A stretch of DNA of 64,000 bases. Source: Polyangiales bacterium. Its GTDB lineage: Bacteria; Myxococcota_A; Polyangia; Polyangiales; Ga0077539. Of this stretch, positions 1 to 64,000 are shown one piece after another (the first letter of the stretch is position 1; every line of letters starts with the position of its first letter). The position numbers and the translations under genes are program-made. Location of the stretch: NCBI GenBank assembly GCA_044229975.1, contig JBGARZ010000001.1, positions 128,001 to 192,000 on the forward strand, read 5' to 3'. The notes below the pieces were generated by a model. That model searched no databases and was not told the origin of the DNA. It was given only the letters and a program-made list of their open reading frames with translations.

Positions 1-1
1 G

Positions 2-130
2 AAGGACTACCTCCAGCGATTGCTGCATCGCACCGGCGACAACCTCTCGCGCGCGGCGGCGCTGGCGGGCATCGAGCGCCACTACCTGCGCGACCTGTTC
101 CGCAAGCACGGCCTGCGCTCCGACGACTGA
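2..130 (+). CDS. 3' end of a sigma54-dependent (NtrC/Fis-type) transcriptional activator, partial
   Basis: Frame from base 2 reads KDYLQRLLHRTGDNLSRAAALAGIERHYLRDLFRKHGLRSDD*, a Fis-type HTH (GNLSRAA-x-LAGI-x-R). 5' part lies outside the window. Confidence 0.8.
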   Translation, partial: KDYLQRLLHRTGDNLSRAAALAGIERHYLRDLFRKHGLRSDD

Positions 131-143
131 GCGGCCCCGCGAC

Positions 144-1106
144 ATGAACACCAAGCGACTGCTCGCGCTGATGCTCGCGGTCATCCTGCTGTACGCGGGC
201 ATCGTCCTGCTCGGCGACGTGCGCGCGCTGCGGGCGACCCTCGTCCACTACGCGTGGTGGACCTTCGCCGTCGCGCTCGCCCTCTCCCTCGGCAACTACC
301 TGCTGCGCTTCCTCAAGTGGGACTTCTACCTGAAGCTCCTCGGCGTCCGCGACGTGCCCTTCGCCGAGAGCTTCACGGTCTACCTCGCGGGCTTCGCGAT
401 GTCGGTCACACCGGCCAAGGCGGGCGAGGTCTTCAAGAGCGCGCTGCTCGCGAGCGCCCGCGGTGTGCCCGTCGCCCGCACCGCGCCCATCGTCATCGCC
501 GACCGCCTCACCGACCTCATCTCCCTCATCGCGATGGTCGCCGCCGGCGGCGTGCTCTTCCCCGGCGGCTGGGTCGTCGCGCTCCTCGCCTCGACCCTCG
601 TCGGGGCCTTGATGGTCTTCGTGCTCGTGCGACCGCTCGGCGACTGGGCCATCGCGCAGACCGAGCGCTTCGCCGTCGGCCGCCGCTTCGCCCCGAAGGT
701 GCGCGTGGCCTACGACGCCCTGCGCATCCTCGCCTCGCCGCGCGCGCTGCTGCTCCCCACCGCCATCTCCGCCGTCGCGTGGGCGATGGAGGCGCTCGGC
801 CTCTGGCTCATCCTGCATGGGCTGGGAGCCCCCTGCTCGGTGGCCCTCGCGTTCTTCGTGTATGCCACTGGGACGCTCGCGGGTGCCGTGGCGATGCTGC
901 CGGGCGGGGTCGGCGGCGCCGAGGCCACCATGATCCTCCTGCTGGTCGCACTCTCCCACCACGGCATCGCCGAGCCGTCGGCCAAGGCTGGAACGCTGCT
1001 CTGCCGCCTCGCCACGCTGTGGTTCGCGGTGGCGCTTGGTGCGGCGGCGCTCGCGTGGTTTCGTCGCAGCTACGACCGCGGCCGCGACGAGGCGCCCGCC
1101 GCCTGA
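144..1106 (+). CDS. Lysylphosphatidylglycerol-synthase TM-domain / flippase-like (UPF0104) membrane protein
   Basis: About 8 hydrophobic segments; motifs TPAKAGEVFK, DRLTD, PGGVGGAE and RLATLW are typical of the family. Confidence 0.85.
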   Translation: MNTKRLLALMLAVILLYAGIVLLGDVRALRATLVHYAWWTFAVALALSLGNYLLRFLKWDFYLKLLGVRDVPFAESFTVYLAGFAMSVTPAKAGEVFKSALLASARGVPVARTAPIVIADRLTDLISLIAMVAAGGVLFPGGWVVALLASTLVGALMVFVLVRPLGDWAIAQTERFAVGRRFAPKVRVAYDALRILASPRALLLPTAISAVAWAMEALGLWLILHGLGAPCSVALAFFVYATGTLAGAVAMLPGGVGGAEATMILLLVALSHHGIAEPSAKAGTLLCRLATLWFAVALGAAALAWFRRSYDRGRDEAPAA

Positions 1107-1107
1107 G

Positions 1108-1557
1108 TCACTGGGTGTCGGTGCTCTCGTCGTCGTCGCCGTCGTCGAGCGCAGGCAGGGCCGTGTCGACCACGTCGTAGGGGTCCCTCGTGGGGCCCTC
1201 TTCGCCGCCGTCGGGCTCGTCGGCGGGGACGTCGTCGACCTCCGCGACCTCGTCGCTCGGGCGATCGTCGTCGCCGGTCCAACCCCCGCGCTCGTCATCG
1301 GGCAGCGCGTCGATGGGGTCGTCGTCCGACCCGCTGTCGTCACTCACCGTTTCGTCGTCGAACACCAGCACCGCGAACGCTCGCGGGTCGACGCCGAGCA
1401 CCTCGTTGTCGTCCAGGCTCGCGTCCCAGGTCTCGTCGAGCGACTCCTCGGGAATCTCCACCCGCCCATCGTCGTCATCGAGCGGACCGAGCGCGGGCAG
1501 TTCGTCGTCGTCTTCCGTCGAGGTGGGAGAGAGGTTCATCGCCATGCGATCAACCAC
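1108..1557 (-). CDS. Hypothetical highly acidic low-complexity protein
   Basis: 149-aa ORF filling the gap downstream of udg; about 55 D/E residues and no Lys. Start uncertain (1557, 1545 or 1539). Confidence 0.6.
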   Translation of the reverse strand: MVDRMAMNLSPTSTEDDDELPALGPLDDDDGRVEIPEESLDETWDASLDDNEVLGVDPRAFAVLVFDDETVSDDSGSDDDPIDALPDDERGGWTGDDDRPSDEVAEVDDVPADEPDGGEEGPTRDPYDVVDTALPALDDGDDDESTDTQ

Positions 1558-2422
1558 GGGGCGCGGGCACGGGCAAGCCGAGGCGTTCGAGCACGAGCTT
1601 CATGTCCGTCCACACCTCGGCGCGCGCGGTGCTGTTGGGCAGGTCGCGCACGCGCAGCACATACGACGGATGCCACGTGGGCATGACGGCGATGCCGTTG
1701 TACGAGTGCCAGCGGCCGCGGAGGGAGGTCATCGAAGCCTTGCTGTTGAGCAGGTAGTGGGCGGCCGGCTTGCCGAGCGCGACGATGACGTCGGGCTTCA
1801 CCACCTCGATCTGCCGCAGCAGAAACGGCGTGCACGCCGCAACCTCCTCGGGCGCGGGGTCACGGTTGTTGGGCGGACGGCACTTCACGATGTTGGCGAT
1901 GTAGACCTGCTCTTCGCTCAACTTCATCGCCGCGATGATCTTGTCGAGGAGCTGCCCCGCGACGCCCACGAAAGGAAGGCCCGTGCGGTCCTCGTCGGCG
2001 CCCGGCCCCTCCCCGATGAACATCAACCGCGCGTCAGGGTTGCCCCGCGCAAACACCGTCTGCGTCCGCGTCGGTGCCAGCTTGCACGACCTGCAAGCGA
2101 CGACCTCCGCCTGAATCACCTTCAGCGCTCCGACGCGCCCGACCGGTGCCGGTGCCTCGACGACAGGCGCGGCGACCTCGACGACGGCAGCGGGCGGCAC
2201 GACCACGGGCGCCGGTGGCGGTGATGGTGCGATGGGCGCGGCGACCGCGACGGGCTGCGCGACGACGGGCTGTACGACCACGGGCTCGGGCGCTGTTGCC
2301 GCTGTCACGGGGATCACTCCGCGCGAGGGTGCATCGATGAGCCCGGCGTCGCGCTGCCACGTGAGCTGGGCGCCGAGGTCGCGCAGGAGCTGGAGCACTT
2401 CATCCCTGGGCGACGGGTCCAT
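1550..2422 (-). CDS. udg: Uracil-DNA glycosylase family 4 with N-terminal Pro/Ala-rich extension
   Basis: Fe-S cysteines CRSCKL, KCRPP and ACTPF; motifs GEGPG, PFVG and TWHPSY. Start placed at MDPSPRDE. Confidence 0.9.
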
Positions 2423-2525
2423 CACGGCGGGTCGTAGCACCGCCGCGTGCCTTGCCTCCACTCTTCGTCGCCGGTCGCGGGTTGCTTGGCCTCGGGCCGT
2501 CACATCGCGCACCCTCGCGTCGCCC

Positions 2526-3458
2526 ATGCAGCTCCCTCGTCGACAGTTTCTCGCGGGCCTCGCCCTGGGCGTCGCGGCCTGCCGTCGCAGCACCGCCCGC
2601 CCTGCTCCCGACACCATCACCCGCGACGTTCGCCTCCCCGCGATCACGCTCCACACCGTCGAACTCCCCGGCCCCGGACGCATCGCCCGCTGGGTGCTCC
2701 ACGGCGGCCCCGGCCTCGACCACACGTACCTCCGTCCGTGGCTCGACCCGCTCGCCCGCGAGGCACCGCTCGTCTACGTCGACCTGCGCGGACACGGCCG
2801 CTCGTCGGCTCCCCCCGAGGCCGGCGGGTACGCCATCCCCGACGCTGCCACCGACCTCGTCGCGCTCGCCGCGGCCCGCCGCGAGCCCACCGTCGACATC
2901 ATCGCGCACGACTTCGGCGCGACCGTCGCGCTCACCCTCGCCGCGCGTCATCCCGAGGTGGTCCGCCGCGTGGTGCTGGTGTCTCCGCTGCGCGACGGCG
3001 AGCAGGTGCGCGCCGTCGGCAGGCGCTCGCGCGAGGCGCTCGGCGAGGCGGGCTGGGAGTCCATCCGCTCGCTCTCCACGCCGCAGGGGACGCTCCGCGA
3101 CCCGCACTCCCTGCCGCAGCTCTTTCGAGGGCTGGGGCGCATGTGGTGGCATCGGCCCCCGAGCGCGGCGACCATTGACGCCATGGCGCGCTCGATGACC
3201 TACCGGGCCGAGGCCGACGCCAACTTCCTCGCCGCCGCGCAGCGCTTCGACGCCCGCACGCTCGCCTCGGAGGTGCGCGCGCCCGTGCTCGTGGTGAGCG
3301 GCGACGACGACCTCACGTTTCGCCCCGAGGAGAGTCGGGCCCTGTCCGAGCTGCTCCCGCACGGGCGCTATCACGAGATCGCCGCCGCGGGCCACCTCCC
3401 ATTCATCGAACAGCCGGCGGCCTTCGTTCGTGCGGTCGGGGGCTTCCTCGCGGCGTGA
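2526..3458 (+). CDS. Alpha/beta hydrolase, predicted Tat-exported lipoprotein
   Basis: Signal MQLPRRQFLAGLALGVAAC; motifs HGGPG, DLRGHGRS, AHDFGA, GDDD and AGHLPFIE. Confidence 0.85.
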   Translation: MQLPRRQFLAGLALGVAACRRSTARPAPDTITRDVRLPAITLHTVELPGPGRIARWVLHGGPGLDHTYLRPWLDPLAREAPLVYVDLRGHGRSSAPPEAGGYAIPDAATDLVALAAARREPTVDIIAHDFGATVALTLAARHPEVVRRVVLVSPLRDGEQVRAVGRRSREALGEAGWESIRSLSTPQGTLRDPHSLPQLFRGLGRMWWHRPPSAATIDAMARSMTYRAEADANFLAAAQRFDARTLASEVRAPVLVVSGDDDLTFRPEESRALSELLPHGRYHEIAAAGHLPFIEQPAAFVRAVGGFLAA

Positions 3459-3483
3459 GAGAAGCGGTGTTCTGCATGTTGTA

Positions 3484-3513
3484 TTGACGCGCCGAAAGCA
3501 GTCGGGATAGCGT
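3484..3513 (+). promoter_or_regulatory. Putative sigma70-type promoter of the PP2C phosphatase gene
   Basis: TTGACG (3484-3489), N18, TAGCGT (3508-3513) in an AT-richer intergenic stretch. Confidence 0.5.
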
Positions 3514-3587
3514 GCGCACAGGTTCGGGAGGAAGCGTTCTCCCGCGGAAAACCAAGGGAGCGCGACGTGCCAGGCCACCCCGTGCGC

Positions 3588-4355
3588 ATGGAATTGATCG
3601 GCGAGACAAACGTCGGCATGAAGCGCACCCACAACGAGGACAACTTCTCGATCATGGCGGAGGAGAACCTCGTGATCGTCGCCGACGGCATGGGCGGTCA
3701 CGCCTCCGGCGAGGTCGCCTCGAAGATGGCGGTCGACGCCATGCGCGAGTTCTTCGAGGCCACCGCGAAGGACCCCGACGCGACCTGGCCGTACAAGATG
3801 GACAAGCAGCGGAGCTACGAAGAGAACCGGCTCATCACCGCGGTGAAGCTGGCCAACCTCCGCATCTTCGAGGCTGCCCAGCGCGAGCCGCGGTACCGGG
3901 GCATGGGCACGACCCTGGTGGTGTGCCTCGTGGTGCGCGAGGGCGTCATCGTCGGGCACGTCGGCGACTCGCGGGTGTACCGCATCCGCAACGGGGCCAT
4001 CGACCAGCTCACCGAAGACCACTCGCTGCTCAACGACTACCTGAAGATGCGCAAGCTCACGGAGGAGGAGATCGCCAACTTCCCCCACAAGAACGTGATC
4101 GTGCGCGCCCTCGGGATGAAGGACTCGGTGAAGGTCGACTCGCGGCTCGATCACCCCGTCGCTGGCGATATCTATCTGCTCTGCTCCGACGGCCTCTCGG
4201 GCCCGGTGCCCGACCCCGAGCTCCTCCGGCTGGTCGAAGAGAACAAGAACGACCTCAAGACCGCCGCCTCCCGCCTCATCGCCCGCGCCAACGAAAACGG
4301 GGGGCCGGACAACATCACCTGCTGCCTCATTCGCTGGCTCGGCCCGGCGAACTGA
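3588..4355 (+). CDS. PP2C-family Ser/Thr protein phosphatase (Stp1/PrpC-like)
   Basis: Motifs RTHNED, VADGMGGH, GMGTT, HVGDSR, DHS, LCSDGL and GGPDNIT. Confidence 0.95.
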   Translation: MELIGETNVGMKRTHNEDNFSIMAEENLVIVADGMGGHASGEVASKMAVDAMREFFEATAKDPDATWPYKMDKQRSYEENRLITAVKLANLRIFEAAQREPRYRGMGTTLVVCLVVREGVIVGHVGDSRVYRIRNGAIDQLTEDHSLLNDYLKMRKLTEEEIANFPHKNVIVRALGMKDSVKVDSRLDHPVAGDIYLLCSDGLSGPVPDPELLRLVEENKNDLKTAASRLIARANENGGPDNITCCLIRWLGPAN

Positions 4356-4412
4356 CCTCGCCCTCCCCCTCCCTCCCAGACCCTACTGACCGCCCGCACC
4401 CCTGGAACTCCA

Positions 4413-4452
4413 GTCGTTCACTCTTGAACGACACGGGAATTGCCCACAATTC
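4413..4452. promoter_or_regulatory. Two adjacent perfect palindromes (candidate operators or hairpins)
   Basis: GTCGTTCA-ctct-TGAACGAC (4413-4432) and GAATTG-ccca-CAATTC (4437-4452). Confidence 0.45.
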
Positions 4453-4551
4453 ACCGGGGATTGCCGCGAAAACAGCGGCGCCGGGGCGTGACATATCCTG
4501 ACGGGATGTTCAGTCCGCGAGTAAAGGTCTGTATGCCGTAGCCGTTGAGAC

Positions 4552-4560
4552 TGCTATGGT
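4552..4560 (+). promoter_or_regulatory. Extended -10 element
   Basis: TG-C-TATGGT, 7 nt upstream of in-frame GTG at 4568. Confidence 0.5.
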
Positions 4561-4567
4561 TTCCTCC

Positions 4568-5356
4568 GTGAGAAAGCAGCGACCCATGACGGCAGACGAC
4601 TACCTTCGTCTGGCGCTGCATACCGGGTCACCCGACGCCGCCGCCGTCTACGCCGAGAAGGGGCTCCGCTTCGCCTCCGACCGCGTCGACGCCGAGACCC
4701 GCGTCCTCCTGCTCCGAGAGATCTACCGTTCGCACCTCTACGCCCGCCGCGTTCGCTCGGCCCACGCCGTCGCCCGCAAGATGGTGCGCCTCGGGGTCGC
4801 CCAGGAGATCGCCCACGTCGACCTCGGCCGGGCCTGCCTCGCCCTCGGCTGGTGGCTCCGCGCCGCCCAGGCCTACCGCATCGCCGCCCGCAACGCGCCG
4901 GCCTCGCGCCGCGCGCTCCATTGGTTCTCGGTGGGCATCGCCCTCCACCACGCCAACGAGACCGACGAGGCCCTCAGCGCCCTCGACCGCGCCGTCCGCT
5001 GGTCGCTCACCACCCGCGCCCTCCACCGCGCCTACGCCGCCCTCGTGCGCCTCGACGCCGGAGAGCTCCCCGCCGACATCGAAGACTTCAAGGACCTCGT
5101 CGCCGAGCTCGAGTCCGCCCGCTGCGGTGAGGGCTTCGGCCGCTACGTGCTCGGCCTGCTCTACGCCGCGTGCGGCGAGCGGCGCAGCGCCACCCGTCAC
5201 CTGGTGATCTTCGTCCGGCGCAACCAGCACGACCCGATGCGCGCCGTGACCCTGGCCCACGAGCTTCGGCGCGCGCGCCTCTGCCTCCGGTCGCTCCGCA
5301 AGACATCGCAGAGCCCGTCGACGCCGCCCATGAGCACCCCGACGCCCGTCGGATGA
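4568..5356 (+). CDS. Hypothetical TPR-like helical protein
   Basis: TPR-like helices (AHVDLGRACLALG..AAQAYRIA; YVLGLLYAACGE). Overlaps pilD start (ATGA). Start at 4568 or 4586. Confidence 0.7.
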   Translation: MRKQRPMTADDYLRLALHTGSPDAAAVYAEKGLRFASDRVDAETRVLLLREIYRSHLYARRVRSAHAVARKMVRLGVAQEIAHVDLGRACLALGWWLRAAQAYRIAARNAPASRRALHWFSVGIALHHANETDEALSALDRAVRWSLTTRALHRAYAALVRLDAGELPADIEDFKDLVAELESARCGEGFGRYVLGLLYAACGERRSATRHLVIFVRRNQHDPMRAVTLAHELRRARLCLRSLRKTSQSPSTPPMSTPTPVG

Positions 5357-6330
5357 CCGCGCTCGACTTCCCGACCTGGTTCTTTCGGGTCTTCGCGTTC
5401 GCCTTCGGCGCTGCCTGGGGGAGCTTCGCCAACGTGGTCATCTACCGCTGGCCGCTCGGCCTCTCGGTGGTGAGCCCGGCCTCCCGCTGCCCGCACTGCG
5501 AGAAGCCCGTCCGCGCCTACGACAACGTGCCCATCTTCGCGTGGTTCTGGCTGGGCGGAAAATGCCGCGACTGCAAGGCGCCGTTCTCGCCGCGCTACGC
5601 CCTCGTCGAGGCCATGTACGCGGTGTCCGCGCTCGCCCTCGTCGAGCTGCTCCTGCGTACGCAGGGCGACCAGGCGCTGCCCACGTTCTTCGCGCTCTTC
5701 TTCGTGCGCTTCGCCTTCGTGTGGGGGCTGCTGACGGCGTCGTTCATCGACCTCGACACCATGCTCCTGCCAACCTTCATCACCCGCGGTGGCACCGTGC
5801 TGGGCATCGCCGCCAGCGTGATGCTCCCGGGCATCGGGTGGAAGGCTTCCCTTACCGGGGCGGCGCTGGGCTACGCGATCCCGTTCGCGTTTCACTTCGT
5901 GTGGGAGAAGTTCTTGAAGCGCCCAGGGATGGGCCTCGGCGACGCCGAGCTGCTCGCCATGGTGGGCGCCCTCCTCGGCTACCACGGCGTGCTCTTCGCG
6001 CTCTTCGCGGGGTCGCTCCAGGGCATCGTCGCGACCCTGCTGTCCAAGGCCACCGGCTGGAAGCTCACCCCCGACATCTCCGCCGACTACTGGGAGGATG
6101 ACGACGAGGACGACGACGCGAAGGACGGCGAGAAGAAGGCAGAGCCCGCCGCGACGACCGAGAGCACTGAGCCGACCGCAGAGCCCGCAAAGGTCGACCC
6201 CAACGAGGGGCAACCGCTCATGCGAACGATGCTCCCGTTCGGGCCCTTTCTCGCCCTCGGCGGCATCGAGTACCTGCTCGGCGGCGACCAGCTTTTACGC
6301 GCCTACCTCACGATGCTCCAGGGACGCTGA
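5353..6330 (+). CDS. pilD: Prepilin peptidase / N-methyltransferase
   Basis: GSFANVVIYRWP; two CxxC (CPHC, CRDC); FIDLD; GMGLGD; C-terminal PFGPFLA preceded by an acidic insertion. Confidence 0.95.
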   Translation: MTALDFPTWFFRVFAFAFGAAWGSFANVVIYRWPLGLSVVSPASRCPHCEKPVRAYDNVPIFAWFWLGGKCRDCKAPFSPRYALVEAMYAVSALALVELLLRTQGDQALPTFFALFFVRFAFVWGLLTASFIDLDTMLLPTFITRGGTVLGIAASVMLPGIGWKASLTGAALGYAIPFAFHFVWEKFLKRPGMGLGDAELLAMVGALLGYHGVLFALFAGSLQGIVATLLSKATGWKLTPDISADYWEDDDEDDDAKDGEKKAEPAATTESTEPTAEPAKVDPNEGQPLMRTMLPFGPFLALGGIEYLLGGDQLLRAYLTMLQGR

Positions 6331-6336
6331 AGAGCG

Positions 6337-8402
<2,066 letters not shown>

Positions 8403-8403
8403 G

Positions 8404-9243
8404 TCAGTAGCCCGACGTACCCGCGCCGCCGCTGACGATGGCGACGGAGCTGCTCGCTCCGACGCGCGTCGCGCCGACGGCGATCATCCGATCGGCGTCG
8501 GCCGCGGTGCGAACGCCACCGCTGGCCTTCACCCCGAGCTCGTTGCCCACCACACCGCGCATGAGCGCGATGTCTTCGGCCGTCGCGCCACCACCACCGA
8601 AGCCCGTCGAGGTCTTCACGAAGGAAGCGCCCGCGGCCTTCGAGAGCGCGCACGCGATGACCTTCTCGTCACGCGTAAGCATGGAGGTCTCCAGGATGAC
8701 CTTCACCACGCGGTCGGGCGCGGCGCCCACCACGCGCGCGATGTCGTCGAGCACCAGCGCGTAGTCGCCGGACTTCAGCGCGCCGACGTTGATGACCATG
8801 TCGATCTCGTCGGCGCCGGCGCGGATGGCCTCGGTGGTCTCGAAGGCCTTGGCGTTGGGGCTCATCGCACCAAGCGGGAAGCCAACCACCGCGCAGACCG
8901 CCACCGTCGACCCGCGGAGCTGCTGCTTGCAGAACGGCACGTTGACGCTGTTGACGCAGACCGAGAAGAACCGCCAGGTCATCGCCTCGGAGCACAGCTT
9001 GCGAAGGTCATCGCGCGTCGCGTCGGGCTTGAGCAGCGTGTGGTCGATGACGCGCGCCAGGTCGGGCCGCGGCTGCGCCGTGACCACCTGACCCGCGACG
9101 GGAGCGACCCCTCCGGCACCCGGCGCGGCACCGCCGACCCGCGGCGTCACCGTCGGGCGAACGGCGCCCTTCGCAGGGGCAGCCATCTCCTCCTGCACCC
9201 TCGCCACCACCGCGTCGACCAGTCGATCTATGTCCCTCGCCAT
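8404..9243 (-). CDS. deoC: Deoxyribose-phosphate aldolase with N-terminal extension
   Basis: [35 protein letters not shown] and VKASGG; about 60-aa N-terminal extension. Confidence 0.95.
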
Positions 9244-9358
9244 GCCGTCGGCGACCCTACCACGATGTCGTGCGACTGACGCAGGTGCCATCGACACGAG
9301 GGCTCGACTGCCGCATGGGGTACACCTCGTGATGATTGCTTTGAGGAGGTTTCATACG

Positions 9359-12283
9359 ATGCGTCTGTCCCCGACCGCTCTCCGCCTCGCGCCCGCCATC
9401 TCTGTCGCCCTGGCGCTGCTCCAGGGTTGCAGCGATGACCCGGCGAGCGCCTCCGACGCGGGCGCAACGACCGACGTCAGCACCGACCTCGGGCGCGACG
9501 GCGCGGTGAGTGCCGACCGCCCTGGAGCGGATGTTCCGACCGGACCCACGGCCGATCGGCGGCGGGTGCCGGTGGGGTCGACGTTCTATCTCCCAGCGGG
9601 CGATTGGGCGCTGGCGACCAACGTCACGGCCAACATGAACGCCATCTTCCGCGACACCGCGGGCCGCAGCGCCTTCGTCGCGCATGTCCCGGGCGACTAC
9701 CGCTTCACCGAGGCCGCCGGCACGACGGTCTCCGTCACCTTCGTCGACCCCGCGTCGCTCGCCTTCCACAACCTCGACTACTACCCGACGCGCGCCGTGG
9801 CGACGCTCGGCGACCTCGCCTTCGTCGCGAGCGTGCTGCGACCCGAGGTCGTCGCCGTGAACCCTGCCGACTTCACGAGCCCGTTCACGGTTCCAGTGGG
9901 CGCGTGGCCCGTCGCCATCGCGGCGCTCACCCAACGCAACCTGCTGCTCGTCGCCGCCCGCGGCGAAGACACGCTGACCGTCGTCGACGTCGCCGCGCGA
10001 CGACCCACGCGCTCGGTCTGGATCGGCGATGAGGTCAGCAACGTCGTCGTCACCCCCGACGGCGCCACCGCGATCGCGCTGCTCCCCCACGACCGCAAGG
10101 TGGTGTTCATCAACACGATGGACTGGTCGGAGCTCGGGCGCGTCGACGTCGGCAGCGACCCGCACCACATCGCCGTGCGCGCCGACGGCAGCACGGTGTT
10201 TGTCGCCGGTCGGCGCACCGGCCTCGGCGCCATGACCGAGGCGGGCGACCCCGCGGGCGCCGACGTCTCGGAGATCAGCGTCGCGACGCGCGCGGTGGTC
10301 CGCACCATTCATCGGGTCGGGACCACCCTCGGTGGCATCGCGCTCGCGCCCGATGGCAACAGCCTCTTCGTGGCGACGCTGCGCAACGACCCCAGTGCTC
10401 CGGCCACGACCGAGCTCTCGCCGCGCTTCCAACACATGCTCGTGCGCTACGACCTGTCGGGCGCCGGGGCCCGCGAGGCCGCCGCCGTCGACCTCTCGCG
10501 CTCGCGGCCTGGGGCGGTGGTTCCGGTGGGTGACGCGGGTGTCGCGACGGATGCGGGCGCGATGAGCGACGCGGGCGCCGATGCGGCTATTGTAGACGCG
10601 GGGGTGACCGACAGCGGCGTGGCCCCGACCGGGCTCGACGATCGCCGGGTGGTCGGGTTGCAGTGGGTGGGCGTTCGCGATGGGTCGGTGTGGGTCGTCT
10701 CCGAGGGGACCGACCTCGTGCTGCGACTCGACGCCGCGAGCCTCGTCGAGCAGGAGCGCTTCGCCGCACCGGGACGCCCCCGCGCAGCCATCTTCACCAA
10801 CGACGGCACCGTCCTCGCGTTTGGACACCAGACCCAGCAGCTCACGGTCGTGGGCGCGGGCGGTGGTGCGGCGCGCAGCTCCATGGCCCTCGGCCGCGAC
10901 CCGCGATCGGCGGCCGTCGCGCGTGGTCAGGCGTACTTTACCGGCCCTGGTATGCGGGCCGAGCTCGGCGCGGGGCAGGTGCTCGCCGGGGACGTGATGT
11001 CGTGCAGCTCGTGCCACGCCGACGGGCTCACCGACGGCATCGTCTGGCCAACGGGGCCGATCGCAGGCCGCCAGTCGCTGTCGCGCGCGCTGACCCTCCC
11101 AGAGGCGACGGCGCCGCTCGGGTGGCAGGGCGGTTACGGCGCGCTCTCCAACGCGGTCTTCGCGGTCAACATCAAGGTCGGGGTGATGCGCCCCACGCAG
11201 GAGCAGGTGGACGGCCTCGCGGCGTACCTCGCGTCGATGGCGACGCCTCCGGCGGCCAACACGCTCACCGGGCGCGATGGATCGCTCTCCGAAGAGGCGG
11301 CGCGCGGCGCGGTGCACTTCCAGGCGAGCTGCGCGAGCTGCCACGAGGGCTCGCTCACGACCAACCGGGCGCGCGTCGAGCGCGACGTCGGCGGGGGACC
11401 CTTCGCGGATGTCGCGAGCCTGCTCGGCACGGCGCGACTCGGGGCGTGGTTCCCCTCGGGCGCGCAGCGGACGCTCGCGGGTGCGGTCGGTGCCTGGGTC
11501 GATGAGACGCGCGCGCCGCTCAACGCCGTGCAGCGCGCGGAGCTCACCCGCTATGTGGCCGAGCTCACGGGGCGGGACTTCTATGTGACGACCGAGGTGC
11601 CGCGCGCGACGGAGCGCATCGCGACGACGTCTCCCATCACCCTGGTGTTCTCGCAGCCGGTGCTCGACCGACCGGAGAACCTCGCGCGCATCGGATTCAA
11701 CGACCCGAGCGGGCGCCCGCTGGGTGCGCGGGTGGTGGTCGAGGGGCGGCGGCTCACGATCACCCCGACGAGCCCGCTGCTCTTCGGCGGCGAGTACCAC
11801 GTCGTCATCGGCGAAGGCTTCGAGTCCGAGCAGGAGGTGCGCACGGCGCGAGCGCAGGACATCGTGTTTCGCACGGTGGTCCAACCGACACTGAGGATGT
11901 CGGGGGCTTACACGCTCACGTATGCGCCGGCCCCCGGGGCGAGCGCGTCGACCATGCCGAGCACGCTCTCGCTCACGCTTAGCTCCGATGGCGGTGGCCT
12001 CGTGAGCGTCGTCGCCTCCTTCGCGGGCGCGCCGCTCACCTGGCACGGCACCGGGACCGTCTCGGGTCGGCGCCTGCACCTGCCCGCCATGCCGCTCCCC
12101 GTCGGGACCACCTTTGCCGACGCGCCCACCGGCTTCGACGGCGACCTCGGCGACACCGATGGTGACGGCACCGGGGACTTCATCACCACCGGTGCGAGCG
12201 ACGGCGGCGTCCGCGGCTACACCATGGCCGGCCCCGGCTTCGAGGCCCGCGACCTCGCCTGGAACCTCACCCGCTCGCCGTAG
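9359..12283 (+). CDS. Large lipoprotein: YVTN-type beta-propeller + di-haem cytochrome c (CCP/MauG-like) + Ig-like (SbsA/Big_5) domain
   Basis: SD GAGGAGG; lipobox LQGC; YVTN-like repeats (VPVGAWP, VDVGSDP); two CxxCH (CSSCH, CASCH); Ig-like ITLVFSQPV..LTITP..L..G.EY.V. Confidence 0.8.
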   Translation: MRLSPTALRLAPAISVALALLQGCSDDPASASDAGATTDVSTDLGRDGAVSADRPGADVPTGPTADRRRVPVGSTFYLPAGDWALATNVTANMNAIFRDTAGRSAFVAHVPGDYRFTEAAGTTVSVTFVDPASLAFHNLDYYPTRAVATLGDLAFVASVLRPEVVAVNPADFTSPFTVPVGAWPVAIAALTQRNLLLVAARGEDTLTVVDVAARRPTRSVWIGDEVSNVVVTPDGATAIALLPHDRKVVFINTMDWSELGRVDVGSDPHHIAVRADGSTVFVAGRRTGLGAMTEAGDPAGADVSEISVATRAVVRTIHRVGTTLGGIALAPDGNSLFVATLRNDPSAPATTELSPRFQHMLVRYDLSGAGAREAAAVDLSRSRPGAVVPVGDAGVATDAGAMSDAGADAAIVDAGVTDSGVAPTGLDDRRVVGLQWVGVRDGSVWVVSEGTDLVLRLDAASLVEQERFAAPGRPRAAIFTNDGTVLAFGHQTQQLTVVGAGGGAARSSMALGRDPRSAAVARGQAYFTGPGMRAELGAGQVLAGDVMSCSSCHADGLTDGIVWPTGPIAGRQSLSRALTLPEATAPLGWQGGYGALSNAVFAVNIKVGVMRPTQEQVDGLAAYLASMATPPAANTLTGRDGSLSEEAARGAVHFQASCASCHEGSLTTNRARVERDVGGGPFADVASLLGTARLGAWFPSGAQRTLAGAVGAWVDETRAPLNAVQRAELTRYVAELTGRDFYVTTEVPRATERIATTSPITLVFSQPVLDRPENLARIGFNDPSGRPLGARVVVEGRRLTITPTSPLLFGGEYHVVIGEGFESEQEVRTARAQDIVFRTVVQPTLRMSGAYTLTYAPAPGASASTMPSTLSLTLSSDGGGLVSVVASFAGAPLTWHGTGTVSGRRLHLPAMPLPVGTTFADAPTGFDGDLGDTDGDGTGDFITTGASDGGVRGYTMAGPGFEARDLAWNLTRSP

Positions 12284-12337
12284 CAGCGCCCCGTCAGTAA
12301 CTGCCGTTCTCCGTGCGCGTCGTGCTACCGCGCGCGG

Positions 12338-14755
12338 ATGCGGCTCCCTTCCCCTGTTCTCGTCGCGCTCCTCTCGTCGCTCTCGCTGAGCCCGGCCGCG
12401 GCGCTCGCGCAGACCTTCTGCTTCACGCCGACCACGACCGCGGCGCCCACCACCCACGTCACCGCCGCCCTCAACGACCGCTTCCGCAGCCACGCGGAGT
12501 GTCGGTACGGCGTCAGGACCGTCACGGGCGCGGTGCTTCATGAGGTCGGCGCCCTCCCGGACGGCGAGCGCGACCTCGCGACCTTCCTGCGCGACGCGGG
12601 CCTTCCTCCCGAGCGCCGCGACCTCGCGGCCGACCTCGAAGTGTTCGCGCTCCCGGCTGCCGTCGCCGGGCGTGACGCGCCGCCCGCGCAGACCCTCGCG
12701 CTGCGCCCGTGCCTCGCCCACCTTGGCGAAGGCACCACCGCCGTCGCCTTCGAGCGCACCGCCTCGCGCGACCTGCGACTCACCGCGCCCCGCATCACCT
12801 CGTGCCCGACCGAAAACGTCGACCTCCTCGTGGTCGATGGCTCCGACGCCGCGACGCTGCTCACCGCGACCGCGGGCGCCCGCATGCTCGCGCTCGGCGG
12901 CGGTCAGACGGTGGATGTTCCCGGCTCGGTGACGGCGGCGGGCATCTATCTGCGGCGCCGCGGCAGCGAGCTCGCGCTGCGCGTCGACAGCATGCGCTTC
13001 GGCGACCCGCAGACTCCTCTCCAGCGGCTCTTCTCCGAGGGCACCGGCCGGTGGTTCGACACCGACTGGCAGCGCGGCGAGCTGCGCCTCACGCCACGCG
13101 CCGACGTCTTCTCCCGCGACCCCATGCGCTGGAACGAGCTCGTCACCGCCTCCGCCGCCTCCGCCCTCGTGGTCGCCGGGGTGCCCGATCGCGACGGCTC
13201 GGCGCTCACCTTCGCGGCGCGCGTCGACCGCGACGGCACCGCACTCACGGTCCCCGACGAGGCCGTGCGCAGCGTGATGCGACGTCGCTACGGCGTCCCT
13301 GGTGGCGCGATGGCGCCCGACCGCCACGACTGGTCCGAGGTGCTCTCCGCGCTGCGCCTCTGCCACGCGAGCCGCTACACCGCGGCGCCCACCCGCAACG
13401 CCCGCGCGACGCCCGCCGAGCTCGCGGCACTACGCTGCGTGGCCCTCGCGCAGGTCGCGCCGCTCACGGTCACGGGCGTCCCCGACGCCTTCACGCTGGA
13501 GCGACACCTCGACGTCATCACCCGCGCCGACGGCCATGTCGGGGTGACGCAGGCGAGCGCTGGCGAGGTCGAGCGCATCGCGATGGAGGCCGAGGCCCCC
13601 GCACAGATCGCCACCGTCGGCGACCGCGTGCTCGCGCCCGACGCGCTGCCTGCCGGGTCGCGCATGGTGCTCTGCCCCACTGGGGACACGCAGGGGTCGC
13701 GTGAAGGCATCGCCCTCGACGCGCGTGGATCGCACACCTTCGACGAGCACGCCGCGGGTCTGTGGCAGGTGGTGATGCGCCCCGCTGACGACACCCGCTG
13801 CGCGCCGCAGGACCTCGCCCTCGCCCGCATCGCCGTGCTGCGTCCGCGCGACGCGTGGCTGCCCGCGGGCCTCGTCGATCACGGCTCGATGTCGCTCACC
13901 GACCCGTGGGCCGCGGTGCCCGGCGCGGGTGATGACACCTTCGCGTTCACCGCGCGCTCGGGCGAACCGGAGTGGCGCCTCTCCGCGAGCCCCGACGTCA
14001 CCGCGGCCATCAACGCATACACCGCCGTCACCACCGACCCCACGCACGCGGCCGACGACGCCCCGCGGGTCAACCGCGTCATCCCCACGCGGCTGCGCGT
14101 CGAGCCCGACGTCCACGCGCCGGGGCGTAGCGCGCTCGTCGTGTTGCTCGCCGACGGCGACACCTGCCCCCGAACGCCCGCCGACCTCATCCCCAACCTG
14201 CGCTCGCTGCCCGCCGAGGGCAGCGTGCACGCCTTCCTCGCCACCGAGCGTGCGCCCGACGCCGCGGGCCGGCGCTTCACCTGCCTCGCCCGCGCGCGCC
14301 TCCGCTCGACGCCTCCGCTGCTTCACCGCAGCGCCGACGCGGGGCCTTTCTACTTCCGTTGGGGTCTGCCGGGGAGCGTCGAGCTCCGCGCGCAGTACGA
14401 GCTCAACTCCGACTGCCGCGGCGGCGACTGCGTCTCCATCGGCGTCGCCGCGCCGCTCATCTACGCCCGCGTCTCGCCGCGCGCTCGCGTGATGTCGTGG
14501 CTCACCCTCGACGTGTCCATCCCCGTCATGGTGCTCGCCTCGCCCGGCAACGGCCGCGCGCTCCACACCGGAACCGGCCTCGACTTCACGCTCTCCGGCG
14601 GGCCCTTCGCCATCCCGCGCATGATCAGCTTCGGCGTGCTCATCCAGCCCACGGCGCTCGGCGTCGCGCAGTCGTACTCCGACGACGCGGTGAACATCGC
14701 GCTCCACCTCGGCGTGAACCTCAACTCCTTCTTCGACTTCCTCCGGGGGCTGTGA
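12338..14755 (+). CDS. Hypothetical secreted protein with possible C-terminal outer-membrane beta-strands
   Basis: Sec signal (..AAALA-Q); 12 Cys; amphipathic strands at the C-terminus (VELRAQYEL, TGLDFTLSG, IALHLGVNL). Confidence 0.7.
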   Translation: MRLPSPVLVALLSSLSLSPAAALAQTFCFTPTTTAAPTTHVTAALNDRFRSHAECRYGVRTVTGAVLHEVGALPDGERDLATFLRDAGLPPERRDLAADLEVFALPAAVAGRDAPPAQTLALRPCLAHLGEGTTAVAFERTASRDLRLTAPRITSCPTENVDLLVVDGSDAATLLTATAGARMLALGGGQTVDVPGSVTAAGIYLRRRGSELALRVDSMRFGDPQTPLQRLFSEGTGRWFDTDWQRGELRLTPRADVFSRDPMRWNELVTASAASALVVAGVPDRDGSALTFAARVDRDGTALTVPDEAVRSVMRRRYGVPGGAMAPDRHDWSEVLSALRLCHASRYTAAPTRNARATPAELAALRCVALAQVAPLTVTGVPDAFTLERHLDVITRADGHVGVTQASAGEVERIAMEAEAPAQIATVGDRVLAPDALPAGSRMVLCPTGDTQGSREGIALDARGSHTFDEHAAGLWQVVMRPADDTRCAPQDLALARIAVLRPRDAWLPAGLVDHGSMSLTDPWAAVPGAGDDTFAFTARSGEPEWRLSASPDVTAAINAYTAVTTDPTHAADDAPRVNRVIPTRLRVEPDVHAPGRSALVVLLADGDTCPRTPADLIPNLRSLPAEGSVHAFLATERAPDAAGRRFTCLARARLRSTPPLLHRSADAGPFYFRWGLPGSVELRAQYELNSDCRGGDCVSIGVAAPLIYARVSPRARVMSWLTLDVSIPVMVLASPGNGRALHTGTGLDFTLSGGPFAIPRMISFGVLIQPTALGVAQSYSDDAVNIALHLGVNLNSFFDFLRGL

Positions 14756-15885
14756 TGGCGATGCGCCGCTCCACCCTCCTCGCCGTGCTCGCCCTCGGCT
14801 GCGCGCCGCCCGCGTTCTCGCGCCCCCCTGAAGCCCCCGCCTACCCCGCGCGCACCGCCGCGCGCACCGCCGCCGACCCGACCGCCCCGCGCACCCGCGT
14901 CGACGAGGCCCAACGAACGCTCCACCAGCGCGTCCCCGCCGCCGTGGCGATGCTGCGCGACTCCATCGAGCGCATCGTGTCGCAGCTCGGCGAGCAGTGC
15001 GTGCCGCGCAACCCCGACGGCGACGGCCTCCACTGGCAGGTGTCGTGCGCCACCGAGACCCTCTTCGGCCTCGGCGAGTTCGAGCCGCGCAACGACGCCG
15101 TCCTCGAACGCTGGCGCCTCGTGGGCCAGACCCTCGCGCAGCTCCAGCTCAACGCCAGCACCGACGCGCGCTCGCTCCGCGTCGCCATCTCCGGCTTCGC
15201 CGACCACGTGCAGTTCGCCGCCGACCACCCCTGCGCCGACCTCGCCACCTTCTGGAACGCCACCATCCCGCCCACCACCGACAACCCCGGCCGCAACGCG
15301 CAGCTCTCGTTCTGCCGCGCGGCGCGCATGGCCCGCGAGATCGCGTGCGCCTCGCTGCCCGCCGGTCGTTGCACCTCGGCCGCCCTCGCCGCGCGGCCCG
15401 CGCTCGCCTTCGCCGTCTTCGGCGGCAGCACCTCCGCGCTCGATCAGACGCGCTCGCCCGAGCGCTTCACCACGCCGGTCACGCTGACCGGGTCGGGTAT
15501 CACCCGCTGCGCCTGCCAGCGCTTCGGGCGCGAGCAGTACGGTCCGCCCGTTCCGCCGGGCGTCACCTTCGCGGCGTGTCCGGTCGAGCCCGAGCGCCTC
15601 TTCGAGTGCGAGGATGCTCGCCGCGTCGAGCTCGACGTGTGGCTCGACGTCGACCCACGAACGCCCTCCAACACCTGCCGCGCCGAGTCGAGCGACCCCA
15701 ACGCGCTCGCCCTGCTCTGCTACCAGGACGCCTGGCAGGCGCTCTCGCACCAGAGCGCTCTCCCTCGTCCGCGCACCACCGTGGTCACCGACGCGTGCAC
15801 CACGCCCAATCCCCTCAACTGGATCGAAGGCCGCGCCCGCAACGCCACGCGCCCCTGCGCGGCCGAGGTCACCCTCTCGCGATGA
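14755..15885 (+). CDS. Cys-rich lipoprotein with an interrupted OmpA/MotB-like domain
   Basis: Lipobox LALGC; OmpA-like elements TLFGLG, VAISGFAD, NAQLSFCRA and RRVEL; start overlaps the upstream stop. Confidence 0.65.
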   Translation: MAMRRSTLLAVLALGCAPPAFSRPPEAPAYPARTAARTAADPTAPRTRVDEAQRTLHQRVPAAVAMLRDSIERIVSQLGEQCVPRNPDGDGLHWQVSCATETLFGLGEFEPRNDAVLERWRLVGQTLAQLQLNASTDARSLRVAISGFADHVQFAADHPCADLATFWNATIPPTTDNPGRNAQLSFCRAARMAREIACASLPAGRCTSAALAARPALAFAVFGGSTSALDQTRSPERFTTPVTLTGSGITRCACQRFGREQYGPPVPPGVTFAACPVEPERLFECEDARRVELDVWLDVDPRTPSNTCRAESSDPNALALLCYQDAWQALSHQSALPRPRTTVVTDACTTPNPLNWIEGRARNATRPCAAEVTLSR

Positions 15886-17054
15886 CCTCCCCCGACCTCG
15901 CCTCGCTGCTCGCTCCCTTTCCCGTCGCGGACTTCGTGGAGCGTCACTGGGAGAAGCGCTCGCTCTACGTGCAGGGCGCGCGCGGTCGCTTCGCCGACGT
16001 CTTCGATCGGGAGCGCTTTCTCGCGGCGGCGCGGCAGCCCCGCGGCGCTCACTCAGGCGACCCGCGGCGGCTGCGGGCGGGCTTTCGCGACGCGCACGGC
16101 GAGCACGCGGAGCTGGGCATCACGGCCGCGCAGGTGGAGCCGCTGCTCAAGGCGGGCATGACGGTGCAGGTCGAGTGGCTGCACGAGAGCGACCCGGTGC
16201 TGGGCGCGTTCGTGGACGAGGTGCGACGCGCGCTGCGGGTGCCGGTGACCATCGACGTCGCGGGCTTCCTGTCGCCCGAGGGGTCAGGCTACGGGCTGCA
16301 CTTCGACACCACGTCGATGCTGGTGCTCCAGCTCCAGGGAACCAAGCGCTGGCACTTCGCGGCGGAGCCCGCCGTGGCACGGCCGGTGAGCAACGTGATC
16401 CCCGACGCGGCGGCTCGTGCGTCCGGCATCCACGGCTTTCGTGAGTCCGACCTCACGGTGCAGGAGCTCGCTCCCGGCGATGCGCTCTTCCTGCCGGCGG
16501 GCGCGTGGCACCACGTGAAGGCGACGAGCGAGTCGCTGCACATCTGCCTCACCATCCGACCGGTGGACGTGCTCGACCTCGCGCACGATCTCCTGCTCGA
16601 CGACCTGCTCGAAGACGTCGCTTGGCGTTCGTTGCCCGAGCGACCCGGCACCGAGGACGAGGCGTACTTCGCCGCGCGGCTGGAGGCGCTGCGCGCTGCG
16701 GTGCAACGACTCACGCCCGCGATGCTCCACGACGCGTGGCGCGCGCGTGCCGGTGATGACGGCGACGAGGCTCCGGGAATCGAGCCCGGTGACGTGCTGG
16801 AGCACGCGGCGCCCATCCGCTGGCGACGCGCGACGGTGGAGGGCGAGGCGGCGGTGCAGATCCTCCGCGACGCCGAGGTCATCGGGACGATGCCGCGACA
16901 CGCAGAGGCGTTTCTGTTGAAGCTGAAGGCGACGCCGCGCTTCCGCGCCGACGAGGCGAGGCAGTGGGTGAAGGACTATCCCTGGGCGGACGTCGCGATG
17001 CTGCTGGGGGAGTTCTTGTCGCTGGGAATGCTGAGGCGGGAGAGGGAGCTGTAG
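15882..17054 (+). CDS. JmjC / cupin-4 2-oxoglutarate-Fe(II) oxygenase (YcfD/RoxA-like)
   Basis: F...HWEKR; HxD (LHFD); QLQGTKRW; LAPGDALFLPAGAWHH; winged-helix-like C-terminus; ATGA overlap with the upstream gene. Confidence 0.88.
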   Translation: MTSPDLASLLAPFPVADFVERHWEKRSLYVQGARGRFADVFDRERFLAAARQPRGAHSGDPRRLRAGFRDAHGEHAELGITAAQVEPLLKAGMTVQVEWLHESDPVLGAFVDEVRRALRVPVTIDVAGFLSPEGSGYGLHFDTTSMLVLQLQGTKRWHFAAEPAVARPVSNVIPDAAARASGIHGFRESDLTVQELAPGDALFLPAGAWHHVKATSESLHICLTIRPVDVLDLAHDLLLDDLLEDVAWRSLPERPGTEDEAYFAARLEALRAAVQRLTPAMLHDAWRARAGDDGDEAPGIEPGDVLEHAAPIRWRRATVEGEAAVQILRDAEVIGTMPRHAEAFLLKLKATPRFRADEARQWVKDYPWADVAMLLGEFLSLGMLRREREL

Positions 17055-17108
17055 CGGATTCCGGCGTCCTCACGGCCGCCGGTTCCTCGGAGTGCGCTCA
17101 GCTCGGGG

Positions 17109-18275
<1,167 letters not shown>

Positions 18276-18295
18276 CTGGTTGTCTCCGTTCTCTC

Positions 18296-20665
<2,370 letters not shown>

Positions 20666-20999
20666 GCACGAAACTCCTTCGACGCATTGGTGGGGTTTGA
20701 TCCTCGAACGAGGCCCCTTACGAAGCGCGGGAGTCTGGTACCTCGACCTCACCCCGACAAGCCACTCCGGCCGCCGCGCCGCACCCCAGAAAGAGCCCTG
20801 CGACCCACGCAACCAGGTGACGAAGCCCCGTGAAGGCTCAAGAGAATTTGCTTGACACCTGAAATCGTCGGTCGACCCTTGACGCGCACGTCGAAGGGTG
20901 GACGTGGCGAATGCGACAGTGCTATGGCAGCCCCGGAAGTCGTCGCGATCCGCGGCTTCCACGAATCATTGGTGCATGGGGATCGGTGTGGAGAGTTCC

Positions 21000-21761
21000 A
21001 TGGCGAAGGCAAAGGCGAGCAGCGCGAAGCGCGGAAAGCCGACCGTGAAGGCACGTCCCGCTCCCGCGAAGTCGGCGAAGCCCGCGAAGTCGGTGAAGTC
21101 CACCAAGGCAGCGCCCGCGAAGTCGGCGAAGCCCACCAAGGCAGCGCCGCTCGCGAAGGCGACGAAGCCCACGAAGGCTGCTCCGGCCGCGAAGCCTGCG
21201 AAGGCGGCGGCTCCGGCGGCTCCCCCGGTGAGCGCACCCTACGAGAGCCCGGAAGGGTCGTCGGGCATCTCCATCAAGAAGAAGAAGGTGAAGCGCGGCG
21301 CGCCCCCGATGCTGCCGCGTCGTCTGGCCCGTCGGCCCCTGCCCTCGCCGGGCACGCCGCCGCCGCCGCCGAAGGCCACGCAGCCGGGCTCGCTGCACGC
21401 GCAGGCTCGGTCGCCCGACGGCGCCGAGGGTCTGAAGGTGCGGCTCATGGCGGTCATCAACCTCCTCGGCAAGCTCCGCGGGCTCAAGCGCTCGCTGGTG
21501 AAGCAGTTCTGGGAGGCGGGTCTCATCCTCGCCGAGCTGTCGCGTCCAGAGCTCTACCAGTCCAAGGGCTACGGCTCCTGGGAGTCCTTCGTGGAGCGTG
21601 AAATCGAGCGTGAGCTCACCATCGGCCGCACCACCGCCGAAGAGCTTCGCCGCATCGTCCGACTCTTCCAGCGCGAGGCCGCCGAAGAGCTCGGCTTCGA
21701 GCGCCTGCGCGGCGCCCTCAAGACCCTCTACCCCGAGCCAGGCTCCTCGACGGTGGCCTGA
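21000..21761 (+). CDS. Histone-H1-like K/A/P-rich protein with C-terminal DUF3102-like helical/HTH domain
   Basis: PAKSAKP(A/T)K repeats; KKKKVKR; C-terminal FWEAGLILAEL..LY...GYGSWESFV. Confidence 0.7.
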   Translation: MAKAKASSAKRGKPTVKARPAPAKSAKPAKSVKSTKAAPAKSAKPTKAAPLAKATKPTKAAPAAKPAKAAAPAAPPVSAPYESPEGSSGISIKKKKVKRGAPPMLPRRLARRPLPSPGTPPPPPKATQPGSLHAQARSPDGAEGLKVRLMAVINLLGKLRGLKRSLVKQFWEAGLILAELSRPELYQSKGYGSWESFVEREIERELTIGRTTAEELRRIVRLFQREAAEELGFERLRGALKTLYPEPGSSTVA

Positions 21762-21767
21762 TCGCTC

Positions 21768-23081
21768 GTGCTCGCGCTGTTCGTTACCGCGGTCTTCGTC
21801 CTCATCAATGGGTTCTTCGTCGCGGCCGAGTTTGCGCTCGTCAAACTCCGCGCGACACAGCTCGAGCGCATCTCCAAGCGCACTGATCCCTCCGCCCGCG
21901 CCCTCGTCGACATCTTCTCCAAGCTGGAGAGCTACCTCTCCGCCACGCAGCTCGGTATCACCCTCGCCTCCCTCGGCCTCGGCTGGGTCGGCGAGCCCGC
22001 CATCGCTCACCTGCTCGAAGCCCTCGCCCACGCGGTCCGCATCCATCCGGGCCGCGCTCTGCACTCCGTCGCCTTCGTGCTCGGCTTCAGCGCGCTGACC
22101 GCCGCGCACATCATCTTCGGCGAGCAGGCCCCCAAGCTGGTCGCCATCGCGCAGGCCGAGAAGCTCTCGCTGCTGGTGGCGCGCCCGCTGCGGTGGTTCT
22201 ACATCGCGACGTACCCGGCGCTGAGGGCCATCGACGTGGGCTCGTCGGTGCTCTTGCGCCTCGCGGGCTTCGGCCGGCTCCACGAGAGCGAAGGGTCGCT
22301 CTCCGAAGAGGAGGTGCTCGGGATGATGACCCAGGCGTACGCCAAGGGTCGGCTCTCGCAGCAGAAGCGCCAGCTGCTCGAGCGCATGGTGCGCTTCACC
22401 GAGGGCACCGCGCGCAGCGTGATGGTGCCGCGCCTCGACGTCACCTGGATCGACGCCGACATGGACGTCATCGCCGCCGTCGTGCGGATGCGAGCGTCAG
22501 GCTTCACGCGCTACCCGCTGGTGGAGGGCGGCGACCTCGACAAGGTCGTCGGGTACGTCCACTTCAAGGACGTCATCCACGAGGCCGAGGCGCCCGCCTC
22601 GTTGCGATCGATCATGCGCGAGCTGCTGGTGGTCCCGGAGAGCAAGGGGCTCTTCGACCTGATGCGCGAGATGCAGCACACGCAGCGCCCGATGGCCCTG
22701 GTGGTCGACGAGTACGGCGGCACCAGCGGGGTGCTCACGCTCGAAGACGTGCTGGAGGAGATCGTCGGCGAGATTCGCGACGAGCACGACAAGGAGCACG
22801 AGTCGCCGACGGTGGAGGTGCGCGGCGACGGCATCGTGGTGGCGGGCGGCCGGGTGACGCTCAATGACCTCGAAGCGCGCGGCGTCAACCTGGGCGACCT
22901 CGACGCCGAGACGCTGGCGGGCGCGGTGGTCGAGCGCCTCGGACGGCTGGCGCGCGCGGGCGACACGGTGCGCTTCGGCGACTGGGAGGCGCGGGTCGAG
23001 CAGGTGCGTCGGCGGCGCGTCGAGCGCGTGGTGCTGAAGGCGAAGTCGACGTCGCATCGACCGCACGCCAACGATGACTGA
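21768..23081 (+). CDS. Hemolysin/CorC-HlyC (CNNM + 2 CBS + CorC) family transporter
   Basis: NGFFVAAEFA, QLGIT, GEQAPK, TRYP and VVDEYGGTSG..TLEDVLEEIVGEI. Confidence 0.95.
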   Translation: MLALFVTAVFVLINGFFVAAEFALVKLRATQLERISKRTDPSARALVDIFSKLESYLSATQLGITLASLGLGWVGEPAIAHLLEALAHAVRIHPGRALHSVAFVLGFSALTAAHIIFGEQAPKLVAIAQAEKLSLLVARPLRWFYIATYPALRAIDVGSSVLLRLAGFGRLHESEGSLSEEEVLGMMTQAYAKGRLSQQKRQLLERMVRFTEGTARSVMVPRLDVTWIDADMDVIAAVVRMRASGFTRYPLVEGGDLDKVVGYVHFKDVIHEAEAPASLRSIMRELLVVPESKGLFDLMREMQHTQRPMALVVDEYGGTSGVLTLEDVLEEIVGEIRDEHDKEHESPTVEVRGDGIVVAGGRVTLNDLEARGVNLGDLDAETLAGAVVERLGRLARAGDTVRFGDWEARVEQVRRRRVERVVLKAKSTSHRPHANDD

Positions 23082-23084
23082 TCG

Positions 23085-23891
23085 TCACTCCGCGGGGCGG
23101 GCGTCTTCGGTCACGTCGCGCAGATCGTCCTCCGGTGGAACGGGCTCGCCGCGGGCCCCGACGGTCCATGACACCGCCTCGGTGCGAACGTCGATGTGGA
23201 CGAAGTTGCCGCGCGTAGAGAGGCCGCAGCCGACGTTGGCGATGCTGCGACAGAAGTCCCAGACCGTTCGCAGCGGGACGCCCTCGACGCGGAGGTCGAC
23301 CGCGTAGCCGAGGGCGTGGCGGTTGCGCGGCTCGTCGCGGCCACCGCGGTGCGGGCGATAGCCCGAGAGCACGGTGATGCGTCGGCCTCCGAAGCGGTTG
23401 CTGAGCGTCGGAAACACCTGCACCAGCCGCGGGTGGATGAGGTGCGTCGCCCCGACGCGCGACTGGAGCCAGCGCTCGACCCGCGCCCGTAGCATCGCTC
23501 CGCCCGCGCTGAAGTTGGTGGTGAGCTCGGCGCCATCGCGCGCGCGGACGAGGGTCACGACACCCGGCCGGTGCGATCCGCCCTCGGCGTCGGTGGCGAC
23601 CTCCTCGCGCGTGGGCAACGTCCGCAGCACCTCCTGGGGGACGCCTTCGGGGAGACGCAGCCGACGGCCCACGGCCAGGGGATACGGCGGGCGCAGGCTG
23701 TTGAGCGCGGCGAGCTCGCGCACCGGAACCTGCAACCGCGACGCGACGCGGGGCAGCGAGTCACCCGTGCGAACCACGTAGACCCGGTCACGGGCGGACA
23801 GCGGGGCGCGCGACCGCGGCTGCGCAGAGGCGGAGGTCGTGAGCGACGCCGCGCCGAGGGAGAGCACCAGGGTGAGCCACCGGGGAGTCAT
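23085..23891 (-). CDS. Secreted LysM + YcbK/DUF882 (peptidase M15) protein
   Basis: Signal peptide; LysM YVVRTGDSL..LAALNSL; SGYR, HALGYAVD and FVHID zinc motifs. Confidence 0.85.
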   Translation of the reverse strand: MTPRWLTLVLSLGAASLTTSASAQPRSRAPLSARDRVYVVRTGDSLPRVASRLQVPVRELAALNSLRPPYPLAVGRRLRLPEGVPQEVLRTLPTREEVATDAEGGSHRPGVVTLVRARDGAELTTNFSAGGAMLRARVERWLQSRVGATHLIHPRLVQVFPTLSNRFGGRRITVLSGYRPHRGGRDEPRNRHALGYAVDLRVEGVPLRTVWDFCRSIANVGCGLSTRGNFVHIDVRTEAVSWTVGARGEPVPPEDDLRDVTEDARPAE

Positions 23892-23927
23892 CGCGGAGTG
23901 CGCCCTACCGGACAGGGCGCGGGGACG

Positions 23928-24125
23928 TCAACCGGGCTTGTCGGTGCGCTCGTCGGGCGCAGGCTTCACCGCGATGCGGTCGTCGTTGCGCAGCCCTCGG
24001 CGGAAGCTGCGCAGGAAGCCGCCGAGCGCGTCGCCGATGGGGTTCACCTTCGACGCCCCAAACACCACCGCCACCAGGATCAGGATGAACAACACCTCGC
24101 CGAGTCCCGGAGCGCGCATGCTCAT
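23928..24125 (-). CDS. tatA: Twin-arginine translocase TatA/TatE subunit
   Basis: GLGEVLFILILVAVVFGASKV..IGDALG..LRSFRRGL: one TM helix, FG hinge and amphipathic helix. Confidence 0.8.
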   Translation of the reverse strand: MSMRAPGLGEVLFILILVAVVFGASKVNPIGDALGGFLRSFRRGLRNDDRIAVKPAPDERTDKPG

Positions 24126-24189
24126 GGGCCTCGCATGGCCCGCGACGGGCCGCAAGGTCACTGCGGTGTTCTGTGCGAGTATGCGGGCG

Positions 24190-24669
24190 ATGCAGCTCTT
24201 CCTCATCCGCCACGGCGAGGCCGTCGACGCCGACGCCGCGACCCCCGACGGGTCACGCTGGCTCACCGCCCGAGGGCGCGCCGAGACCGCCACCGCCGCC
24301 ACCTGGCTACGCGCCGCACCGCCCGCGGTCCTGGTCACCTCACCCCTGGTGCGCGCCGCACAGACCGCCGAGGTGCTCGCCCACGCGCTTCTTCCCGCCG
24401 ACCCCGTCGCCGTGCTCGGTGCGCTCGCGACCGGCGATGTGTCCGCCATCATCCGCGCCATCACCGATCACCGCGGCCCTTCCCCCCTCGCGCTCGTCGG
24501 ACATGAGCCCACGCTCTCGCAGGTCGCTTCGACGTTGCTGGAGACCACCCGCTGGCCTGGCTTCGAGAAGTCGGCCGTCGCCTCCTTCGCACTCGACGCC
24601 GGGAAATGGCGCTTCGTCGAGATGTTTCTGCCGCGCTCGGGCCGCACCCTCGACCGCCTCACCCGCTGA
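24190..24669 (+). CDS. sixA: Phosphohistidine phosphatase
   Basis: LIRHGEA, R.LT..G, TSPLVRA.QTA and LVGHEP. Confidence 0.9.
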   Translation: MQLFLIRHGEAVDADAATPDGSRWLTARGRAETATAATWLRAAPPAVLVTSPLVRAAQTAEVLAHALLPADPVAVLGALATGDVSAIIRAITDHRGPSPLALVGHEPTLSQVASTLLETTRWPGFEKSAVASFALDAGKWRFVEMFLPRSGRTLDRLTR

Positions 24670-24678
24670 CCCTTCGCG

Positions 24679-25755
24679 ATGCCACCCCCCATCAGAAACC
24701 GCTCATGGATGGCCGGCTGGGCCGACTCCGCGGGAGGCTGGTTCGACCGCAAGGTGGTCGACCTCGCCCTCGATCTCGCCGCCCGCCCCGGCCGCCGCAA
24801 GCCCGACCCCAACGAGCAGCTCCGGCAGCTCGCCCGCGTCGCCGAGGCCTACGACGACCCCCGCTTCATCACCGACCCCGATTCGTTCTTCATTCCCCCG
24901 GCGCGACCCGCTCCGCGGGCGGTGACGGTTCGCTCGCTGCCCGACGGCGGGCGCGTCGAAGACCTCTCCTTCCCCAGCGGCTTCGTACCGACGCACCCCT
25001 TCCCCCGCGAGGACTACCTCGCCCTCACCGAAAACCGCACGGCCGTCGCCCGCTACTGGCGGCACCGGACGCCCCGCGCCACGGTGATCTGCATCCACGG
25101 CTACCTGGGCGGCTCACTCCCCTTCGAGGAGGTCGCCTTCGAAGCGCCCCGGCTCTACCAGTGGGGCCTCGACGTCATCCTCCCGGTGCTCCCCTTCCAC
25201 GGCCTCCGCGCCCCCGAGGGCCGCCGCGGAACCTGGCCGGGCGTCGACCCCTGGCGCTCCGTCGAGGGCTTCGCCCACGCCATGTCCGATCTCCGCGCCT
25301 GGCACTCGTGGCTCCGATCCGAGGGCTCGTCCTCCGTCGGAGCCTTCGGCATGTCCCTCGGCGGCTACACCTCCGCCCTCCTCTCGACCGTCGACCGCGA
25401 CCTCGACTACGCGGCCCTGATGATCCCGCTGGCCTCGCTGGGAGACGCCTACCTCCAGCACCGCGCCCGCCGCGCCGACCCTCCGCCCGACTGGGTGGGG
25501 CGCCGCATCGACCAGTCCATGCGGGTGGTTTCGCCCTTCACGCGCCCGCCGACCCTGCGGTCCGACCAGGTGCTCGTGCTCGCTGCGGGCAACGACGGCA
25601 TCACCCCCGAGGGCCACGCCGAACGCCTGCGCGACCACTTCTCCGCCCGCTTCGACAGCTTCGCCGGCGGCCACCTCCTCCAGATGGGACGCGGCCGGGC
25701 CTTCGCCGCGCTCAAGAGCTTCCTCCTCGAACGCCGCGTCATCGCCCCGCGCTGA
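24679..25755 (+). CDS. Alpha/beta hydrolase (Ser nucleophile)
   Basis: IHGY, LPFHGLR, GMSLGGY, GNDGIT and GGHL. Confidence 0.85.
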   Translation: MPPPIRNRSWMAGWADSAGGWFDRKVVDLALDLAARPGRRKPDPNEQLRQLARVAEAYDDPRFITDPDSFFIPPARPAPRAVTVRSLPDGGRVEDLSFPSGFVPTHPFPREDYLALTENRTAVARYWRHRTPRATVICIHGYLGGSLPFEEVAFEAPRLYQWGLDVILPVLPFHGLRAPEGRRGTWPGVDPWRSVEGFAHAMSDLRAWHSWLRSEGSSSVGAFGMSLGGYTSALLSTVDRDLDYAALMIPLASLGDAYLQHRARRADPPPDWVGRRIDQSMRVVSPFTRPPTLRSDQVLVLAAGNDGITPEGHAERLRDHFSARFDSFAGGHLLQMGRGRAFAALKSFLLERRVIAPR

Positions 25756-25859
25756 CGGCCCGGGCGGTAGCCAAACCGACCCATCCAACCCGACGCCCTG
25801 CCGCTTGTCTAGCCCCTTGCGCTCGGGCCCACTCCATGGCGCCATCGGCCCCGTTCTCG

Positions 25860-27221
25860 ATGCACGCACTGCTGACCGATCGGTATGAGCTCGCCATGTT
25901 GGGGGCCTACCTCCGGGAAGGAATAGCGGAGCGACGCGGGGTCTTCGAACTCTCGGTGCGGCGGCTCCCCCCCAACCGGCGCTTCCTGCTGACGGCCGGG
26001 CTCGACCGGGTGGTGCGCTACCTCCGCGACCTGCGCTTCACCGACGCCGAGGTGGACTACCTCCGGGCGCAACCGGGCCTCTCGGACGTGATGACCGACG
26101 CCATGGAGGGCTACCTCCGGGCGTTTCGCTTCCGGGGCGACCTCGATGCCATCCCCGAAGGCTCGCTCGCCTTCGAGGGTGAACCCATCCTCCGCGTGGC
26201 CGCCTCGCTCGCCGAGGGTCAGCTCCTGGAGACCTACCTCCTCGGCGTCATCAACACCGAGACCCGCGTCGCCTCCAAGGCCGCGCGCGTGGTGCTCGCC
26301 GCCGACGGTCGCCCGGTGTTCGAGTTTGGCGCCCGGCGGGTCGACCCGCTGACCGCTCCGCACGCAGGTCGGGCGGCCTTCATCGCCGGCTGCGCCGCGA
26401 CCTCGTCCGAGCAGGCCGGCCTCACCTACAGCGTCCCCGTCGCCGGAACGCTCGCCCACAGCTACATCCTCGCCCACCCCGACGACGGCGAAGAGGCCGC
26501 GTTTCTGCGCTTCGCCGAGTCCTTCCCGCAGGGCACCACCCTCCTCATCGACAGCTTCGACACCCGTCGCGGCGCCCTCCGCGCCGCCCGCGCCGGTTCG
26601 TCGGTGAAGGCCGTTCGCATCGACTCGGGCGACCTCCTCGCCCTCGGCCGCGAGGTGCGCCGCATCCTCGACGCCGCGGGCCGCCCCGACATCCAGCTCA
26701 TCGCCAGCGACGACCTCGACGAGCAGCGCATCCGCGACCTGCTCGCGGCCGGTGCCCCCTACGATGCCTTCGGGGTGGGGACGGCCATCACCCTCACCCC
26801 CGACGCCCCCTCGCTGGGCGCCATCTACAAGCTGGTCGAGATCGAAGATCGCCGCGGTGTGCGGGTGGCCGTGGGCAAGCGTTCACCCGGCAAGCCCAGC
26901 ACCGCGGGCGCCAAGCAGGTGTACCGCCATCTCGACGCCGATGGCGTGCTCGTCGAAGACACGGTGCGACTCGCCGACGAGAGCCGCGACCCGCCGTCTT
27001 CCCACGAGGGCGACGGGTTGCTCGTCCCCGTGATGCGCAGCGGCAAGCTGGTGCGTGACCTCCCCTCTCCCGCCGAGAGCGCGCTCGAAGCGCGGGAGCG
27101 GGCGGCACGGGCGCTGCGATCGCTGCCTCCCGCGCTCCGCAACCTGGACGAAGGCGTCACACCGCCTTCCCCCGTGGTGACCTCGGACGTGCTTCGGACA
27201 CTCCCCCCGCGCGGCGACTGA
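25860..27221 (+). CDS. pncB: Nicotinate phosphoribosyltransferase
   Basis: LLTDRYEL.M, EFGARR, GTLAHS, LIDSFD, VRIDSGD, FGVGT and YKLV. Confidence 0.95.
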   Translation: MHALLTDRYELAMLGAYLREGIAERRGVFELSVRRLPPNRRFLLTAGLDRVVRYLRDLRFTDAEVDYLRAQPGLSDVMTDAMEGYLRAFRFRGDLDAIPEGSLAFEGEPILRVAASLAEGQLLETYLLGVINTETRVASKAARVVLAADGRPVFEFGARRVDPLTAPHAGRAAFIAGCAATSSEQAGLTYSVPVAGTLAHSYILAHPDDGEEAAFLRFAESFPQGTTLLIDSFDTRRGALRAARAGSSVKAVRIDSGDLLALGREVRRILDAAGRPDIQLIASDDLDEQRIRDLLAAGAPYDAFGVGTAITLTPDAPSLGAIYKLVEIEDRRGVRVAVGKRSPGKPSTAGAKQVYRHLDADGVLVEDTVRLADESRDPPSSHEGDGLLVPVMRSGKLVRDLPSPAESALEARERAARALRSLPPALRNLDEGVTPPSPVVTSDVLRTLPPRGD

Positions 27222-27371
27222 GCGTCGCGACTGGTCACCGCGGTGATCGGTCCGATCTCCCCCGGGCACTGGTCTCCCTCTCCGATCCAGCGCTGCGGCA
27301 CCGCGTTCCGTGGTGCAATGGCGGCGGCACGAATGATGGAACAGCCCGCCACCGTGAAGGACCAATCGACC

Positions 27372-28394
27372 ATGCGACCCACCACCTGGCAGCGTTCGTG
27401 GCTCCCGATGATGTTGGTGGCGACCGCCGGGTCGCTGGGCCTCGCGCCGGGCTGCGTGGGCGACCCCAACGACGTCAACTTCGACGAGGCGTGGGGCGAC
27501 TGGCAGGTCGAGGAGATCGTCGCGGCCTGTACGCGCTCGGGCATCCTGGCGGGCACCCCCGCGAGCCGCCGCCCGATGATGGAGCGCGCCATGAACTGGG
27601 TCGACAACCGGGTCATGTACTCGCAGACGCCGCAGTCGCGCTGGGGCGGCTACCGCACCGACTGTTCGGGTCTCGTCTCCATGTCGTGGGGTCTCCCGGC
27701 GCCGGGCAACACCACGCACTCGTTTGCGGGCGGCCCTTGGGACAACAACCGCTCGCACCGCATCGACTGGAGCGCGCTCGAACCCGGCGACGCCCTCAAC
27801 AACCCGGCGCACCACATCATGCTCTTCGCCGGCTGGCTCGATGAGCGGCGCACCCGGTTCTGCACGGTCGAGGAGTACAACTGGGGCCGCCCCGCCTCGA
27901 TTCTCCACCACTCCATCTACGACAACGCGCGCGGCAGCCAGATCCGCAACGTCTACCTCCCCATCCGCCTCAACGGCGCGCCCCCGGCTTCGTCGGGCGG
28001 CACCTCCGGTGGAACCTCCGGCGGGACCTCGGGCGGCACCTCTTCGGGCGGCGACCAGTGTTACTCCAACACCCTCCAACGATGGATGCCCGAGCGCTCC
28101 TGCGTGGAGAGCCGCTACGACCGCGACTGGTACCAGTGCGTCGACGGCGTGTGGCGCCTCGGCGCGGGCCGCTACGGCGCGTGCGTCAGCACCAACCAGC
28201 TCTCCCCGGCGCGCAACTCGACGTGCTTCTCGTCGACGCTCGGTCGCGACATGGTCGAGGGCACCTGCCTCCAGAGCCGCCTCGACGGCGACTGGTACCA
28301 GTGCACCGACACCGGCTGGGTCATCGAGCGGAGCCTGCCCGCATCCAACCGCGGGATCATCGGGGCCTGCATGGGGCAGTACCCTCTTCGTTGA
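27372..28394 (+). CDS. NlpC/P60-like cell-wall peptidase lipoprotein with two C-terminal Cys repeats
   Basis: Lipobox-like LAPGC; YRTDCSGLVS; PGD...HIMLF; SGGT linker; duplicated CxSxTL..C..S..D..WYQC unit. Confidence 0.8.
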   Translation: MRPTTWQRSWLPMMLVATAGSLGLAPGCVGDPNDVNFDEAWGDWQVEEIVAACTRSGILAGTPASRRPMMERAMNWVDNRVMYSQTPQSRWGGYRTDCSGLVSMSWGLPAPGNTTHSFAGGPWDNNRSHRIDWSALEPGDALNNPAHHIMLFAGWLDERRTRFCTVEEYNWGRPASILHHSIYDNARGSQIRNVYLPIRLNGAPPASSGGTSGGTSGGTSGGTSSGGDQCYSNTLQRWMPERSCVESRYDRDWYQCVDGVWRLGAGRYGACVSTNQLSPARNSTCFSSTLGRDMVEGTCLQSRLDGDWYQCTDTGWVIERSLPASNRGIIGACMGQYPLR

Positions 28395-28398
28395 GCGT

Positions 28399-29298
28399 CT
28401 ATGCCTTCTTGGGCATCGTCACGATCGGCTTGAGCACGGCCTTGCCGTCCTTGATCGAGACGTCCATCCGCACATCGGCGCCCTGATACTTCTGCGTGAG
28501 TCGGGTCATGTTCTCGCGCGCCTGCCGGGCGATGGACTCGTACTGCACGTCGGTGTTTTCGCCCGTCATCTTGCGCGCTTCGAGGAAGCGCTGGTGCAGC
28601 GCGCGAATCTGCGGATCTTCCGCGACGGGCGCAGGCTTCGCGACCGCCGCGGGCGCGGGTGCGGGCGTCGGTGCAGGGGCGGGGCGGGCCAACGGACGAA
28701 CGACCGGGTTGAGGGGACTGCTGCGCGGAATCGTCGCCCCGAGCGGGCTCGCCGCGGGCCGGGCGACGGGAGCGACGGGCTTCGCGGCCACCGGGATCGG
28801 CGCCGGCGTGGGCGCACGCAGCGGTGATCCGAAGTCGGGGAAGGCCTCGGGCTCGTGGCCGCGCGACGCGTGCATGGTCGTCTCGCTCACGTCGTCGTCG
28901 CCGAGCTCTTCCAGCTCGGGCCCATCGGAGACCTCGGGCTCGGGCGTGGCGCCGGGCTGCGTGTCGGGCGCCGTCTCGCGCCGGTCGAGCGAACGACCCA
29001 GCCGCTGGGCGCGGATGACGTCGCGCTTGTAGGTGCCCTCCTCGATCTGCCGGATGATGCGACCCCAGTACGTCTGGTAGGTGGTGAAGCGCTGCACCAT
29101 CGTCTGGAAGCGGAAGCGCAGACCGCCGTTGCGAAACTGCTCCTTGTGGAGCTGCGCGAAGCGCCGGTCGACGTCCTTGCGCTGCACGAAGGGCATCATC
29201 TTCTCGATGCCGATGAAGTACTGGTCGTACTTCACCCGCAGGCGCTCCAGGCGGCTCTCGAGCTCATCGAGCTCTCGCACGATCTCGGCTGGCGTCAC
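28399..29298 (-). CDS. Myxobacterial conserved protein (MXAN_5187 C-terminal-domain-like)
   Basis: N-terminal LRVKYDQYFIGIEK..RFRFQT..QRF..Y..YW; Pro/Ala linker; C-terminal ARK.TGE...V.IKDGKAVLK. Confidence 0.7.
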   Translation of the reverse strand: MTPAEIVRELDELESRLERLRVKYDQYFIGIEKMMPFVQRKDVDRRFAQLHKEQFRNGGLRFRFQTMVQRFTTYQTYWGRIIRQIEEGTYKRDVIRAQRLGRSLDRRETAPDTQPGATPEPEVSDGPELEELGDDDVSETTMHASRGHEPEAFPDFGSPLRAPTPAPIPVAAKPVAPVARPAASPLGATIPRSSPLNPVVRPLARPAPAPTPAPAPAAVAKPAPVAEDPQIRALHQRFLEARKMTGENTDVQYESIARQARENMTRLTQKYQGADVRMDVSIKDGKAVLKPIVTMPKKA

Positions 29299-29326
29299 GA
29301 CCCTGACCTCCTCTCGCGCCCGTCGC

Positions 29327-29983
29327 TCACAGCGGTGTGATCACGAGGTTGTCGAAGTGCACTTCCGCGTCCCAGTCGTTGAACGCGAAGTACTCATGCC
29401 CCGGCCCCGCCAGCGGGTCGGGGTCGTCCCACTCCAGCATCGCGGTGCCGTCGAGCAGCCAGCGCAGCACGCGGTCGCGACGCTCGACGGTGAAGTGATA
29501 GCGCTGCCCCATCACCACCCGCGGGCCCACGCGCTGCCGACGATCGGGCGCGTGCTCGTCCATGCGCGCGATGACGTTGTAGCTGTTGGACCAGCCGCCG
29601 AAGATCACCACGTAGCTCGTCGCGGTGTACGAGGCCTGCAGCGCGTGCGAGGTACCGTCGCCCCACACCTCGCACTTCAGATCGCCCGCGGGCGAGTTGC
29701 TCCACGCGTCGAACTCGATGCGCGCGTTGCGCGGCAGCCGACGCTTGAGCCAGAGCGGGTGGTTGCGCGCGCCCTGCCCCCGCACCGCGCCGTTGTCGAT
29801 GCGCCAGCCGTCGCCGGTGACGTTCCAGTCGGAGCCGAGCTCGCTGCGCTCGAAGCGGTCTTCGAAGCGCTGCCCCACCGACGGCGCCCGCGGCTCGGTA
29901 CAGCCCGCCACCATCACAGCCCCGCCCCCCGCCGTCGCGGCGAGCGCGCCCGCCAGCGGAACCATCCAGTGCCACCTCTTCAT
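29327..29983 (-). CDS. Hypothetical lipoprotein with lectin/ConA-like beta-sandwich
   Basis: Signal ending VAGC; F.D.F.R..LG..W; HPLWL; FGGW.N; VHFDNL.I. Confidence 0.7.
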   Translation of the reverse strand: MKRWHWMVPLAGALAATAGGGAVMVAGCTEPRAPSVGQRFEDRFERSELGSDWNVTGDGWRIDNGAVRGQGARNHPLWLKRRLPRNARIEFDAWSNSPAGDLKCEVWGDGTSHALQASYTATSYVVIFGGWSNSYNVIARMDEHAPDRRQRVGPRVVMGQRYHFTVERRDRVLRWLLDGTAMLEWDDPDPLAGPGHEYFAFNDWDAEVHFDNLVITPL

Positions 29984-30069
29984 CGCGCAGCGCACCGTAT
30001 CACAGCCCTCCTCGCGGCCCCCATAGCGCACGTTGAACATTTCTCCGCGGTGTTGTGTCGTACGCGCCC

Positions 30070-30630
30070 ATGAAGCGCCCCCTCTCCGCGTCGACCTTGT
30101 TGCTCACCGCCTTCCTCACCGCCGCCCCGCCCGCGCACGCTTCGCCGGGCACCGAGGCGCCGGAGTTCACGCTCCCCGCGGCGCCGGGCGGCCCGACGCG
30201 CGGTCGCTTCCGGCTCGCCGACTCGCTCCACCGCAAGCCCGTCGTGGTGCTCTTCTGGGCCACCTGGTGCCAGCCGTGTATGCAAGAACTCCCGGTCTAC
30301 CAGGCGCTCTTCCAGCGCTACGGCGGACAGTTGCAGGTGGTCGCGGTGTCCATGGACGGGCCCGACTCGGTCGCCGAAGCGGGCGCCACGGCGCGACGGC
30401 TGGGCATCACGTTTCCGGTGGTCACCGACCTGGAGACCCAGGTGGTGTCGGTCTACAACCCGCGCCGCGCGGCGCCCTTCTCGGTGTGGATCGGTCGGGA
30501 TGGGATCATCACTCGCGAGCGCGAGGGATTCTCGATGTCAGAGCAGCCGCAGATCGAGGCCGGCATCGCGGCGCTGATGGGTCGACCGGCGCCCGCAGCG
30601 CCGACCGCCCATCCCGACGCGGGGCACTGA
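30070..30630 (+). CDS. TlpA-family disulfide reductase (thioredoxin fold), exported
   Basis: Signal peptide; APEFTL; FWATWCQPC..ELP. Confidence 0.92.
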   Translation: MKRPLSASTLLLTAFLTAAPPAHASPGTEAPEFTLPAAPGGPTRGRFRLADSLHRKPVVVLFWATWCQPCMQELPVYQALFQRYGGQLQVVAVSMDGPDSVAEAGATARRLGITFPVVTDLETQVVSVYNPRRAAPFSVWIGRDGIITREREGFSMSEQPQIEAGIAALMGRPAPAAPTAHPDAGH

Positions 30631-30632
30631 AC

Positions 30633-31337
30633 TCAGGCGTCGAGGTCGGGCTCGGCGTCGCCGCTGGAGCTGCTCGCGGCCGAGGGTGACGCGCCGTCGT
30701 CCACGGCGCGCAGCTCGTCGCGGGCGCGGCGGGCGACGTCGTTCCAGTCGGCCTGGTGATGGCGGGCGAGGCCGTAGACGTGACCCGGGCGGTGCTCGCT
30801 CACGATGGCCGTGAGCGACCGCATGATCTTCGCGGCGATGTCGTTGTCCTCGGGGTCGCTGATGCGCGGCTGGAGCACGCGGGTCTCCGCGGTCACCGCC
30901 TCGATCTTCAGACGGAGCAGCGACGGGTCCATCCCCGGCGCGTCGTTGCTGATGGTGCGAACCTCTTCCCGAAGCCTCTCCAGGGGGTTGCGCACGCCGG
31001 CGTCGGCGGAGCGGTTGTCGCCGCGGAAGCCGCCGGGCTCGCGGTCGTTGCCGCGGGAGTCCCGCGCGTCGCGGCCACCCTGGAAGTCCCGAGGCGCGTT
31101 GCGCCCTTCGCCCCGGTAGGCCTGGGCGTGGCCGAAGTCGCGGGGCCCGCGCACCTCGCGGGGGGCGTTGAAGTCCCGCGCCGGGCGGCGGTCACCGCCG
31201 TCGTCGCGGCGGAAGCCCTGGGGGGCTGCGGCGGCCGGACCGAGCACATCGTCGATGCGCGCGGCGGCGTCCTTGAACATGTCACGCAGGGAAATGAGCA
31301 ACTCGCGAACGTCACGATCGGAAGGGTTACGGTCCAT
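30633..31337 (-). CDS. Hypothetical protein with central R/G/D-rich disordered region
   Basis: Clean ORF from MDRNPS with AAGGA upstream; helical ends; motif PGHVYGLARHHQADW. Confidence 0.7.
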   Translation of the reverse strand: MDRNPSDRDVRELLISLRDMFKDAAARIDDVLGPAAAAPQGFRRDDGGDRRPARDFNAPREVRGPRDFGHAQAYRGEGRNAPRDFQGGRDARDSRGNDREPGGFRGDNRSADAGVRNPLERLREEVRTISNDAPGMDPSLLRLKIEAVTAETRVLQPRISDPEDNDIAAKIMRSLTAIVSEHRPGHVYGLARHHQADWNDVARRARDELRAVDDGASPSAASSSSGDAEPDLDA

Positions 31338-31614
31338 GGAAAGAGGGTCCTTGGTAGGGGGAGCGCGGAGGGCGTCTGGCGCGGCGGGGTCAACGAACCC
31401 AAAACCATCAATGAGCGCTGGCAGCGCCCTCGCGACGAATGAGTGGAGCGGCGGGGCTTCTAAGCCCACCGACCCCGTCCGCGCAAGCACAGTCCCGAGC
31501 GACCCCTCACTGCCGTCTTCTCGGGCGCATACAACCAGTTGGCAGGCGCCACGAACGGCCTCAGGATGCGGCCCCTCCCTTCCCACTCCACCACCACGGG
31601 ACGTGAACTCCTTC

Positions 31615-33285
31615 ATGCGAACCCCCAAGTCCGCTCTCCTTCGTCCGGTCGTGCTCTCCATCGCGTTCGCTTCGGCGGCGTGCTCGTCCGAAGGCCCGAC
31701 GGGCACCCTCCCCGACGCAAGCGGCGGCTCCGACGTGGTCGTCAACCCGACCGACAACCCCATCATCCCGCCGACCGACTCGGGCACCGTCACCCCCGAC
31801 TCGGGCACCGTCACCCCCGACTCGGGCACACGCACCGACGCGGGCGTGACGCCCGGTGGTTCGACGGCGGTCACGACCTTCCAGTTCGATCGTGCGCGGT
31901 CGGGCGCCAACCGCAGCGAGACGCGCCTCACCCCGGCCGCCATCCGCGCGGGCTTCGCGCGCGCCGAAGCCTTCGCCCCCACGCTCGACGGCGAGGTCTA
32001 CGCCCAGCCGCTGTACCTCCCCGCGCTGACGGTCGGTGGCGCGCGCCACGACGTGCTCTTCGTCGCCACGCAGGCCAACTCCATGTATGCCCTCGACGCC
32101 ACCACGGGCGCCGAACTCTGGCGCACTGCCCTCGGCACCCCGGTGCCGCGCTCGATGCAGCAGTGCGGCAACATCAACACCATCGGCGTCGTCAGCACCG
32201 GCGTCATCGACCGCGCGACCAACACCCTCTACGCCGTCGCGTTCACCAACACGGGCGGGCTCCAGTTTCGCCTCAACGCGCTCGACGTCACCACCGGCGC
32301 GCAGCGCGCGGGCTACCCCGCCAACATCAGTCCGCCCGACGTCGGCGCGTCGAGCTTCGACGCCCGCGCGACCGGCCAGCGCGCCGCGCTCCAGCTCATC
32401 GACGGCCGCGTCTACGTCCCCTTCGGCGGCCTCTACGGCGACTGCGGCATGTACCACGGCTGGATCGTCGGCATCGACCCCGCCAACCCGGCGCAGCAGG
32501 TCGCCTTCGCCACGCCGGGCCGCGGCTCGGGCATCTGGGCGGTCGGTGGTTCGTCCGTCGACGACATGGGCCGCATCTTCGTCGCGACGGGCAACAGCAC
32601 CCCGCTCGGCGGGCACACCCCGGGCTCCATGGGCGAGCGCGTGATTCGCCTCGGCAGCGGCGCCATGGGCCCCACCTCGTCGACCGCCGCGGACTCGTAC
32701 TTCGAGGCCACCGACGCCCGCATGCTCGACCTCCAGGACCTCGACATCGGCTCCGTCAGCCCGATGCTCGTCGCCCCCATCGCGGGCGCGCCGCGGCTCA
32801 TCTGGCAGGGCGGCAAGGCCGGCGTCAGCTACCTCCTCAACGGCGACAACCTCGGCGGAACCAACGCCGGCATCACCCAGGAGCGCTTCTTCGGCGGCGG
32901 CAACTACGGCGCCGCGGCGACGTGGTCGGACGGCACCGACAGCTACGTGTTCGTGCCGGGTCGCGGCACGCGCGCGGGGTGCAGCGGCTCGGGTGGTGTG
33001 ATGGCCGTCCGGGTGACGGCGAGCAGCATGGACACCGCTTGGTGCAGCGCCACCGTGGGCAACCCCAACCCCCCGGCGGTCTCCTCCAACGGCAACGCCG
33101 ACGGCGTGCTCTGGGTCGCGGGCTCGGGCACCCCGGGCACCCTCCGCGCCATCGAGATCTCCACCGGCATGGAGATCTTCAGCGGCGCGCCCCCGAGCGT
33201 GCGCCAGTGGACGCCCGTCGTCGTCGCCGACGGCAGGGTCTACGTCACGGGCTCGCGCACCGTGTCGATGTTCACCACGCGGTAG
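31615..33285 (+). CDS. PQQ-binding-like beta-propeller lipoprotein
   Basis: Lipobox SAAC; RARSGAN..ET.LTP; DGEVYAQPLY; YALDATTG..LW; GVVSTGVID; YHGW; GIW. Confidence 0.8.
   Translation: MRTPKSALLRPVVLSIAFASAACSSEGPTGTLPDASGGSDVVVNPTDNPIIPPTDSGTVTPDSGTVTPDSGTRTDAGVTPGGSTAVTTFQFDRARSGANRSETRLTPAAIRAGFARAEAFAPTLDGEVYAQPLYLPALTVGGARHDVLFVATQANSMYALDATTGAELWRTALGTPVPRSMQQCGNINTIGVVSTGVIDRATNTLYAVAFTNTGGLQFRLNALDVTTGAQRAGYPANISPPDVGASSFDARATGQRAALQLIDGRVYVPFGGLYGDCGMYHGWIVGIDPANPAQQVAFATPGRGSGIWAVGGSSVDDMGRIFVATGNSTPLGGHTPGSMGERVIRLGSGAMGPTSSTAADSYFEATDARMLDLQDLDIGSVSPMLVAPIAGAPRLIWQGGKAGVSYLLNGDNLGGTNAGITQERFFGGGNYGAAATWSDGTDSYVFVPGRGTRAGCSGSGGVMAVRVTASSMDTAWCSATVGNPNPPAVSSNGNADGVLWVAGSGTPGTLRAIEISTGMEIFSGAPPSVRQWTPVVVADGRVYVTGSRTVSMFTTR
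31775..31829 (+). repeat. 21-bp coding tandem repeat (DSGTVTP), about 2.6 copies
   Basis: ccgactcgggcaccgtcaccc repeated perfectly within the lipoprotein linker. Confidence 0.85.
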
Positions 33286-33365
33286 CGACATAGCCCGTCA
33301 CGCGCGCTGCGCGGCGCCCGCCCCGTTCGTTGACAGGGGCGGTGCGATCTCCGAGAACCCACCTC

Positions 33366-35357
33366 ATGCGGTGGCCGACCTTCTCTTCTTCTCATCTCCC
33401 GTTGCTCGTGGTCTCAGCGCTGGTGGCCTGCTCGCCGCGCAGCACGGGCCCCGACACCAACACCGACGCGGGCACCGACGTCGCGACCGACCTCGGGTCC
33501 GCCAAGGACGTCGTGACCGATGTTCAAGCGGCCGACGTCCCGCCGCCCGATGACGTCCCCGATGTGACGACCATCGACGCCCCTGACGTGGTGGCGGACG
33601 ACGTGATCGCCGTCGACGCCCCCGATGTGGTCGCCGTCGACGCGCCCGACGTGGTCACCGCCGACACGCCCGACGTGGTGACCGCCGACGTCCCGCCGCT
33701 CGCCTGCCGCTCCTCGCGCGAGTGCTCCGCGCGGATGCAGGTCTGCGACACGAGCCTCGGCTTCTGCGTCGACTGCGTCTCCGCGGTGGACTGTACCGGC
33801 ACGGAGGTCTGCGCCAACAACCGCTGCGTCCCGCCGCCGCCGCCGTGCAACTCCGACCGCGAGTGCTCCGTGCGGATGCAGGTGTGCAACGTGACGCGAC
33901 ACGCCTGCGTCGACTGCAACACGGACGTCGACTGTGGCACCGGGCGCAACTGCAACCCCGACGGCAACTGCGTCGCGCAGACCTGCACGCCCAACTCCGT
34001 GAGCTGCGCCAACGAGACCACCCGCCGGGTGTGCTCGTCCGACGGGCGGATGTTCACCACCACCGCGTGCCCGTCGGTCACCAACGGCCTCTCGCGCTGC
34101 GCCGACGGCGCCTGCACGCCGTCGTGCAACGCGGGCTTCGCCGACTGCGACGGCAACGCGGCCAACGGCTGCGAGGTGGCCCTCGGGTCGAGCGTCAGCC
34201 ACTGCGGCGCCTGCAACAACCAGTGCCCCTCTGCGGGTGGCACGCCGACCTGCGTCGCGGGCGGGTGCTCGCTGTCGTGCAGCGCAGGCCGCGGCGACTG
34301 CGACGGCGTCTCGGCCAACGGCTGCGAGACCAACACCAGCAGCAGCAACGCCCACTGCGGCGTCTGCGGGCGCGTCTGCGGCGCCGGGCAGACCTGCTCG
34401 TCGGGAACGTGCTCGATCTCCGCGTGCCCGTCGGGGCAGACGCTCTGCGGCCTGTCCTGCGTCGACCTCAACAACGACGCGCGGCAGTGCGGCGCGTGCG
34501 GTCGCGTGTGCTCGTTTCCCAACGCCAACGCGAGCTGCTCGGCGGGCACCTGCGTGATCGCGACCTGCGCGAGCGGCTTCTCCGACTGCGACGGCGACCC
34601 GTCCAACGGCTGCGAGGTCGACCTCCGCTCGTCGGCCTCCAACTGCGGGGCGTGTCGACGGTCGTGCGCGCTCGACAACGCGACGTCCGCCTGCGCGTCG
34701 GGCACCTGCGTGATCTCCGCCTGCGCGCCGTCCTTCGGCGACTGCGACGGCAACCCCGCCAACGGCTGCGAGGTCAACGGCTTCACCGACCCGCGCAACT
34801 GCGGCGGCTGCGGCATCGCCTGCGCGACGGGGCAGTCGTGCCAGACGGGCGTGTGCGTGGCCAACCCCTGCTCGACCGGGCTCACGCTGTGCGGCGCGTC
34901 GAACTGCCGCGACCTCACCAATGACACGGCCAACTGCGGCGCATGCAACCGCGTCTGCGCGTCGGGCCAGAGCTGCGTGGCGTCGAACTGCATCACCCCC
35001 ACGCTGCGCTTCAACCTCACCTGGAACACCCGGGCCGACCTCGACCTCGCGGTCGTGACGCCCACCGGCGTGCTCATCTTTTACGGCGCCCGCATGGGCG
35101 GCGGCGGAACGCTCGGCGAGGACAGCATGACCACCGGCCCCGAGCAGATCACCTGGAGCGCTACGCCCGCCTCCGGCACGTACATCGTCTGCGCGATTCC
35201 CTACAGCCTGTCGACGGCGCCGGTGAGCTACACGCTCCAGGCCTTTCGCGGCGCGGGTGCCCCGACGACCCGCACCGGGAGCTACTCGACGGCGGCGCCC
35301 GCCGGAGAGCGCTGCTCGGCGACGAGCCCGTACCGCGTCCTCGACTTCGTCTACTGA
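33366..35357 (+). CDS. Cys-rich repeat lipoprotein with C-terminal YfaP/DUF2135-like domain
   Basis: Lipobox LVAC; D(A/T)PDVV linker repeats; four DCDG..NGCE units and several (N/H/Q)CG.C...C units; C-terminal LTW...DLDL.V.TP.G..GPE.I.W. Confidence 0.85.
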   Translation: MRWPTFSSSHLPLLVVSALVACSPRSTGPDTNTDAGTDVATDLGSAKDVVTDVQAADVPPPDDVPDVTTIDAPDVVADDVIAVDAPDVVAVDAPDVVTADTPDVVTADVPPLACRSSRECSARMQVCDTSLGFCVDCVSAVDCTGTEVCANNRCVPPPPPCNSDRECSVRMQVCNVTRHACVDCNTDVDCGTGRNCNPDGNCVAQTCTPNSVSCANETTRRVCSSDGRMFTTTACPSVTNGLSRCADGACTPSCNAGFADCDGNAANGCEVALGSSVSHCGACNNQCPSAGGTPTCVAGGCSLSCSAGRGDCDGVSANGCETNTSSSNAHCGVCGRVCGAGQTCSSGTCSISACPSGQTLCGLSCVDLNNDARQCGACGRVCSFPNANASCSAGTCVIATCASGFSDCDGDPSNGCEVDLRSSASNCGACRRSCALDNATSACASGTCVISACAPSFGDCDGNPANGCEVNGFTDPRNCGGCGIACATGQSCQTGVCVANPCSTGLTLCGASNCRDLTNDTANCGACNRVCASGQSCVASNCITPTLRFNLTWNTRADLDLAVVTPTGVLIFYGARMGGGGTLGEDSMTTGPEQITWSATPASGTYIVCAIPYSLSTAPVSYTLQAFRGAGAPTTRTGSYSTAAPAGERCSATSPYRVLDFVY

Positions 35358-35399
35358 GCGCCCGCGCGGGGCCCGACCTGTGGTATCCGCGCAGGTCTC

Positions 35400-36956
<1,557 letters not shown>

Positions 36957-36968
36957 CGCCGCGGGTTC

Positions 36969-36977
36969 TGGTACCGT
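36969..36977 (+). promoter_or_regulatory. Extended -10 element (leaderless spacing)
   Basis: TG-G-TACCGT, 6 nt before ATG 36984. Confidence 0.5.
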
Positions 36978-36983
36978 GGCGGA

Positions 36984-38264
36984 ATGGGACGATCGTGGCT
37001 CTTCCTTCTGCCGGTAATGGTTGGGGCGTGCGCGCCCGAGGAGATCTCGGACACTGTCGTCCGTGACGCGGGCCCGCGGGTCGACGCGCGCGCCACCGAT
37101 CGACCCGTGGTGCGTGACACCGGGCCCGTGCGCGACACCGGTCCGGCCCGGGACACGGGGCCCGTGCGCGACACCGGGATGACCACCAACCCGACGGACG
37201 GGGGCGGCACGACGGGGCGACGCGAGGACTGCACGACGCCCTTCGACGACGACGGCGATGGCGTCGCCAACGAGGACTGCGCCTGCACACCGGGCATGGA
37301 ACAGATGTGCTTCGAGCGCCCCGAAGACGCCTTCCGGGGAATGTGCCGCATGGGGCGGCAGCGCTGCGAGGGCGAAGGCGAGTTCGGGACGTGGTCGGCG
37401 TGCGGCGGGTCGTGGCTGCCCATCGCCGAGGCCATGAACCAGTGCGAGATCGCGCAGCCGCTCATGGGGATGACCGCGACGCGCGCGCCGGTCGACATCC
37501 TGCTCTTCGTCGACACCTCCGGGTCGATGGCCGAGGAGACCGCGGCGGTCAACGAGAACATGAACCGCTTCGCCATGATCATGGGCGCGAGCGGCCTCGA
37601 CTACCGGGTCATCATGGTGGCCCGACGCGGCACCGCGCGCCTCCAGGTGTGCATCCCCGCGCCGCTCGGTGGAGCGTCGTGCGCCGACGGTCCACGGCTG
37701 CGGCATCTCAACGTCACCGTCGACAGCGTCAACGGCCTCCGCCAGTGGATCGCGACGCAGCCCATGTGGCAGTCGTTCACGCGCACCGACGCGTTGAAGT
37801 TCTTCGTGGCCGTCACGGATGATGAGAGCTCGATGAGTGCGGACGAGTTCAACACCACGGTCACGCGGTGGCCGGGGTTCTCGTCGTATGTGTTCCACTC
37901 CATCGTGGGGTACGAGTCGCGCGCGGACTGCCCGACGCTCGCGCGCCGCGGCGGCGTGTACCTCACGCTCACCTCGCGCACCCGCGGTATGGCCGCGCGC
38001 GTGTGCAGCACCGACTGGACGGCGATCTTCACCTCCTTCGCGCGCGACATCACCAGCCGCGCCAACGCATGGATCGTCGACGCCGACGCGCGGCCCGACA
38101 CGGTGCAGGTGTGGTTCGTCGCGCCCGACGGCACCCGGACGCAGCTCACGACGGGGTGGAGCTACGACGCCGCCACGCGACGGCTCACCATCGACTCGGC
38201 GCGCCTGCCGCCCGAAGGACACCGCGTCGAGGTGCTGTACCGCACCAACGCCTCGTCGCCGTAG
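36984..38264 (+). CDS. vWA-domain lipoprotein (CglB-like architecture)
   Basis: Lipobox VGAC; RDTGP repeats; DDDGDG..NE.C motif; MIDAS VDILLFVDTSGSM and VTDDE. Confidence 0.82.
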   Translation: MGRSWLFLLPVMVGACAPEEISDTVVRDAGPRVDARATDRPVVRDTGPVRDTGPARDTGPVRDTGMTTNPTDGGGTTGRREDCTTPFDDDGDGVANEDCACTPGMEQMCFERPEDAFRGMCRMGRQRCEGEGEFGTWSACGGSWLPIAEAMNQCEIAQPLMGMTATRAPVDILLFVDTSGSMAEETAAVNENMNRFAMIMGASGLDYRVIMVARRGTARLQVCIPAPLGGASCADGPRLRHLNVTVDSVNGLRQWIATQPMWQSFTRTDALKFFVAVTDDESSMSADEFNTTVTRWPGFSSYVFHSIVGYESRADCPTLARRGGVYLTLTSRTRGMAARVCSTDWTAIFTSFARDITSRANAWIVDADARPDTVQVWFVAPDGTRTQLTTGWSYDAATRRLTIDSARLPPEGHRVEVLYRTNASSP

Positions 38265-38276
38265 CGGGGGGAAGGG

Positions 38277-38543
38277 TCAGGTCGCGCGGTCGTCGGCGAG
38301 CCACGCGCCCAGCGCCGGGGCGTCGAGGTCCATCACGACGTCGCCGACGCGCTCGGGACCCAGCGCCCGCAACCGATCGCGCAGCCGCGCCTGCTCGACC
38401 TCACCGAGAGCGCGCCCGAGCTTTCGCTCGAACTGGTGCGACACCAACGCGACCCCGCGGGCCTCTCCGCGGGCCTCTCCGCGGGCCTCTCCCTTCTGGA
38501 AGGGCCACGACCGTTCGATCAATCCTTCGTCGACGATGCCCAT
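38277..38543 (-). CDS. Predicted nested in-frame small protein (RpnS-like antitoxin, 88 aa)
   Basis: Internal GGGAG-N6-ATG, in frame, just before the GEAR repeats. Confidence 0.55.
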   Translation of the reverse strand: MGIVDEGLIERSWPFQKGEARGEARGEARGVALVSHQFERKLGRALGEVEQARLRDRLRALGPERVGDVVMDLDAPALGAWLADDRAT

Positions 38544-39179
38544 GAGCCACTCCCGGATGTTGCGCTTCGCAGGCTCCGATTCTGCCACGACGGTCATCGC
38601 GGCGACCACCTCCACCAGCTCGTCGCGGCTCTGCGCCGCGGCCCGTGCGGCCGCCAGGGCCAGCGGCAGCGTCTCGGGCGACGCGTCCCTTACCAGCGGC
38701 GCAAACGCCAACCACAGCAGGCTCCCGCGCGCCACGAGCTCGGCCACCGTGCATTGGTACACCGGGTCGATGCGAAACCGCGCTCCACTGAAGCGCTCCT
38801 CCCGCGGCGACACGCGGAAGCGCCCCCGCTCGGGCCACGGCGCCTCTCGGCCGGAGAGCAACACGACCGTGCTCACGATCGGCGCACGATGGACTGGCCG
38901 GCGCGGGTCGCGCTGCGCCATCGCCAGCAGCGCCTGGTACTCGTAGATCCGGTAGGGCAGGCCCCTCTCCCACGCCCACTGCCACTCGACGTGCAGCCAG
39001 CGGCGGCGCCCGCCCACGAGCACTGACAGCACGCGGTCGAGGCGACGCTCCACGGCTGCGACTTGCGTCTCCTGCCACGCCTCCACCTCGAACTCCGCGG
39101 CGGGCCCGAGCACCCCGCGCGCATACGCCTCGGGCATCCGTTGCGCGACGTGGCGAAGCGTGATGTCGAGATCCCCCAT
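38277..39179 (-). CDS. Rpn-family (PD-(D/E)xK, YhgA-like) nuclease with DUF4351-like C-terminus
   Basis: Strong SD GAGGAGG; D.TLR, ERRLDRV, LHVEWQ and RIYEY; GEAR repeats; C-terminal FERKLG...L.AWL. Confidence 0.8.
   Translation of the reverse strand: MGDLDITLRHVAQRMPEAYARGVLGPAAEFEVEAWQETQVAAVERRLDRVLSVLVGGRRRWLHVEWQWAWERGLPYRIYEYQALLAMAQRDPRRPVHRAPIVSTVVLLSGREAPWPERGRFRVSPREERFSGARFRIDPVYQCTVAELVARGSLLWLAFAPLVRDASPETLPLALAAARAAAQSRDELVEVVAAMTVVAESEPAKRNIREWLMGIVDEGLIERSWPFQKGEARGEARGEARGVALVSHQFERKLGRALGEVEQARLRDRLRALGPERVGDVVMDLDAPALGAWLADDRAT
38457..38492 (-). repeat. 12-bp perfect tandem repeat x3 (GEAR)
   Basis: gcgggcctctcc x3 on the + strand. Confidence 0.9.
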
Positions 39180-39278
39180 CGCCCTCCTCCTCGTGACGAA
39201 CACCGTCGTCGCACGCGACCCCGGACGGGTCAACGGTCGCGTCGAGGCGCTAACGCCTCGTCGCCGTAGCCGCGGCCC

Positions 39279-40439
39279 TCAGCGCGGCGCGGGCTCTTGC
39301 GCCGACGAGAGATCCACCGCGGTCGGTCGGCTCTCGCCGTTGATCTGTCCCCAGCAGCGCACCGCACCCGCCACATCGCGCACGCAGGTCGACCCGCCGC
39401 CGCCGGCCGGCTCGCCGCCGCCCACCGCTACCTCCACGGCGCCGATCACGTCCCGCACCACCACCGGGGTCGCGGAGTCGTCCAGCGCTTCACGCGTTCG
39501 ACCGAGCTGGCCCGATGCGTTGGCGCCCCAGCACGAGACCCTCCCGCCGCTGGTCAGCGCGCACGAGTGGTACTCTCCGACCGCGAGGCGCAGCGCGTTG
39601 GCGACGCCTCGCAGCGGCGTCGGGCGGTAGCTGGCGGAGCCCTCGCCGCCCCAGCACCACACGCGCGAACCCGCCCGCGCGCAGCTCGGCGCGAACTGGC
39701 TCGTCCCGACCTCGTCGACGCCCGCGAGTCCGGCGAGACGGATGGGCGGCACGTTGCTCTCGCTCACCCCCGCGTCGCCGGGGAGCTGATGAAACCCGGC
39801 GGTGCCCCAGCACGAGACGCTCCCGTCGACGTGCACCGCACACGAAATGGTGCCGTGCCCCAACGCGCGGACGGGCGCAGGGAGCGCGACCTCGCGGAGC
39901 GCCGAGGGCTCGGTGCCCTCCCAGCACCACACCGACCCGTTGGTCTTCCGAACGCAGTCCCAGGCGACCTCCGCCACGTCGGTCGCCTCGACGCCACCGG
40001 TGCGCAGGGTCTCGTCCCAGCATCGCAGCTCGCCGCTCCGACGACGCGCGCACCAGCGGGCCACGTCGCCCGCGACCTCCACCGCGTCGACGAGGCCCAC
40101 GACCAGCGCTGGCGCGGCGTGCGCGCGGTTGTCGTCGTTGTCCTCCATCCCGACGCCCCAGCACACCACGCGACCGTCGACACGCAACGCGCAGGCGCGG
40201 TTGTGGCCGAGGGCGATCTGCGCGACGGGCGAGGAGGGCGCCACGCCACCGACCGGCGGCAGTCCCGGCGGCGCGGGAGCGACGGCAGCGACATCGAGCG
40301 ACGGCGTCCCGGCGTCCACCACCGGCATCGGCGGGGTCACCGCGACGGTCGGCGGCGGCAGGGGCGCGGGCGGGCGGCATCCGGCGAGCGCGAGGAGAGC
40401 GGGCAGGACGCAGTGATGGAGGGTCAGTCGCGGCAGCAC
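39279..40439 (-). CDS. RCC1/BLIP-II repeat lipoprotein
   Basis: Lipobox LAGC; repeated G..H.CA...G.V.CWG; GTG start preceded by TATCGT-N6. Confidence 0.88.
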   Translation of the reverse strand: MLPRLTLHHCVLPALLALAGCRPPAPLPPPTVAVTPPMPVVDAGTPSLDVAAVAPAPPGLPPVGGVAPSSPVAQIALGHNRACALRVDGRVVCWGVGMEDNDDNRAHAAPALVVGLVDAVEVAGDVARWCARRRSGELRCWDETLRTGGVEATDVAEVAWDCVRKTNGSVWCWEGTEPSALREVALPAPVRALGHGTISCAVHVDGSVSCWGTAGFHQLPGDAGVSESNVPPIRLAGLAGVDEVGTSQFAPSCARAGSRVWCWGGEGSASYRPTPLRGVANALRLAVGEYHSCALTSGGRVSCWGANASGQLGRTREALDDSATPVVVRDVIGAVEVAVGGGEPAGGGGSTCVRDVAGAVRCWGQINGESRPTAVDLSSAQEPAPR

Positions 40440-40551
40440 CTCGCCACGATACGCCCGATGGTATCGGCGCCGCCGATTCCCTGCCGCTACGAGGTCGGAC
40501 GCACGAGCCCGGCGCCTACCTCGCGTTGTTCAGGAACGACTGGCCGCGGAG

Positions 40552-41868
40552 TCAGTTGATGCGGACAGCGTCGATCGTCCAGCCGGGGTTCTGGAGGCGC
40601 CAAACGCTAGCGCCGCGGGCCTGGAAGCGGACGCGGACCCGCGCCGTGAGGCACGACGGCGGGAGCGTGATGGACTGCGCCGTGATCGCGAAGGCGCGCG
40701 TGGAGTTGTATCCGCCGGAGCAGTAGGTGGTCGCACACTGGGACTGTCGCGCGGGCCAGGGGTTCGGCGTCAGGTTGGTCCACGCGGCGCCGCCGTCCCC
40801 CGAACACTGCGGCGAGAGGCGCTCGGACTTGTCGACCGACGAGTCGTACGATGGGTTGTCGTCGAGGCGCACCGTGAACGTGAGGAGCGCCGCACTGCAG
40901 CCAGAGAGGTCGGTGTCCGCGCCGCTGGTGAGGTTCTGCGTGTATGTCGACGCGAACCGCGTGGTGGAGCCGGCGACCACGTTGCCCGAGCCGTGTCGCC
41001 AGAGGCTGTCGAAGGTCCAGCCGTCGGTCCCTGTGTCGAAGAGTCCGAGCGCGAGCGCCGTGGGACAGGTACGGTGACTGACGTCGGACGTACCAACGTC
41101 CACCGGACCAGCGTCGGGAACGCCGACCTCGTTCACCTCGCTATCGACCCCCGTGTCCGCGGTCCCAGCGTCGATCGCGCCGGCGTCACCTGACACGTCG
41201 ATGACCGCCACGACGTCCATCGGTCCCGACACGTCCGCGCTCACGCCAACGTCGACCGTGCCATCGGCCAGGGCGTCGCGTGCGACGTCCGTCGCTTCTG
41301 CATCGCTGCCCGCCACGTCCGAGCTGCCGTCGGACCCGACCGCTCCTGCATCCCCGCCAACGCTCCCCTGCGCGGACGGAACCACCGTCGCGCTCACACA
41401 ATCCCCACTGCTGGGCTCGCACCGCTGCGATGGCAGGCATCGGTTGGCCAGACACGCCGTCGCGAGCACCAGTTGCAGGTCGAGCGTCGCCTCGTCCACG
41501 AACTGAACGACCGCGCGCTGCGACACCACCGCGTCGGCGCGCGTGCAGGTCGTCCCGGCGCAGCCGAGCGCCTCGATCCACACGGGCGTCGGGTCGTTGG
41601 CGCCACGGGACGCGGTCGGCAGGAGACCGACGCGGAAGGGGAGCGCCGTGAGCCCGCCCGTCGTCCCCAGCGGGACCAACCGCAGGCTGCGCGACGGGCC
41701 GTTGGCGTCGCCGGTTCGCACCTCCACCGAGAGCGTCTGGATCTGTTGTCCTGGCCCCCACGGAACCTGCGACGTGACCGTGGCGACGATCTCCGTGCGC
41801 GGTCGGGTGCAGGCGACGCCCCACGCCACCATCGCCACCCCAGCAGCGCGAAGGAGAGGGCTTTTCAC
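40552..41868 (-). CDS. Hypothetical lipoprotein (N-terminal myxobacterial beta domain, acidic linker, C-terminal jelly-roll-like domain)
   Basis: GTG start preceded by TG-A-TAGCGT-N7; lipobox GVAC; D/A/G/V linker; ends VRVRFQ..GWTIDAVRI. Confidence 0.72.
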   Translation of the reverse strand: MKSPLLRAAGVAMVAWGVACTRPRTEIVATVTSQVPWGPGQQIQTLSVEVRTGDANGPSRSLRLVPLGTTGGLTALPFRVGLLPTASRGANDPTPVWIEALGCAGTTCTRADAVVSQRAVVQFVDEATLDLQLVLATACLANRCLPSQRCEPSSGDCVSATVVPSAQGSVGGDAGAVGSDGSSDVAGSDAEATDVARDALADGTVDVGVSADVSGPMDVVAVIDVSGDAGAIDAGTADTGVDSEVNEVGVPDAGPVDVGTSDVSHRTCPTALALGLFDTGTDGWTFDSLWRHGSGNVVAGSTTRFASTYTQNLTSGADTDLSGCSAALLTFTVRLDDNPSYDSSVDKSERLSPQCSGDGGAAWTNLTPNPWPARQSQCATTYCSGGYNSTRAFAITAQSITLPPSCLTARVRVRFQARGASVWRLQNPGWTIDAVRIN

Positions 41869-42040
41869 CGGGCAGACGCTATCACGGGCCTGGGAGCAAT
41901 CCGCAGACGGACCCAGACAGCGTGGGGGCGCGGTGCCGCTGTTGGTCCCGCCGCTGCTGTCAACGCGCCAGCTCGCCCCATCGACGTGGACGTACACCCG
42001 CGGGGAGGCGACGAGCAGAGCGTCGCCGCGTGGACGCCCG

Positions 42041-42562
42041 CTACGACGTCGGACGCGTACGCCCCGCGACGGGCGGACCCGACGGTGCGCGCTGGAGCCG
42101 CGCCGAAGTGACGCGCGCGTTGACCGTGAGCGTGAAGGTGCCCTCGCTGTCGGTGTCGTAGCCGTCGACGAAGATGAACCAGGTTCCCGCGGTGAGGTCG
42201 AGGTCGAGCCCGGCGTGGCGGGCGTCTTCGCGGTCGTCGTTGCAGGCGAGCTCGGACACCTCGTCAGCGCAGTCGCCGCGCACGTACAGCGCGACGTCGT
42301 AGTCGGCCGCCACGCGGAGCGAGACGTGGGCGGGCTGGTCGAGGTGCAGCGAGTACACGCGCTCGCCGGAGAGGGCCTGCCGCGCGCACGAGGCGTGGGC
42401 GCGGTCGGCGACGCCGACGGTGGTGCCGCGGACGGTGGTGTTGTCGAGGAGCGACGTCACCTGCGAGCACGCCCCACGCGACGACGGCTGCGAGGCGACG
42501 CCCGAGGGGACGGCCAGCAGCGAGGCGCACAGAAGGAGGAGTGGGGCGCGGGACAAGCGCAT
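42041..42562 (-). CDS. Secreted PPC (pre-peptidase C-terminal)-like domain protein
   Basis: Signal peptide; GERVYSL, YDVALYVR..C....ELACNDD and L.AGTWFIFVDGY. Confidence 0.8.
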   Translation of the reverse strand: MRLSRAPLLLLCASLLAVPSGVASQPSSRGACSQVTSLLDNTTVRGTTVGVADRAHASCARQALSGERVYSLHLDQPAHVSLRVAADYDVALYVRGDCADEVSELACNDDREDARHAGLDLDLTAGTWFIFVDGYDTDSEGTFTLTVNARVTSARLQRAPSGPPVAGRTRPTS

Positions 42563-42637
42563 CTACGATGACACGACCGGGTTGGAGGGCGCGGAAAGAT
42601 TTCGGAAACGCGCGCCGGTGTCAACGGACCGGGGCAA

Positions 42638-42858
42638 GCCCTGACCTTCGGAGTAGGCGGGATGGGAGGCAGAAGTCGCAAGGGCGCGAGGGTCGCAAGG
42701 ATCGGAGTTTCAGGAGCGCGGAGGGTTGGGTCCGCAGTCTTCCAAGACACCACCACGCGCATGGCGCTCGTCTCCGCTGCCCTTGAAACTCCGGTCCTTG
42801 CGACCCTCGCGCCCTTGCGACTTCTGCCTCCCATCCCGCCTACTCCGAAGGTCAGGGC
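42638..42858. repeat. Long inverted repeat: 75-bp arms, 1 mismatch, 71-bp spacer (MITE/REPIN-like)
   Basis: 42638-42712 is the reverse complement of 42784-42858 except gaTcgg vs gaCcgg. Confidence 0.92.
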
Positions 42859-42860
42859 GA

Positions 42861-42966
42861 GCCTGAGGTTCGGAGTAGGCGTCGTGGCGACGCGAGGCGC
42901 TCGTCATCGGTCCTCACCCACGCCGCCAACACCGACTCCGCATCCCGGGGCGACCGCGGGACCTAC
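42861..42966. repeat. Degenerate third copy of the IR end plus two inverted GTAG-footed REP-like palindromes
   Basis: gcctgaggttcggagtaggcg resembles the IR terminus; GTAG-GCGTCG-tgg-CGACGC at 42875-42893; on the minus strand GTAG-GTCCCG..CGGGAT starts at 42966. Confidence 0.55.
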
Positions 42967-42977
42967 GCGTCGTCGAG

Positions 42978-43166
42978 GGAGCGCCCACCCACGTCGACCC
43001 AACGCGCCTCACCGTCGCGCAGCGACGGGGCACCGGCCTACGTCCCGGCGATCGCTGCCGACCGAGACTCGTTCGAAGAGGGGACCGAGGGTTCCGGTCG
43101 ACCTGAGTGGGTGCCGCGTCGCTGCGCGACGGTGAGGCATGCTGGGTCGACGTCACTGGGCGCTCC
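42978..43166. repeat. Second long inverted repeat: 57-bp arms, 7 mismatches, 75-bp spacer
   Basis: 42978-43034 pairs with 43110-43166; each arm holds an internal palindrome cgtcgc-N3-gcgacg. Confidence 0.85.
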
Positions 43167-43179
43167 TGCGACTGCCAGG

Positions 43180-45381
43180 CTATGGGGCGAGCGCGGCCCG
43201 GAGGCGGTGGAGCAGCGCCCCGTGGCGCTCGACGACCCGGCGGGTGCTGACGGCCATCTCCAGCGCCTTCTTGCTCCCGACGATGACCACGAGGCGGCGC
43301 GCGCGGGTGATGGCCGTGTAGAGCAGCGCCCGGTTGAGCAGCACGAAGTGCGAGGTGTGCAGCCCCAGCACGACGGCGTCGTACTCGGACCCCTGCACCT
43401 TGTGCACGGTGGTCGCGTAGGCGAGCGCGAGGCTGTCGACGGCGTCGTCGGCGTAGCGCACCTCCCGGCCGTCGATGCGGACGGTGACGGTCTTCTCGTC
43501 GATGCTCTCGATGAGGCCGACGTCGCCGTTGGAGACGTCGAGGTCGTAGTCGTTGCGGAGCTGCATCACCTTGTCGCCCACCGAGAAGCCGCGCCGACCG
43601 CGCACGGCCTGTGGGTTGAGCGCGGCCTGCAACGCCTCGTTGAGCTTCTGCGCCCCGATGGGTCCGCGGTGCGTCGGAACGATCACCTGCACCGACCGCA
43701 TCGGGTCGAGACCGAACGACCGCGGGATGTGCTTCGCCACCGTCTCCACCAGCACGCGCGCGGCCTCCTCGCCGTCGTCGCGGTAGACGATGAAGAGTTC
43801 ACCCGCCGGGCCCCGCGGGGCGTCGCCCTCCGCCGTCTGTCCGCGCGGCGCGGAGCTCTTCGGAACCTCCCCCCGCAGCACCTCGTACGCCCCCCGAACG
43901 ATCGCGCTCTCGGCCGCCTGACGAAACACCTCCGTCAGCCGCACCGCCGTCACTTCAGGCACCTTGAGCAGGTCGGCCAGCACCGTGCCCGGTCCCACCG
44001 GCGGGAGCTGATCGGCGTCGCCCACGAGCACCAGCCGCGCACCCGAGCGCAGCGCGTTGACGAGGTGCGACGCGAGCTGAACGTCGACCATCGACGCCTC
44101 GTCGACGAGCACGAGGTCGGCGTCGAGCGGTGAGCTGCGGTCGCGGGCGAAGCGCTGGATGCGCGGCGACCAGTCGAGCAGCCGATGGATCGTCGATGCC
44201 GGGTGGTGAGTCGCCTCCGACAAGCGACGCGCGGCGCGCCCCGTCGGCGCGGCGAGCAGCACCTTGTGCCCCGCCGCTTGATGCAAGCGAACGAGCGCCA
44301 GCACCGTCGTCGTCTTGCCGGTGCCGGGTCCGCCGGTGAGCACCAGAACGCCCGCCGTCATGCTCGCCTCGACGGCCGAGCGCTGCTTCGCGTTGAGCTG
44401 GTCGAGGGCCGCGCGCACCTCGGGCACCGCGAGAGCCTCGCGGCGCACGGGCTTGAGCGGACGGGTGATCTGCGCGGCGAGGTCGCGGGCGAGGCGCACC
44501 TCGGCGTCGTAGAGCGGCGGCGGATAGATGAGGTCGAGGTCGCGGATGACCGTGCGCCGCAGCGCGAGCTCGGCGAGGGCGGTGTGCACCGACGGCTGCG
44601 GGATGGAGAAGCGATCGGCCAGCACAGCGAGCTCGTCGGGCGGCAGCGCGGTGTGCCCGTCGTCGATCGCTTCGAGCAGTAGAAACAGCGTGGCCCCCGC
44701 GATGCGACGCGGGTCGTCGGCCTGGACGCCCTGGGCCCGCGCGATGGCGTCGGCGGTGAGAAAGCCGATGCCCTTCACCTCTTCGGCGAGGCGGTAGGGG
44801 TTCTCCCGCACGATGGTGGAGGACTCGACGCCGAAGCGTTCCCAGATGCGTCGCGCGAGGCCGGGGCCGACATTGAGCCCGGCGAGGAAGCTCCGCGTCT
44901 CGACCTCCGCGCGCCGCACGCGAAACACCTCCTGGATGCGCTGCGCCCGACGCGCGCCGATGCCCTCGACCTCGCCCAGTCGCTCGGGGTGGTCGGCGAT
45001 GACGTCGAGCGTGGACGCCCCGAAGCGCTCGACGATGCGGTGCGCGAGCTTCGGCCCGATGTCCTTCACGAAGCCCGACCCCAGCAGCCGAGCGATGCCT
45101 TCGGCGCTCGTGGGCATCTCGGGGATCCACGTCTCCACCTTCAACTGCGGGCCGTGCGAGGCGTGGCGCTCCCAGCGCCCGGTGACGCGCATCGACTCGC
45201 CCGGCGACACGTCCCCGAGGGCGCCGGTGATCACCACGTCCTCGCCGTGCGGCATGGTCAGCCGCAGCACCGAGTAGCGCTTGTCGTCGGTGCGGTAGAC
45301 CACGCCCTTCACCGTCCCGCGAACCGTCACCACGCCATCCGGCAGGAGCTGGGTGTTGGGGAGGAGCGGGTTGTCGTTCAT
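43180..45381 (-). CDS. recD2: ATP-dependent RecD-like DNA helicase
   Basis: N-terminal OB and HhH regions (GIG..RA, ENPY.L..V.GIGF..AD); GGPGTGKTT, APTGRAA, DEASM, VGD.DQL and YA.TVHK.QGSE. Confidence 0.95.
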   Translation of the reverse strand: MNDNPLLPNTQLLPDGVVTVRGTVKGVVYRTDDKRYSVLRLTMPHGEDVVITGALGDVSPGESMRVTGRWERHASHGPQLKVETWIPEMPTSAEGIARLLGSGFVKDIGPKLAHRIVERFGASTLDVIADHPERLGEVEGIGARRAQRIQEVFRVRRAEVETRSFLAGLNVGPGLARRIWERFGVESSTIVRENPYRLAEEVKGIGFLTADAIARAQGVQADDPRRIAGATLFLLLEAIDDGHTALPPDELAVLADRFSIPQPSVHTALAELALRRTVIRDLDLIYPPPLYDAEVRLARDLAAQITRPLKPVRREALAVPEVRAALDQLNAKQRSAVEASMTAGVLVLTGGPGTGKTTTVLALVRLHQAAGHKVLLAAPTGRAARRLSEATHHPASTIHRLLDWSPRIQRFARDRSSPLDADLVLVDEASMVDVQLASHLVNALRSGARLVLVGDADQLPPVGPGTVLADLLKVPEVTAVRLTEVFRQAAESAIVRGAYEVLRGEVPKSSAPRGQTAEGDAPRGPAGELFIVYRDDGEEAARVLVETVAKHIPRSFGLDPMRSVQVIVPTHRGPIGAQKLNEALQAALNPQAVRGRRGFSVGDKVMQLRNDYDLDVSNGDVGLIESIDEKTVTVRIDGREVRYADDAVDSLALAYATTVHKVQGSEYDAVVLGLHTSHFVLLNRALLYTAITRARRLVVIVGSKKALEMAVSTRRVVERHGALLHRLRAALAP

Positions 45382-45519
45382 GCGCGCGGTCATGACGGGA
45401 CTTCGCCGTGATTGTTGCCACATCCCGGCCCGCCGCGGGGATCATCGTGGTCATACGCTGTCCGGTATGGCGGCCGGGCTTGTGCCGACCCGACGCGAGG
45501 GCGTAGTGGAAGCGCCACC

Positions 45520-46278
45520 GTGCACGCGTCACCCTGGCTCCCGCTGCTCCTCGTCGCCACCGCCCACTGCCTCGCGGGCTGCGACGACGGCACGACCCCA
45601 ATCCCCATCGACGACGCCGGCGCGCTCGATGTCGGCACCGCGATGGACGTCGCGACCGTCGACCAGGGCCCGCCGGTGCTCGACAGCGGGTGCCCGACCC
45701 CGCAGCGCATCACTCCCTCGGAGGTCCCGTCGAGCGGCTTCCTGCCGTCGGTGAACGTTCGCTACATCCGCACGGTCGACGGTGATACGGCGCACTTCAG
45801 CTTCCCCATCCTCGGCGAGACCACGGTGCGCTTCCTCTGGGTCAATACCGAGGAGTCACACGCGGTTCCCGCCTCGAAGAACACCGCCTTCGGCATCGCC
45901 ACCGCCGCCACCGTGACGCGGTACTTCTCCGGCGAGCACACCTTCAGCGTGACCCGACAGGCCGACGCGCGGATGCCGACCAACCCCGCGCTCGACCCCT
46001 ACAACCGCTCGCTCGCTCTCGTCTTCATGGACGGTGAGCTCTTCCAGCAGCGGCTCGTTCGCGAGGGGCTCAGCGCCTACTACACCGACTTCGGCTGCGC
46101 GCCGGAGCCCATCCACAGCGCGCTGCTCAACGCCGAGGCCGAGGCCCGCGCCAACCGCCGCGGCATCTGGGCGCCGGGCCACCCCACCGACTACGCCGAG
46201 GTCTTCTCCCGCTGGATCGGCACCGGCACCCGCGCCTGCCGCCCCAACCCCTTCCGCAACCAGCCCTACTGCCGCTGA
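45520..46278 (+). CDS. Thermonuclease (SNase) family lipoprotein
   Basis: Lipobox LAGC; VDGDT, VRFLWVNTEE, DPYNRSLA, LVREGL and AEAEAR..RRGIW. Confidence 0.88.
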   Translation: MHASPWLPLLLVATAHCLAGCDDGTTPIPIDDAGALDVGTAMDVATVDQGPPVLDSGCPTPQRITPSEVPSSGFLPSVNVRYIRTVDGDTAHFSFPILGETTVRFLWVNTEESHAVPASKNTAFGIATAATVTRYFSGEHTFSVTRQADARMPTNPALDPYNRSLALVFMDGELFQQRLVREGLSAYYTDFGCAPEPIHSALLNAEAEARANRRGIWAPGHPTDYAEVFSRWIGTGTRACRPNPFRNQPYCR

Positions 46279-46281
46279 TCG

Positions 46282-47883
46282 CTACCGGGCGTTGACCCCA
46301 CCCGGCGACGATCGTCCGTCGCGCGCAAACACCCACGACGCCGGGTCTTCCTCGTCGAGTTCCACATCGGCGCGCACGGCGCTCACGCCCTCGCGCGGTA
46401 GCAGCTCTGTCGCCGACCCCGGGTAGCGGCTCACCACCACGCCCGTGGCCGTCAGCAGCGTGAGGTCGGCCCCGGTGTCGCGCAGCCCACGGCCCGCAAG
46501 ACTCCCGCGCACCACGATCACCTGCGCTCCCGCCTGCACCGCCGGGTCGTCCGACCGCTCGACACCCCTCGGATCGAAGGTCGCGCCGACGAGCACCGCC
46601 CTCCCCCGCCCCGCGATGCGCGCGCCCGTCGGCAGCGTCGATCGGGCACCGCCTCCGTCGAGCACCCAACCCTCCAGCGACACCGCCGCCTCGTCGTCGT
46701 TGATGAGCTCCACGAACTCCTGTGCGCTCGAACTGTGCGGCCGCGCCAGCACCTCGTCGACGCGCACCCGCGGGGCGGCGTCCATGGTCGTCACGGTTCC
46801 TTCGCGGGCGTCGCGCATGCGCCCGGCGACGTCCCACGCCTCCAACCGCCATCGCAGCTCGCTCGCGCTGGGCAGGCCCGTCACCCGCAGTTGGTGCGTC
46901 GTACCGAGTGCTCCGACCGATGCCCAACGCCACCGACCGTCGGTCACCGCCAGGCGCACGATGGCGTGGGCCGTCGTCGCCGCGCGCATCACCACCGCGC
47001 GATCGCTGCGCTCCAGGCACGCGCCTGCTGCGGCGATCTCACCCGTCGCGCACACGACGCCATCGACGAGAGACACCGCCGTCCTCTGCGGCGGCCCCGC
47101 GATCAGCCGCCACGGAACCTCCTCCGCCGCCGTTGCCGTTCGCGACACGACGCCCGTCACGCGCCACGCGTAGGTCACTCCCGCGTGCAGCGGTCGCATC
47201 GGCGTCACCCGCAGCACCCGCGCGAGCCCATCGGCGGTCACGGCGTCGGCCTCCGTGCGCGTGGTCACGACGGTGCGGTCGTCACCGACGAGCGTGACGG
47301 CGTCGGCGCGCAGCACGCGCACGGGGCGATCGGCGCGCAGCCAGAGCGTCGCGACGTCGGTGTCGAGGGGTGCATCGGTGATGGCAGGCGTGAGCACGGG
47401 CCCAGCCTCGGCGGCGTCGATGACCCGCATGGCGACGCCCATTCCCTGGAGTCCGCCGTCCGCGTCTTCGATGAGGGGTCGACCCTGGGCGGAGCGGGTT
47501 CGCTCACTGAAAACGAGCGTGAGTGGAGTGGACGGCGGGAGCACCTCGGCGGCGCTGAGGGTCCATCGCGAGGGCTGCGCGGGGTCGGGGAGAACCCGCA
47601 AGGACACGCGGTTGGCGAGGCGCCCGAGGGAGACCACACCGTCACGCGCGTCGGCCACGAGCGCGGTCGAAGTGGGCTCGCGGAAGAGCATCACGGAGGA
47701 GGGTTCGGGCGGCGCCATGGCGCGGTCGAACTGGAGGGTGATGGCAGGGACGCGCGGGACGGCGTCGAGGGAGCCGGCGTTGGCGCGGAGGCTGGTGATC
47801 TGTGGGGGGTTGGTGTTGGCCGGGGGTTCGAGGTCGAGGCACCCGACGGAGGCGAGGAGGAGGAGAGCTTTGGGTCGCAACAT
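46282..47883 (-). CDS. Lipoprotein with Ig-like domains and C-terminal lamin-tail domain
   Basis: Lipobox SVGC; I.LQFDRAM; V.VDEVLA.P....EFVELIN.....SL.GW.L; ends SPG..N. Confidence 0.8.
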   Translation of the reverse strand: MLRPKALLLLASVGCLDLEPPANTNPPQITSLRANAGSLDAVPRVPAITLQFDRAMAPPEPSSVMLFREPTSTALVADARDGVVSLGRLANRVSLRVLPDPAQPSRWTLSAAEVLPPSTPLTLVFSERTRSAQGRPLIEDADGGLQGMGVAMRVIDAAEAGPVLTPAITDAPLDTDVATLWLRADRPVRVLRADAVTLVGDDRTVVTTRTEADAVTADGLARVLRVTPMRPLHAGVTYAWRVTGVVSRTATAAEEVPWRLIAGPPQRTAVSLVDGVVCATGEIAAAGACLERSDRAVVMRAATTAHAIVRLAVTDGRWRWASVGALGTTHQLRVTGLPSASELRWRLEAWDVAGRMRDAREGTVTTMDAAPRVRVDEVLARPHSSSAQEFVELINDDEAAVSLEGWVLDGGGARSTLPTGARIAGRGRAVLVGATFDPRGVERSDDPAVQAGAQVIVVRGSLAGRGLRDTGADLTLLTATGVVVSRYPGSATELLPREGVSAVRADVELDEEDPASWVFARDGRSSPGGVNAR

Positions 47884-47917
47884 GGGCGCTTGTCGGCGCC
47901 CGTGAGGGAGAGGTTTC

Positions 47918-48880
47918 CTACCAGTTCCAACTCGGCGGAAGGTGGATGTTTCCGGGGAGGCCGCGGGTCTGGAGGAGGGCCGCGAGGTCCATGGAGACCG
48001 CGACCGTGACGTGGATGAGGAAGCCCGACCAGATGGAGCGGGTCTTGAGCGCGAGGGTGCCGAGCACCACGCCCGCGAGGATGGCCGCGAGCGCCTCGGC
48101 CCAGGGCTTACCGAAGTGGATCATGCAGTACGGCACCACCATCGCGACGACGACGGAGGAGCCCATGGCCTCGCGCCCGGCCGACACCATGAAGCCGCGG
48201 AAGAAGAACTCCAGCGTGAAGAACTGCGTCGCGTAGAGCAGCTCCCACAGGAAGAAGTCCTTCCACGAGCGGTTGGCCAGCCGATAGAACGGGTAGTAGT
48301 TCGAGAACTCGCCGGTCTGCGAGACGATGACCACCGCGACCAGGACGATGCCGAAGAAGAGCGCGTAGATCCACGCGTGCGAGAGGAAGCCGCGGAGCCT
48401 CAGCCCGTAGTCGCGGAAGCGCTCGCGCCGCCAGAACATCAAGATGATCGCGGGCACGATGAAGTACCCGAGCGAGCGGGTGAACGACCAGTACGTGAGC
48501 CCGGCGAGCTCTTCGTAGCGCGTGGAGACGGCCCACCGCAGCGGCTTGAGAATCTGGAGGTGATGCGTCGCCGGGCCGCGCGGGCCGCCGCCCCAGTCGA
48601 TGACGAAGCCGCGGGTCTGGAGCGTGACGAGGGTCGCGCGGTCGCCGAAGTACTCCTGGAAGGTGAGCACCACGGCGGCCACGAGGTAGGCCACCCACGG
48701 GCGGGCGTCGATGCCGAGACCGTCGGCCTCGCGCTGGGCGCGAGCGGCGTTGGCGGCGCGATCGACCTCGCGCCACGTCTCCAGGAAGAAGCGCTTGGGG
48801 TGCAGCTCATGGAGCTTCTTGCGCGCGAGCACCGCGACGATGACGACGTACGCGAGGGCGCCGAGGAGGAGGACCTTCAC
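47918..48880 (-). CDS. CPBP (CAAX/Abi) family intramembrane glutamic endopeptidase
   Basis: Multi-TM; LEFFFRG, HFGKP..E and RSIW.G..IH. Confidence 0.88.
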   Translation of the reverse strand: MKVLLLGALAYVVIVAVLARKKLHELHPKRFFLETWREVDRAANAARAQREADGLGIDARPWVAYLVAAVVLTFQEYFGDRATLVTLQTRGFVIDWGGGPRGPATHHLQILKPLRWAVSTRYEELAGLTYWSFTRSLGYFIVPAIILMFWRRERFRDYGLRLRGFLSHAWIYALFFGIVLVAVVIVSQTGEFSNYYPFYRLANRSWKDFFLWELLYATQFFTLEFFFRGFMVSAGREAMGSSVVVAMVVPYCMIHFGKPWAEALAAILAGVVLGTLALKTRSIWSGFLIHVTVAVSMDLAALLQTRGLPGNIHLPPSWNW

Positions 48881-48893
48881 GGGGTGTGGTGAC

Positions 48894-50336
48894 TCACAGG
48901 GCCGCGGCAGAGCGCAGACGACGAACGCTGACGTCGCGACCGAGCACGGCCATGACCTCGAAGAGACCCGGCGACGCGGTGCGCCCGGTGAGGGCGACGC
49001 GCGCGGGCTGGGCGACGGTCTTGATCTCAAGCGAGCGCGACGCGAGCCACGCCTCGACCGCCGCGGTGATACCCGCCTCGGTAAAGTCGGGCACCGCCTC
49101 GATCACGTCGGCGATGTCGCGCAGGTGCCCGCGGGCCTCGTCGGTGATGAACTTCGCCACCGCCGCCGGGTCGAGCGCGATGGTCTCCTGGAAGTAGAAG
49201 GCCATGCCCTCGGCCGCATCGAGCAGACGCGCCGAGCGGGTCTTGAGCGTGCGCGCCGCGGGCACGAGCCGCGGGTCGTCGGCCGCGACGGTGACGCCGA
49301 CGCGCGCGAGGAAGGGGTGCACCGCCGCCGCGAAGGACTCGTCGGACATGAGCTTGAGGTGCTCGCCGCTGATCCAGAGGGCCTTCTTGATGTTGAAGCG
49401 GCCGTCGACGGAGCCGCACTGCGCCCAGTCGAACTTCTCGATGAGCTCGGCGCGGGTGAAAATCTCTTGATCGCCCGATGACCAGCCGAAGCGCGCGACG
49501 AGGTTGAGCACCGCGTCGGGCAGCCAACCCTTCTCGCGGTAGCGCTCCACGGGCACATCGATGCCCTGCTCGTCGCCGAGCCGCTTGGACATCTTCTTCC
49601 CGTCGGGGATGAGCATCATCGGCATGTGCGCGAACTCGGGCAGCGCCGCGCCCAGCGCCTCGTACACGACGATCTGCTTGGGCGTGTTGATGATGTGGTC
49701 GCTGCCACGCGCCACGAGGTTGATGCCCATGGCGATGTCGTCGACCACCGCGCCGAAGTTGTAGAGCGGCACGCCGTCCGAGCGCAGCAGGACGAAGTCG
49801 TCGATGGTGCTGTTCTGCGTCTTGATGGACCCGTAGACCTTGTCGACGAACTCGGTCGTGCCCCGCAGCGGCGTCTTCACGCGGATGACGTACGGCGCGC
49901 CAGGGATCCAGTCGGCCTCGGTCTTGTCGCGCCAGAGGCGCGGGTACATGAAGCCCTTGCGGTCCTTCTCGGGGGTGGCCGCGCGCAGCGCCTCGATCTC
50001 CTCGGGCGTCGCATAGCAGCGGTACGCCTTGCCCTCGCTGACGAGGCGATCGGCCTCGCGCTTGTAGAGGTCGAGCCGCTGCATCTGGAAGTACGGCCCG
50101 TGGGGGCCGCCGACCTCCGGGCCCTCGTCCCAGTCGAGTCCCAGCCAGCGCATCGAGTCGAGGATGATACGGGTCGACTCGTCGGTGGAGCGCGCCTGGT
50201 CGGTGTCCTCGATGCGCAGCACGAAGGTGCCGCCCATCTTGCGGGCCCAAAGCCAGTTGAAGAGCGCCGTGCGGGCGCCACCGATGTGGAGGTAGCCCGT
50301 GGGCGAAGGCGCAAAACGAACGCGTGGCTTGTCCAT
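48894..50336 (-). CDS. gltX: Glutamate--tRNA ligase
   Basis: RFAPSPTGYLHIGG, LRIEDTD and KMSKR; anticodon-binding domain (RVALTG..SPGL). Confidence 0.97.
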   Translation of the reverse strand: MDKPRVRFAPSPTGYLHIGGARTALFNWLWARKMGGTFVLRIEDTDQARSTDESTRIILDSMRWLGLDWDEGPEVGGPHGPYFQMQRLDLYKREADRLVSEGKAYRCYATPEEIEALRAATPEKDRKGFMYPRLWRDKTEADWIPGAPYVIRVKTPLRGTTEFVDKVYGSIKTQNSTIDDFVLLRSDGVPLYNFGAVVDDIAMGINLVARGSDHIINTPKQIVVYEALGAALPEFAHMPMMLIPDGKKMSKRLGDEQGIDVPVERYREKGWLPDAVLNLVARFGWSSGDQEIFTRAELIEKFDWAQCGSVDGRFNIKKALWISGEHLKLMSDESFAAAVHPFLARVGVTVAADDPRLVPAARTLKTRSARLLDAAEGMAFYFQETIALDPAAVAKFITDEARGHLRDIADVIEAVPDFTEAGITAAVEAWLASRSLEIKTVAQPARVALTGRTASPGLFEVMAVLGRDVSVRRLRSAAAL

Positions 50337-50503
50337 GACGAAGGGTTCGTCAGGTACCGGGAGGCGCCCGCAGGGTCAAGCCGTCACGGCCGACCGGAGG
50401 TCTCGGATGGGCGCGCCGCGCGATCACACGTCGATCTCACAGCCGCACCTCAGGGCTTCCCCGCGGCGGCGAATCGGGGACACACTCGGCCCCGCCAACG
50501 CCC

Positions 50504-51550
50504 ATGGGGAACGATCCGTCACGCCCGCTCCGCCTGCACTCCGCTCGCTCCGTCGTGGCCGTCGCGGTGCTCGCGTTCGCCGGTCCCGCGCGCGCGCAGC
50601 TCGGCACCGACGCGGCCCGCCGCGCGCTGATCGAGGCCGCGAGGGGCGCCTCGCGCGATGGAGACCATGCCCGAGCGATCGAGCTGGCGACGCGGGCTGC
50701 CGCCATCCACACCACGCCGTCGCTCCGGTACTTCCTCGCGCGCGAGCACCTGAGCGTCGGGCACGCTGTCGAGGCGCTCGCGCTCGCCGGGGAGTGCGTC
50801 GCGAGGGCGCGCGACGACGCCGAGGTCCCGTCCCGCGAGGCGCTCCTCACCCGCTGCGAGGCGGTCGCGAGCGAGGCCGAGCAGGGCGTGGCGCGGCTCA
50901 CCGTGCGCGTCCCGTCGCCCGCGCCCGAGGGGTTGCGCGTCACCGTCGCGGGCGAGGCCCTCTCGGCGTCGCTCCTCGACGTGGCCGTCCCCGTCGCCCC
51001 GGGCTCGGTGGAGGTCATCGCGACCGCTCCGGGCAGGGTCGCCGCCCGCGCCACCGTCACGCTGGTCGCGGGCGCGCGCGATGCGGTCACGCTCGACCTT
51101 CCTCTCGAACCGCCACCGGCGGTCGCGCCGCCTCCGCCGCCTGCGCCAGTCGTCGTGCTCCCCGCGGTCGTCCCGCCTCCGCCCATGGCGCGTCCCGCTG
51201 CGCCGCCCACCGCCCGCCGGTCGCGCGTCGCGCCGTCGACGGCTGGCCCCTGGGTCGTCGGGGGCCTCGGGCTCGCGACTCTCGCGGCGGCGGGAGTGCT
51301 CGGCGGCATCGCGCTCGGCGCGCAGGCCGACCGCGACGCGGCGTGCCCGTCTCAGACAGACTGCGACCCGGTCGCCGCTAGCGAACACCACGCCCGGTAC
51401 AGGGACATGGCCCTTGGGGCCAACGTCGCGTTCGGCGTCGGCGCGGCGCTCGTCGTCGCGGGGGTCGGCTGGTGGGTGGGCGTCCACTTCGCGCGCCGCC
51501 GCCCCGCGCCGGTCTCGGCCTCCGCGGCGGGGCTCGTCCTGCGCTGGTGA
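50504..51550 (+). CDS. Secreted TPR + PEGA-like protein with C-terminal hydrophobic helices
   Basis: Signal (ARA-Q); TPR-like helices; beta domain LTVRV..V.V.G..VAPG...V.A.APG; Pro linker; two Gly-rich hydrophobic segments. Confidence 0.75.
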   Translation: MGNDPSRPLRLHSARSVVAVAVLAFAGPARAQLGTDAARRALIEAARGASRDGDHARAIELATRAAAIHTTPSLRYFLAREHLSVGHAVEALALAGECVARARDDAEVPSREALLTRCEAVASEAEQGVARLTVRVPSPAPEGLRVTVAGEALSASLLDVAVPVAPGSVEVIATAPGRVAARATVTLVAGARDAVTLDLPLEPPPAVAPPPPPAPVVVLPAVVPPPPMARPAAPPTARRSRVAPSTAGPWVVGGLGLATLAAAGVLGGIALGAQADRDAACPSQTDCDPVAASEHHARYRDMALGANVAFGVGAALVVAGVGWWVGVHFARRRPAPVSASAAGLVLRW

Positions 51551-51560
51551 GGCTCAGTCT

Positions 51561-52544
51561 CTAGTCGTCGGGCGGCGGGGCGCTCTGGACGTCGGCGCTC
51601 CCGTTCGAGGCGAGCTTCACCCGCAGCCCGCCACCGGTGCGGTCGAAGAACACGACCCGGTCGAGCCCGGCCTCGGCGAAGTCCTTCCGGATGCGCCAGA
51701 GCAGCGTGTTGATGTCGGTGCGCCCGGCGAGGCGCTTCGGCCACAGCCGCTCGGCGAGCACCTCGTCGGGGATCAGGTCGCCGACAGCAAACGGCGCGGG
51801 CGGACGCAGCAGGCAGGCGACGAGCTCGGCCCGCTTCTCGGCGAGGTACACCTTGCGCTCGCGGGCGCCCACCCGAAGCACCAGCCGCCCGCCGCGCGGC
51901 AGGAACGCCAACACCGCCGAGGTGACCAGCTCATCCACGACCGGCGAGTTCGTCGGCTTCGAGGGGTCACCGGGGAGCGCGAGGATGCGCAGCCAGGCGC
52001 CGCCGCACGCGATGCGATCGCCGCCCGAGAGGTCGATCATCTCGCCCGCCACGAGCGGCCGGTCGGTGCTCACGCCGTCGGCGAGCACCTCCAGCACGAG
52101 GCGCTCGCCGACCGCCTCCAGCGCCACGACGCCCGGCGTCCACTCCGGCACCACGAGGTCGTCGTCGGCGCCGCCACCGAGCACGAGCCGGGCGTTCGAG
52201 ACGCGCACCAGCACGCCCGCGCTCCGCTCGACGAACCAGTGGGTGTCGGGCTCGGCGCGCGAGCCAGTCCGCCGCAGCTCGAAGGCGTGGCCCGCCACCT
52301 CCAGGCGGTCGCCCTCCTGCATCCGCACGGCGCCCTCGCGCGGCGCGCCGTTGACGTGCACCGAGCGCGCGCCGAGAGTCACCACCTCGACGCCGCCCTC
52401 GACCACGCGGACGAGGGCATGGTGGCGGCTCACCCGCTCGTCGCGCAGGACGACGTCACAGTCGATGCTGCGCCCCAACAACACGCTCCCCGCGTCGAGG
52501 GGGATGCGGGTGCCGGCGGACTCGATCCAGTAGCGCTCTCTCAT
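51561..52544 (-). CDS. FHA-domain protein with C-terminal winged-helix DNA-binding domain
   Basis: FHA GRS..CD..L....VSR.HA..VNG; second degenerate FHA (LGGGADDDL); wHTH DEVLAERLW....INTLLWRIRK. Confidence 0.8.
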   Translation of the reverse strand: MRERYWIESAGTRIPLDAGSVLLGRSIDCDVVLRDERVSRHHALVRVVEGGVEVVTLGARSVHVNGAPREGAVRMQEGDRLEVAGHAFELRRTGSRAEPDTHWFVERSAGVLVRVSNARLVLGGGADDDLVVPEWTPGVVALEAVGERLVLEVLADGVSTDRPLVAGEMIDLSGGDRIACGGAWLRILALPGDPSKPTNSPVVDELVTSAVLAFLPRGGRLVLRVGARERKVYLAEKRAELVACLLRPPAPFAVGDLIPDEVLAERLWPKRLAGRTDINTLLWRIRKDFAEAGLDRVVFFDRTGGGLRVKLASNGSADVQSAPPPDD

Positions 52545-52571
52545 CGGGCACTCGGGGTCATGCGGCGTCCC

Positions 52572-53942
52572 TCACTCGATCGCGATCTCATCCGGGGAGG
52601 GCGCGCGCACGGGAGGGCGCGGCGATCGGCGCGGCGGGGCAGCGATGCGGGGCGGCGGGGCGGGCACCGGCGCCGGGGGGGACGCGTGCGGAGCGGCCGG
52701 GATGACCACGAACTCACGCATGGCAGCGGGGGGCGCGGGCGGCAACGTCGCCTCCGACGTCGAGGCGTGCAGCGTCGCCCGGCGCGCGGTGGTCGGTGCC
52801 CCGCGGTGCCGCGCGACCAACGCCCCGGCGGCCAGCGCGAAGAGCGCAACGAGCGCGGCGGCGGCGGCGACGGCGCGGCGGAGACCGTTGCGGACGGGAC
52901 GCGTCGTCGCCGTGGGTGTGGGCCGAACGACTGCCACGGGATCGCGCTGCGCGACCGCCGGCCCCGACGGCCGCCACGTCTCGTCGAGGGGCGGCGCCGA
53001 CGGGCGATCGGCCGCGGCCTCCCAGGCTCTCTGCGCGTCGTCGAGCGTCGCGTCGAGGGCGCTCAAGAGCTCCGAGGCGTGGGCGTGGCGCGCGGTCGGG
53101 TCGATGGACAGCGCGCGGGCGAGGACCAGCTCCCACGGGCCGACTTCGACGCAGAAGGTGCCCGGCGTCGGACGGACTGGCGCGCTGATGGCGGCGAAGA
53201 GCTCGATGGTGGTGCGGCCCCGGTACGCGCGCTCGCCGACGAGCGCCTCCACGAGCAGCAGCGCGAGGGCGTGCACGTCCGTCCACGGCCCGGTGCGGAG
53301 GCGGCCCACCTGCTCGGGCGCCGCGTGCGAGAGCGAGAACGCCGACGTCGCGTCGCCCGTGCGCTCGGTGGGGTTCGGCGCGGCCTCGTCGGCGCGCAGG
53401 GCCTTCGCGACGCCGAAGTCGAGCACCTTCGTCGCCGACACCCCGCGGCGAGGAACCGTCACCATGATGTTGGCGGGCTTGAGGTCGCGGTGGACGACGC
53501 CTGCCTCGTGGGCGCTCGCGATGGCGTCGAACACCGGGCGCAGGAGCTCGAAGGCCTCGCGGGGGCCGTGCCGTCGGTTCGCCCGCGCGCGGAGCGATGT
53601 CTCCAGCGTCGCGCCGTCGAGCCACTCCATCACCATGAACGGGTGCGCGCGCCCCTCGATGGGCGTCACGCCGACGTCGAGCGCCCGCACGATCGCAGGG
53701 TGCTGCAGCGCAGCCACCAGCCGCGCCTCCTTCTCGAAGGCCTCGGCGAACTGTTCGCGCAGCGCGTCCCCAGGCGCCTCGTGGACGGCGAGCACCTTGA
53801 TCGCGACGGGACAGCCCAGCGCAGGGTGGGTGCTCCGATAGACCGCACCGTAGCCGCCGCGCGCGACGAAGGACTCCAGCTTGAAACGCGCGTCCAGCGT
53901 CGTCCCCGCGAGGCCCTCGATGCCGTGGTCGTCGTCGCTCAC
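52572..53942 (-). CDS. Ser/Thr protein kinase with TM segment
   Basis: GGYGAVY, VAIK, HRDLKPANI, DFG, APE and DVHAL. Start uncertain (GTG 53942 or TTG 53972). Confidence 0.93.
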   Translation of the reverse strand: MSDDDHGIEGLAGTTLDARFKLESFVARGGYGAVYRSTHPALGCPVAIKVLAVHEAPGDALREQFAEAFEKEARLVAALQHPAIVRALDVGVTPIEGRAHPFMVMEWLDGATLETSLRARANRRHGPREAFELLRPVFDAIASAHEAGVVHRDLKPANIMVTVPRRGVSATKVLDFGVAKALRADEAAPNPTERTGDATSAFSLSHAAPEQVGRLRTGPWTDVHALALLLVEALVGERAYRGRTTIELFAAISAPVRPTPGTFCVEVGPWELVLARALSIDPTARHAHASELLSALDATLDDAQRAWEAAADRPSAPPLDETWRPSGPAVAQRDPVAVVRPTPTATTRPVRNGLRRAVAAAAALVALFALAAGALVARHRGAPTTARRATLHASTSEATLPPAPPAAMREFVVIPAAPHASPPAPVPAPPPRIAAPPRRSPRPPVRAPSPDEIAIE

Positions 53943-54015
53943 CCGGGAGCGCGATGATCCATCACCAGCCAACCACCCGCAACCTCTCCTGATTCGACAC
54001 CAGCCGCCTGCGGGC

Positions 54016-55269
54016 TCACCGCGGCAGCAGCGTCGTCACGGGCGTCGCCTGGTCGTCGTTGGTGCCCGAGCCGAGCTGCCCGTCGGTTCCGCTTCCCCAG
54101 CAGCGCACGCGTCCGTCGGCCAGGGCCACGCAGGTGTGCGTGTTGCCCGCGGCCGCCAACACCACGCTGCCTCCGATGCCCTCGACGACGGTGGGCATCA
54201 GGCGGCGGCGGGTGGACCCGTCGCCGAGCTGTCCGCGCGAGTTGGCGCCCCAGCACTGGAGCCCGCCGCCGTCGCTCCACGCGCAGGTGTGCTGGTCGCC
54301 GACGCTGACGCCGAGCACGGAGTCGCCGACGATGGGCACGCGCGTCGGGCGCGTCCGTTGGACGAGCGTCCCGTCCCCGACGCCCCCGTCGGCGTTGTAG
54401 CCCCAACACCACAGCTCACCGCCTTCCAGCCGCGCGCAGGTGTGGTTCGACCGCGAGCTGATGGCGGTCGCGCCGCGCGCGAGCTCGACTGGCACGGGCA
54501 GGGTGCGGTTGATGACCGTCCCATCGCCCAGCGCGCCGAACATGTTGAGGCCCCAGCAGCGCACGCCACCGCCCTCCAGGCGCGCGCAGGTGTGGTACTG
54601 GCCCGCGATGATGTCGACGGCCGGGCCGTCGAGGCTGCGCACCTCCGCCGGCATCGTCCGCAGGAGGTAGGACCCGTCGCCGATGGCGCCCTGCGGGTTG
54701 TTGCCCCAGCACCAGACGCTGCCTCCCTCCACGAGCGCGCAGGTGTGTTCACCTCCCGCGGCCACGGCCACCGCGGGGCGGCCGAGCCCGACGACTGCGA
54801 CCGTCCCGCTCGACACCTCGCGGTTGCCGCTGCCCAACTGTGCGTTGGCGTTGTCTCCCCAGCAGCGCACGGTGCCCTGCACGACCGCGCACGCGTGCGA
54901 GAAGCCCGCGGCGATGGCCGTGGCGCCTCCGCCGAGGTCGCGCACGGCCACCGGGATCGCGCGCGAGGTGCGCGTCCCGTCGCCGAGCTGGCCAAAGGCG
55001 TTGGAGCCCCAGCACCAGACGGTCCCGTCACAACGGAGGGCGCAGGTGAAGTCGTAGTAGCCGCTGACGAGCGCCCGCACCGGGACGCCCACGCACGACC
55101 GCACCGACGCCTCCGGGGCGACGTCGGCGACCGCGTCCACGACGGAGGCATCGACGGAGGCGTCGATGGGAGCGCACCGCGGTCCCACGCAGGCGTCGAC
55201 GGGCGGAACCCACCCATCCGTCACGCACGACGCGAGCGCGAGCAGCCACGTCGACGCAAGCGCGCGCAC
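54016..55269 (-). CDS. RCC1-repeat lipoprotein
   Basis: Lipobox LASC; seven HTCA..G...CWG.N..GQLG.G repeats. Confidence 0.9.
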   Translation of the reverse strand: MRALASTWLLALASCVTDGWVPPVDACVGPRCAPIDASVDASVVDAVADVAPEASVRSCVGVPVRALVSGYYDFTCALRCDGTVWCWGSNAFGQLGDGTRTSRAIPVAVRDLGGGATAIAAGFSHACAVVQGTVRCWGDNANAQLGSGNREVSSGTVAVVGLGRPAVAVAAGGEHTCALVEGGSVWCWGNNPQGAIGDGSYLLRTMPAEVRSLDGPAVDIIAGQYHTCARLEGGGVRCWGLNMFGALGDGTVINRTLPVPVELARGATAISSRSNHTCARLEGGELWCWGYNADGGVGDGTLVQRTRPTRVPIVGDSVLGVSVGDQHTCAWSDGGGLQCWGANSRGQLGDGSTRRRLMPTVVEGIGGSVVLAAAGNTHTCVALADGRVRCWGSGTDGQLGSGTNDDQATPVTTLLPR

Positions 55270-55384
55270 GGCGTTTGGCCCACGAAGCGCAGCGGCGGAG
55301 GGTGCGGGCGCGCGCACGTCCCGAGCGTACACGTCCGCGAGCGTCGTGGGCGTCCAATCGCGGCTCGCCCTGACGCCGATCCCG

Positions 55385-56368
55385 TCACGGCCGCCAGGGG
55401 AGACGCGTCGGTCGCGCGACGCCCGGCCGCAGCAGCGTCACGCCCCCCTCATCGATGGCCTGCACCGTGGCGCGCGCGAGGCGATCGCCCACCGTCACGA
55501 GCCACGCCTGGCGCCCGAGCGTCATCACGGCGCCGCGCGCCTGCGTCCCCGGAAGGTACGCGCGCGCCACCGGCAGCGTCCCCGCGGGGAGAGCCGCGCC
55601 GAGTTCGAGCGCTCCGTCACATCGGGTCGGCCAGACGTCTGCACCGAGGTCGCGCGTCGTCGCACGGGCGAGCGGCCACGAGAGCGTCGCCTGGAGTCCA
55701 CCACCCTGCGGCTCGACGCGCACCGTGATGAGCTCGCGCAGCCCAGGCGACACCACCATCAGCGCGAGCGTCTCGCCCAACATGGACTCGTTGTCGGCGC
55801 GCACCGTGAGGTCGAGGGTGCGTTCGGTCTCTTGCGCGGAGACGAGGCACACCCCGTTCGCCACGCGCGAGAGCGCCCGCAGCGGCTGAGCCCGCGAGAG
55901 CGCCACGGGGGTCGTCGCGGCCTCCTCGCGCCAGCCCACCACCACCCGCGATCGGATGCGTCCGGCGTGCTCCACGCGGTCGCTCGCGCAGGCGAGGTGC
56001 GCGTCCGCTGTGACCGCCGCGCACACAGACGTGGCCGTCGTCTCGCGCGCGCTGGACTGCAACAGCAGCACCCAGGTGACGCGGTCATCGTGGCGCGTCG
56101 GTGCGCCGGGCAGCGGCAGGTCGCCCGACGCACGCGACACCGCCCGCAGCGCCGCAACCGGAACCCACGGAGCGTCGAGCGCCGCGACGGGCGTCAGCGC
56201 AGAGAGAGCTTCGGTGACGGTGACGAGCGCGTCGGGTGGTGCCGGCGCAACGGGCGGCGTCACCACGGGCGGTGGCGCGGCGGCGGGCGGTGCGGGTGCT
56301 GGAGGGGGAGAGGTTGCCTGACAGGACAGAGCGAGCAGCGCGACCGAGGTGATCGCGCGTCGTCGCAT
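55385..56368 (-). CDS. Hypothetical lipoprotein with PilN-like and PilP/GspC-like segments
   Basis: Lipobox LALSC; LSRVANGVCL......LDL...A.N....E.L......P.L; C-terminal AV......WLVTVGDRL..ATV.AI..GGVTL. Confidence 0.6.
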   Translation of the reverse strand: MRRRAITSVALLALSCQATSPPPAPAPPAAAPPPVVTPPVAPAPPDALVTVTEALSALTPVAALDAPWVPVAALRAVSRASGDLPLPGAPTRHDDRVTWVLLLQSSARETTATSVCAAVTADAHLACASDRVEHAGRIRSRVVVGWREEAATTPVALSRAQPLRALSRVANGVCLVSAQETERTLDLTVRADNESMLGETLALMVVSPGLRELITVRVEPQGGGLQATLSWPLARATTRDLGADVWPTRCDGALELGAALPAGTLPVARAYLPGTQARGAVMTLGRQAWLVTVGDRLARATVQAIDEGGVTLLRPGVARPTRLPWRP

Positions 56369-58728
56369 CAGTTGGCGGCGGGGCGCGCGGCCGGGGCGGC
56401 GGCGCCCGTGCGGGTCAGGTGGAACTCCACGCGACGGTTGGCCGTACGGCCCACCGCGGTGAGGTTGGGGCGCACCGGGCGGGTCTGGCCGAAGCCGCGC
56501 GCGGTGAGCTTGTCGGCCGGGACGCCGAGCCGGATGAGGGTCTCGCGGACGGCCTCGGCGCGGCTCTGCGAGAGGGTCATGTTGCTCGCCGGAACGCCGA
56601 CGTTGTCGGTGTGGCCCTGGATCTCCACAGCGGTGATCTCGGGGTGGCGGTTGATGGTGTCGGCGATCTCTTCCAGGAGGGTGTTGGAGTCCGGGAGGAT
56701 GGCCGACGAGTTGGTCTGGAAGTGCACCTGCCGCATGATGGTGAGCAGGTTGCCGCGGATCGCGACGGACGCGCGCACCGGGCGGCGGGTCACGGTGATC
56801 TCGACCGCGCGGCTGGTGCGCGGCTCGACGGTCGCCTGCGTGGCGGCCGAGCCCATGTGACGGTCGCTCGACTCGACGCGCACGTTGTACGGGCCCGCGA
56901 GGAGCTCGTCGACGGTGGCGCGGCCCTGCTCGTCGGTGGTGACGGTGCGGTCGGTGGGCGCCTGCTGGCCGTTGGGCACGTTGAGGCCCGGCGCCGGCGA
57001 GATGACCACGTTGGCGTTGGCGACGGCCGCCGCGCCCTGCGACGAGACGACGTGGATGGCGAGCCCGCCGCGGCGGGGCTGCGCGCGGAGCTCACACGAG
57101 GCAGTGACCTCGGGGTCGGCGTTGGGCGCCGGAGCGGTCGAGCCCTCGGGCGCAGGCGCCGGGGCGGGCACGGTGAAGGTGCACTCGCCGGCGTTGTACT
57201 CGGGCGCCGTCACCTGGAGGCGGTACTCGCCCGGAGCGAGGTGACCCGAGCGGAAGCGACCGTCGGCCGCCGTCGCGAGGATGTGCAGGTCGGGGTGACC
57301 GGCGAAGTTGACGATCGCCCCGGGGATGCCCGCGTGGCTCTCGGCGTCGCGCACGGTGCCGAGGACGTGGCCGCCCGGCGGGGTGCGATCGACGTCGCGG
57401 TTGACCACACGCTCCGGCCCAGGGACCTCCACGCGCTCGACCGGCGGATGGATGTCGTAGGCGAAGGACGCGCCGAGGAAGAAGGTCCACGGGGTCGTCG
57501 GAGCGAGCTCGCGGACGAAGTTGGAGCTCCCGCTCGTGGCGATGTCGACGGCGAGCATGGCGGCGAGGCCGCGCACCGGCGGCAGCACGCGCGCGCCGAT
57601 GGTGAAGCGCGACGGCATCGCCGCGAAGCCCTCGCGGGCGAGGCAGGCGTCGTCATCGCCCGCGCCGCCGGGGCCCGACATGCCGGAGCCCGGCTCGAAG
57701 CACGAGTAGCTCTGACGGTTGACCGGGATGCCGACCGACCATTCGAGGAAGGGGCGCACCCACGGAAGCTCGACTTCGGCCGCGAGGTTGATGCCGAACT
57801 GGTCGACGCGGTTGATGCCGAGAGCGTTGCGCTCGATGCGCGACACTTCGAGGAAGCAGGTCGGGTCGATCGCACCCGACGCACAGCGCGCGGCGTCGTA
57901 GCCGGGCTGCGCGGCGCGGCGGCGCTCTTCGGTCTGCGACACGATCGCCGAGCTGTTGTCGAGGTAGTAGTGCGCGTTGACGTGGAAGCGCAGCGGGACG
58001 CTGGTGCGGAACTCGCGCAGATCGACGGTGCTGAGCACGCCGAAGTCAGCGCTGGTGGAGTCACCGAGCAGGCCGATGTCGCCGGAGCGGTTGAGCAGAT
58101 AGAGCGACGCGTAGCCGCCGACGTAGAGGCCACGCCAGACGCGCGCGGCGCCCTTCACACCGAGGGTGGTGTCGCCGAGCACCTGGAAGAGCGCGGGGCG
58201 CTCGCGGTCGTTGCTGTTGGCGTACGCGCGGATCGACGCGAAGATTTCGAGGAAGTCGAGGGGCGAGTACGAGAGCGTCGCGGTGCCGCCGACGTGCTGG
58301 GCCGAGTCGGTGCCGACGGTGGACGTTCCGGCGAGCGTCGGGGGGCGGAGAAACTCCGAGCCGCCGTAGTACTCACCGATGAGCCCGAAGCGGAACGACC
58401 CCGCCCCGCCGGTCTGCGCCGCGCGGGTGTGGAGCAGGCCGATGGAGCCGTCGAGGGACGAGAAGCGCGGCAGGATGCGCGTGCGACGGGCCTCGTCGGT
58501 CTCCGGCGTGCCGGGCTCTTCGGACGCGGCGGCAGGCGGCGGCGTGGCGGTGTCTTGCGTGGTGCCCGCGGCGGGCGCCGGCTCCTCGTCCTCCTCCTCG
58601 TCGTCACCCTCCTCGTCGCTCGCAGCGGCCGGGCGACCACCCGAGGGCGGGGTCTGCGCGAACGCCACGACGGGCAGGGCCATCGCCTGCGCCACGAGGA
58701 TCAAAGCCAGCCATCGAGAGTGCCGCAT
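56368..58728 (-). CDS. OmpA-family outer-membrane protein (beta-barrel + carboxypeptidase-regulatory-like Ig domains + OmpA C-domain)
   Basis: Signal; SD AGAGGAG; G.VRDAE...I.GA.V; VHFQTNS, EIQGHTD, NMTLSQSRA and NRRVEF. Confidence 0.9.
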   Translation of the reverse strand: MRHSRWLALILVAQAMALPVVAFAQTPPSGGRPAAASDEEGDDEEEDEEPAPAAGTTQDTATPPPAAASEEPGTPETDEARRTRILPRFSSLDGSIGLLHTRAAQTGGAGSFRFGLIGEYYGGSEFLRPPTLAGTSTVGTDSAQHVGGTATLSYSPLDFLEIFASIRAYANSNDRERPALFQVLGDTTLGVKGAARVWRGLYVGGYASLYLLNRSGDIGLLGDSTSADFGVLSTVDLREFRTSVPLRFHVNAHYYLDNSSAIVSQTEERRRAAQPGYDAARCASGAIDPTCFLEVSRIERNALGINRVDQFGINLAAEVELPWVRPFLEWSVGIPVNRQSYSCFEPGSGMSGPGGAGDDDACLAREGFAAMPSRFTIGARVLPPVRGLAAMLAVDIATSGSSNFVRELAPTTPWTFFLGASFAYDIHPPVERVEVPGPERVVNRDVDRTPPGGHVLGTVRDAESHAGIPGAIVNFAGHPDLHILATAADGRFRSGHLAPGEYRLQVTAPEYNAGECTFTVPAPAPAPEGSTAPAPNADPEVTASCELRAQPRRGGLAIHVVSSQGAAAVANANVVISPAPGLNVPNGQQAPTDRTVTTDEQGRATVDELLAGPYNVRVESSDRHMGSAATQATVEPRTSRAVEITVTRRPVRASVAIRGNLLTIMRQVHFQTNSSAILPDSNTLLEEIADTINRHPEITAVEIQGHTDNVGVPASNMTLSQSRAEAVRETLIRLGVPADKLTARGFGQTRPVRPNLTAVGRTANRRVEFHLTRTGAAAPAARPAAN

Positions 58729-58882
58729 CGTCGTGTCTCCTCTACCTACTTAAGCTCTGCGCTGAGCCCACCACCGCCTTCGCGGCGGCGCGGTCATACC
58801 ATCGGGATTCTCGAAACGTCCAGACTCGGGATGGAGCGCTTCAGGCTGTGGAACCAAGCCCGCGGCACACGCGAGACACCCC

Positions 58883-59146
58883 TCAGCCGCGCGTCATCGG
58901 CTGGAGCGACAGCTCGCCGCCATCGCCCGCCACGAGCTGATCGACCCGCTTCTCCGCCGCGTCGAGCCTGCGCTGCCCGGCGCGCGTCAAGCGCACGCCC
59001 TCCTCGAAGACCCGCAGCGACTCCTCCAGCGGGAGGTCTCCCTTCTCCAGGAGCCCCACCACCTCTTCGAGTCGCTTGAGGATCGCCTCCAGCGGCATCG
59101 ACTCCTCCGCCACCACCGTCGTCCCCTCGGGCGCTTGCGCTTCCAT
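58883..59146 (-). CDS. xseB: Exodeoxyribonuclease VII small subunit
   Basis: LE..L.RLEEVV..LE.GDLPLEESL..FEEGV.L......L..AE..V..L. Confidence 0.92.
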   Translation of the reverse strand: MEAQAPEGTTVVAEESMPLEAILKRLEEVVGLLEKGDLPLEESLRVFEEGVRLTRAGQRRLDAAEKRVDQLVAGDGGELSLQPMTRG

Positions 59147-59181
59147 TGGCCACGGGGAATGACACCGGGGCGAGGTTGGGG

Positions 59182-60429
59182 TCAAGGTTCCGCCGCGAGC
59201 GTGGGATCGCGGGCGATGGCCGCCGCGAGCGACAGTCCGTCGAGCATCGCCGCGCTCCACGCCACCACCGTCGCCGCCTCGATCGCCCTCAGCGCGTTGA
59301 CGCCGCGACGCCGCGCCAGCGCCATCGCCGCGGTGACCCGAACCTCACCGTCCACGTCAGTCAACAGTCGACGCTCCAGCGCAGCGACGCTCTCTCCCAC
59401 TAGCAACCCAACCGATGGCCCCGTCGGTCGGACTGTTACCCTGCCTTCGAGCGCCGCGAGCGCATCGACCGCGGCCGCCCGATCACCCGGGTCAGTGTCC
59501 TGGAGGTACCGTCGCACGGCGGGCAGAGCCTCTCGATGGCCCAGGCGCGCGACAGCGCCGAGCGCAGACGCGCGGGTCAGCGGGTCGTCAATGAGGGCGA
59601 CGAGGTCTTCTGTCGCCACGCCGCCGAGGTCTCCGAGGGCGGCCGTGGCCTGTCGGCGAAGCTCCCTTTCGGGCGCGCCTCGCGCCATCGCCACCAGCGC
59701 CGGCACCGCCTCCACGAGGCGCAATGACCGCGCCGCCCACACCGCCGACGCCCGGTGGATGCGGCGATTCTGTTGGGGGGCGCGGGTGAGCTCCGCGACG
59801 ATGGCCGCGGCGGCCGAGGGGTCACCCCGTCGCGCGAGAATCCTCCAGCTCAGGGGCTCGTCCAGGGGGTGGCCCTCAAGGCTCACGTCGGGCCGGCGCG
59901 CGAGGGCGTCGAGCGACACGGCCGCGCGGTCGTCGTCGGGGACGACGAAGGCCTCCTGCCCGGCGCCCTGGCGGAGCAGCGCGGTGAGGCCGAAGGCGTG
60001 CAGCGACGCGAGGGCGATGGGCGGAGCGGCGTTGCTGAGGTTCAGCGAGTCGATGCGGGCGCCGAGCAGGGACGGATCTCGTCCGACCGGGAGCGCGAGC
60101 GCGGTGAGCGCCGTGAGCCGCGCCTCCAGGTCGGCCTCTCGCGTGAGAAACGAGAGCAGCGCCTCATCCTGGGCGAATCGCTCGGTCTCGGAGACGCCCG
60201 GGGAGTCGGTGAGACGCGAGCGCAGGAGCGCGTAGGCACCCCCGCGGCGCACGGAGAGGTCGGCGCTGCGGAGGCGTGCGGTGGGGTCGGCGCGGGCGAT
60301 GCGCCACGGCTCATCTAGCGGGTCAGCGAGGCCGGTGGCATCGTCGAGGGCGAGCGCCGCGACGAGCGGCGCCGCGATGGCGTACCATCGAAGCGATCGC
60401 AGACCGGAAGAGCTCGATCGATCACCCAT
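59182..60429 (-). CDS. HEAT-repeat protein
   Basis: Repeated helices (AVPALV, RRQATAALG, D.DP..R.AA..AL, VR..AA.AL); N-terminal hydrophobic segment. Confidence 0.72.
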   Translation of the reverse strand: MGDRSSSSGLRSLRWYAIAAPLVAALALDDATGLADPLDEPWRIARADPTARLRSADLSVRRGGAYALLRSRLTDSPGVSETERFAQDEALLSFLTREADLEARLTALTALALPVGRDPSLLGARIDSLNLSNAAPPIALASLHAFGLTALLRQGAGQEAFVVPDDDRAAVSLDALARRPDVSLEGHPLDEPLSWRILARRGDPSAAAAIVAELTRAPQQNRRIHRASAVWAARSLRLVEAVPALVAMARGAPERELRRQATAALGDLGGVATEDLVALIDDPLTRASALGAVARLGHREALPAVRRYLQDTDPGDRAAAVDALAALEGRVTVRPTGPSVGLLVGESVAALERRLLTDVDGEVRVTAAMALARRRGVNALRAIEAATVVAWSAAMLDGLSLAAAIARDPTLAAEP

Positions 60430-60490
60430 CACGAGACGATTGAACCTGTCGCGGGCCCCGATGGCCACCCCATAGAGCGTTCGACCCTGC

Positions 60491-61918
60491 ATGCGCATCT
60501 GCCCCACCTGCCAGCGCAGCTACCACGAAGGCACCAGTCGGTGCCCCGATGATGGCCGTCGACTGCTGACCGTGGCGGCCTTCGAGCGCGCGATGGAAGA
60601 CCCGCTCATCGGCACGGTGCTGGCTGACCGCTACGAGATCATCGACCGCCTCGGGGTCGGCGGGATGGGCACCGTGTACCGCGCCGAGCAGCGGGCCCTC
60701 GGCCGTGACGTCGCGGTCAAGGTGCTGCGCCGCGAGCTCGGTCGTGACCCCGACACGGTCGCGCGCTTTCATCGTGAGGCGCTCGCGCTCTCCAACCTGC
60801 GCCACCCCAACACCGTCGCCGTGCTCGACTTCGGGCAGACCACCGACGGGCTGCTCTTCCTCGTGATGGAGGTGCTGGAGGGCGAGATGCTCTCGACGCG
60901 CCTGCGACGCGACGGCGCCCTCCCGGTGTCCGAGGCGCTACGCATCACGACGGGCATGCTCCGCTCGCTCGGCGAGGCGCACCGGGCGGGGATCGTTCAT
61001 CGCGACCTGAAGCCCGACAACATCTTCCTGGCGCGTGTCGACGCCCACGCCGACGCCGATGAGCTCGTGAAGGTGGTGGACTTCGGCGTCGCGAAGATTC
61101 GCCCCGGCGCCAACGACGCGCCCATCGACCCCGTCGCCACCCAGGAGGGAACGGTCTTCGGAACACCCCGGTACATGTCCCCCGAGCAGGCCCAGGGGCG
61201 CACCCTCGACGGCCGCAGCGACCTCTACGCGGTCGGCGTGATGCTCTTCCAGATGCTGACGGGAACGGTTCCGTTTGGGGAGGACGACGCGGTGGTGGTG
61301 ATGGCCCACCACATCACCACGCCCGCGCCGCGTGTGCTCGACGTCGCGCCCGAGTCGGGCGTCCACTCCGAGCTCGATGACCTCGTCGCCAGCGCGCTCA
61401 AGAAGCGCCCCGCCGATCGCCCGGAGTCCGCCGAAGCCTTCCTGCGCGCCATCGAGGCGCTGCCCGTGGAGGGCGCGCGCGCCGGCATCACCAGCGGGCC
61501 CTTCGCAGGCACCGTCCGCGCCCCGATGGTGACCGCGACCCGCGCCGCGACGGCCCTCGCGCTCGCGCTCGCGCTCGGCATCGCCGGGTTCGCCACCCTC
61601 TCGCAACGCCGCAACGCCGCCCGCCCTCGCCCGGTCGCTGCGCGCACGACCACCCTCGCGCGACCCACGCCTCCACCGGCACCGGTTGCGCCCGCGCCTG
61701 CGGCGATGGTCCCCGGGCCTGCGGCGCTCGCCGCTCCGAGCGACTCGCCCGAACCCATCGAGGTCGCCGTCGCGCCGATCGAGGTCAACGTCGACGACCC
61801 GCCGCGTCGCTCGCATCACCGGTCGCGACGCCACCGCTCGTCGCAGACCCCGACGGCCTCGTCCGCTCCGACCTCGCCCGCGTCCGCCTCGCGCGGCCCG
61901 TATCCCCGCTGGGACTGA
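60491..61918 (+). CDS. Ser/Thr protein kinase with N-terminal zinc-ribbon-like motif and TM segment
   Basis: CPTC..CPDDG; LGVGGMGTVY, VAVK, HRDLKPDN, DFG and GTPRYMSPEQ. Confidence 0.95.
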   Translation: MRICPTCQRSYHEGTSRCPDDGRRLLTVAAFERAMEDPLIGTVLADRYEIIDRLGVGGMGTVYRAEQRALGRDVAVKVLRRELGRDPDTVARFHREALALSNLRHPNTVAVLDFGQTTDGLLFLVMEVLEGEMLSTRLRRDGALPVSEALRITTGMLRSLGEAHRAGIVHRDLKPDNIFLARVDAHADADELVKVVDFGVAKIRPGANDAPIDPVATQEGTVFGTPRYMSPEQAQGRTLDGRSDLYAVGVMLFQMLTGTVPFGEDDAVVVMAHHITTPAPRVLDVAPESGVHSELDDLVASALKKRPADRPESAEAFLRAIEALPVEGARAGITSGPFAGTVRAPMVTATRAATALALALALGIAGFATLSQRRNAARPRPVAARTTTLARPTPPPAPVAPAPAAMVPGPAALAAPSDSPEPIEVAVAPIEVNVDDPPRRSHHRSRRHRSSQTPTASSAPTSPASASRGPYPRWD

Positions 61919-61927
61919 ACCTTCAGG

Positions 61928-62545
61928 TCAGACCGCGCGCGCTGCCCTCGCCACCACCTCGCGGGTGCTCGCCCCGACGAAGGCAGGCAGCGCGATCGCG
62001 CGCCGCTCGAACACCTCGATCTCACCGAGCAGCTCGTGGTCGCGCCAGCCCGCGTGCACGAGGCCCGCGCGGCGCAGGATCTTCACCGACGCCGTGTGCC
62101 ACGCGAAGGTCGACGCCGTCACCGCACGCACACCCGACTGCGCGAGCGCCCACTCGACCATCGCGCACGTCGCCTCGGCGCCGTAGCCCATGCCCTGCGA
62201 GCTCGGCTCCACGCCGTAGGCGACCTCCACCGAGCCGTCGTCGTCGGGCGCTCCGTGAAACACCACGCTGCCGACGATGGTGCGCTCGCCCGCAGGCGTG
62301 GTCGCGATCATCAGCCGGTCGCCCCACAGTCGGAGCGAGGGGTCGGCGCGGATGCGCTCCATCGACGCGCTGAACGCCCGCTCGATGAGCGCCCTCCCCG
62401 GCCACTTCCCCGGAAACCTCGCCCCCGCGATGCGCTCGACCTCTTCGCAGTGGTCGGCCATCACCGCCTCGACCAGGTCGAGCGTGATCGGAACCAGTTC
62501 CAGGCGGGGGGTTCGCAACACCTGCATCAGCGTCGAATCAGTCAT
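61928..62545 (-). CDS. GNAT (RimJ/RimL-type) acetyltransferase
   Basis: L.T.RL.L; EVAY....QGMGYGAEA; AS..IL..AG. Confidence 0.88.
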   Translation of the reverse strand: MTDSTLMQVLRTPRLELVPITLDLVEAVMADHCEEVERIAGARFPGKWPGRALIERAFSASMERIRADPSLRLWGDRLMIATTPAGERTIVGSVVFHGAPDDDGSVEVAYGVEPSSQGMGYGAEATCAMVEWALAQSGVRAVTASTFAWHTASVKILRRAGLVHAGWRDHELLGEIEVFERRAIALPAFVGASTREVVARAARAV

Positions 62546-62769
62546 GGGGACACCCTCTGCATTCCGCGTTCTCGCGGTGGAGGCCTCCGTCCAGAGGGCT
62601 CCCACCACGCGCGTCAACGGTCGTTCGATCACCCGGCGAACGCCACTGTTCTACGGTCTTTGTGGGACCGCAACGACGCGGCGCGTGACGGAACCGATGG
62701 CGCAACGCGGCAGTGAAGCGCGCGACGCGGTGCGAAGCGCGGGGTGCCACCCCAGGGTGTCAGGCGGGC

Positions 62770-63243
62770 TCAGTCGGCTTCGGCGAGGAGCGACGAGATG
62801 TTGCTCGCGCGCTCGTCGGACAGGTGCAACCCGGCCTGGAGGAGTTCGAGGAACTCCTGCTCCTCATCGCCCACCTCCCCATCGAAGAGGACGAAGAGGG
62901 TCGCTAGCGCGAAGGCTTCTTCACGCGCCTCGATGTCATCGCCGATGGCCTTGGCGATGGCGCGCACGCGGGCCGGGATGCCTTCGGCCGCGATGCGGAG
63001 GATGAAGCCCTCGACGGTGCGAGCGAGCGCCTGGTTGTCGAGGTGCGTGAAGCCGGGTGTCGCGCGAATCTGCTCGGCGAGTTGATGGCTCTCGTCGGAC
63101 TCGAGCGAGCCATCGACGCAGGCCGCGATGGTCATCACCTCCAGGAGCGCCTCGGACGACCCGGGCGCCGGAGGAACGAGGCTCTCCCGGGGCTTCGCGA
63201 CGCGGGCGGCGTAGTGGTTGTGCTTCTTCTGGAACTTCGGCAT
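62770..63243 (-). CDS. TerB-family (tellurite resistance-like) protein
   Basis: A..DG.L...E and DGEV...E..FL..L..GL repeated motifs. Confidence 0.8.
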   Translation of the reverse strand: MPKFQKKHNHYAARVAKPRESLVPPAPGSSEALLEVMTIAACVDGSLESDESHQLAEQIRATPGFTHLDNQALARTVEGFILRIAAEGIPARVRAIAKAIGDDIEAREEAFALATLFVLFDGEVGDEEQEFLELLQAGLHLSDERASNISSLLAEAD

Positions 63244-63285
63244 CGGGCGCTCCGGGTTCGCGACCGTTCGGGCGGTCGCTGCGGC

Positions 63286-63294
63286 ACCATAACA
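63286..63294 (-). promoter_or_regulatory. Extended -10 element of the TerB-family gene
   Basis: Minus strand TG-T-TATGGT about 40 nt upstream of ATG 63243. Confidence 0.4.
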
Positions 63295-63399
63295 GACCTC
63301 TCCCGACGCGCGCGACGCCAACGATCGTGCGTTGCACGCGCCACGCGATGTGCGGTACCCGGTGCGGCCGTGATCGCTTCGTCCCACGGTCGGCCCGAC

Positions 63400-64000
63400 G
63401 TGCCTCCCCCGCCGCGGCTGCGCTGGGACGCCCTCACCGGGCGGTGGTGCCTGCTCGCCCCCAACCGGCGCGCGACCCCGCGGGACATGACCAGCCGGGT
63501 CGACCCGCTGCGCGACGCGAGCGCCTGCCCGTTCTGCCCGGGACACGAGGGCGACGCCGACCCGTCCACCGAAGAGCGCCTCGGCGCCGACGGCCGCTGG
63601 GTCGCGCGCGCCATCACCAACCGCTTCCCCATGATGGACCGACGCGGCGTCAGCGAGGTCACCCGGCGCGGACCCTTTCGTGAGCGCGACGCGACCGGCG
63701 AGCACGAGGTCATCGTGGAGACCACCGCCCACGACGCCGACCTGTCCGACCTCGACGCCGCGTCCCTCGCCGTCGTGCTCGACCTGCACCGCTCGCGTCA
63801 CCGCGCCCTCGCGGCGCGCCCCGACGCCGCCGCCGTGCTGCTCTTCAAGAACCGCGGGCCACGGTCTGGCGCGTCGCTCCGTCACCCGCACTCGCAGATC
63901 CTCACGTCACCCATCGTCCCGTCGGCGGTGCGCCGTCGCGACGCCGTCGCCGAGCGCCACTATCGCCGCGAAGGGTCGTCTCTTGTCGGGTGGCTCCTCG
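63400..64000 (+). CDS. galT: Galactose-1-phosphate uridylyltransferase family, partial (runs off the window; absent from the ORF track)
   Basis: LRWDALTGRW, CPFCPG, NRFP, GEHEVIVE and FKNRG..SGASLRHPHSQ. Start GTG at 63400 or 63370. Confidence 0.9.
   Translation, partial: MPPPPRLRWDALTGRWCLLAPNRRATPRDMTSRVDPLRDASACPFCPGHEGDADPSTEERLGADGRWVARAITNRFPMMDRRGVSEVTRRGPFRERDATGEHEVIVETTAHDADLSDLDAASLAVVLDLHRSRHRALAARPDAAAVLLFKNRGPRSGASLRHPHSQILTSPIVPSAVRRRDAVAERHYRREGSSLVGWLL

Follow-up and report, generated by a model that had tools for sequence, protein, structure and literature searches.

Organization of the locus

The gene examined here lies on the minus strand of the window (the whole stretch of DNA analysed, 64,000 nucleotides), where an open reading frame (ORF) of 300 aa extends from position 39179 to 38277 and encodes a protein of 33.8 kDa. 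The protein is RpnL-like, with a predicted PD-(D/E)XK nuclease head, a helical middle part and a repeat-bearing tail. The ORF is preceded by a strong Shine-Dalgarno (SD) sequence of its own, GAGGAGGAGG (39183–39192, minus strand; pairing energy −11.8). ORFs overlapping it in other frames were taken as shadows of GC-rich DNA.

In seven of the eight congeners compared, the conserved gene downstream of the query gene directly abuts the orthologue of 42041–42562, and the eighth locus stops short of the junction. Since the flanking genes adjoin each other in the seven congeners, a segment of ∼3.8 kb (38266–42035, the right end being approximate) represents an insertion in the lineage of the query; it contains the long ORF, an RCC1-repeat lipoprotein-like gene and a lipoprotein-like gene of 481 aa. 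The initial annotation had placed the query gene among variable surface-protein genes, which describes well the two upstream, lipoprotein-like genes inserted together with it but not the downstream gene, which is conserved in the genus. Judging from these comparisons, the query gene appears to be patchy and recently inserted. Within the 481-aa lipoprotein-like gene, the 3′ portion (40550–41120) has matches of 92% and 75% elsewhere in the genome (contigs C15 and C38), which suggests domain shuffling.

Two copies of a 19-bp direct repeat (38247–38265 and 39252–39270) bracket the long ORF alone. The first copy forms the 3′ end, with the stop codon, of the neighbouring conserved gene, so that the last codons of this gene are duplicated on the other side of the long ORF. 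The 19-mer occurs exactly twice in the genome and is therefore not a REP-like repeat; repeats of at least 18 bp were found in 4 of 1000 control windows. The duplication suggests that the query gene was inserted by duplication or recombination. Target-site duplication as a trait of the whole family was rejected: among 45 loci, repeats longer than 13 bp were found only at the query locus and at locus L079, where the repeat (29 bp) is located far from the gene ends. No IS-type inverted repeats were found at the tested loci.

Relationship to Rpn nucleases

The query protein has no matches among the Pfam, NCBIfam and PADLOC models, and PF04754 has no match anywhere in the genome. Neither PF04754 nor TIGR01784 matches the query above the family HMM cut-off; TIGR01784 is matched by 13 of 56 homologues at E ≤ 0.1, the matched stretch possibly being the repeat tail. 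Direct BLASTP comparison with RpnA was weak (E = 0.012). Profile–profile alignment with hhalign (56 rows of the query family against 19 rows of RpnA and PF04754 proteins; E-values are pairwise) gave 94.9% with E = 4.5e-8 over 209 columns at 13% identity, and 85.0% with E = 6.3e-6 for the head alone. In this alignment D48 (39036–39038), E65-x-Q67 (38979–38987) and R77 (38949–38951), all on the minus strand, correspond to D63, E82-x-Q84 and R94 of RpnA; D5 (39165–39167, minus strand) lies outside the aligned span and was matched to RpnA D11 by eye from the N-terminal motif. The RpnA residues D11, D63, E82, Q84 and R94 are those mutated in PMC5350276. Among the 105 rows of the family alignment, D5 is kept in 102 and D48, E65 and R77 in 103 each, and Q67 in 55 only.

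The structure model of the query (pLDDT 93.7) has an alpha/beta head, a helical middle and a tail composed of a long helix (residues 225–254), which carries the repeats, followed by three short helices. In a fold search the head was aligned to the structures 6hz4, 2vld, 2okf and 8ps4 with Z-scores of 5.0–5.8 (all below 8) and rmsd values of 3.5–4.5 over 101–129 residues, that is, weakly. We take these four, which include a chain named McrC, to be PD-(D/E)XK-fold structures, and the matches are consistent with, but not decisive for, such a fold of the predicted head. A Foldseek search with the query model returned no matches at E ≤ 0.001, the RpnAS entry 7TH0 was absent from the matches in both fold searches, and a sequence search of the PDB with the query gave no matches. 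Look-alikes of the query in the Atlas at 0.96 include clusters with PF04754+PF14261 and with PF11103+PF14261. Matches to FliH and Yae1_N among the homologues were taken as repeat artefacts.

Since the profile alignment and the catalytic residues match and the family HMMs do not, the query protein is, on the evidence of its sequence, Rpn-like but outside the curated families. The Rpn-likeness stated in the initial annotation is borne out by the profile alignment and the catalytic residues and finds no support in the HMMs of Pfam, NCBIfam and PADLOC; what had been called a divergent myxobacterial member is a divergent RpnL/RpnS-like variant rather than a formal member of the family. By analogy, our verdict is that the query would work like RpnL/RpnS, as a variant divergent enough to fail family HMM membership. 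A DUF4351-like tail had also been claimed and has to be given up: neither the protein nor its 88-aa tail matches Pfam, and PF14261 (DUF4351) is weakly matched by only two of the 56 homologues (best E = 0.0016).

Relatives of the query protein comprise 531 representatives at E ≤ 0.001. When 30 other genomes belonging to the same family were compared with 30 from outside it, matches, many of them tail-only, were present in 28 of the former and one of the latter, and 14 of the 30 same-family genomes have a match at E ≤ 1e-40; the named relatives come from Polyangiales, Polyangiaceae and other Myxococcota. The genome of the query itself contains a frameshifted paralogue that is 75% identical, the frameshift reflecting either gene decay or an assembly error. 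In one MAG, ten copies are found on two contigs (L007–L014, L019 and L029), and L029:5001–5300 carries an in-frame deletion which brings codons 1–42 directly up to the tail. Two nearby frameshifted copies (L020:3066–3934 and 5002–5868, in G021:C48) lie beside a RlaP-family gene pair. A literature search, for which most subscription papers were beyond reach, found neither a paper on myxobacterial Rpn-like genes nor a myxobacterial promoter map. In PMC10400941, membership among rpn genes was defined by COG5464 assignment; Dataset S1 of that paper may contain members of the query's family.

Candidate internal start at the head–tail junction

On the minus strand of the long ORF, the sequence GGGAG (38554–38550) is followed after six bases by an in-frame ATG (38543–38541), which is codon 213. 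Translation from this codon would yield a protein of 88 aa and 9.7 kDa (38277–38543, minus strand), an RpnS-like antitoxin candidate. Both the SD 6 nt upstream of the in-frame ATG and the 88-aa product, as proposed initially, are confirmed in the sequence. Of the 2028 internal ATGs that likely genes on this contig contain, 1.9% have an SD pairing energy as strong as that at M213 (−7.0); when the six codons concerned are recoded synonymously, an equally good SD arises in 27% of cases (P = 0.27). Taken singly, the site is therefore only suggestive, and it is the family comparison that carries weight. Predicted mRNA accessibility does not separate the possible starts (unpaired 0.38 at M213, 0.33 at M195 and 0.47 at M1).

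For this comparison 53 homologous genes were used, corresponding to 59 near-full-length frames minus five identical ones and minus L029 with its internal deletion. All 53 possess an in-frame ATG within an 11-codon zone at the head–tail junction, where a Met would be expected by chance in 20% of such windows. Taking the best ATG per gene, the SD energy at the junction is −6 or lower in 48 of the 53 genes, compared with 18 of the 242 internal ATGs elsewhere in the genes, although these counts are not independent, since the homologues are related. Among the 30 genes less than 70% identical to each other, an SD of −5 or lower is found at the junction in 26, versus 10 of 139 other ATGs. The column of M195 (38595–38597, minus strand) is as well conserved as the start (44 of 53 genes), yet an SD of −5 or lower accompanies it in only 3 of 23 cases among genes less than 70% identical. 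The excess of junction SD strength over synonymous recodings is modest (−7.75 versus −6.78 ± 0.41; 3 of 300 resamples), and most of this strength derives from Glu/Lys/Arg codons.

The usual position of the junction start is occupied in the query by codon 222: this column is ATG in 45 of the 53 homologues and GAA in the query, and in the hhalign alignment it coincides to within one residue with M244 of RpnA. The latter is a proven internal start (PMC10400941) and shares the same geometry (GGAG, 6 nt, ATG). All eight genes lacking the residue-222 ATG have an ATG seven to nine codons upstream, in seven cases with an SD of −6 or lower. In the 105 proteins, the downstream Met is present in 64, the upstream Met in 21, both in 18 and neither in two, one of which is truncated. 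In a quick tree of the heads only, built without bootstrap or outgroup, 17 upstream-Met rows including the query cluster together (SH-aLRT 90); a smaller tree of the same kind, made after the removal of redundant rows and of 11 rows that were truncated or had long branches, grouped 11 upstream-Met rows (SH-aLRT 87). We infer that the clade of the query lost the usual internal ATG and gained a replacement nine codons upstream (M213), the direction of the shift being read from the RpnA alignment because the quick trees carry neither bootstrap nor outgroup. Conservation of the internal SD and Met, named as a check in the initial annotation, is borne out, and its interpretation of the gene is supported to that extent, with the qualification that a junction SD and ATG are found family-wide and M213 itself only in the query's clade. 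At the family's usual start site in the query (38514–38528, minus strand), an SD-like GAAGGA (38523–38528, codons 218–219) is still seen; its rare GGA codon is kept in all six genes of the clade and the ATG is gone.

Candidate internal promoter

Third-position GC content, about 0.9 in general, drops to 0.33 in codons −16 and −15, counted from the internal ATG, and to 0.47 in codon −8. In many genes with the majority type of start the rare codons read TGGACT and, after a gap of 17 bases, CAnnnT, the end of which lies 17 bases upstream of the ATG; in other subgroups TATCCT or TG-n-TACGAT is found further upstream. Six genes, drawn from four sources and in three cases broken in frame, make up the query's clade, and only 6 of its 207 codon columns have an A/T-ending codon in at least five genes. 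Two of these columns are adjacent (GCA GAA, codons 199–200), and one more is that of GGA 219 in the former SD. The adjacent pair belongs to the sequence TG-n-CAGAAT (38587–38579, minus strand), located 35 bases before the ATG at 38543, conserved in all six genes and resembling a promoter of the extended −10 type.

Using a simple sigma-70 score, with the usual consensus, weights of our own and a design devised after seeing the data, the clade mean was 9.94 versus 5.28 ± 0.49 for synonymous recodings; none of 500 recodings of the query scored as high as the query itself, and six control windows gave z-values from −1.8 to 1.6. A strict promoter scan found nothing. Genome-wide, sigma-70-type promoters are apparent in TTGAC-17-19-YAnnnT (14 versus 1.7) and TG-n-TAnnnT (31 versus 15), and TG-n-CAnnnT shows no enrichment in front of genes (43 versus 49 ± 5). 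We regard the element at 38587–38579 as a candidate internal promoter, though it might have a role in translation instead. As a promoter it would leave M195 out of the short transcript, whose first ATG would be M213. Interpretation of the GG...TTGC pattern upstream in the family as a sigma-54 promoter was discarded by eye, since the spacing is 7 and such promoters require 10. Internal transcription starts have been found in E. coli rpn genes (PMC10400941).

Tail repeats

The perfect 3 × 12-bp repeat reported in the initial annotation is indeed there: positions 38455–38492 (minus strand) contain three exact 12-bp copies and 2 further bp, encoding GEAR three times inside the helix 225–254. The first repeat begins 18 residues after M213, and in PMC10400941 the repeats of Rpn proteins are described as starting 8–20 residues after the internal Met. 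Repeat copy number in the query's clade and close relatives varies from one to four.

Predicted mechanism and alternatives

We consider it reasonably probable that the query is a gene-within-a-gene toxin–antitoxin pair like that of E. coli Rpn, in which a predicted DNA nuclease would be held by an 88-residue C-terminal blocker translated from 38543, most likely in the service of anti-phage defence. The extended −10 promoter would give rise to a separate short transcript with its 5′ end near 38572, supplying the short protein in excess; the latter would bind the long form by way of the repeat helix common to both, the length of which would set specificity, and would block the predicted nuclease. 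Stress or infection would then lead to release, and the nuclease would cut DNA. Synthesis of the short protein from M213 seems highly probable from the sequence comparisons; toxin–antitoxin behaviour of the long and short forms, judged by analogy, is likely, and the anti-phage role of the query gene, judged likewise, is evenly balanced.

A single protein might be made, in which case conserved Glu/Arg/Lys codons would produce the SD look-alike incidentally and the Met would be structural. The weakness of the synonymous test of the SD speaks for this, as does the fact that, with the codons normal for GC-rich DNA, E-E or K-E is spelled GAGGAG or AAGGAG. However, a structural Met, once lost, would not need an SD-led replacement elsewhere, conserved M195 has no SD in the family, promoter-like elements in rare codons lie upstream of the start at clade-specific positions, and a junction SD and ATG occur in 18 of 22 ORFs of the genome that have the same tail but different heads; we therefore regard a one-protein gene as improbable. 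Still less credible is a short protein begun at another codon, either M195 (106 aa, 11.8 kDa) or the non-ATG codons TTG 220 or ATC 221. M195 has GGAGG upstream with an energy of −10.6 in a wide window, but the spacing is 11 nt, the energy falls to −6.1 in a narrower window, and the codon is located upstream of the candidate promoter. For the non-ATG codons, GGA 219 is kept in all six clade genes and codon 220 is TTG, CTG or ATG within the clade, but codons 220–221 sit 0–3 nt from the old SD, which is too close for usual initiation.

Neighbouring genes were scanned for defence-type functions (87 ORFs of 15 homologue loci plus four neighbours in the window). An initial crude set of 127 ORFs at 19 loci was reduced to these 87 by setting aside the Rpn-like genes, four whole loci and some of the ORFs at L015 and L016, and matches to kinases, ankyrins and ABC-ATPases were discounted. 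Both proteins might be made and act as a toxin–antitoxin pair that is not anti-phage, the gene being a selfish, addiction-like element or a nuclease of stress or recombination, spread by illegitimate recombination. We hold this to be unlikely, although it has points in its favour: the query's clade shows no clearly defence-type neighbour at any of its five loci, many scattered copies, some frameshifted or truncated, occur per genome, and the 19-bp duplication brackets the query copy; moreover, PMC10400941 leaves housekeeping roles open and has defence tested for RpnP2 only. Against it stand the defence-type neighbours at 5 of the 15 homologue loci (L007, L008 and L011 in one MAG, L021 and L026), a count made without a random-gene control, and the variation in repeat number from one to four among close relatives, as in Rpn, for which phage pressure has been proposed. 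At L026:4679–6402, SspB and SspC genes (phosphorothioation or BREX-like) are found ∼3 kb from a family member with a shifted start.

Comparison with known systems

The E. coli proteins RpnA–E and RpnP2 (COG5464, PF04754, TIGR01784; PMC10400941 and PMC5350276) are, like the query, about 300 aa long. Further shared features are the D...D...ExQ...R catalytic set, the junction SD and ATG with the same spacing, variable four-residue (12-bp) repeats in a long helix 8–20 residues after the internal Met, an internal promoter, in the query a candidate one, tail-only derivatives (compare RpnSs) and patchy gain and loss of single genes. The query differs in that its 88-aa tail is longer and has four predicted helices, whereas RpnAS is a three-helix protein of 5.4 kDa; its start is nine codons upstream of the RpnA-equivalent Met; its copy is flanked by a 19-bp duplication, none being reported for rpn genes in PMC10400941; and its locus has no defence neighbours, with no PF04754/TIGR01784 match and 13% profile identity. 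Among other Rpn-like models, DUF4351 (PF14261)/RpnSs, DUF2887 (PF11103) and PDDEXK_2 (PF12784), none matches the query or its tail, though one PDDEXK_2 gene with the same tail type is present in the query's genome.

If the proposed reading is true, the nested toxin–antitoxin design would reach a large myxobacterial family missed by Pfam, NCBIfam and PADLOC, and because the family is invisible to these collections, such genomes would hold many uncounted candidate defence genes. Loss of one ATG with gain of another and relocation of the promoter-like element would then be comparative evidence that the small protein is under selection, making the query's clade a tractable case of gene-within-a-gene evolution. 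The mechanism itself has already been described; the novelty would lie in the distant family and the relocated internal start.

Related tails in the same genome

Tails of this kind are present in 22 ORFs of the query's genome, 18 of which have a junction ATG with an SD of −6 or lower. The four without a strong junction SD and ATG are one PDDEXK_2 and three Uma2 genes, in this respect unlike the query. At least three Pfam-negative groups can be told apart among the heads, and two tail types are mixed across these groups. We tentatively entertain the idea, doubtful as it is at present, that the tail acts as a portable antitoxin module, carrying a promoter and a start of its own and swapped among several Pfam-invisible nuclease heads; there would then be ∼18 nested toxin–antitoxin genes per genome in these myxobacteria, which may cross-neutralise, and promoter and start could shift jointly along the coding sequence, as they would have done in the query's clade.

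Two more Pfam-negative groups of six ORFs each were noticed in G000 (L165–L184), with Rpn-type tails and a strong junction SD and ATG (energies down to −11.7), and are candidates for further nested toxin–antitoxin genes; examples are C4:5329–6678, C23:350020–351012 and C36:126461–127405 of that genome. Tail-only remnants that keep the SD and ATG are L055 (G016:C48) and G000 C23:459591–459881, and in G000 C19:531013–531498 a tail-only or head-truncated copy likewise retains them. Such copies are possibly stand-alone antitoxins or decayed genes.
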